Assembly: GCA_951804945.1 (NCBI GenBank)
Contig: OX638149.1
Location: 52,762,001-52,826,000, forward strand
Length of the DNA: 64,000 bases
From: Podarcis cretensis
Lineage: Eukaryota
Direction: 5' to 3'
Part shown: in pieces, positions 1-64,000 of the stretch
How the letters are laid out: every line of letters starts with the position of its first letter
How positions within the stretch are numbered: position 1 is the stretch's first letter
The notes under the pieces: generated by a model
Seen by the model: the letters and a program-made list of their open reading frames with translations, nothing else
Database searches by the model: none
Told to the model about the DNA's origin: nothing
Program-made: the position numbers and the translations under genes

Positions 1-862
1 CAGTGGGTGGGGATGAAGCCAAATGTGGGTAGGACGCACTCATTCCTTTCTCCGCCCTATCTCTCATTTCCCCCTCCTTACTGCCTGCATGAAATTAGCC
101 TGATAGGTTTGTGCAGGATTGAAAACCAGGCAGGTTGCGTGAACTGTGAATGCCCTGGCTGTACCACAGATTCTAGGATGAACTGTGTAGGAACAATAGT
201 GCATGGGGGGATTTCAATTTAAGTGCACATAACTTCTGGTTTGAGGGCTGTATTATTATTGCTTATCATATTTGATGGTTTCTGCATTCAGCCATTTGGG
301 AAAAAAATGAGTTCTCTAGTGGATGTGTGCAGTGTTTAATTTTTTTAAAAGAGTTTTTAAAGTTGCCAATATTTGTTAATCCATCTTGAGACGCCTTCTG
401 TAAGTGGGGGAAAGTAACTGGTAGCACTTTGGCCTAATGAACCAGTATATTTTTTTCATTTATTTCCTTGATCTGAAACATGACCATACTTTTAGGATCC
501 CTCTTGAATACTCGGAATGCATACTGAGGAGTTCATTAAGTAGCACCCAATAGGTTGAGAGAGCTCGATGATCCTACAGATATGTGTAACTGTAGTGCCA
601 TAGTTAATTGCTAAATTACATCTTGTTTGAAGTACATGTCTATTCTGCCACTGCTGCCTGTCAGTTACACTTTCATTGTAACAGCTACTGTATCACACAT
701 AAGGGACAGTGCCGATGCAGTTGGCTTGGACCACCTATATTAATCCTTTGAAAGCCCGACAGTAAATGGATTTATACACTGTAAATTATAAACAAGTGTA
801 TATAGTGTTTTGCAAGTTAAATAATGTAATGCCTTGTATTTTTGTGTCTGTTTCCATGATAG

Positions 863-1036
863 AAAAGAGTGGTTGAACAGCTGCGGAAGAATTTGATGGT
901 AAAGCAGGAACAGCCGGACAGTAAGTTTCAAATACAACCATTGGCACAGTCAGAAAATAAAATACAAACTCCACAGCCACTACAGCTACAGCAGCAGCAA
1001 ACTACTGCAGCCTCTCCAAACCTGCTTGGATCACAG
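863..1036 (+). CDS. PHF21A: PHF21A coding exon ([11 protein letters not shown]...NLLGSQ)
   Basis: atag|AAAAGA acceptor, CAG|gtaaag donor, 174 nt, phase 0-0. Confidence 0.95.
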
Positions 1037-4000
1037 GTAAAGTGGTTGAAGGTGTTACACTAATTTTCAAAATGTATTCCTTTCTTAGAATGAAATGTAT
1101 CACTGTATAAAGAAGAGAACACAAAATCAGAGTTAACCTATCATAATCCAGTGCACACTTGCTAGAGAGTAAGTCATATTGAATTCAGTAAGGCTCAATT
1201 CTGAATCAACATGTGTAAGATTGTGCTACAAAGCTATCAGTAGCATTTAAGTGAAACAAGAGCACTTTATGAACTTGAGTCTAAGCATGGATCACTCCCT
1301 GCTTCCTCAGAAAGCTAAGTCAATTGCTGGATTTTGAAGTAACAGTATTATATGAATCTTGCATGCTTTAGTTTTTTATTTTTTTTTAGGACCCTCATGA
1401 TGAACTGATGTGCAACACTGCACATCAGGTTAACCAGGTTGTCTTTAACAGTTAAGGCACAGCTAATCTGTGCTAAGTGCTCTGAGTATACACTCTTGCT
1501 TTAAGAACTGGATCAGAATACAGTCCACCTTGCAGCATTTTCTGTAAGGAAATGGAAAATAATGTGGAATTGTCTTGAGTTTTCTCTTTTTGTGGAAATG
1601 ATTGCCTTCAGAAATTGTTAACTAGGGAACTACAAGTGTCCAGAGATCTTAGTTCAATATGTTTCAGCAGCATGAAACAGAATACCAGAAATAATAATAT
1701 AAAACCAAACAGGCTATAAACAAAGAAATACATAGAAAGGATCCACATAAACTGCCCCCCACTGTCTTCTCCCCACAAATACAATAACAGAGATTAATGT
1801 AGTTGCATCTATAATTGCTGAGGGCATTTGCTGCAATTTCAGTAAGCTTGAATCACATAGTCAGTTTAGAAAGCTAGTTGCTTGAATTAGCAAAAAATAA
1901 GTTATTTGTGTGTAGACATTTGGCAGTCTAGCTTCTGATATATGGCTTATAATGAGGCAGAGGAGAGTAAACTCTCATCTCAACAGGGAACAACTATTCC
2001 TCTTTCTGTTCTCAGCATGATAGAGACTATACTCTAGAGACTGGGAAATCTTACTGAAAATGGTGGCCCCTTGTTAAAGAAAACCCTTTCCCATCAGTAA
2101 CATGCCATGACACTGTGTTTCCCTATCAACAACAAAATATATGGAGCAGAAGCAAGGAAGTGCACAGGGTGATGACATCTGGACACATGCACAAGATGTT
2201 ACAAAGGAGGAGCTTGACATGAGGCATTTGTTTTTGGCATTTATTTCATTTACGGTAGTTCTGTTCTTGGAAACTTCGACTGGGGAGCCACAGCTCAGTA
2301 GCAGTGATGCTTTACATACACAAGGTTCCAGAGTCAACCTGTGGCATTTCCAAGTTAGGGTTGGGAAAGACTCCTGCCTGGAAATCTCTGGCATCTCCAA
2401 GTTAGGATCAGGAGAGACTACTAACTGGATTGCTTGAAAAATCACTGCTAGTTAGTGCAAATGCTAAGCTAAGTGCACTAGTGGTCTGACTTCATGTAAG
2501 GCAGTGTGTTGGCCCTTTTGGATGGCAGCATATCAGGGCATCATTGCTATTAATATATACACTTTTATCTCACTCTTCAACTGAAGAAAGGTCCCCGAAA
2601 AGGCTTACAGAGATCAATCTTTGCCCTTGGGCTTACAACTTAAACTAAGTGACACTAAAGAGAATGGGAATTGGTGGGAAGGCGAAGTGGAAAGCCAACT
2701 CGGTCATTAGTATGTTGTTACAAAGTTCTTATAAAAACCAACTGGAATGGAAGTAGTTCAAGGACAGAAAGCAAGCAAAAAAACTGCTGCCCCTCCTTTC
2801 CTTCTCTCCCTTGGTTTCATTCAGCATGATGGAATGGGCATTGCTAGATCATAGCTGGGAAGAGAGAAAGCTTCATAGGGTGGTGCACTTTCATCAGAAG
2901 AGGAGAAAGATCGGGATTGGCCTGCTATGAATATCCTACCATCAATTCATGTCTATACAGAGAATTGCAGGACAGTTGGTGGAATACTTACTTTTTAGTT
3001 CGCAAGGCTCTGATTTGTATGGGAATTGTTCACCTGGAAGTCGATATATATTACTGACTATGACCACTTCAGATATTGCTCTAGGAATTCAGAATTGTCG
3101 GACTCTCATCTGACTTTTCCACTTGATGTGCTTTTAAAGTAACTGAAGCAAAATAATATTTAAAATGTGAGAGAGCAAAGTGTGCATTAACAAGTATATC
3201 TTTCAGGTAGATTGTGAGTCATTTTTTAATTATTGGTGTCTGCTTTTATCTAGAGTTTTGACTGTAAAGGGACACTCATGTTCTTCTTTGTATTCTGTGC
3301 TGTGCACTTTGAGATTAACTTCCAGGTCATTTCTGCATTTGTACAAAGTTATGTTCAATGCTAAAGAGCCCTCTAGCGACACTGTATTGAAACTGCTTCT
3401 ACTCTTTCCTTGCCAGCATCCAATTAGGGTGTTTCTTGGAAAGCACTGAATCTGCAACCCGTTCCTTTAATGTGTATAGAGAAAACCAAGTTATAACTTA
3501 CGTTACACACACATGCATCTCTGAATTGTCTACTCGGAAATCTGCAATGCTTTCCAAATTAGTCTTCTTTAAAACTAGCTAAATATGTGCTTTCTCATTT
3601 GAAATAATTATAAACAAAGCATTTTCCACATTGTGCAACAACCACAATAAGTTCTTCAATAAGGGATTTTAGCAGACCTGATTATTTTTAGTTGTGGAAT
3701 GTCTTGTGTAAATCATAAGAACTAGTGAAAACACTGTCATAATAGTGATGCTAAAATGTAGTTGTGATGTGCTTTTACTGATTATGCTGAAAGCCCCTCA
3801 TTTTAGCCTTGATACTTTAGCTTTGAAATATCACAGGAAATTGAAGGTGTTTCAACAATATAAAATTACATAAAATACCAATTCAATTAACTCTGATAAT
3901 GAAAAAGGAACATTAGAGCAACAGCAAAAACAAAAAAACTCAATTCAATATCAAATGCTTGGAAAATTCTGCTAAAGTACACATTGCATCTACTTTGCAC

Positions 4001-7000
4001 CTCAGTGTTCCTGGTTCCATGTTTGCTGAGTACAAGCACACACACCCTGCTGCTCCTGCCCAGTACATTGTGCCCACTATTACAACTTTTGGTGGCCAAG
4101 GTTCTCAGACTCCTGTCTGCTACTGAACAGTTAGTTCAACACTCTGTCAAAGGCATTTCTAGGCAAATTCTCCTAAATTCCCTAGCAACCAAATGTCCAT
4201 CTACCTGGATTCAGTATTAGCCTGTTAACTCTTATCCATTTGACCACAGCCTACAAACACTGGTTCAAAACAAATCCCATTTGACACTGCCTATGGCATC
4301 GTATAGGTACACTAATGTTTGGGGGACATGGAATTGAGAAGAGACATGGGGACATTATATGCGCCAAAGCATGTACTATCAAGACATGATTGATTTCACA
4401 CACAGTTCACCAATGCATTAAGCAAGCCATGGCGTGGTGTTTCCTGTGTGGTTGCATGTCTATATGTGGAAGGTTTATTGAAAGTATTTATAAAGGAGTA
4501 GGCTGATTCCATACAGCTTTGACAGGTAAGAAATCGGTGTTTTAAATCTTCCCAGTTGCATTTCCCTTGCATTTCAGCTTCTGCTTTCTCACTTGTGAAT
4601 TTCTAGAGCAAACTCTGTCCAGTTTGTGATGAATAGGTTCCAAAGTGTTTTTTGTTTCTCTTAGAAGACGGTAACTACAGCTTCTATGATCACCACTAAG
4701 ACACTACCTCTTGTCCTGAAAGCAGCAACAGCAACCATGCCTGCCTCCGTTGTGGGTCCAAGACCTACAATTGCCATGGTGACTGCCATCAATAGCAACC
4801 AGAAAACTGTCCTTAGCACTGATGCACAGAACACGCCAGTCAACCTCCAGACAACAAATAAAGTCACTGGTCCAGGAACAGAGGCAGTTCAAATAGTGGC
4901 AAAAAATACAGTCACATTGGTAAGTGGTCTTTGTTGCCTAATGTTCTAAGGGTGTGAGCCATTTTTTTAAAAAATCCCTTGTTGAAACAGAGATGCATGC
5001 CCTTTGGGGCATATACAGGTATTGAGAAACTTTGTTTAATGTGAGAAAATAGTTTTGCTCTAATGGGTTTCAATTTTTAAAATAATTTACTACTTTAACA
5101 AATGATTACTATCATATCATACTTTTCCTTGGTGTGCTGAAAGATAATTGACAACGCACCTTCACTCCAACTTTTTACAATGCTCTGCTTGCCAATAAAG
5201 GCATGTAGGACCATGCATGGACTTACCTTATGTAGGCTATGGTTTTAAATGTATGTTCCCTTCACTGCTTATATTATAATTATTTTAATGAGGCTCACCA
5301 ACGTTGTCTATTTTTTGCTGCTGCTGGATCCACAAACACATCATCCTGCATGACGGGATCTAGCCAGCATCTTCCTCAACCTGCGAACCAGTCTTTCTCA
5401 GGGGCGCTTTTGTGACCAACTAGTAACTCTGATAATCAGTTTCACAAAGTACTAAGCAGTTGAAGCCCGCAGAAATGTAAAAAGTAACTTGAGTGGAAAA
5501 TATATCCTTGTGAGGGAGGCCAGGCATTTAAATGGAGTTTTGCTGTTTAAATAAGAATTGATCCAGAGCTGCAGCTGTAGTGAAATCCATTTATACCCTA
5601 AAGTATTTCATTCCCAAAGCAAATTACTGTATATGAAAACAGTGTTCTACACATTTAAGAGAGAACCAGAGTCCTAATGTACTAAATTATTTATCTAGTA
5701 CCTAACACTTATCCTTCCAGCATTTTTGAATATTATTGTTTATGCCCTCTTATCAAATATTTCAAACCATCCCCCCAAGTTATGAAGCCTTAGCACAATT
5801 AAGCATCATGTGCAGCTCCATTTGAATGGGCAGCCAAACCTGATTATTCTTTGTGGTTATTTGTAGCGCATTGACTCGTAAAACAAAGAGGAGAATTCAG
5901 AAATGTCAAGGATGAGGGCATATTTTTAAAAATAGTAGAGTTCTTGGGTTTTACATGCTGGTGAAACAAAAGGATACTTAGCTTCATTATGCCCATGAAA
6001 TGCCATTTTATTTCAGAATGGCTTGAAGAGCAAGAATCTATTTACTGTGAGAAAGGTAGGCTGTGCCTGAATAGCTTTGAAGTTGCTTATCACACCTATT
6101 CCCTTTGCTTAAATTTGTCTGCCTTCCCACCCGCCCCACTCTTATTGTTAGCAGGTTCAAGCTACACCTCCTCAGCCCATCAAAGTGCCACAGTTCATCC
6201 CTCCTCCCAGACTCACACCTCGTCCAAATTTTCTTCCACAGGTGAGTTTGTCCAAAACAGGAAAAGGGGTAGGAGTGGGGAGTTTGTCCTAAAAGTGTGA
6301 CTTTGATTGGAAGAAGTACAACACCAGATGTTTCGTATACTTGGTAATAATTGAACACTAACTAATATGCTTTCCAGATTAAATCTCCAGCTTTGCTATC
6401 ATATTTTTGTTTCCCTGTCAGCTCTCTACCTTGCACTAGTTCTGTAAGAACTGAATTAAAGACGAGATGATGAAGAAATGCCTTTCTTGTTAATAACCTT
6501 TATATTAATAACCTGAATATTTTTCATAGTTTCTTTGATTAAAGAGACCCTATTTAATGTGAATCCTTAGCCTTTTTGCTAAGCAAAACGTAACTGTAAT
6601 CTAATTAATGTAGTTTCTAGCTTCCTGCTCCTTTCTTCCAAAGAGGAGCAGATTTTATCTAGAAATAACTTGAGCTGCAACTTTTTGAAAAAAATCTGAT
6701 CTTTTACCCAAAGATGAAGGCATTATGTAATAGATTGTTTGCAGTATTTTAAATTACTAGAATTAATTTAGTTGCTCTTTCTCAGAGGATGCCATCTGTA
6801 TCTCATTGAAGCTACATCTCTTCTCCTACCCACACTGTTGATTTTTAATGTAGTTGTTATTCAAATTCCTAGTTGTAATGTCAACAATCATTACCCAGTT
6901 ATGAAAGAGAGGAAAGCGTGAAAATATTAACTGCTGCACTATAGATATGCCCATCCAATGCTCTAGTCACCTGCATTTAACCCAAAGAAAGTTAGATGGG

Positions 7001-10000
7001 CTCAAAAATGTAATCCCTGATTGGAGGAGAGGGCTGTGTAATTCAGAAACTAGCTACTCTTGCCAACACAGTTGATCTAATAATAAATTAGAATGCATAG
7101 CCATTTGTATCCAATTTAGACACCCTAGATTTTAGAAATACTTCAAATTAACAGACCTTTGAATTCCCCCAGATCTATCCAAAGATATTTTGGTAATGCA
7201 ATTGTATTTGATAACCTGCTTAGACTCCCCTCAACACTCAGTATTCCTTGAGAATATAGCATTGCAAGTTGTGCTTCCAGACCTGTGCTTCCAGAACCAG
7301 TATATCCTTTTAAAGTATGATTAACATTGAATATGTGAAGATACAAAATGAACATACAAAATGTAACATACAAAATGATGGCAGTATTGTAGAAATGTAC
7401 AAGAATGTGTGGTTAACATCTGCGCACTAGCAGTTAATGCATAGTGCAGCCATCACTAGCCTGGCAACTTTCAAGTGTTTTGGACCACAATTCCCTTCAG
7501 CCACAATCACAATGGGATATTGTGAAGGAGAATGAAAATTGTAGTTCAAAACCTCTGGAGGACAGTAGGCTGTGGAAGGCAAACACAGTGCAACAGTCAT
7601 AGCTGGAATTAAACAAGATTTGGGGTGGTTTTAAAAGTGTGGTAGGCCTGAAATGTATGTGAGGGTTACATTCCAGGGATCTACATGCAAAGACAAAATC
7701 ATTCAAAGTCAGGAAACCACACACCCAACCTGGAACTGCCTTCCTCTGCAAATAATTCCTACCCATCTTGATATCGGCAAACTGAGCGGGCAAGATCTTG
7801 GGAGCCTAGCAGAGCCTTCCTGGACCCTCATGCAACCTTCTGAGAGTCCTATAAGTAAGGCAGAGGGCTTAAAAACTCTTTCCATGGCAGGAAAACTGGG
7901 TGCTGAAAGAGCCTTGTTTTCCAGGCTTTGGAAGGTCACATGAGGGCTCTGGAGGCTTTTGTGAGAGATTGTGTGGCCCCTTCTGATGGTTTTTTCCAGT
8001 CTCCCACCCGCTTTCTATTTATTTTTTGGCGAAGTATGCTAGGCTGCAATTGTGTAAGTTTTGGGCCTACTGTAGTTCTTTCCAGTGCAGATGTGTAGCA
8101 CTATATAATACAAACACTACTGTAATCTGAGTCATATTTGTTGGCACAGCCATAAGTTATGTGTTAAGTACTATATCTTATCTATGCATGTAGTCTGATA
8201 TGGGTTTCTCTCTCTCTTATGTAGGTTCGACCTAAACCTGTTGCCCAGAACAACATTCCTATCGCCCCTGCCCCACCTCCTCCTATGCTCGCTGCTCCTC
8301 AGCTTATTCAGAGGCCTGTGATGCTGACAACAAAATTCACACCCACCTCCTTACCTTCCTCTCAGAATTCCATACACCCAGTCCGTGTAGTGAATGGGCA
8401 AACAGCAACCATAGCCAAAACTTTTCCAATGGCACAACTCACCAGCATTGTTATAGCAGCCCCAGGTACCAGGCTTGCTGGACCTCAGACTCTACAAATC
8501 AGCAAACCAAATGTTGAGAAACAGGTATTAGTAGTTTAAACTGTGAATTGTTTCCTTCTCCTAAAGTCAATAGAGATACAAATGCAATTAACCATAACAT
8601 AAGACCTGTCCTCTCATTGCCTCTCCTGTGGTTAGCAATCTTGTGTGACCGAGAGCAGGGGCTGTGCCCACTAGCCCTTCCATACCAGCCATCCCATCCC
8701 CTTCCACCACCACTTAGACTATCCATATGTTGGAGAAACCTGGGCAGGCTCCCTGCACAATTTGGAATAGGGATGGGTGGATCAGTCCATTTCCAGCCTG
8801 TGTCCATTTCCTGTGTGTGCTCATAGGTGCAGTCCATCCTGTTTCCATATTAAGCTGAGCAGTTTTTAAAAGACTGTCCAAAACTCTGCATTTAAATACA
8901 TAAATACATAAATATGTATTTTAATATCAAAATATGTATTTAGTTGTGTATTTTCCAAACTGGCGTTTGGAAAGCCTATTTTATCCTAAAGCAAATTCCC
9001 ATTTTTTAACGCATTTTGACACTTTTTTTTTGAACCAAGAACAATATTGCAAAATTTGGAGAAGTGCAAAATCCAAAGTATAATTTTGTTTCAATCTGTT
9101 TATTTAGTTTGGGAGGTGCATTTGCTTAAAAATGCAGGCCAAGTGAAATATTCCTGCATCCCAAATTTATAATCCTGATTTCACTGGATTCTATATCACA
9201 GGGGGTGGATACACATATAGGGTAGGCTCTCCTGTTCAGAGGTTTCTTGCAATGTATGGATGGGGCAGGGTTGGCAGGAGAGGACGCTGGTGGACAAGCC
9301 AGCATGTCACAGCACTGTTCTCTGTCTCATGCCAATCGTGAGATACAATGTGTGAATAGGGATGGTTGATAATACCTTGTTCCTCAGACAGGGATTGGGA
9401 ATGTACCAATAATTCATAATGAGTGAGCAGTTAATTTGTGATTTTATATATAGTACATCAGAATAATTAAAATTTACTCGTTTTGTGCTTTTTCTGCTGC
9501 TTCAGCATAAAACATTAACCATCAAATAATATTTATCCATAATCTTGCTGACATTTATGATGAGGCAGACATGCAGATGACTTAATTACCATCAGTTTCA
9601 GCTAACCTTTTGTAAGTAGTTTATAACACTGGACATTTGAGAATTTCCTCTAATTCCATCTATCAGATGTAGGCCTTTTTGTGCAAATGCACTTTAAACT
9701 GACCTTTGAGTCTACTGATCAAAAGCTTGCTTGGTTTCAGTCTTATAAGCTTGACAAATTTGCCACGAGCGGTTATTTTTTAAGTAGACAGAAGTGTGTC
9801 ACCTTTCCCCCCAAAACTTACATTATCGTCCTCTCTTCAAAACACTCTGAAGCATATGCAAGGTGATATGGCACTGCAAGAGGTGGTAATGTGCCAAGAC
9901 TGGCCACAACTCCAGACTTCATAGAAGCAAGGACCTTCAGCAAAAACCCTAGTGCTTAAATGTGGAAGAAAAGCCTATACATAGTACCAGTGCAGAGAAA

Positions 10001-10133
10001 CCGCCTTTCAGCCCTTATGTACTGAGGAAGGCTGCTTCCAGTCTGGTCATGGCTTTTCTTGTCATAAATAGGCAGAAAGTTTTCTCAAGTGTGAACAGAG
10101 CCAGACCTCTCTTGTCCACTTGCCAGTCTTAGG

Positions 10134-10174
<41 letters not shown>

Positions 10175-12073
10175 ATTTATTTATAATAAAAGGTACACCC
10201 TCCTACTTTTATTTTCTAAGGGAGATGTCCAAAGTGGCCACCATCATTTCAAATAAAACAATTAAGAAACAGGGTTTCATCCTCACTTGTCAAACCACTG
10301 GTCTAGTTTGCGCAAACCACAAACCATAGTTTAGTGTTAGGTTCTTGAGTTTCCCCCTCTGCTCTTCCAGCACAACTGCACTTATAGTTTTAGTTGTGGT
10401 TCATCCAAACAAGCAAGTAGGATCACACAGTCTAGTAAATGGGACCGAGAAGTAATGCAAAATAATTCACAATTTCAAACAATATGGTTCAAGTTATTTC
10501 TTCATGTTTCTCTTATTTCTGAGTGAACACATTGAAAACATATTTGTCATCTTAGAACAGATGGATCTAATTTTGTGACGTCACAGCTATGTCATAAAGT
10601 GGGAATCATTGGGCAGGCACTTATGATGCAATCTGCAGGGGATTATGACATCACTAAGCGAATGAGTTTCAGGAAAACCCAGCACTTGGGAATTCTGGAG
10701 AACTTATCTTCAGGCAAATTCTTGTTATAGTGAATAATGAATGAGAGAGATGCAAGGTGCATCTCTCAGACAGATTATTGTCTGGACAAGCTTTTCATGG
10801 AATGTTATTTCACAAAACGTTCTGCTTACCAGGTCTCTCTTATACGTAGCCCCTCTTATCCACAGCATGGATGCAAAGTTATTATTATTACATGATCTAG
10901 TTGCTGAATTGGGCTACTTAAGTGTTGCAGTTGTACACTTGATGTTCTAAGTAGTAATTTTTATTTGGGATTGTTTTCACTACTTAAAATTTACCACACT
11001 TTTTAAAGGAGCTCTTGGGGACAATATTTAGTGTATTGTTCGGATTCATTTCCATCCTTTTCTTCATTTTGGTAAAGAAAAACACTGACTGCTGTTTCTG
11101 TTTGTTTAGGAATTTAAGAAACCCATTACAGATAGGTAGCCGTGTTGGTCTGCCATAGTCAAAACAAAATAAAAGAATTTTTTTCCCCCTTCCAGTAGCA
11201 CCTTAAAGACCAACTAAGTTAGTTCTAGGTATGAGCTTTCGTGTGCATGCACACTTCTTCAGATACCCGTGTTCACTTGCTGTTGTTTCCCTTTCAGACC
11301 ATCAAGCCCCAAGCGGAAACAGAGGAGAAGCCAACAGAGATTCATACAGTTGCTCCTCCTGCACCACCCAAACCAAAACGAGAAGAAAACCCACAGGTAC
11401 TAGTACAAATATCTACAATATCCTTTTGTGGGGTTGGGCAGATTAAAAAAAAAAAAAATCTTTAGAAATGCTTATTTTCATCTACATTTTAATGCCACTT
11501 TTCCTCTTAAAAGAGATTCACATTCTTCACAGTGTTATTGCTGCAATGAAGAGGTCTATATGTCTGAGGAATGCTATATCTAGCCACAAATTCCTGTTCA
11601 CCAAATATTTTCAGGGCTGGAAGAAAGAATGCAAGAGCTCCTGACCTTATGAGAATGATGCATGTATGTAGCACTTAAGGGTGTTCAAAGTGCTTCATGT
11701 TTTCTTAGTAATTTTTACAATAACCCTGTAATGGAGGCCCCATATTCCAGAAAGGAGGCTGAAAGAATCTAGCCTTGCTTTAAGTTCTTGTCTAAGGTAA
11801 GGCTTGAACAGTGGCTTTTCCAGCTCGCTCTACTGTGCTATATACATAGAAATCCCAAATTGCCCTTAGCTCTTTTGAGTGTTCAGACTGCATCACGCAC
11901 GGCAACTTCTCCAATCCCACAGGCACATTTTAAACATGTTTCGGTTGGCCTTGTTTGGCTAAGGAAAAGTTGTATTCGCTGGCGCCTTGACTGCCCCTCC
12001 CCTTTGCAAAGGTAGCATGGGGGCTTAAGGATGTCCCAAGAGATTTTGTGCAAGGATGCCCAATACACTCATC

Positions 12074-12115
<42 letters not shown>

Positions 12116-15100
12116 CTTTCGTGAAGGCTGAGCATGTCCTGACACCTCGGCTTGAAGGTGCTCCAAGTCTCTCCAGCCCTCCCTTCCCAGGCCTTTCATG
12201 ATGCTGCCCCTTCATAACCTTTCCTGTTATGAAACACCAAAGATGAACATACACCCTGTGAAAAATCTCTGCCAACCTAGCAGTTCGAAAGCACCTCCGG
12301 GTGCAAGTAGATAAATAGGGACCGCTTACCAGCGGGAAGGTAAACGGCGTTTCCGTGTGCGGCTCTGGCTCGCCAGAGCAGCGATGTCACGCTGGCCACG
12401 TGACCCGGAAGTGTCTCCGGACAGCGCTGGCCCCTGGCCTCTTAAGTGAGATGGGCGCACAACCCCAGGGTCTGTCAAGACTGGCCCGTATGGGCAGGGG
12501 TACCTTTACCTTTACCTTTACCTTTATAACAAATAATAAGACCCAAATTATATTCACATAGTAGATCTATTGGACTGGTACATGTTTTAATACCTATACA
12601 AATTTAACAATAAAGCTACAGCTCTCTGGTAACCATCCATTTCAACAAATAGGGTTTTTGTTTAATCAAGCTCCTGAACATTTGCATCATGTAAGTTTGA
12701 AAATAACACATTATAAATAACATAAATGCCTGTGGATTTATTTTGTTTTCTGTGGAACAATGACACATTTAAGTGAGTGTGTGAAGGTTCCCCCAGCTGT
12801 TAGAAAATAGAGATTGGGTGAGTTTATTCTTTCCTTGGGTGAGTGGAGTTATAATAGCATTTCAGACAGCTTGTTTTCTATGAATACCTGCAACTCAGAA
12901 AAATACTTCTGATGAAATGGACTGTAGTCCACAGAAGCTTCTACCATAATAGATTTGTGAGTCTTCAATGTGCCACAATTCTTTCTCTTCTTTTCTTTTT
13001 CTTTTTGTTGCAAGAGGCTAACATAGCTATCACCCTGCAAATCTTTCAGATAGCGCAAGTTAAGAAACCTGGATTCTGGCAGCTTGAGCAACACACAAAA
13101 TCAACTGGAACTAGTGAATCTCCCTTGGGGCCCATTTAGACAATATTCTACCATCAAAATTCTGATTTTTTTTTTAAGGGGGAGATCTTGGTTTCCCTCT
13201 CTGCACAGGGAGAAGATATTAAATGAGCCAAGAGAGTTCACTTTTTACTAATTTACTTAGTATTGTCAGAATCTGAAATACTTTTTTGCTCCACTGTGGC
13301 TGTCCTTTTGCAGTCCATGTGATTCATATACAGAGAAAGGGAATGAGGCCAAACATTGTCACACAGGTCTAGTCTCTTGAATTCTAAAACATGGTTCATG
13401 GAGTTAAGAAATCATAGATTGCAAATACTTGACCTGAACAGTTGTGCTAGATGAGATGAAAGTGAACTACTGCTTTTTGAATCTCACGGTTCTCATGCCC
13501 TAAAACTTTTTATAGCAGTCTAAGAATTGGCTGTCTCTTTAAAATAGATACATACAGCTGTGATGTTCTGAGCAAACAGCTTATGCAGCAATCATCTGGA
13601 CAGTTCAGAAATCCCTGTTTGTGCTGGAAGGCTTCCATGTTTTCAGGTTTTGAGTAATCTCCAGTTAGATAACTATGGCTTGCATAATTCAAATCACACA
13701 ATGTTCTGTTTTCATTTTCATAAAGTATAATGTTATTTATTATTTTATTCATTTATACATTGCTTGATTGTAAAAACAAACAAACCTCAAAGCAATTTAC
13801 AAAATGATAAACCATAAAATCATGAGAATTTTACAATATATCTGATACACATGCAAGTTTATACAGGGATTTTTTTTAATTTTTCAAATTAGTTTTGAAT
13901 GGACAGCAAAGGCCTAGGGTGCAGCTGAACTGTTAGGTGCAGAGTTGGGGGCTATTTGTAAATAGTGGTCAGAGGAAGCTGAAATGCAGAGAAGTACAGA
14001 CAGTGTATCTAATTAGCAGTGGTAATTCACAAAGCAGTTGTTGGTAATACAGACATCCTAGCATAGTTATGCTAATTATCTTACTCAGTATGCTAACAAA
14101 TATTTCGTCTTAGGTCAGTCCACAAGTGATAGCAATGTGCTTGAAGTATTGTAATTCAGCAGTTACAGGTGCAGCTGGTTTTAAATTGGTGTTCCTCTGC
14201 AGCAACACTCGTGTCTGCATCTTTTAACTAACATGTCCATGCTTCTGGGAGCCCTGGCCTAGTCAGGCTTTAGGAATCACCTATATGCATCTATGTTGTC
14301 CAGCCTTTATGAGGTTGCTGTAGAAAAAACTAATGTACCTGCTGCATAAAGATTTCTGTGTAAAGAGTGGAGCTGCCTTCAGTCTCATAGATCCACAGAG
14401 ATGAGCTTGCCAACCCTCCTCTTTGAACTAAGGGATATGCAAGTTGTATAAAGATACATAGTGCTGTTATTTGCTTCATTTTATGAAGTGCCATTTGAGA
14501 TATACAGGTGATGCATGTTTTTGAAGAATTGCTCAGTGAAAATTGTATCACTTTTTTTAAGCTACTATTTCACCTTAAAAGAAGTTTAGTTCCTCTCTTA
14601 ATTTGATTGAATTGTTTTCTTCTTTTCTGATACAGAAACTTGCCTTCATGGTGTCGCTTGGACTGGTTACACATGACCATCTAGAAGGTAAGAAAAATAA
14701 CTATGGCTGCAATCTTTGCACACTATCAAGGAAAAAGTTTATTTAACTTAATGGTTCTTACTTCCAAGTAAATAAGTTTAGGATTGAGCTGCATAAATTC
14801 CAGAGCTCTGGAATTAATGTACAAGTTTCAAATATTTCTGCTTAGAGTGCATACATTCCCATGTATCAAAGTTTAAAATATCAGTTTTATAAAGTGAAAT
14901 ATTTTCTGTTCAAGGTTCTGGGTTGTTCCCTGGAGTTGAAAAAATGACCAAATAGGATGATGATCCTAAATGCTAGTCTTATTTTTAGGTTTCTGACTAG
15001 GAGATCTAAGGCCACAAATATGGTTTCTTCAATAGCAGAACCACCACAGTACTATTTTTCAAATAACTTAATTTCCTTTAACAATTAATTAGCATATTGT

Positions 15101-16513
15101 TTAAACTGAGGGAAATTATTCTGACTGGCAGGCTGGATCCTAGGTTCCCTCAACCCTGGCAGCAACTCTGCCAATCAGCTGGTCTCACTATGGAGTCAGG
15201 TGACTAATTTTTCATTTCTGTGCAACAAAGCGTGCTGCAAAAGAAAACATGAGGCTTGAAGTTTTACCCACCAGCTGAAAGGCAGTGACCCCAAGTCTCT
15301 TTTCTGTAAGGATCAGCTGTGTTGCCAATTCAGTGGGCAGTGACACCAAGCCTACTTTGTGCAGTTCCATCTGCTCCACTTTGAACAACAGGGAGCATGC
15401 TTTAAGCTCTCAATTGTGCTTTCGCAGCCACATCTCTACCTGCCCCACACCTGTTGTCACATATAAAGTCAGGTGTGGGGCACATGGGTGTGGTTTGGGG
15501 AAAGCAGCCTCCCATGGCCTGGAGATTCTTCACCCCCTGGGCTAAATATATTTAAATGGTTTTGTACCTTAAAAAAAGTTTGCAATATTTTGATATGAAG
15601 TTGTTATAATCCACCTTTGGCTCATTGCGTTGAGAAATACTGGGGTATAAGTTAAGCAAATAAATCAGTCTTCAAACAACTCCCTGCTTCTGGCAGAAAT
15701 AAGTTGCCAACAACAAATTTTGTGTGGCACAGAATGTGGAAGATAAAAATATCAGCTGAGAGGTTTTGGAAGAGCAGGAAACGCTTTCTTAAGCTAATTT
15801 ACTTTCTTTTACTTAACTTTCCACTTTACTTTCAACCCATTTATATAATATGGATGTTTCTTCAGAATTAAGTTTGCAAAGAGCATTTCAGAAGCCATAG
15901 TTCCTGACTCCTAACTTGCTCATACTAGATATTGAGGTCTTTGAGCCCTAAAATGCTTTTATTTCTACCCTTTCCCCAAGAAATACAAAGTAAGCGACAA
16001 GAAAGGAAACGAAGGACAACAGCAAATCCAGTGTACAGCGGAGCTGTCTTTGAGCCTGAGGTAACAATTTTTGCTTATAAAATAAGTAAATAACTTGCTG
16101 AAAAGCATTTTGCTCATTGCTTCAGCCTTCTAGGTGTATGAAAACAATCACATTCGAAGCTAGACAGTGGGGCTGTCATCACTTAAGAGAGCATGAAGGA
16201 CAATTATAAATGGAAAGAAGTTTCCTACTTTATACTTTCTTTCCCTTATATCTTCCCTCCTCCTCCTTCTCTGGCATGATTCCAGACTTGGCATTGAATT
16301 ATTTCTCTCATCACAAGTGGGATCAGCCCGTAATTGTGTGAAAGACTAGTTTTTCTACAGGGTAGTATCCAAACACTGAAACGATAATGGACATAATCTG
16401 AAGAAAGTTAAACCTACATTTGATTCTTACTGAAATTTATGGATTTAAGTGCAAAAGCCTGTTTGCTTCAATGGGACTCAACACTTGTGTTCTTCCAGAT
16501 TTTTTATATAGTC

Positions 16514-16556
<43 letters not shown>

Positions 16557-19500
16557 GTAGCTTTCACTTGCCAAAACAGTTGACTACTTTCTTCCTTTCT
16601 TCTGTAAAGCGCAAGAAGAGCGCAGTCACATACCTGAACAGCACAATGCATCCTGGGACACGTAAACGAGGTAGGTGTCTCATAATAGCACCTCCCTGTA
16701 TGTTTATTTCCCTTTCTTTTGGACTGAAATAAAACAATATAGAAAATAGTTTTGTGGTACTGAATACACATCATAGGTATGCTGTAACCCTGGTAGGCAG
16801 CTACTCTACAGAAGCATCCTTGGTTGGTAGGCTTTGAGGGTAATCTGGAATGAATAAGGATATAAATGGGAGAATTTCCTGTGTGTAAACTTGGCCCAGT
16901 AAAGATTCCCAACCCAGATTAGTAAATGTAACCTGTCATGCAGACTAGAAGGGGGGTGCCAAAGTGGTAACTGAGCTCCCATTCTGAGACTCTTCCTGTG
17001 TAGTGACTAAGTGCGTTTGGTCCGATGTTAGGACTCACTGTTTATGAAATTATTTCTTGTGCTGTTAAGAACATGTTCAGGTTTCTTTGAAAGGCGAGTT
17101 ACTTGATAGTTGATGAAATCGTGTGGCAACCATGGTACTCTTAAAATTATTACAGGGATGCTTGCAAAATTCTTCCCACCCAATTTTCTCCTTAGATTTC
17201 AAGGTTCTGAATTCTTGATCTTGCTTGTGGAATGGCACCAGTAATCTGCCATTTTTCCATTTTTAACATACAGACTTTGTTTAGACTGCTACACATGCAG
17301 TTCGCTAGTTTTCCATTTGCATACTCCCCCCCCACACACACACTTTACAGGTTACTAACCCATGCCAGCAAAGGCGAACATTGATTAAAATACTAACGAA
17401 AAAGGCAGTAGTAACATGGTCATATCTATTCATGTGCCCTAGTGTGTATCTGTAAACTGTTAAGGGTTAGGAGTAATGTTGCAAATGGAAAACTCTGGCA
17501 AACTGCACATAAGCCCTGAGATGTATTTTAGAAATTGTCCATGTAAAACTGTAAGGCAGGTAAAGCAGAGCATGGGGCAGCCAATCCATGGAACAAGAAA
17601 AGAACTTGGGATATCTATTTTATTCCTTGATCTAAACTGTGCTGCTTCCACTGTGAACAATATATCTAGTATTAAAGGAAAGAGAGCCCAGTTGAAATTG
17701 AGATGGTGTGAACTGTGGAAGGTTTGCTCAAAAACACTTTTCCTTGAGGAGGGAAGGTTTCTGCATTCTCCCTGCATCTTGAACCTTTAAGCGTTGTTTG
17801 GCCTTCAAGAAGCAGATGATGCACAGTTTTTGAAGTTTTGAGATGAAGCCCTCTGTTTCAGTATGGTGTGACAGCTATCGACATGGTTGAGTTCAAGACA
17901 GGTTAAGTTAATTCCTGATGCTTTGGGTGACCCTAAGATCAACAGAGAATGTATGTTGATGGCCAGGAATCAGAAAGGTACTATATCATCAATGCTTGTT
18001 GTTGCTAATACACCACCAAGCATGTCTGTTTTGTGTCTGAGACAAGTTACTACTGATCTGCTCTCGTGTAGTGGTTGCTGTGTTCTTAGAGCCAGCCAAT
18101 TGTACAGTAGAACTAAGCTTGGCTTTGAGATTAATTTATTTTGACTCTGTTCAGTGCTAAATATCATGAGTGAGCACTGAATGCCCTTTCTGTAATGCTT
18201 TCTAATGTTTCCTCTGCTCCTGGGCCTGTTGTTTCAAAAACAAATGGCCAGGTCAGAGGACGTAAGTTGTATAATACTTGATATTTCAAATGTTAAAAGA
18301 TATATGCACTATGTACCTAGTAGGATGAGTGTGTTCATGCACATGAGTGTTTGGGTGAGTTTTTAGGTAGCTGAGCAGTTTCAGTAGAGTGCATTTGTCT
18401 CTTCCTGTTTAGCCCACTGATTTGAATTTGCTTAAAATGATAGTGCCTGATATTATTACTATTACTAGTCTTTGGCAGCTTTTGGCATTTTGAAAATAAG
18501 GTGATGGTCTCATTGCAGTTTACATTGAGCAGGCTTTACTTTCCCCAAAAATTGCTGCCATAACTGCTCAGTTCAGCTATTAGTGCATTTCCCCAGGAGA
18601 TCAGATGTTCAGAGGAGCCCTTCTTTCCTTGCATAATTTGTTTCTCACCTGAAGCAAAATTGGATGTACTGGGTTTTTTTTGCACTGATGTTGGCTTTCT
18701 GTCCCTCAACACACAGAGGGCATTGGCCTTCAGTGCCACTTTCCATCAGAGTTGTTAGGTGCCATTTACTGAAGATAATGATTACTATGCATGTTTAATT
18801 TGATCTTCCTGCCTCTTTTCTCAGTCTCTAGCTTCACTTATTGACTGCTTAAATATCTTTATATATATATATATATTCCTCTCTGAGCATATGCCTCTCA
18901 TCAATCATCAGAGTAGTGGTAATGCAAAAGACAAAGATTGGTGTCTCCTACAGTGTTGTGATTTCACTTGGAATAATAGCACACTTTATCGTGAGTTATA
19001 TCTTCCTACAGTTGGCAGGATAGGATTTTAACAACTCTTCATACTTGCAGATTTGCTTTGTTGAGGCTTTCTCCCACCTAGGCTACCATGCAGCTCCTTT
19101 TGCTGAGAGAGATCTCATGGGGTTGCAGGCCATAATTTTCTCTGGCATTTGTGGAATGTTGTGAGTTTTTCTTAGCACAAAGGTGGTATTTAGATGTAGG
19201 TTTCACCTTAGGCTCACTGAGGGTGATTTACCAATGGTCATAACAATGTGATGGAGATACCATGATAAATTAGAGTGGTAGAAATCATGGCAGCTTTTCT
19301 TTGCCAGTGGAATTTGGGGGTGGTAAGTTAAAAGTTAAAGACTTTAGTGTGGTTATAGAGATATATTGGGAGTAGCGCTCTTTCTGAAGGCATGTGATTT
19401 CTCTCTTGTGATACCATCCTTCCTTACACAATTCTCCTATAAGTGTCTTAAAAATAACTTTACAGTCCTGACTTGGCTTTCTTTCACTCGTGACTATAAT

Positions 19501-22500
19501 ACTAACTTCTTCTCTGTACTACATCACTTCCTTTTTTTCATGCTAGCCAATGAGGAGCACTGGCCAAAGGTATGTAAGATTATTTCCCCTCCCCTTTTTG
19601 TTCCCTTTTGTTAATGTGTAGGTCGTCCACCTAAATACAACACGGTGCTGGGGTTTGGGGCTCTGACCCCCACATCCCCTCTGTCCAGTCATCCTGACTC
19701 CCCTGAAAATGAAAAGACAGAGACCACATTTTCTTTCCCCGCAACTGTTCATCCTGTGTCCCTGCCCAGCCCCAGCTCCACAGACGTAAGTAATTCTTCC
19801 TGAGAGGTTTGCTGTTCGAAGAGACCGTGGAGACTTCAGAATTTGGTTCTTTAGATGCACTGGTATTATGGTAAACTGCAATAATATGACCCCCTTCTTC
19901 AGCCCCCTACACTTCTACTTGTACCTATTCACCCCCCCCCCAAACTCTGGAGTAGTATATACAGTATATATCTATATGATATCCACAGGACATGCCAGAA
20001 TGTTCATATCCTAGAATCATAGAATTGTAGAGTTAGAAGGGGAAATATTTCAAAGTTCTGTAAGCCCTTCCCAGATGCACAGTGAAGCAGTGAATTAAAG
20101 ACAGTGCATTTGTGATATATTTCAGCAATCTAGTGGCAGGAGGAGAACGGATCCTGTCACACAGAAGCCTTAGGAACAATTATGTATTATTACTGAATCA
20201 ATAAAGTAAGGAGAAATTCTTGCTCAAGATAGTTGGACACAGCGTTAGTGGAGTCAGAGTGAGTGCCTTCACTGACACCTGGCAGTTGCTTCTCGTTTAT
20301 GGATTCTGCATACCTATATGGGGGAAAGTTTTCTTTTCTGTGAAAGTATCCTTCTGGTATGTGAGCCCAGTTGCCTATTCTGCCAGTTTAGCACAGGCTG
20401 TTGCTGAATTAAAGTTGATCTAACCCATAGCTTGATCTGCAGCACTGTCTGTTTTTGGAGAGTGTGGGTGGTATTTTTTTATTACTCAGAAGGGAGGTAA
20501 ATCCATCCTTCTCATGATAGGTGGGTTCGAATTGGAAGTTCTGGACTCACAACCTTGGTCAAGTCTCATCACTTCTCTGTACCTTCGTTTCCTCATAATA
20601 AATAGCTCCATGGTTGTAAGACCCAACTAATGAACACATTTTACACACAATCAGACTTGCATAACTTTTATCTTCTAGTGGGCTGCACTAGATGTTCCTC
20701 CAAACTGTTTTTTATGCTGCTGAGCTAAGAGCCTCTGCATCTCATTCATGAAATATGCAGCTTGAGGATTGCTCTAACTTACATAACTGTATCTGTAGCC
20801 TCATTGTTGAAGCAGCCAAGAATAGCCAAATCAGGAACACCATCAGTATCTTTTCTGCACTGCTGGGTATTGCAAAAGATAAAATCAACAGGCAGCATTC
20901 CTATAGGATGCAAGTTCTGTGTTAAGAGCCATAGTCATTCATTCTCTAGGTATTGTATTATTCATGAAATCTCCCAAACTATCACAAGGCAGTAGTAAAA
21001 ATTGATCCAAACAAAGAAGACTTTCCTGCTGATTTAGCATGGCGTGCACACATGCACATGAACACATTCTACTTATAACAGGTTTGACAAAGGTTGCTAG
21101 ATTCTTAAGCACATTTGTTTTATAAATAAAGCACTAGGACAGTGAGCTCATTGTCATTCCAGTTGATGTCTGTTGCACATTTTTACATAATGTTCTGAGC
21201 TTTCGGTAATGATGTAATTCTGATTAGCCATCAGCCTTCAAGCCTAGAGTGTTTTGTTAAATATCCATCCACCAAACATGTATACACATCACATGAATGT
21301 ATTGCTTCCTCCAGAAATTCACCTCCTATTTCACTTCAGTGGTGTGTGTTTTTCGGAGAATTTATGGTAAATAGGTTTGTTTTCAGTTGTGTCCCTCCAC
21401 TCACCGAAGACTCCTTAATCCAAAATAGGATTCCTTTAATGGAATGGGGGCAGGCATTGTTTGCTGATTTCCCCCCATCTCTCTGCAGTCCGTAGACCTT
21501 CCCTGGTCTGCTCCAAAGGATTGTGGAGGTTGATGGGGCAGGTGGCCCCCAGAAGATAATGAAAACTGCTTCCCTTCCATTCATGGAAACCTCTGCTAGT
21601 ACAGAGTATTGCCCATTAATGGAGAGAGACAACTGAGTACAACCTTCTGATCTTGTTAGCTTCTGAATATCTTTAACTTCCATAATCAGTTACTCAGATT
21701 AAGATGCTCATTAGGTTTCAGCTCCACTTCAACAGGCACTCTAGGGCTAGGATGTGGGATCTGTGGCCTTCCAGATGTTGCTGTGCTCAAACTTTCATTA
21801 GTCTTGGCTAGCACAGCCAGAGGTCAGGGGATTTTGTAAATTAGTTCAGCAGTATTTGGAGAGCTACATGCTCTCCACCCCTGTTCTAGGGAAACCTCGT
21901 TGTGTTTGTCCTCCATGCAGTCACAAAATACAAGAAAAAAGTTGGCCTTTTGAGTTTGGGTAGTCGTAACACAGGGACGCAGGTGGCGCTGTGGGTTAAA
22001 GCCTCAGCGCCTAGGACTTGCTGATCGAAAGGTCGGCGGTTCGAATCCCTGCGGCGGGGTGCGCTCCCGCTGCTCGGTCCCAGCGCCTGCCAACCTAGCA
22101 GTTCGAAAGCACCTCCGGGTGCAAGTAGATAAATAGGGACTGCTTACCAGCGGGAAGGTAAACGGCGTTTCCGTGTGTGGCTCTGGCTCTGGCCAGAGCA
22201 GCGATGTCACGCTGGCCACGTGACCCGGAAGTGTCTCCGGACAGCGCTGGCCCCTGGCCTCTTAAGTGAGATGGGCGCACAACCCCAGAGTCTGTCAAGA
22301 CTGGCCCGTACGGGCAGGGGTACCTTTACCTTTACCTTTTAGTCATAACACTTCAAGAGATACATGAAAGTTTAACTCTGTCTGTTGAGTGGACAATATG
22401 AAACTGGCTGTATTATTATAGATTGAACTACTTTAGAACCCAACAATGCTCAAGTCACAGGGGATCCAACCCTGTTATGTTTTGTGAAACTCATCTTAGC

Positions 22501-25500
22501 TACTGCTACAACAACTACTACTACAGAGTAGTATGACTGACTTAAAAGCTGGTTTTCATTAAGTCCCCCCCTTCCCCCCATAATTTGAACATTGGAATCC
22601 AGCACTCATTTGATATGTAGAACTTGCAAAATCAAAGCATCTTTACATGCCAAAGTCAGGATAGCACAGTAAGTTTAGGAATTAATAGAGAGAGGCTTGG
22701 TTTTCAAAGTCAAAGTTTAAGCCTCAGCTAATGTTTGTGGGTAATATACTCCCACCCGCCCGTGGTTGGTATTCTGGCATCATTTAATATGTATTCTTAA
22801 TAAAGATGGGCACATTAGCATGCTATGTAAGGCAGTAGAAAACATCTGGCATAATTCAAATCCTACCACTGCTCAGTTTGATATGGAAGATTGAATTACA
22901 TATTTTAAGGAGGCTGTGACACTTTTATTTCTTTCAAATTTTATCCCTCTATTCTGAATTTGAAGGAAGCTTTAGAGATTGGGATTTGGATGTAGCAATT
23001 TTCCAGAGCAGCCCTCAGTTGATTGAAATTCATGTATTAAGCCATTTTCTGTTACCTTATTTCTGTTCTTTTTTGCTCTTCTTCTCTTTCTGCATTTCTG
23101 TACAGAGATCTACAAATAAAAATAGTAACTATGAGATGGTAACGGCAGAAGGAAAGAGAGAAAAGGAAACTAAATGGCTTTGCTAAGAATTTTGCATCCT
23201 AAAGTGAAGAGATAAGGAAGGGAAAGTAATGCAAAGAGTCATGCAAAACTGACATGTTCTTGCTATTAAAACTAGTACTGGGGCCTTTGTTGACATTTTA
23301 CAGCTGGGGATGGTGTTTTGTGTTAGTCTGGTTTGGTCAAGGTTTTCCATCTCTTCTATCGAAAGGCCAAGTTTACGTAAGATAAATCAGAAAAAGTATA
23401 CCTATTTCTGGATATTGCAGTGATGCACCAAGGTTAAAGTTATACTAGGCTTAAAGTGGTGCATTAACTTAATTTTGCAAGCAGTGCCTTCTACTTCCAA
23501 AATATTGAAAAGATGATGGCCCATGAAACACATTTCTTAGGAAAGAATGTAGCTACCTTAAGAGGTAGCACCCAGGTGAAATTATGATTATGCTCATGCT
23601 AAGCATGCCCAAGGCTAGATTCCATAGCCTTTTGCAAACAATAATTTTATTGCACAATATATATGTAGATCTTACTCATATTTGCAGAGAATCCAGGCAG
23701 GCTTTTTCCTCAGTGCTGTTCCCCAGATATCACATTTTGCCAACGTGTAGACCACAGTTCTTTTGCCAATAGAAAGCATTAATTTTATATTTTATCTCTG
23801 GCCCCCACCTGCCTAACCCATCCCCTTGCTTTCTTGTTTTGATTTGGCGTGTTGTGTGGAATGAGGCTGTACAGATGTCACAGGCACCTAGAAATGGCCA
23901 TGACTTCACTGCTCACAATCAGTACAATTTTCTGCCCCTATAGCTGTGCATATTTTGCTTATTTGCTTAGAGGCTTATCAATCCAGTGTGGTCATATAGC
24001 CATTGAAAATAAAGACATACAATAGCAGCAGCAGCCACCACAGCAAATCTCTCTTATCCATCATGGTTAATGATATCAGCTTTTATTCCTTGTATATGTG
24101 TTAGTTTCACTCCTCTCCAGCACTGGAATATTCATATTCACTATTTGATTTATGTACTCTGTCCCCAAACAAAATAAGCACCTCAGTATAGTGAGCTCCT
24201 AGTGTTGGATCGGGCTACTAGTGTTGGATTTAAATTATTAGTTGCTTCCTACAAAAGTCTCTAATGGAGCAATCCTAACTATAGAAAGCTAGCATAAGTA
24301 ATGCTGGCATGTTACAGTGGCAAAAGTTACCCCTATTCCAAACTCAGTTCAGAAGGAATAGGACACTCTTTGCCAGCTACATTGGCTGGGCTGCTGGGTC
24401 ACTTGACTGAGCCAGAAGGTGTTTGGAAGAGGTGTAAGTCTCTCCTTGCTCTGCCACATCTCCAGAATGCCCCCTTCTGGGGGGAACTTGTGCTAGTGTA
24501 AGTGATACCGTCTTAAGATCCACCGGCTGAGCACCCATTGAGATCTGCCATATCCAAATTCTATCATCCCAATGGATCCTAGGTTTCAATTACACTGCAA
24601 GTGACTTACAATCTTTTAGTTTTTAACTTTTTTGTAACAAAAAACAGAAGCTAAAGCATTCTGCACTACCAGGGCCACCTGTCCCTCAAGTGACAGCAGT
24701 GGATACAGGAAGACACTCAGACTATGGACCTTTCAGAATGAGTCTCACCCTGCCAAGAGCAGATTGCATGCCATTCACCTGGTCAGAAGATCCACCTGCT
24801 AATCCCTCTTGGCTGAATTAAGACTCATGTCATTGGTCCTCATCCAGTTCATTATCATGACAGGTCACCAATCAGCAGGTCCACTGCCTACCTGCAGAAG
24901 ATGACATAAGAGCTGTGTGTCATCAGCATGGTGATGACAGCACACTCTCAGACGCTGTCTAAACCCACCCAGCATTAAGTTAAACGTGGGTGACAAGTTC
25001 TGCACCTCCTGGAGAACCGAACCTATTGCGGCACTTTAAATATGTTTTCCATACAGTGGATCACTGGGACTTTCACCCCACATTTAATTTCACTTACTTG
25101 AAAATAAGATGGGTGTGATTCTTAACTATATAAATAAGTGATCTGTGCTTTATAGTTTGAAATTGTACTAGGGTAGACATGGTGGCATTTGAAGAAGCTG
25201 TGGCCCTTGATGTTCCTTGTGGTTCTTTTCTGTCTGAAGAAAGTGGATCTAGTCGTCAGGCACCCTTTGGTAGCTTTCTTTCTGTGTTTCATGAAAAGGA
25301 TATTATTTTGGGGATTTCATTCACTTAGGACTTTACTTTGAACTGGAATTTAGTTTTCAAAGTTTGTAAGTTCCCTTTCCCCCCTCTAATTTTATAGGGT
25401 GATATCCATGAAGATTTTTGCAGTGTTTGCAGGAAAAGTGGGCAGTTGCTGATGTGTGACACGTGCTCACGTGTGTATCACTTGGACTGTCTGGACCCAC

Positions 25501-28459
25501 CTCTGAAAACTATTCCCAAGGGCATGTGGATCTGTCCCAAATGTCAAGACCAGGTATTGTTTGACACAAAAGGGGAAGCCTCTCGCAATGGTTCTCTGCT
25601 TTTGACAAAATGGGTGGGGCACATGGCTTAGACTTTGAGAGGGTGAAAATATCTGACCTGAACGGAAATGGCCTCACAAATTCAAAGCCATCAAACGTTT
25701 GCTTTTCTGTTCCACATCTCAGGGTACTAAACAGCCATTTATTTGCCATAGCAAAGCTCGAAGACTTACGGGGAAGATTCCCTTTGATCCACTTGCATCT
25801 TTATCTATTTCTGCTGCCACAATATATATATATATAATGTTAGCTTCATTCTACAATACATGTGTTGGAAAGTCCAGTACAGTATTTTAAGGTCTAGGAC
25901 AAAGCTACATGCTGGAAAACCAATGTTTGCATGATAATGCAGGGACACAGGGCATTTTACAGGTGAGAGTTAGCAGGCATGAGATAGATGCTAAATCTTT
26001 CCCCATAGCTGGCTTTGAGAGCAAAATAAGCCCAGCTGGGGAGGAACGTTTTGTGATGAATAACCACATGATTAAACACCCGTCTCCCACCCACCAATTC
26101 TCTTCTGGAAATGCCCCGCTACTCCTGCATTGCTGTTAACCAACAAACACATTTGTGGGAAATGCATGTTTGCCAAAGTAACATGTAGTTTTCTCCACGG
26201 AGACTGCTCTTTGCTATCAGAGTATTTTTCCTTTAGCTAATTAGATCAGCAGTTTGTGAATCATGAAGTCACAATCCTCTCTACTGGCAAGTTTTAAGAT
26301 CAGATATGTTGTCTCTTCATTCCTGTTCAGCTTGTTAAAATTTCATCAGCAGAAAATGTTTGTAGATGCAAGGGAATGTACAAAATTGCTGACATGGTGA
26401 TTAAACAGGCTTCCCTTGTGGGAGGTTTAGCACAGATGTGTGAGTATTTCATGCTATTAAATCTTGAGGGTCTTCCCAAACTATTGTGGAGGTTTTTGTG
26501 TGTGCAGTAAATGCAATGTTTACTTTCTTGAAGTGCGTGTTGAGTTGTGGATCAGGCATCTTTTTTGGATAATGCTTCTGTTGAGGAATTTCCCCAGTAC
26601 TCAAACCTCAGTATTCTTTTGCTTGGAATTTCCTTCCCCCCTCCCCGCTCCCCATTTCAGCATACTATTTTGAGTGCTGTGTATAAGCTGGTTGTGAATA
26701 TCACAGGCACATATGTTTTAGTGATTATTAACACAATTCCCCTTCTTCCTACTAGTGCCTCACTGTTTTGTTATCCATTTAGGGATTTTTATTTTTTTTA
26801 ATTAATTCTTTAGGGGCTGAATGCTTGCCTGCTGAAACAACCAAGCATAGAAATGATCATGTAATTGCCTTCATCTTCTTTTTTAATGTAGACTTTAAAG
26901 CAACAAGGCTACCCTTCCTTACCATTTTATGAAATTTGTGTTTTTTATTTAGTTCTTGAAAGGTTACGTGTTATCCCCATGCACTTGATAGCACTGCAGC
27001 ACAGTCTTCCTCTCCCTCCTTTTCATATGTGGATATAGTCTGGTTCATTTCTTTATCCCATTGGCCTCCCACATCCATCACATGTCAACAAAGCATCAGG
27101 CTTCTTGTCCCGGACCAGAACTAACAGCATCCCAAGAGTAGAACAAAGGGGAATTTTAAGTTGTTTTATTGCCTGGGGAGGGCCTAAGAAGAGAATGGCA
27201 TTGATTTTAATAGTTGTTGTGAAAGAAACCCTTTAGCGTGTGTCATCTTTCCTAGAGGTAGAACACGTCAGCCAAGTGTTCCTTCTCCTTTCTTTCAGAT
27301 GCTAAAGAAAGAAGAAGCAATCCCGTGGCCAGGAACTTTAGCAATTGTTCATTCATATATTGCATACAAAGCAGGTAAGAAAATGGTGCAGGGCTTGGCT
27401 TGGTTTTCTTTTCTTTGGAAAATGTTACTTTGAGGAAGGGAGTAGGATGTTTGTTTTCAGAAGGAAATTAAGAGCTGACTGAATGATAACCCCAGTAATG
27501 AAATGGATATGACAGCTTCATCTGACTCTCTTTATGTCTGCACCTGCAGCTTCAGGTATGGTCCAGTACTGGCTTTCCATTGTGCAAAAGCAGCTGAGAG
27601 ATCCCATCTGCAGGGCATAATTGATACATCTGATGTACTCTCTTTCACAGCAAAAGAAGAGGAAAAACAGAAATTACTGAAATGGAGTTCAGATTTAAAA
27701 CAGGAAAGGGAGCAGCTAGAACAGAAAGTCAAACAGCTCAGCAATTCTATAACAGTAAGTATTACTGTGCTAAATGATGGTTTGTTTATCCTCTGTGTTC
27801 CACTAGAAGCTACAGCCGTGAATCTTAGAAAATGACTGTTTACTGTGACCAATCACAGTATCAGTTCTGAGCCATGCTTCACCACAGCTTTGCCGTGGTG
27901 GTGTTTTTTAAAAGTCTCAGCGGCTTCTTATGTTTGTTAGAGCTTCTTTTTCTCTGCTAAGTCATAGTTGTAAGCTATATGCTGTAGTCGTGGCTGTGAA
28001 ATAGCATTTGCTTTCTTTGAACTCTTTGGTTTGCTATGTGGGCTATATTTGGTATGGGAGCCATGTTGTATCCACCAGGTGCTTTGACAAAGAATCTGTT
28101 TTTGCAGTCTCTTGTGGATCTTGGGATCCCTTTGCTTTCTCGTTTGGGCCTTTTTTTTATGAGCGCACTCATTAATGCAATGTCGTTCCAATCTGCTTCA
28201 GAAATGTATGGAAATGAAGAACACCATCCTGGCAAAACAGAAGGAAATGCACAGTTCATTGGAGAAGGTAAAACAGTTAATTCGCCTCATCCAGGGCATC
28301 AACCTTTCAAAACCCATAAACTCTGAGGGCAGTTCCGTCGCCATCTCCAATGGCATGGACTCCACCAATAACGCAAAGGCTGCCGCCGCCTCCACCCCAG
28401 CCTCTTCCCCCTCCCAGAGCTGCATGGTGAACTGTACCAAGGGCGACGAGACTAAATAA
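863..28459 (+). CDS. PHF21A: PHD finger protein 21A (BHC80), 5'-partial spliced CDS: join(863..1036,4665..4919,6155..6241,8225..8524,11298..11396,14636..14687,15981..16060,16610..16670,19622..19785,25398..25553,27299..27374,27651..27754,28202..28459)
   Basis: Exon translations closely match recalled vertebrate PHF21A ([11 protein letters not shown]..., TRKRGRPPKY AT-hook, [36 protein letters not shown] finger, C-terminal coiled coil). All junctions are GT-AG and phases join into an open 1866-nt frame. The N-terminal exons lie upstream of the window. Confidence 0.97.
2295..2506 (+). mobile_element. degenerate tRNA-derived SINE (Squam3-like)
   Basis: gggaaagactcctgcctggaa...tggtctgacttcatgtaaggcag resembles the recalled squamate SINE consensus; heavily decayed. 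Confidence 0.45.
4665..4919 (+). CDS. PHF21A: PHF21A coding exon ([12 protein letters not shown]...KNTVTL)
   Basis: ttag|AAG acceptor, TTG|gtaagt donor, 255 nt. Confidence 0.95.
6155..6241 (+). CDS. PHF21A: PHF21A coding exon ([10 protein letters not shown]...NFLPQ); alternative start 6152 through a NAGNAG acceptor
   Basis: tag cag|GTT tandem acceptor, CAG|gtgagt donor, 87 or 90 nt. Confidence 0.93.
8225..8524 (+). CDS. PHF21A: PHF21A coding exon (VRPKPVAQ...PNVEKQ)
   Basis: gtag|GTT acceptor, CAG|gtatta donor, 300 nt. Confidence 0.95.
10135..10172. repeat. (AC)n microsatellite
   Basis: Read directly from the sequence. Confidence 0.95.
11126..11268 (-). mobile_element. Penelope-like element (PLE) pseudo-LTR fragment
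   Basis: The minus strand reads ...ATCTGAAGAAGTGTGCATGCACACGAAAGCTCATACC...TTAGTTGGTCTTTAAGGTGCTACTGG...AGACCAACACGGCTAC, the layout I recall for reptile Penelope terminal repeats. Confidence 0.8.
11228..11267 (-). ncRNA. minimal type I hammerhead ribozyme motif
   Basis: GGUAU-CUGAAGA-A-GUGUGC(AU)GCACAC-GAAA-GC-UC^AUACC: stem I, CUGANGA core, stem II, GAAA, palindromic AGCU in place of stem III, and a UH cleavage site. Confidence 0.82.
11298..11396 (+). CDS. PHF21A: PHF21A coding exon ([11 protein letters not shown]...KREENPQ)
   Basis: tttcag|ACC acceptor, CAG|gtacta donor, 99 nt. Confidence 0.93.
12076..12113. repeat. (AC)n microsatellite
   Basis: Read directly from the sequence. Confidence 0.95.
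12269..12526 (+). mobile_element. 5'-truncated Sauria SINE
   Basis: Near-identical to the 3' ~260 bp of the full copies; (ACCTTT)n tail; no clear TSD. Confidence 0.9.
14636..14687 (+). CDS. PHF21A: PHF21A coding exon ([17 protein letters not shown])
   Basis: tacag|AAA acceptor, AAG|gtaaga donor, 52 nt. Confidence 0.95.
15981..16060 (+). CDS. PHF21A: PHF21A coding exon ([27 protein letters not shown])
   Basis: ccaag|AA acceptor, GAG|gtaaca donor, 80 nt. Confidence 0.95.
16518..16552. repeat. (TG)n microsatellite ~60 nt upstream of a PHF21A acceptor
   Basis: Read directly from the sequence. Confidence 0.95.
16610..16670 (+). CDS. PHF21A: PHF21A coding exon ([20 protein letters not shown])
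   Basis: taaag|CGC acceptor, GAG|gtaggt donor, 61 nt, ends in phase 1. Confidence 0.95.
19547..19569 (+). CDS. PHF21A: PHF21A alternative (neuronal-type) microexon encoding ANEEHWPK, mutually exclusive with the AT-hook exon
   Basis: TACTAAC branch point at 19500-19506, long pyrimidine tract, tgctag|CC acceptor, AAG|gtatgt donor. 23 nt, phase 1-0, the same phases as the downstream exon. The peptide matches the recalled mammalian short isoform. Confidence 0.92.
19622..19785 (+). CDS. PHF21A: PHF21A canonical AT-hook exon ([13 protein letters not shown]...PSPSSTD)
   Basis: tgtag|GT acceptor, GAC|gtaagt donor, 164 nt, phase 1-0; completes the RKRGRPPK AT-hook. Confidence 0.95.
21745..21883. mobile_element. 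old palindromic MITE-like repeat
   Basis: ctgtggccttccagatgttgctg...cagcagtatttggagagctaca inverted arms. Confidence 0.55.
21973..22339 (+). mobile_element. full-length Sauria (Squam1-type) tRNA-derived SINE
   Basis: Pol III A box (GGTGGCGCTGTGG) and B box (GGTTCGAATCC), (ACCTTT)n tail, 12-bp TSD TAGTC(G/A)TAACAC at 21961-21972 and 22340-22351. Confidence 0.93.
23106..23138 (+). CDS. candidate PHF21A in-frame cassette exon ([11 protein letters not shown])
   Basis: ~60-nt AG-free pyrimidine tract ending tgcatttctgtacag|, ATG|gtaacg donor. 33 nt, no stop, phase 0-0 inside a phase-0 intron. No transcript evidence. Confidence 0.4.
25398..25553 (+). CDS. PHF21A: PHF21A PHD-finger exon ([11 protein letters not shown]...WICPKCQDQ)
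   Basis: C4HC3 PHD motif; tatag|GGT acceptor, CAG|gtattg donor, 156 nt. Confidence 0.97.
27299..27374 (+). CDS. PHF21A: PHF21A coding exon ([25 protein letters not shown])
   Basis: ttcag|ATG acceptor, CAG|gtaaga donor, 76 nt. Confidence 0.95.
27651..27754 (+). CDS. PHF21A: PHF21A coding exon ([12 protein letters not shown]...SNSIT), coiled coil
   Basis: cacag|CA acceptor, ACA|gtaagt donor, 104 nt. Confidence 0.95.
28202..28459 (+). CDS. PHF21A: PHF21A last coding exon ([10 protein letters not shown]...KGDETK*)
   Basis: ttcag|AAA acceptor, TAA stop at 28457-28459. Confidence 0.95.
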
Positions 28460-28661
28460 CATAGCACAGGAAGAAGGAGCCGGGGGAGATGGCGGCGAGG
28501 CAGAAGAGCAAAACAATAAAACTCTAGAAAAGAAAAGCTGGATTTCTTCTGGAAAGCGCAAAACTCTTTGGTTCCAGAAAGAGCGCGAAGAGGCTTGTGC
28601 CAGGCAGCACCAGAGTTGCCAATCGATCCTCCTTATTCTGTGTGTACGTGCAAAGTTTGGA

Positions 28662-28839
28662 NNNNNNNNNNNNNNNNNNNNNNNNNNNNNNNNNNNNNNN
28701 NNNNNNNNNNNNNNNNNNNNNNNNNNNNNNNNNNNNNNNNNNNNNNNNNNNNNNNNNNNNNNNNNNNNNNNNNNNNNNNNNNNNNNNNNNNNNNNNNNNN
28801 NNNNNNNNNNNNNNNNNNNNNNNNNNNNNNNNNNNNNNN
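28662..28839. other. assembly gap (N run)
   Basis: Run of N. Confidence 0.99.
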
Positions 28840-29660
28840 GGGAGGAGGAGCAGGTTTCAAATCTTATCTGCAGACCAGTTTGTTTAGCTAAGGAAACTTC
28901 AAGTCCAAAGAGCCTGTGGGCTTTTCCTGTTTCTGAATTCTCCGTACTACTAAACCAAAAATCCAGAAATATGAATTAACAAGTCCTAGGGTCCAGAGAG
29001 GGTGGGGTGGTGGGAGTGGGGACCAAGCCTATCCAATAAGCAGTATTCACTATTGTTTTGACAGGAGAGACAAAAAGGAATGGGGAAGGGTTTTTCACTA
29101 AGTATCTAGTGCACACTCAGGCTGGGGATTACTAGATTGGCAGCTTTGGGTTTATCCACTTTTTTTCCAAATAGACAAGTGAAATAAATTGCTGGTTTGG
29201 GCATCACATTGGCCCAGGAAGCTTTTGCTGAGGAAAAGGAGAAGGGAGGGGGACTAATATAATCAGCCTGGGGTTTCAGAAAAGCGGGTCATGACTGAAA
29301 TGAAAATTCCAACTTTTTTTTTTGTACACTTGTCAAGCAAAAGTGATATTCCAAACAGTACAGCACATGTCCCAAACATATGGCCCAAATAGTAAAAAAA
29401 AAAAACAAAAAAAATTAAAATGCCTGTTTCCTTTGTTTCCTTTCTCTTTTGGTTACAAATGTAAGGAATAGAAAAGCTGTTTTTTTCAGGCTGACAGTCC
29501 GATTAAAGAGGTAGATGGGACCTTGCATGGTATAGATTAGAAGTAATAGTGTCAGTGAGATACAGTGAGTCTTTGTGAGTCCGTGTGTCATCGTTTTGGG
29601 CACTGTTTTTTATGCAAGGGCAAAATCTTTGTATCTGGGGGAAAAACAACTTTTTTAAAT

Positions 29661-29812
29661 NNNNNNNNNNNNNNNNNNNNNNNNNNNNNNNNNNNNNNNN
29701 NNNNNNNNNNNNNNNNNNNNNNNNNNNNNNNNNNNNNNNNNNNNNNNNNNNNNNNNNNNNNNNNNNNNNNNNNNNNNNNNNNNNNNNNNNNNNNNNNNNN
29801 NNNNNNNNNNNN
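29661..29812. other. assembly gap (N run)
   Basis: Run of N. Confidence 0.99.
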
Positions 29813-32800
29813 TTAGAATTTTTTAACACAGGTTTTGCTTATGATGTTGCCATTCTGCTGTGTTTCTGTTTGGAAAATGCCTTGGGGGTGAGTGTCGAGA
29901 GATTGTCATGCCATTCAAATAGCCTGTGGGATTGAACTGCATCCAGTCTGCAAACCTTCCTCCAAGTGGTGGAATTTCTCCTCTGTTAAGCTGCATTGGC
30001 AGCATTTAAAAATCTTTGTCGTTATAGCACCTAGATTATAGGGAGAACGTGGAGACAAAGGATTTTAGCGTTGAGATCTGGCTCTGCTTAGCACAGCTTG
30101 TCTGTCTTCTGAAGCAAATTGTCGCAGTAATTTCATGCTATTAAAATGCTGGTGCTGGACATGAGATGAGCGAGTCTGAAATAGCCACCTTTGCATAGAC
30201 AAGTGCAAACGGCCAATATTTCATACCCTTTCACTTCCATGGCAGCACTCATGTTGGCGTAAGTCATGGCAGTCAGCCCGGGTCCATGTTAGAAAGTCTC
30301 TCCTCTGTCAGACAGCCAGTGATGGTGCTGCCATGCTTTTACTATTCTGTGTTGAAGAACTATGCATCCTAATGCACTTTATTTACATAATCACCTGAAT
30401 TTTGTTCCTGCCACTCATGGTTTGTGGCGGTTTCTTTACTTCTAGCCTCCAGTCTTCTCCCTCAAGGACTCCTCAGTGACACTCAGTTATGCTCACGGTC
30501 CAGCAGCTGATTTTTTATCACTATACATATCAGTGAAGAGTAAGGACAATTCGTGTCAAATAGCCTTAGCTTTACGTTTGAAAAAGATCAGGCCTTACCA
30601 TTTGACTTTTGATACTCCATAGTGAAGTTGGCAGCTTTCTAAGTACCTGGTGTTATTAGCAAGTAAAGCCAGAAGGCAGCCAATCAGGAAAATTGCTCAG
30701 AGGAAATAACACTTTTTATAGCAATACACAGAGCAAAATATCGTTGGGGGCATGTTTGAGAGGCCTTTTCATCTTGTGACCTACCAAGACAAATGTAGCC
30801 CACCAGATCCCTGATAATTCTCCTGGTTTTGCCTGCCTTTGAGTGCAGCATACAAGCAACCGTGTGTGTTGGGTGGTTTGCATTTGGCTTGATGGGTCAC
30901 GCAATTTGCAAACCTACATTTAGATATTCTGAGTGTAACGGGTGAAAAATAGACAAGTCCTCGTATTTCAGGCCAAAAGCTGGATTTCCAGCAGCAAGGA
31001 ACAGGAGGAAGCCAATTACCCTCTTCTGGTTGATAAATTTTTGTTGGCTGTTGACAGAGGCAGGCGAATGGGATTTCTGATTTCAGCTGTTCCCATGTTC
31101 ATGTGGCCCTTCCTTCCCCTCACCAAACACACTTGCCATCCTTGTATTCTTTTCCCTTAAAGCCATAGGTTCGTTCAGAATGGCCACACATGCATGAATT
31201 TGGGCAATGGCCATCATGCCCTCTTAGCCTATGATGTAAGGTGCAGGGAGTGCAGAACTATTTGCTTTATCTTAAACATGGAACAGGTGCCAAAAATAGT
31301 GATCTTGTGTTGAATTCTCTGCCTCCTTTGTGTTCTGCAAACCCTGCAGTGTCGTCAGGTTATGAAAAGTTGTACCACACAGTGCAGAGAGGGAAGACGA
31401 AAGCTCAGTGCAAGGCAGTTGTAAGGGGAAGGGGAAGAGAGTCATGTGTTGATCTGCCCTGAGGAAGGGGCATTTGTCTGCTACCTTCCACTTTTAAGCA
31501 ATTTAAAAACTGTGCCTCAGCAAAGTAGTATTAATAACATGCTACCTTTATGCCCCCACAATGGGGCTCACAGTTAACCCCTGGTACTTTCTGAAGGGAA
31601 AACAATTTATTATACTAAGGTCTCCCATGTGTTGAAACCTTGCTTTGGATTTAGCCATGGGGTTGTTGTTTTTTTGGGGGGGTTACTTTACATTTGGCCT
31701 CTCTTGACTAGTGACATCTGTAGTACAACTTTGCTTAGCCTGCAGCACTGGAGTGATCAGCTAGTTTAAAGTGAAGAGCAGCAAGGTACTCTTGTGAATC
31801 TTTAATTGTGTCATTCTTCTGATTTTGTGTGTACTTCTCTCCTTGCCCCTTCATCCCTGCCTCGCTGGCGTCTCCTGTCCTGGAAATGCCACCAGCTAAG
31901 TTTAAGAGGGATTTGGCTTCTGGAAATATAGCAGGAGGAGAAAATAAAGTTTGGGCATGTTTTGTCTGGCTGTGCAGAAAGATCCTTGCTTGGGTAGCAG
32001 ATGTGTCAGATTTCCTTTTGCCTTGAGAAAACGTAGGGGAACCACAGTATCCTTTTTCATCAGGGTAACAAGTTTGTCACCCTGATTTTCTTAGAATTCA
32101 GAAACATAATTAGTACTATGAGAGGACAGTGTTCTGCACCTGAAGGCTGGATCCTGGCTAGTTGCTTGCATGCAGATGACATTGCTTATTTACATCCTAC
32201 TCCTAAACATTCTGCAGGAGTTGCCTGCTGCTGCCTTGGCTCATTTGTGGTACGCTGTGTGAGTGTCAGGGTGTATGCTCATGGGCTGGTGCAGCAAAGT
32301 CCAGAGAGTACCCATCCATATTTGAGGATGCAGCTGGGAGTTATTATTTGCAATTGAAAATGGAAATAATGGATTGTGTGGTCAGACTCCATTAGTTGTT
32401 GTAAGGTGGAACCTATTTGAACTTGTGACTTTTCTGGTGCTAAAGAAGTCTTGTACCAGATTTAATCTTTTTTTTTTTTTACTGACGAGACACTGTCACA
32501 AGAATAACTACAGCTTCGTAGTTGTTGGGAAATTGCAGCAAGCATAGCCCATGCATTTGTGATTGGAAAATACAAATTAGAAGATGATAGGCAGTACTTG
32601 TGCAAAAACATTTCTCTCATTCGGCCCAACAATTCTGTGTACTTTCAACCCCCCCAGCCCCAGCACTGTAACATTGCTATTTTAGTTTGGTGCCCTTGGT
32701 CAATCCAGCAATGCAGTGTACATCTAACAGTGTCCCCATTCAAACAGGTTTGCAAATGCAGCTATTTCCTGTGTCCCACACACTTCTAAGTATAAGGGGG

Positions 32801-34413
32801 AAGTCCCACAGTTGTATCTAGGTCCAGGGTAAGCAGAAATGCCTCCCCCTCCCCCCAATAAAGTTTAGGAGGCTTTTTTTTTTACTTGTTTTCTAATATG
32901 TATGCAGGTTACAACAATGCTCAATTATGTGCTAAATCCCGGTTTAACCCTCTGCAAATGACATTGCAGGTAACAAAAACAGAAAGGCCTAAACTCAGTG
33001 ACAATTACAGCATCTAATTTCCTTCCCATCAGCTGAGGATGATAAGAAGCCTCTTTGTTATGGGGTCTATAATTTTGCCCAGGTGCTGACTGTTTCTTTA
33101 CGTGACCAAGAATGGACAACAGCAAACATTCCCAGGTGAAGCTGTCATTATCTGCATCAGTGTTGGCAGCTTTTAGAAATGGCTCTGCACAGCACCTCCA
33201 TTTTTATTGTGGTTGGGTTGGAATAAATAGTTATTGACCCTGGCATTTATCATCCCCCTTCCCCTAGCACATGCTCTGCTTGAGTTTAGCCAGGGCTCCC
33301 TTTGCAGCTCAGTTACGTGAGCCTAGAGGTTGAGTGTTGAGTCCACCATCCACTCCCCCAGCAATAAGTGCTGTACCTGCATCCCTATCTGCTGGGGAGT
33401 CTGCTCACTCCACAGTGCCACACCTGTACATCCCCACAGTGAAGGAAGGCGCCTTGTTGAGAGAACGTGCTTTAGCAAGGATTGGGCTAACCTGGTCCTT
33501 CACTCTTCACTCTTCCTATGGGATTGAACAGCAGGGGTCTACACACCCTTGCTGGCTGCATTGGAGTCTTTCAGTAGCACACCAATTGAAAAGTCCTATT
33601 AGTGCCAATTTACATTAAGAACAACAGGCCTGTGAGAAGTGAACCAAGACTAAGAACGGGCATTATCAATAAAGTTTTATCTTGAAATTTTATGTCAGTT
33701 TGGTCATATCTGAACTAGCAAATACTGAATAGTCCTTAGCTTTTCTACTCTGTCAAGTCCAAGTGGTTTGTTGGATGTTACACTCACCTGTGGCTTATGT
33801 TGTAGTTTCATTCCATTCTTCGGTAGTAGAGGAAATGGCAGTGGGCTGCTTACTAGCCAACTATCCCATCTGTGACTCAAGACCATTGTTGAAGCCAGAA
33901 TATTTCTAGTAACTGGAATAAGGACTCTTTGAAATAAGTGGTCTGTGAAAGAGGCCATGACCCTAAAAGGAAATTCACAGCCTTTGTTTTTAAGGCAGTG
34001 GGTTTCTAAACCCTCCTCCCCCATGTACACTGATGTATTGATTCATACATAGCCAGCATCCTCCCATCTCTTCTTCTCCTGATGTTTGTGCCAGATAAAC
34101 TCAACCTCACTCGTACTGCCTCTGCATCCATCCTGAGTTCCCATACCTTTAAGTGAACTGGGCACAATATTGCTTTCACAGATCAACACCCTGTGAATGT
34201 TATATGGATGCATGACTTCTGTTGGTTAGGTGGGTTTCTTTTTTGTTAAGTTTTTCTTTTTCTTTTTTTAAGAAATTGAATAGCCTGGTGCTCATAGTGA
34301 TTTGCAGTCTCTTTGCTGCCTTCTTTTCTGTAGCCTTCCAGTCCCTTGTGGGTTTGGTACAATTGTGTCTAGATTTTAGTCTATTAAGGTGGGAAGAAAA
34401 AGAAGGGGTCCAG

Positions 34414-34457
34414 AATAAACGATCAATTTGTATTTATTTAACATTTTACTAAATAAA
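34414..34457 (+). terminator. poly(A) signal cluster (AATAAA x2), probable distal PHF21A 3' end
   Basis: AATAAA at 34414-34419 and 34452-34457, TGTA upstream element and GU/U-rich downstream sequence. Confidence 0.55.
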
Positions 34458-34787
34458 ACTATGAAATCTATTGTCTCTAGTTGTTTATCATGCAGCTGTG
34501 TTCATGTGTGCTGACCCCCCTTTGCTTTGTCCACACTGAAGCTGCAAACGAAGAGAAATGCAGCTTCTCCCATCAAAGCTGAAGGTTTAACTGCAAACAG
34601 GTATGTTGTGCCACACCCTAAAGGTGCAGACACTGCAGGCAGATCAATATTGGCACTTCCAGGATTTGGAAAGGTGGCTGCTTGCCAATCATGGCAGGGG
34701 TACTGCCAGGGAGCTAAGAATACATAATTGAATGAAACTAAGGCTAGCCCGAGGCCTAATTCTAGTGTATGCCCCATATAAATAGAG

Positions 34788-34867
34788 AACACTCAGAGCT
34801 GCGTTTCAGCTCCCCTCTCCCATCACTCCCAACACTCAGAGCTGCGTTTCAACTCCCCTCTCCCATC
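34788..34867. repeat. direct duplication of a 37-bp unit (period 43)
   Basis: AACACTCAGAGCTGCGTTTCA(G/A)CTCCCCTCTCCCATC at 34788-34824 and 34831-34867. Confidence 0.9.
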
Positions 34868-37800
34868 CTTTCAATTCTCCTCACTTGGCCTTTCCTCATG
34901 GGCCTGGGGCCCCATTGCAACAGTTTTCTTCACCATCACATGCTTATAGTATAGGCAAGAGTCTTTTGTCCATTTAGTGCTCTGCTATCCTATATTGAGC
35001 TCCTTTCTCCCATTTTCAAAATCCTCCAATGCAATGTGGTCTTTTCCCAGCTGTACTGACCTTATGCTTCCCTCCAGTCCTCCTCATTCTACACTTTGAG
35101 GCTGTTCTTCTGAGCAGTTAAAGGTTTGCAATATCTATGATATCACAGCTGATTAGCCACAAAAGCAGGTAGGGGACCTTTACAGCACGCCTGCAAAGCT
35201 GAACCTCTCCTATACTTATTATTTCTTGGCCTGTAGAAAAATAAAATATAAAGTTTTATAATGGTAAAGAGTCTGGGCTTCAGTTTCCCTTCTTTACAGA
35301 ATTTAAAGCTCCCTGGACCTGCAAGGAGAGTTGGCAATGACCTGAACTTGGCAAAGTCTACTGCAGTCACTGACAGCTTGGTCCTATAAGGGCTGTAGAG
35401 TAAGTCAACTGGGCTTCAACTTCTGGTAATAGCTTCCTGTATGGATTGTGCCAAGTGGGTGGTAACTAAGTTTTACTCAGAAAGTAGACCTGTTGAAAAT
35501 GATGACTAATTAACTTGTCTAAGGCTCCCTAACTTCAGTGGATCTACTTCGAGTAAAAGAAAGTTGGATACCATGCAGAATACTTTCCTGTCCCTGGCAG
35601 ATTTGTGGGTTGTAGCCAAGAGTTCTCTGAAGGAATTGTTTCTCTAGTTGGTTCTCTCTCCTGTTCCTCATTTTCATGACTAGTAGAAATGAGGAAAGCA
35701 TTAATACTATGTGGACATAATAACCAAACAACTCTCACAGCAGCTTGAAAAGGGTTTTCCTCAAAACTTTAATGTTTTTTAAAAAGGAATACTTGTGCCC
35801 ATGCTGTACAGTGCTCAGTGTGGGACAGTTTCAGCGTTTACATCAGCCTGTCTAGAGGGATGGAAAACTAATCCCAGCACTTTGGAAGCTCTTGAATTCC
35901 AGGAAATCAAAGGAAAAATCAAAGAGTCCAGCAGCAGAAGACCCTAGACAGACTCCAGAACCAAAGAGAGAAACTACCAGAAAATCTATGACACCCAAAT
36001 CATTTACAGCTTGTGAGAAATCACCTTAAATTATATAAACAGCAAGGAAAGAGTTTTCCCGTTACATCTCCATCCTTGTGCTCCAGTGTTTGATAATTGT
36101 GGACCATGGCTGGGCTGAAGCTGCTCCCAGCACAGACATTCAGCTACAGCATTCATTAACAGACCCTACGTCAGTTGCAGATACAGCAAGATGCTCATGT
36201 GTTCCTTTTTTCAAGAAGTGGAATTAGTCCCTTCGAGCATCAGGTTCACCAAGCAGCTATCAGGACGGCAGCCTGCATGCAATGACTTGCCTACTTCCAT
36301 GGTTGCACAGACTTAATCTGTAATCAGCTGTGACACTTAACTGCATCTAGACTGAAGACAATCCGATTCCATTATGGACTCCTGCACAAGGCCCAATTGT
36401 GCAGTCCTTGGTCCTGATCATACAAACACAGTTTGAGCTAATATTTACTCAGGAAAGCAGCTGATCAAGGCCATATTCCAGCAGATATAGGAAGGGCAAG
36501 ACTTGCGTTCCTCCATAGGAGGGGGAAAGTATGTTTGGCAATGATGTGCAACATCAAGCTAAACAAGATTTACTGAGTAGTAGCCATGATAAGAGGTTCT
36601 ATTTAGCTCTGGTGAGATGAACTACACCCGCATTTTAGATGTGGGGGTGGGGGGCAAATAGGCAAGCAGGGTTTGGGCTTTTTCCAAAATGCCCTGCTTA
36701 CACATTTTCAAGGATCCTCGCCTGAACCCTGTTGGAAAGAAGTTCGTTTGGACTAAAGGGATCTTGGTTTCAGCCATGTACTCACAGCAAAGCATGTGCG
36801 CTATATAGCCCCTGGAACAAGGACCTGGTTTTCCTTACACTAGGCTTTTTTCTAGATAGTAACGTTATCCATGAAGTAAGCACAAGGCAGGTTGGAGAGC
36901 AGGTTCCTTACCAACACCGCGACAGCCACATTTCTTGGTGGTGGTCAATAGCACCGAAGGCAGAATGTGGGTGAAGCAACAGTTGTGACTCTTCTTCCTT
37001 GTGTAGTTGTGGAAACCCTGTGCTAAAATATTTTCTATTCCAGTGCAGGGCTTCTCTATCATAAAAAGGAAAGGAAAGACCACACCCATAGAGATAAGCA
37101 GGGTCACATGCAGCCCCTAGACCTCAGGTTCCCTACTTTAAACTCTTTCAGAATAGGTCCCACATCATCCTTTTCCCATCAGTAAAGCCCTGATCCATGA
37201 CCAACAGCAAGGCTATGCAGATTTGTAAAAGGCAGGGTACAGGCAACTCCTGTTTTGCATGGGTTCAAAGAACGTGCAACTGTGCACACATACACTGGTT
37301 TTGGACCTGCAAGATGGTGTGACAGGGCGGGGTGGGCTTATGCATGCTCCACCAACATGCACAGTACCTTGAAACACAACCCATGCACAAATTGGGTTGC
37401 CTGTATATGCATACAGTCCCTCTTGCCACATGTATAGGAATAGCTCACATAAGATTTTCTAGATGCTCACTTTATATGATTTAGTCATAATTGACTAATT
37501 GGTTTTGGCTTGGAGGGGACAAATGAAAGAGCTGGAAATAGGATGGGGCTACTACACTGATAGAGGGACACAACACATTAGTAGAAGTCTCAATTTCCAC
37601 AACCAGTCTACCTTTCTACCACAGGAAACAGGTGACTGTAGCTGTATTAAGGCATCAGGCTCATGGGGTGGGAAAGGCCCACCTTCAAAACAGCAACAGA
37701 GGAAGTTGCCTTGGAGTCAGGCCACTGGTCTGTCCTCATTACCGTCTACACCAACAGGAAGTGGCTTTCCAGGATGTCAGCTTAGGAGCACACCTTCCCT

Positions 37801-38111
37801 CCTCTTCATTCCCATGCTTCCCCCCTCAATTTGGAAACAGATGTACACAAATGTATGTAACTTGCCTGATTTAGATTGGGAGCATTGTTTTGATTGGCTC
37901 CATAGCCATGAATGATATGCCACCTGCCCCAACCCAACCGGCTGCAATTGTACCCACAACTTAGACAAAGTGTGTAGCACCCGGCTACCATCGGGAGGGT
38001 GGCTCTGCCGTAGGTCTGAACTGCTCCAGGACATGAGCGTGGTCCGCTGTCCCTCCTCTGCAGGGCATGAGTTGCCTTGCACGGACTGTCCTTTGGTGTG
38101 CGTCTTGCCGT

Positions 38112-49545
<11,434 letters not shown>

Positions 49546-50859
49546 GATGGTGGCAAAGGTCATGTGGGCAGGCCTAGCCGCACCGGAGCCAGCATCCTAC
49601 ACCCTGCAAGAGAAGAACAAAAGAGTGAACCAAAAATGTTAACCGACATAATTGATCCTCAAAATGGAAATGGAGGACTTTGCTAGACTTGGCTTTCCAG
49701 AACCAGCAACAGCAGCAGCAAGCAGCTGAAACATTTGCCCCCAACTTTGGGTTCTGATGTGAGTCCACAGCCTATGCATTTTGCACCAGCAAAGTCTCCT
49801 GATTTGAGGTCAACAGCCACATCCTCCTCTCCCATGAAGCCTCCCCAGTAGCGGGGCCCTCATTCATTCTCCAAAATGGCCAAGGGTGTCTTGAAACATG
49901 CTGGAACTGCAAAAGGTGTCACCAGGACGTCTAATAGCATTCATGGGCACTGACAGCAAGCTGACGATCACATCTGAGGAAGCCAAGGAGTCCTCTCTGA
50001 CTCCCACCAGCCAGGATTTGGAAAAGCAAAAAGGATTCTACTCTTTTAACTCCCTTGGCTTAGCAGTAGGAACTTGCCAAACAAAACTCCTTGAACTCTC
50101 AGCTGTGTGCTTCATTCCACCCTAATCAGCACCTGAGTCATCCAAGCTGAACCCAGTTCTAGAAACGCATGGCAAAGGGTAACATGAAGGTCCCTTGTTT
50201 TAACATATATTGCTGAAAATGATGCACACAGAGAAGACTTAACCCCCATAGAGGAGATGTGCCATGCACATCTTCAAGAAAAGCCCCTGATATCAAGAGG
50301 TCCTCCAAACTCACAGCCCTTGCCACTTAACCCAGCACTCCTTTGTTCAGCAAAGGCAATTCACTAATACTTTCTTCCCAAGAGAAACTTGCAGCCCAGA
50401 GTGTGAACAACAGCCAATGCAGGTCATTGGAAACAGTGTTTGGTTTGGAGATAAGGTAGATGTCCTTGCTCAGCCATGAAGCTCACTGAGTGGCCTCTCG
50501 TAAAACATTATCTCTCAAACTACCTCAATTCACAGAATTTTTGTGGGGACAAGAATTCCAAAGCACTTTATTATGCTGAAAAGAGCTACAGAAGTGATAA
50601 AATTAATACCTACATTTCTGTTTAACAGCTTGACCAGAGCAATCTTGCGCTACCAAACCCTGGTCTGATGAAAGACAGATTTGTCAGTGTGTGCATGGCT
50701 CAAACCCTGTTTTCAGAGTTAGGGCCCAGCTCTGCAGTGAGTTAAAATAAAATAAAATTTCTGCAAGAACGCATAGAACAACTTCCTCAGAGTTACAAAG
50801 AGAGAGCAGGGCAGGAAGATTAGGAGAGCTGGGACTTTCCAGATAAGAAGATATAAATT

Positions 50860-51083
50860 GATGTTCAAAGCAAAGACAGAAAACTGAGAAATGACTACTC
50901 TTATGCAAGAAAGGAGATTCCGACTAAACATAAGGAAGAACTTTCTGAGGGGAAGAGCTGTTCGACAATGGAACGGACTTCCTCAGAAGGTGGTGGACTC
51001 TCCTTCCTCTGAGGTTTCTATGTAGAGGAAGGATGGCTATCTGATCCTCAGGGTCGCCTCCAACTCTACAATCCTATGATTCT
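50860..51083 (+). mobile_element. CR1 LINE 3' end fragment
   Basis: ggagattccgactaaacataaggaagaactttctga...ctccaactctacaatcctatgattct (end of ORF2 and octamer tail). Confidence 0.7.
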
Positions 51084-52312
51084 GTGCAACGGGCTTCTCT
51101 CATGTCATCAGATTTTGGGCACCTCCTGGTGGTCAGGGGTCAGATGCATATTTTCCATTCACAAGCTCTCTGCAGTACAAAAGAGGCAAGATAGACACTC
51201 CAGCTTGTGGTGGTCATTTGCTTGGCAACAGGACTGACTGGGCAGGCACAAAGCTGTGCAACCTACATGGGTGACTCCGAACAATGAGCTTAACAGTGTA
51301 CCAGAGAATAGGCACTTCTCTTTCCCCTGGATACCTTCCAGGGTCCCAAATTTTACTCTGCAGCATCAAAATGAGAGCATGGAAGAACGGCAATGTGGAG
51401 ATGCTATCGGAACTGTGATGCAAACCAAGAGAAAGGAACTCAAAATCAAGAGTGCAAAGAAGCTACTCTGTGCCTTCCTGCCTGAATTAGTAGCAGAGAG
51501 AAAGGCAACAGTGGCAGTGCATAAATGGCTGGACCGCCACAAACCAACAAGCAAAATCCCCAGGTTGCTTATGCTTCAGGTGCGCCCTAGTGTGCAGTCC
51601 TGCAGTCTTCACTGTGCCCCAGATTGGTTGTACTTCAAATGGGTGCTGATGCATAACTGAGCTGCTGACATCTGAACCTCACGGCTGACACAGAACTTGG
51701 TGTTCTGGCGGCAGGAGCGATATCAGTGTTGAGTCAGAGCGCACTGCGCTGTTCCCAGTTTGAGAGCGCTCCTGCCACTTCCTGCCACCTTGGTGCTTCA
51801 GACAATGCGCATGCACACACACACACAGCCTTTGATGCTAGCAATGCAATTGCAAATGTTCCAGAATCAGCAGCTCCCTTCAGTGATGTAAGGCAAGCTG
51901 TGTGTATACCTCGGCTGTCCTATTTGGCAGTCTGCAGAGTCAGCTATATGGAAGCCACATTTAAGTTTATTTCCATTTACTACCACATTCAAGTTTTCTA
52001 AAACAAACACAACAGGTATTAAAATCCAACAGAATAAAGGGAATGTCAGACAAGATGGGGAAAGGCAAGAGGAAATGATTGAAGGAGGGGGGACACACAA
52101 AGCAAGCAGGGCCTTTTAGCTTCAAAGCTAAGTTTCATCTCTGCCATGTGATTTTATACTGCCTTCACTTATTTTTGTTGCTAATATGTATATGCTGTTA
52201 TTTTATGAATTTTAGCTGGGGTTTTTTAAATTCCTTGACCATGTAAGCCATACTGAAAAGCAGCAGGATGTAAATATCTAAATAAATAATATTTTAATGG
52301 AAGAGGAAAAAC

Positions 52313-52436
52313 AGGTAACCTGTGGCCCTCCAGATGATGTTCAATTCCCATCAGTCCCAGCTCGAATGGCCACTAGTAAGAGATGATGGGGAGTTGTAGT
52401 CCAGCAACAACTGGAGGAACAGGGTTAGCTACCCTT
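52313..52436. mobile_element. old palindromic MITE-like repeat
   Basis: aacctgtggccctccag...gggagttgtagtccagcaacaactggagg inverted arms. Confidence 0.6.
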
Positions 52437-52889
52437 GCATTAAGGAATGGGAGACAGACAGTTTTAACCCAAGAGGCACAGTTAATTCTCTCCTGCATAA
52501 GCCTCACTGAAATGAGCACCATATCAATGGAGAGTGTGAAAGAAAACATCCTGGCTGCTGGTTCCCCATCTTTACCCATGGAATTTGGGCCTTTGGCCCC
52601 CAGGCACCAACATGTCTTAGGGAAGCCCTGATCTGATATAGTCCCTGGCAAAGCTGTCTTGCAGATCTCACATTAAGTGGGCCCATCAGTAAAAACCATC
52701 AGACGATGAACAGCTGCTGCAGACTTGGGCTGCACCTTTTAACTGGCAGAGCATCGGAAAAATTTAGCTGGCCAACGGAGACCAATTTTAAATCTATGAA
52801 CATTTTAAACAAGTGGGACTGTGAGTTAAGAGAATAGTACTTTGGAGCAATGTTGGCGTGCCATTCATTTGGCTAATGTGTAACTAGCT

Positions 52890-52892
<3 letters not shown>

Positions 52893-52925
<33 letters not shown>
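52893..52925. repeat. (CA)n microsatellite
   Basis: Read directly from the sequence. Confidence 0.95.
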
Positions 52926-52927
<2 letters not shown>

Positions 52928-52999
52928 AACTTCACTATCTCATTAATGAACCTAGATTTGGCTTTGGGTAATACGCCTATTTATTTAATTTATATTTAA

Positions 53000-53152
53000 T
53001 TTCTTACATTTATACCTCACTTTTCTTCCATTATGGAACCCAAGGCAGCATACATGCAGTCTGGCAGGAGGGACGCATCCAGGCCCTGAGCAGAATCAGG
53101 CTTGTTTAGCTTCAGCAAGGTTGTGGGCTCATATGCCTTCAGACCATACCTT
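53000..53152 (-). mobile_element. degenerate 5S-rRNA-related SINE-like repeat (second copy at ~54885-54983)
   Basis: Minus-strand GAAGCTAAACA...TGGATG resembles the 5S internal control region (box A to box C); two related copies are present. Confidence 0.4.
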
Positions 53153-53302
53153 GGGTCAACAGACAGATGATCAATCAACTAATAATTCTTTTAATTTGGT
53201 AAACAACCCAACTGTGAGCATAGCCCCTGGATTTAAATGGGTAAATGCTGTGGAATTAGTAGTTTCCAGTCATCAGAAAATGGGTACATGTACAGAGCTG
53301 TC

Positions 53303-53567
53303 CGCCTGCCAACCTAGCAGTTCGAAAGCACCTCCGGGTGCAAGTAGATAAATAGGGACCGCTTACCAGCGGGAAGGTAAACGGCGTTTCCGTGTGCGGC
53401 TCTGGCTCGCCAGAGCAGCGATGTCACGCTGGCCACGTGACCCGAAAGTGTCTCTGGACAGCGCTGGCCCCTGGCCTCTTAAGTGAGATGGGCGCACAAC
53501 CCCAGAGTCTGTCAAGACTGGCCCGTACGGGCAGGGGTACCTTTACCTTTACCTTTACCTTTACCTT
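53303..53567 (+). mobile_element. 5'-truncated Sauria SINE
   Basis: Near-identical to the other copies; 12-bp TSD TACAGAGCTGTC at 53291-53302 and 53568-53579. Confidence 0.92.
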
Positions 53568-55647
53568 TACAGAGCTGTCAGAAATCTCCAAAAAGAACGG
53601 TAACATAGAAATTCCATTATCTAGACTTGGAGGCATCATTCCCCATGCCCATAAGTGGCTGAATCCAGTCTCTTTCTCCAGTGACTGGCAAGCATTAAAG
53701 GGAAGCAAGAGTTTCTCATGTGATTTTTTTCCAGCTTAGCATCCTGCTGTTCACAAAGCTAATCCTTAAGCCCTCCAGTCTCCAATGCGCCTGCTGCATT
53801 CCTCAGAGACCCATGAGGCAATTACCAACCAGACAGAGGCTCCATTTAGGTTGAAGGGTCACTGGCTAAACCAAGTGGAAAACGCATTCATGGCTGTTCC
53901 CTGATCTTCCTCATTTCCCTGCTCACCGGAGTGCAAAGGCATCAACATCTGTACCTTCCCATTAACACCGTTTGTCTAAAACAAACAAACAATAAACCCT
54001 AGCCCAGACATTCTCTCATGGGTTCCATGTCTTACTTGCATATATGTAAAATGCAAGAAGACCAGACAGCCTTTGCCATTTGCCTGTTACGGAAGAAAGT
54101 GAGACAGCACAGGCAAGAAGGCACAAACTAGTTATTTATTCATTTATTTTGCAAAGGAACAGGGAAAACACCTGCTATAATCAGTGCATTAAGGGGAGGA
54201 GAAGACATTGTTGCGTGTTTGCCTCCTTAAAACTTTTACACAACCAACTCCAAGCATCACAGATCTGATACCCAGCATTGCTTCAAAGGGTGGGTGGGGG
54301 AGCCCAGATTTTGTTGTAAAGAACATAAGCCTTGGGGTGATATGTGGAGAGAAGAAGAGAGGGTGCATGGGTGGAGTCTACCATATTCACAAACAACGAT
54401 TCCCACAACCTAACATGCTATTGTGGTGCATATTCTTTGAGGGCCCCTATTTGAACAGAACTGTAGGGTTCTATTATACAAGATGTGCAACTGAGTTTGT
54501 GGACCAGGTTATGATTTCCTAGCACTTCAGTCGTCCCACCCCCCCAGGGTAGAGCTATAAGCAACACCACCCAAGCCGCATAGCCCTCATTAGCAGCAGC
54601 CTCTAGGAACAAGGTGGCCATATCAAAGGCAGCTGCATTCATACTGTGATCTGGAAAAGCCTGTGCTTCCTTGAAAAGGGCTCCTCAGCAAGAAGATCAG
54701 GAAAGAAAGACAGGATTTCCCATCACAGACAATCTTTTGCTGTAACGTACATCTGTAGTGATGTGAAAGCCCTGAATATAGGAAGTTTACAAACCACCAT
54801 TCTAAGGTTGAGTTTGAAACTCAATCACTCCCATCTTGCCCTGCATTCTCCCTGTTTTGTCGCTCTTTTTAATTTTATTGTGTTTATATCCCACCTTTCT
54901 TCCGTCCAGGCACTGCCCAGAGCAAGACCTGTTTAGCTTCAGCCAAGTGGTGGTCTCATACAGTGCCTTGGGGCCATATCCTGTGACTTTCATGGCAAGG
55001 ACTTTGGAGACAGGAACCCCACTCCTAAGCTGTACTGTATAAGACTGTTACCTGTCCCCAGCTCTTGGGACGGGGCTGACTTCAGTTCCAAGGTTCTAAA
55101 AGAGGTGACTCTTGGTGGGAAATGGTGTCTCTCTTGTAAAAAAGGGTTTTGCCTTTTATAAAATAACAGTTGAGCTTCTGCCTGCAAGTGAGCTTTCCAG
55201 TGGTATTTGACTGTGTAAACACATCCACATACTATCAGTGATAACTATGCTAAAGCAAGGGGAGTTATGCTACAAGCTGAAGGAATGCAACGTGTCTGAA
55301 TAACTCCCAATTTTATTCAGGCTGCAAACTCCAAGGGATCAGGTTGAACTTTTGTAGCCTCATTAGTTTGCCCAGTAAGCTGTGGATTCCAAGGCAAATG
55401 AGAAGAGCTTCCCACATCTCTACTTCATGCTACAAAGCTTAATCTCTCACTACCGGGAGATGCATATTGTTAGTGTTTAGGTATCCAAAATGCCAGATTC
55501 CCAGGATGTGTATGGACATGTTGGCGAGGCCCCTCTGTCAGGTTCTAATCCCATAACTTTGTTCCAGGAGAAAGGCAATGCTCCATAGCTTGATCACTGC
55601 CCCACAACCTAACATCCTATATAAGAACAGTGAAAAGCATTCACATA

Positions 55648-55890
55648 CAGTGGTACCTCAGGTTACAGACGCTTCCGGTTACAGATGCTTCCGGTTACAG
55701 ACTCCGCTAACCCAGAAATAGTACCTCGGGTTAAGAACTTTGCTTCAGGATGAGAACAGAAATTGTGCTCTGGCGGCGCAGCGGCAGCAGGAGGCCCCCA
55801 TTAGCTAAAGTGGTGCTTCAGGTTAAGAACAGTTTCAGGTTAAGAACGGACCTCCGGAAGGAATTAAGTTCTTAACCCAAGGTACCACTG
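55648..55890. mobile_element. Tc1/mariner-superfamily (Tigger-like) MITE
   Basis: TIR CAGTGGTACCT.../...AGGTACCACTG, TA TSD, internal GGTTAAGAAC/GGTTACAGA repeats. Confidence 0.88.
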
Positions 55891-57430
55891 TATTGCCTTT
55901 CCACCCCCATACACGGGAATCTCCTGCAAAAGGGCTGCCTTACTCAAGAAGCCTATTAGTTTGCACATCAGATGAACATTACTGGTGCATGCATCCACTC
56001 ACTTTGCTGAACACAGTGCTGATTCATGTTCTTTTTATTTATAACACATGTCCACAAAAGGAAGGCAAACGGTCACGTAAACATTTAGGAAAAGGAGTTG
56101 CAAAAAGGCCATAAAGCCACTTGTGTGCTAATATTAATTATTCATATAGCTCCTGGGCAAGTGACAGAATAATGACTCCATGCCTGAGATTTGCATTAAC
56201 AACAGCTGGAGGTTGTGCAGGAACCTTTCTTTAGTCATAGGACTAAAAAAAAGAAAAAGGCCTGGATTACTAGCCAGTCATCCATTCAGAGCCCTTGTGC
56301 CTATTGATGCACAGAACTTTTGATGAGTCTTTAAAGTTGGGGGAGGGGAGAGAAGGTGTGTAAGGTCTGTAGGCAAAGGAACTGCTCTCCATACCCTTTG
56401 TAAGGATTGCTCAATGAAAGGGACATGCAGCGCTGCTGTTCAAACAAATAATGAAGCCCATCACACAGCAGGGGATTGATTCACTGTGACACAACTGCAA
56501 CCCCTTCCTATGGTGGACCCCTGCAGTGCCCAGATGCAGAGGCCCCCAAATCCTCACACATCCTAGAAACAAGACAAGCAACTTTGAGGAGCCTTTTAAG
56601 TGAGGCTGCCTGGATATAGGTCAGGTGCACTGAGCTGGGGTAGAAGCTCTAGAAAGCAGCAAGTGCCAGCATGACACCCAGTTTCATAATCCCTTCTCCT
56701 GCTGACATCATCATTGCTGGAGGGCACACCAACTGCTGAAACCCTGCTTTCTTGATCTTTCCAATAAAACCACTGTGCCAGCTAGATGCAATAGAAATAT
56801 CTGTGTCAGGAGAAGACTCACGGGCTGTGCACCCTTCACCCTGTCTATGCAGATTTCGGCCTAGAGGAAGGGGGATGAAAGAAAGTGATAGTTTGGGGGA
56901 AGGAACTAAGGTACAAGAAAAATTAGAGAAGAAATTACAGAAGATAGGTAATATATATATTCACTTGAGAGGCATGTAGAGGAAAGGAAAACAGAAGAAA
57001 AAGCTTTCATCAGCAAATGTGGAGGACATCACAATACTTCCAGAACCAATGTTTGTACTTAGCTTGAGAAAAGCGAAGTGATGGGACACCTCTGCCACAA
57101 GGAAAAAGCTCAAGCAAAGAACTTCCAAATATGGCTTAGCTCTCAGTAGAAAATGATGTCAGTAATTGCCAGTGGATTGTGCCAAACTCTGCCTCCACCT
57201 GGCACCGTGACTGGTTCTGCCCACCCTCCCTGCACCACCATTTTGTAGCTGGTGGGCCTCAGTAATTTTCAGCCGTCTCAAGTGGGCTTTAGAGTTGGAA
57301 AGTTTGAGGACCGACCTCTGTTCTAGGAGACGCTGCCTTACACCAAACGGCTACAGGATCATACAAAACTGGCTAATTATGAAGATGACTGGAGGATATT
57401 CCTAATTAGGAAATGCTATAGTAGATCAGT

Positions 57431-57795
57431 TGGGGACGCAGGTGGCGCTGTGGGTTAAAGCCTTAGTGCCTAGGGCTTGCCGATTGAAAGGTCGGCGGTT
57501 CGAATCCCTGCGGCGGGGTGCGCTCCCGCTGCTCGGTCCCAGCGCCTGCCAACCTAGCAGTTCGAAAGCACCTCTGGGTGCAAGTAGATAAATAGGGACC
57601 GCTTACCAGCGGGAAGGTAAACGGCGTTTCCGTGTGCGGCTCTGGCTCGCCAGAGCAGCGATGTCACGCTGGCCACGTGACCCGGAAGTGTCTCCGGACA
57701 GCGCTGGCCCCTGGCCTCTTAAGTGAGATGGGCGCACAACCCCAGAGTCTGTCAAGACTGGCCCGTACGGGCAGGGGTACCTTTACCTTTACCTT
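57431..57795 (+). mobile_element. full-length Sauria (Squam1-type) SINE
   Basis: Near-identical to the 21973 copy; perfect 14-bp TSD TATAGTAGATCAGT at 57417-57430 and 57796-57809. Confidence 0.93.
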
Positions 57796-59197
57796 TATAG
57801 TAGATCAGTAGCAGATCACACACTTTGCATGTAACCCCTTCCCTGTCCATTCAATCATTTGAACCACCAGCTCAGGGTGATGCCGTGCAGAGGCAGTGCT
57901 GATTAATGTGGGCACCCCTGAACAGAGGCACCAAAGGCCAGTCTTCCATGAACCACCCTTCGCTGTTATGCACACACGTCCCAATATCAAGTTTTATTGA
58001 TTAAAAGCACGTTACCTAGCTATTGAGTGGAAACAGCGCCTTAGATGTTACCAATAACAAGGCAACCCCTGCCGGTTCTAATCTAAAAGATGTTTGAGGT
58101 TGGGAAGAGACAAGCAACGTCTGGCAGCAGCGAAGTTACAAAGTTCTTCCGATCAGCTTGAATGAGAAAGGGAGGGAGAGGAGGAGCCAGACATTAAGAG
58201 GTTCCCAGGAGGTGTGCAGCCCTGCTGGTGGGTCCCTTTTTTGTTCAGTCCTGTTCGAAACCCGCCACACACACAAACACACTCACTCATTCACAGAAGG
58301 GGTTTAGGAAAAGAGCGAAGAAGACCTAACCTGCGCCGCCCACCTTCCGCCGCGGCTTGTGAGTGAGCGGGTCGCCCTTCAAGGGCCAGTAAACAGAGTT
58401 GCTGGGAAAGAGGAACCAGTGAGCTATCGGGGGAGCGAATGCCGCTGCTGGGGTGCTTTCATACTAGAGAGCTTAAGGAAGTTTCAAGGATCCTGGAAAC
58501 CAACTCAATAGAGAGCGCGCTTTCACTGGATGCTGGGGGGCGGGGAAGAGTGTGGCTGGGGGTAGAATTCTGCACACCTCCGTAACTGCGCAAGCACACC
58601 GCCCCCACCCCCACCCCCCCCACCGCGGTGCCGCGCGCTCTGCGCCCCGGGGGCAATGCCTTCCGCAACCCTGATTACGCGCGAGGTAACAAGCAAGGAC
58701 GCAGCGCGATCTCTCGCCCACGGGGAAGCTGGTGGGAGGCGCCACCGGTGTTGCTTCACAGGGACCTCCGAGCCTCTGCATCTGGCCCGACGATCCTCTC
58801 CCCTCCTCCACTTTCCTTCCCACCTGCTGCAGGCGCTCCCAGCAAGCCCAGGTGTCCTTACCTGGCTCTTGTCCTCCGGCCGCCGCCTCCCCCCGGCCCT
58901 GAGCTTTGCGTGCAGCCCACAGACAGCAGCGCCCTTTTCTACGCTTCCTCTGCCCTCTTTTCCTTGCTTGCACACGCCTCCCTTTGGGATCAGTCACTTT
59001 CCTCTCCCCTCTTTTGTTAATTCCCGGAGCCGGGGCCTCCCCTCCCCTCCCCGGAAGGCGAAGAAGAACAAAAGGAAAGCCCACAAAAGGGGGGGAGGGG
59101 GGAAAGGTTACATTAACTTTCTGCTCAGCCATCGCAAAGTCGCCCAGGGCAAAGGGGAAGCCGCCTGCTCCGCCTCTCCTCGCCCCCCCCCCCTTAC

Positions 59198-59295
59198 CTT
59201 GACTCAGCCGAGCTGCCCCTTCCTCCCCTCCGGTAAGTTGAGGCAAGAAAAAACTCGCATCGCCACCGGAGGGCTCGAGAAAAGCGCCGCCACTG
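59198..59295 (-). other. candidate non-coding LARGE2 5' UTR exon
   Basis: Acceptor tttactttatttttggcccttctag|cag and donor AAG|gtaagg inside the CpG island. Confidence 0.5.
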
Positions 59296-59819
59296 CTAGA
59301 AGGGCCAAAAATAAAGTAAACACAGAGGGTCACCGCTGCCCACGTGAGAAGCGGCGCGGCGTCCCGGGAGCTCCGAGAAAAGCGCCTCGGCTGGGAGGAG
59401 GAGGAGGAGGCGAGAGAAAGTGGCGGCAATTAACTCCGCAGGCGCCGGGGCTGACCCCAACTCAGGACGCCTGGCAGCAGCAGCAGCAGAGTCAAACCCG
59501 GATGTGGGAATCCTGCGGCTTGCGGGGGGAGGGGTGGGAAGCCCCCGGGACCTGAATCCGACAGTCAGCCGAGCCTGACCTGAAAACCCAACTCTCGGGT
59601 TAGTTCGTCCTATAAAGAATTAACACGGCGGGTCCCTGCCCTAGAATGACATGCTCGCTGCACTGTTTGAATGGCACCTGCTCATGCCCATCTAGTTTCC
59701 TCTTACTGTTTTTATAACACGCACTCGTGCATGTTTACACAGAGGTAAGTCCCGCTGCATTCAATGGGGCTTACTTCCCTGTATTCACTAGGAATAAATC
59801 TCACTGGGATCAAGCCTTT

Positions 59820-59880
59820 GTTGCTGTTGTTTAGTCGTGTCCGACTCTTCGTGACCCCATGGACCAGAGCACGCCAGGCA
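59820..59880 (-). mobile_element. BovB/RTE LINE extreme 3' end fragment
   Basis: gttgtttagtcgtgtccgactcttcgtgaccccatggaccag, the reverse complement of the BovB-type 3' terminus with a (CAA)n tail. Confidence 0.7.
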
Positions 59881-60843
59881 ACTTTTGAGGAAAGATGGCT
59901 AGGAGTGAACTTTTTCTTTTTTAATAAAGAAAGACGAAACTCTTGTATCGCGGGTTTCCCACAAGCATCTAGTTAGCCACTATGAGAACCAGATGCTGGA
60001 ACTAAGCTGGACCACCTGGCTCTTCTGTTCTTACTATACACCAAGATCTATGGCCGTGCAAAGAGAGAGATGCATCGAGTGTGCCTGTTTGCTCGCAGGC
60101 GAGGTTGGAGAGGCTTCTCCAAAAATAATCAGGCAGCTCCGGTCACCTTTTTTCCGTCCTGCTTGAAAATAAAAGCGTTCGGGGGATTCATCAAAGCCCT
60201 ATCCACCTGAAAAGGTCTCGAAGAAACAGGAGCGGCTAAAGAAGGAAGCGCATTCTTCTTATCTAGAAGCCTCCGGCCGGGAGACTCGGAGGCAAGGCGC
60301 GCGGGTGCCGAGGACCTGGAAGGAGCCCGGGCGACGAGCCTGCAGGAATGCCAACTATGCGGAGGCTGCCTGTACCTGCAGCTGCTCCCTTGCTGGTGGC
60401 CCCCCCGGCCCGCACGGGGAGGAAGAGAGAGAGAGAGAGAGATTCTCCTCCAGCATCCGCCAAGAAACGAGCAGCGCTCGAGAAAAACCATACCTGGGGC
60501 GGAGAGTGAAACCAGCTTCACCGCCTCCCTTCACGCCCCGGTACAAGCAAGTGCAGACCCGCCTGCTCAGAGCACTCCCTGAATGCACTCGCGGGCCGTC
60601 TGGGCCTTAGTACCAGCGAGACGCAGAGATGTCTGCCCCCAGGCTACCAATTATTCCCATTACAAAACTGCAACGACAAGGAAGCTCTTGGGGAGTTTTT
60701 CCAGCTAGTTTGCAGACCCACCTTTAAGGGGGAGGTGGGATGTTCATTGTACAAAGAAACTAATAACTTCTTTCCAGCTGTCACATTCCTAACAAACATG
60801 CATAGAAGAAGGGTACAGGTCTGGCCCTAGCCTAGGGTGTGAA

Positions 60844-60987
60844 CAGTGGCGTAGCGTGGGTTGTCAGCACCCGGGGCAAGGCAAGTAATTTGCACCCCCT
60901 AACCCGTGGATTTGCGCCCCCTAACCCCCAGATGTTGCGCCCGGTGCGGCCGCCCCCCCCCCCTGCACCCCCCACGCTACGCCACTG
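60844..60987. mobile_element. hAT-type MITE
   Basis: Perfect 17-bp TIR CAGTGGCGTAGCGTGGG and perfect 8-bp TSD GGTGTGAA (60836-60843, 60988-60995). Confidence 0.9.
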
Positions 60988-61266
60988 GGTGTGAACAATC
61001 AGAGGAGAGCAGAGGGAAGATATTACAAGCGGTGAAATGTATCTTCTAGTCAAACAGTTTTTGTATGTTGTGGGTAGAGGCAGGGAGAAGAAGATGGACA
61101 AAGTTTCTTTTGTGGAATGCATGACTTCCACAGGACAGGCCATTTCTGAGTTTCCCCTCTCCAAGAAATGCAGCAAGAGCGAGAGGGTGGAGAATGCTTT
61201 AGGGAAAGGTCATTAAGTGTGCAGCTCTGCTGGAGCCACACATTAGAGATCCGAAGACACCCATAA

Positions 61267-61277
61267 GCGTGTGTGCG

Positions 61278-61311
<34 letters not shown>
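61267..61311. repeat. compound (GT)n(GC)n(AC)n alternating purine-pyrimidine tract
   Basis: Read directly from the sequence. Confidence 0.9.
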
Positions 61312-62118
61312 GGCATAGTAATATGATGGTTTACATATGCATCCATAGGCACATAATTTAGTGCAGTAGCTGCAGAATCATGAATATGACTGACAGACGA
61401 AAACCCCTTGGCCAACTTTTTTAGGACACAGAAATGTGCTCTCCCATGTATACTTGCAAAGTGAAGCAAAGCAGCACATATGCATGCGCACACAGAGCTT
61501 TTGCACATTAACAAGTACTTTTGCTCCTATCCATTACCACCACGTTTTGGAATGTTGCTGTCTATGTCAGGGCCTGTGCTAAGTTAACTCAAAGGCAGAA
61601 ACAACCCTTAGGAAATGTAAGACAAGACCGTTCTGTGACGGGTTAGATTTTTTACTTCCCCTATGATCCTCTCTTCTGCCAGACAAAATAGTAGGCTGGC
61701 ATAAATCACACAAGGAAGAGGGAAATCAAGGGACCAGAGGTCTCCCAACTCACCTTCAGTTCTAAGGAATCCTTTTGTCCCAAGAGAAAATCCTTCTCAA
61801 ACCTCACCATATTAATTGGCTCCTTTTCTTATTCCTGGCTGGAATCTATCCTTCCTCAGCAGCTTCTTGCTTGCACTGGGCAAACATTGGCAGCAACAGG
61901 ATGAGGAGCTTCCCAATAATGGCATTCTTTGTTACCAACATACTATTAGAAGGATGTAGATGAAACTGTTCACAGCATGTGACTGTTTTTGCTGCCCTAC
62001 AGCCAACAGCCCCTCACTTCACTTCATGGGCTCTTTATAGCATGCAGCCACAAAAGGCAGGTAGCCTTAAAAAACCCCTCAAATCTCTATTTGTTATTGC
62101 TATTATGCTACTTAGGTG

Positions 62119-62153
62119 GTGTGTGTGTGTGTGTGTGTGTGTACACACACACA
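62119..62153. repeat. (GT)n(AC)n inverted microsatellite
   Basis: Read directly from the sequence. Confidence 0.9.
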
Positions 62154-62499
62154 GAGAAACACACACCCCACAAATCAGTTTTGGAACATTTTTTTTTCCA
62201 TATTCTGGAAATGTTTTGTTCATCCACACCAAATTACAGAGCCAGACATGTCTTGGGAGGCTGCCTTTTGCTCTTCCCTATTCAATACTATACAACGTGA
62301 ATGCTTATTGGAAAACTGAGGCATTGAAATCATGCAGTAGCACAACACCATCCAGAAAACCTTCCCTATAAACTAACAGGATCAGGGCACATATCTCACG
62401 CCTAAATTCACACCACTGCAAGTACCAAAAATTGAAGTATTCCATCAATTGGGGGAGGGCCAGAATTTGCTTTTACAGGTCAAGTCTATTGCGCTAAGG

Positions 62500-62938
62500 C
62501 TAAGAATACAAGATGAGCCCGGCTGGATGAGAGCAAAGGCCCATCTAGTCCAGCATTCTGTTGTCATAGTGGTCAACCAATGCCTGTGGGACTGCTCCGG
62601 TGGGAAGGTAAATGGTGTTTCCATGCGCTGCTCTGGTTTGCCAGAAGCAGCTTATTCATGCTGGCCACATGACCCGGAAGCTGTACGCCGGCTCCCTCGG
62701 CCAATAAAGCAAGATGAGCGACGCAACCCCAGAGTCGTCCGCGACTGGACCTAATGGTCAGGGGTCCCTTTACCTTTTTAATGCCTGTGGGAAGCTTGCA
62801 AGCAGGACATGAGAGTAATACTCCTCTCCCGCTCATGTTCCCCAACAACTGGTAACCAGAGACATACTGCCTCTGACATTGGAGCTGATATATAGTCATT
62901 ATGCCTGGTAACTATCGATAGCCTTATTCTCCATAAAT
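62500..62938 (-). mobile_element. CR1-type LINE 3' end fragment (interrupted by a SINE)
   Basis: taagaatacaaga...ggcccatctagtccagcattctgt pattern typical of the reverse complement of squamate CR1 3' ends. Confidence 0.6.
62592..62779 (+). mobile_element. 5'-truncated Sauria SINE of a second subfamily, nested in a CR1 fragment
   Basis: Shares the GGGAAGGTAAA..GCTGGCCAC..ACCCGGAAG..AACCCCAGAGTC blocks with diagnostic differences; 13-bp TSD AATGCCTGTGGGA at 62579-62591 and 62780-62792. Confidence 0.88.
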
Positions 62939-64000
62939 AGCAGAGTAGTTAAAAGCAACACATTTTGACTAATTTTGACTCCTATATTTTTTGTAAGCTT
63001 AAAATAGCAGGATGACTGCTACCGACATCTACAGGTGCCAGCTTCTCAACTAGAAGCAGTAGGTGGAGGCAGGCAGCCTACCAGTTCCCTTCACCTTCAT
63101 CCCTCCAAGGCAAGAGAAGAAGGTTGGCCAAGTGAGTAACTAGTGGAAAAAACAGGGGGAGGGAGGCACAGCAGCTGCTTTCTCTTTTAGAGCATCCCTT
63201 AAAAAGACAGGCATAATTTCTGCTTTGAGCACCAAGCAACCTTAGCTTCTTAGACATATTTGCAGGGCACATGGAGTGCTTAGTCTACAGTCATGACATC
63301 TAGAAACCACTTATTTTAAATAATCACATGTGAACCACACTGGGTCTAAATAAATGTTGTCTAAGGAAAGGCAATGTAGACTTTAGCTTTTCAACAGGAT
63401 GCTCCCATTTTTCTATACCTAGCCTTGCCCCCAACTCTGCTAAAGGTCTATCATTTCCCTTCCCACATTCATCTTGGGACATCATGGTTGGCTGGGTTCC
63501 CATGCCATTTTATCTTGTGCTGCCTGGAGAGGATTGGAGTTCCTCCCATTAATTTGCAGTGCTGTAATGGGATACGTTCCACAAGGGCAGTTCCTTCTAC
63601 TTCCGTACTCTTAGAGAATGAAAAGAACAATCAGTACTGAGATTTTGCAAGTCTGCTTGGAACTTGCACCCCTGTCTCTAAAACGCTTTCAGTCATGTAG
63701 ACCTCCTCAATAAATGACTCCTCCTACATTCAGCTTCTGTGCTTTACTCACACCATAATCATTCTTCCTGCATTTGGGTGGGGAGGGGGGCAGGGGGAGA
63801 GCACTTAGAATATGCATGCTCATGACCTCAAATAGCTCAGAATATGCAGAGGCTAACTTTGTGCCTTGCAATTACGCAGCACACCAACAACATTCCAAAA
63901 CGCCACTCCGGGTGGAAATTATGCACACATTTAGTGCTGTGGTTTGAAGGGCACAAACAATGGTTCGTAACAACCAGAACTGGTGACTGCTCCCGAAAAT

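Follow-up and report, generated by a model that had tools for sequence, protein, structure and literature searches.

Minimal type I hammerhead ribozymes (HHRs) have been defined in the repeats of Penelope-like elements (PLEs) of metazoans, with a turtle and snakes named among the hosts (Cervera and De la Pena 2014; PMC4209133, cited throughout from the accessible parts of the article and its supplement). According to that work, most of these motifs are solitary copies scattered genome-wide, with about 9,000 of them in Xenopus tropicalis; a tested monomer was inactive, and dimers cleaved weakly. Their consensus comprises CUGANGAH, a G10.1-C11.1 pair, a long helix II, a helix I of 4-5 bp, and a palindromic 15.2-16.2. 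A squamate PLE, the Poseidon element PAc of Anolis carolinensis (Frangieh et al. 2024; PMC11167929, accessible in part), has its HHR in the pLTR, starts reverse transcription internally, and inserts into AT-rich targets from uncleaved RNA. The PAc HHR needs the element protein in order to cut, insertion in vitro does not require the HHR, and the accessible sections report no RNA-seq reads ending at the cut site. Animal non-LTR retrozymes (PMC7229834; bioRxiv 10.64898/2026.07.22.740005; both in part) are likewise short non-coding units with type I HHRs, derived from pLTRs, and have dispersed monomer copies. In the accessible part of the preprint, Xenopus families group with pLTRs, 1/9 Xenopus dimers cleaved, and a non-LTR retrozyme is defined by at least two tandem units with a complete HHR in each.

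The window (the whole 64-kb stretch of lizard DNA that was analysed) carries a motif of this already described kind, and the locus holds a recent insertion of a short retroelement that is very abundant. Our best explanation, which we consider very probable, is that the insert is a passive, recent solo terminal-repeat (pLTR) copy of a Penelope-like family with a very high copy number. The coordinates of the motif, the insertion and the surrounding host gene are collected in Table 1.

Table 1. Features of the hammerhead motif, the retroelement insertion and the host gene, in window coordinates
Feature	Position	Strand	Basis
Minimal type I hammerhead motif	11228..11267	-	Sequence, descriptor scans, fold; consensus of PMC4209133 Fig. 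S3 (accessible part)
Core C3-A9 (CUGAAGA)	11256..11262	-	Sequence; published consensus CUGANGAH; unpaired A next, at 11255
Stem II, perfect 14-nt palindrome, G10.1-C11.1, 5 bp + CAUG loop	11241..11254	-	Fold and descriptor
G12 A13 A14 A15.1, palindrome AGCU (11237-11234) replacing stem III, C17 (11233)	11233..11240	-	Sequence
Stem I, 3' strand AUACC	11228..11232	-	Fold
140-nt retroelement insertion, solo pLTR-like unit	11125..11264	-	Joint 11120->11265 in X6, X7, X14; depth 4-5 orders over flanks
Left copy of the 4-nt target duplication ACCC	11121..11124	+	Empty-allele comparison
Right copy of the target duplication ACCC, supplying G11267 and G11268	11265..11268	+	Empty-allele comparison
PHD-finger exon identifying the host gene PHF21A	25401..25553	+	Match to 2puy_A
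Host intron, GT..AG, phase 0	8525..11297	+	Between in-frame plus-strand exons
99-nt PHF21A exon, starting 30 nt past the right duplication	11298..11396	+	Frame continuity and PHD exon

Read directly from the letters, the minus strand from 11267 to 11228 is GGUAU CUGAAGA A GUGUGC AU GCACAC GAAA GC UC AUACC. The boxes CUGANGA, GAAA and NUH are all present, and the complete core, UC site and AGCU palindrome that the sequence-only reading had placed on this strand match the letters exactly. The A at 11255 is unpaired between A9 and G10.1, and G11254-C11241 forms the G10.1-C11.1 pair; both fit the minimal-hammerhead consensus. As in the minimal class, helix I has 4-5 bp, helix II is long, and a palindrome at 15.1-16.1 stands in place of helix III. 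Going by standard hammerhead numbering, the RNA would presumably be cut between 11233 and 11232.

Folded on its own, the 40-mer forms stems I and II (-10.1 kcal/mol). In contexts of 143, 501 and 901 nt, the stem I pairs had probabilities of 0.79-0.99, and five stem II pairs had 0.97-0.99. The sixth stem II pair had a probability of 0.0, so stem II has 5 bp with a CAUG loop. G11267, which makes the fifth pair of stem I, lies within the duplicated target site, and the element's own contribution to this stem is 4 bp; G11268, in the same target-site copy, offers a sixth pair, G.U. Both pairs are assigned to host target DNA because the family contigs diverge from the reference beyond 11266. The 5-bp stem I and self-complementary stem II described earlier thus stand in amended form, the former with its fifth pair supplied by the host and the latter as a 14-nt palindrome that folds as 5 bp.

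Among the examples listed in Fig. S3 of PMC4209133 (accessible part), the motif of Chrysemys picta bellii, GCAU CUGAAGAA GUGGG GUUUUUA CCCAC GAAA GCU U AUGC, comes nearest by eye, although it is itself not marked as PLE-associated. The turtle and lizard motifs have in common the CUGAAGAA core, an unpaired A before G10.1, the G10.1-C11.1 pair, a stem II opening with GUG..CAC, GAAA GCU without a stem III loop, and a 4-bp helix I. They differ in stem II, which in the lizard is a perfect palindrome closed by CAUG and in the turtle has a 7-nt GUUUUUA loop. The cut triplet ends in C in the lizard and in U in the turtle, and the lizard stem I, unlike that of the turtle, is lengthened by host target DNA. 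The lizard-type sequence is absent among the examples in the accessible part of that supplement.

The host gene was identified by a plus-strand exon matching the PHD finger of PHF21A (2puy_A, E 3.5e-33, 49/50 aligned residues identical). As the preceding in-frame plus-strand exon ends at 8524 and the next spans 11298-11396, the motif lies within the intron between them and antisense to PHF21A, as the sequence-only reading had proposed. The PHF21A pre-mRNA contains the reverse complement of the motif, without the catalytic core. Off the pre-mRNA strand and with no partner nearby, the intronic hammerhead most likely does nothing at this locus.

Four of 24 sequencing runs, one from the same organism (X1) and three from other organisms (X6, X7, X14), were compared with 10500-11900 at 80% likeness. 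The site is empty in 3/3 related organisms: in each, one long contig joins 11120 to 11265, skipping 144 nt, with an ambiguity of 4 letters. ACCC is present once in the empty allele and twice in the window; therefore, the insert comprises 140 nt and is accompanied by a 4-nt duplication. The letters 11265-11266 may also be element-derived, as a 2-nt microhomology. The run from the same organism yielded no empty joint, and its flanking contigs enter the insert from both sides. In that run, the contig depth was 106.8 on the left (10500-11140) and 55.7 on the right (11242-11900); a second right haplotype may be missing or filtered.

The flanks differ from those of the three relatives at 14/1257, 13/1257 and 24/1207 positions (1.0-2.0%). 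Given this low divergence and the empty sites, the insertion is recent; in principle, precise loss or an old polymorphism could also account for its absence in the three relatives. Under neutrality, all 13 core nucleotides would stay unchanged with a probability of 0.88-0.94 at half of the divergence (0.5-1% per lineage) and of 0.77-0.87 at the full divergence. An unchanged core is thus what neutrality predicts (~0.9), and intactness is uninformative on function: the motif looks intact mainly because the copy is young. The earlier suggestion that the intact core might signal retained activity loses its footing on these values and on the empty sites. Amniote genes also harbour ultraconserved intronic hammerheads (HH9/HH10 type), which are old, conserved, canonical and active. 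The window motif resembles them in being an intronic hammerhead of an amniote gene, but it is lineage-specific, minimal and antisense. A domesticated, conserved amniote intronic ribozyme was rejected because the orthologous site is empty in all three relatives.

The insert has a very large family. Between 5,988 and 12,509 family contigs aligned per run, and the summed depth over 11205-11251 was about 4e4-2e5 times that of the flank (4-5 orders of magnitude), a figure that is not a copy number. The family differs from the window copy at 11227 (T in 54-73% of the depth), 11175, 11221, 11225 and 11161, and in linker length; the window copy has the minority A at 11227, and its pyrimidine linker is longer than in many other members of the family. 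Among the 40 of 62 substitution rows listed, none falls within 11228-11267, and, judging by these rows, the family majority probably equals the window copy across the motif. The family may well be catalogued already in Dfam/Repbase.

Head-to-tail junctions (11264->11126 and 11267->11126) occur among the family contigs and not at the 11125-11264 locus itself, and opposite-strand joints were found at 11174/11222 and 11232/11266. Tandem and inverted junctions are the arrangements that PMC8557442, in its accessible part, describes for PLEs. Another tandem junction (11230->11126) is 2 nt away from the predicted cleavage site. The best-supported loose ends concentrate at 11126 and 11266-11267, with an agreement beyond them of 0.37-0.43; a few extra letters outside both unit ends are common to the family contigs, and the pile-up of ends partly reflects where the window copy stops. 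On the minus strand, the repeated unit has the hammerhead at its 5' end; we infer the unit to be the pLTR.

The motif would work like a PLE minimal hammerhead, and the family likely belongs to the PLEs. The sequence-only reading had called the insert a Penelope-like fragment. The fit to the minimal-hammerhead consensus and the high-copy mobile element agree with that description; a parent RT or GIY-YIG ORF for the family was not found in collections that are mostly prokaryotic or viral, so this blank says little. The 140-nt insert itself contains no ORF, whereas PAc is a full element whose RT-EN ORF begins at stem II (PMC11167929, in part). The metagenome scan gave one locus, L001, the prokaryote genomes gave 0 and then 13 loci, and the viral contigs gave 0 and then 12. 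All 25 prokaryote and viral loci were rejected as chance, since the matches did not extend past 16-26 nt. At L001 (3501-3538), the CUGAAGAA..GAAAGCUC motif is degenerate and its stems are weak; the likeness, 79.5% over 39 nt, includes the search pattern itself. The motif may be an old relic or chance, and the contig resembles vertebrate host DNA by eye. The exact motif had no match in a full-text literature search, which gave one paper for a lizard intronic case, and the accessible parts of the supplements of PMC11167929 and PMC8557442 held no matching element. Short motifs of the window element were likewise not found in the PMC11167929 supplements, which need not include the PAc sequence.

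On our preferred explanation, a passive pLTR copy, the PLE RT/GIY-YIG protein would nick an AT-rich target and reverse-transcribe uncleaved element RNA. Reverse transcription would probably start internally, just 3' of the pLTR, and run to near the 5' end of the RNA, a course for which the anole PAc provides an in vitro precedent. Units made in this way would be short, with ends that vary little and with the hammerhead intact. Any role of the hammerhead would belong to the parent element, whose tandem transcripts it would help to process weakly, as a dimer or aided by protein. A single locus of this sort matters little, given that thousands of such motifs per genome have been described in non-mammalian vertebrates (PMC4209133). 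The family is of wider use: young, with very many near-identical copies and dated by empty sites, it would be a test case for PLE hammerhead cutting in vivo and for core selection in the source elements.

A tentative alternative departs from this explanation in origin only. The family might be a dedicated non-autonomous, SINE- or retrozyme-like unit of ~145 nt, with its own master copies or tandem arrays and the PLE protein acting in trans, rather than a by-product of full-length PLE transcripts. Reptile retrozyme families, which derive from pLTRs and average 176 bp (bioRxiv 10.64898/2026.07.22.740005, in part), offer a parallel, and tandem junctions occur in the window element's family as they do in animal non-LTR retrozymes. 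That ends pile up at 11126 and 11266-11267 and that agreement past them is low would also suit a discrete unit; however, the pile-up is partly set by the ends of the window copy, and family contigs agree for a few letters further on both sides. Classical retrozymes, moreover, bear canonical, not minimal, type I hammerheads (PMC6765202, PMC7229834; both in part). Animal non-LTR retrozymes form tandem arrays, whereas the window copy, a monomer whose HHR is minimal, is a single unit that falls outside their definition by two tandem units. We regard a dedicated unit as possible, though as the less probable origin.

It is unlikely that the family hammerhead cleaves in vivo and leaves genomic footprints, with stem II pairing that delays cleavage or assembles multimers. 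The observation that would speak for it is the inverted joint 11232/11266, present in 3/4 runs (two contigs in X1, one in X7, one in X14 and none in X6) at roughly single-copy depth, and perhaps one shared locus. In this head-to-head joint, one copy starts within 1 nt of the predicted cut site and the other at the usual 5' end of the unit, and the 4-nt overlap expected from a stem I template switch is missing. The coincidence of a joint end with the cut site has a chance of roughly 8% by a rough count (two joints, four ends over 140 nt), and we treat the joint as a lead only. If cleavage in vivo were true, it would be evidence for cutting by a PLE minimal HHR, which was sought but not found in the anole element according to the accessible part of PMC11167929, and for a dimer mode other than stem III. 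It would concern the family, not the intronic copy.

An effect on the host through plus-strand splicing signals, not through catalysis, is quite improbable. On the plus strand, the insert carries a strong tract of pyrimidines together with AG at 11195/11198, and TAG|GTATGA at 11229 resembles a donor; these signals delimit a candidate exon at 11196/11199-11228. This putative poison exon of PHF21A would be 30-33 nt long and contain a stop, as in-frame stops occur in both candidate versions. The tract before the AG has 15-16/18 pyrimidines, against 15/18 at the true acceptor, and the long pyrimidine linker and minority A at 11227 set the window copy apart from much of its family in the direction of this reading. 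The downstream intron, however, would be just 69 nt, and the donor would fall within stem I of the plus-strand hairpin. With the insert 30 nt before a PHF21A exon, signals of this kind point to a possible lineage-specific change in splicing. An additional AG lies at 11261-11262, 35 nt upstream of the true acceptor.

Also quite improbable is an active ribozyme in an antisense transcript that pairs through AGCU with transcripts of other copies and has some effect on PHF21A. The core is intact, stems I and II form in context with the high probabilities given above, partners in trans could exist given the very many family copies, and motifs of this type cleave weakly as dimers according to PMC4209133 (in part) and a review. 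Against this reading, so young a copy allows no inference of selection, PAc shows no reads ending at its cut site (PMC11167929, in part), and the window contains no partner copy. A search of both strands of the window for a second hammerhead motif, with one core mismatch allowed, found none, the 330 N bases at 28.7-29.8 kb being unread. The match at 6757-6780, alike over 24 nt, did not extend and was not accepted as another copy.

The dimer itself was also modelled. For the 40-mer, two monomers had an energy of -20.2 kcal/mol, and the active double hammerhead, a stem III dimer, had -17.7 kcal/mol. A dimer through the stem II palindrome, in which stem III is unpaired and which is inactive as a pair, reached -35.6 kcal/mol, with a cofold minimum of -37.2 kcal/mol. 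On these energies, the palindromic stem III dimer, the cleaving form named in the reading from the letters, is disfavoured relative to two monomers and strongly disfavoured relative to the stem II duplex. Tertiary contacts, Mg2+ and co-transcriptional kinetics lie outside nearest-neighbour energies and, in a tandem transcript, would favour the stem II hairpin; cleavage could therefore still take place. Dimeric cleavage of such hammerheads is reportedly described by Lunse et al. An engineered dimer may be chemically competent, and so may the motif itself, with stems that fold in long context and a stem I that host DNA lengthens to 5-6 bp.

Finally, we asked how often such a motif arises in shuffled sequence. 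The loose, stemless pattern CUGANGA..GAAAGCUH had a single match in the window and at least one match in 7/100 shuffles. With a relaxed structural descriptor, 11228-11267 was the sole match in the window, and matches occurred in 5/300 dinucleotide shuffles. A strict descriptor (stem II >=6, stem I >=5, palindromic III), with thresholds picked when the motif was already known, matched 0/300 dinucleotide shuffles. The folding energy of the 40-mer is unremarkable (z -1.75; 13/200 shuffles equally good). The covariance-model search that had been suggested as a check did not recover the motif: the Rfam hammerhead families gave 0 matches at the gathering score in the window and 0 at E<=10 on 11100-11300. 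These weak folding and Rfam results, and a parent ORF not found in mostly prokaryotic or viral collections, would fit a chance resemblance in which hammerhead boxes happen to flank a palindrome in a non-PLE repeat, but with no strict match among the shuffles, every published consensus item matched and a closely similar turtle family, this is extremely improbable. The hammerhead motif is real.

The remainder of the window holds other features. Minus-strand frames at 38378-39966 match Pfam Glyco_transf_49 (dystroglycan glycosyltransferase; 2 of 6 frames scanned) and converge on the 3' end of PHF21A. We take this gene to be of the LARGE2 type, and PHF21A presumably has such a gene as its neighbour. 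Repeat families D1/D4 presumably resemble Sauria SINEs, and on that likeness the organism is probably a squamate. A SINE-like repeat that ends in units of ACCTTT has five copies (12269-12526, 21974-22346, 53306-53563, 57433-57803 and 62724-62777), several of them 96-98% alike, and presumably resembles Sauria SINEs as well. Repeats at 47513-47640 and 44903-45078 (I3, D14, D16), short and either inverted or paired, have the look of small non-autonomous DNA transposons.
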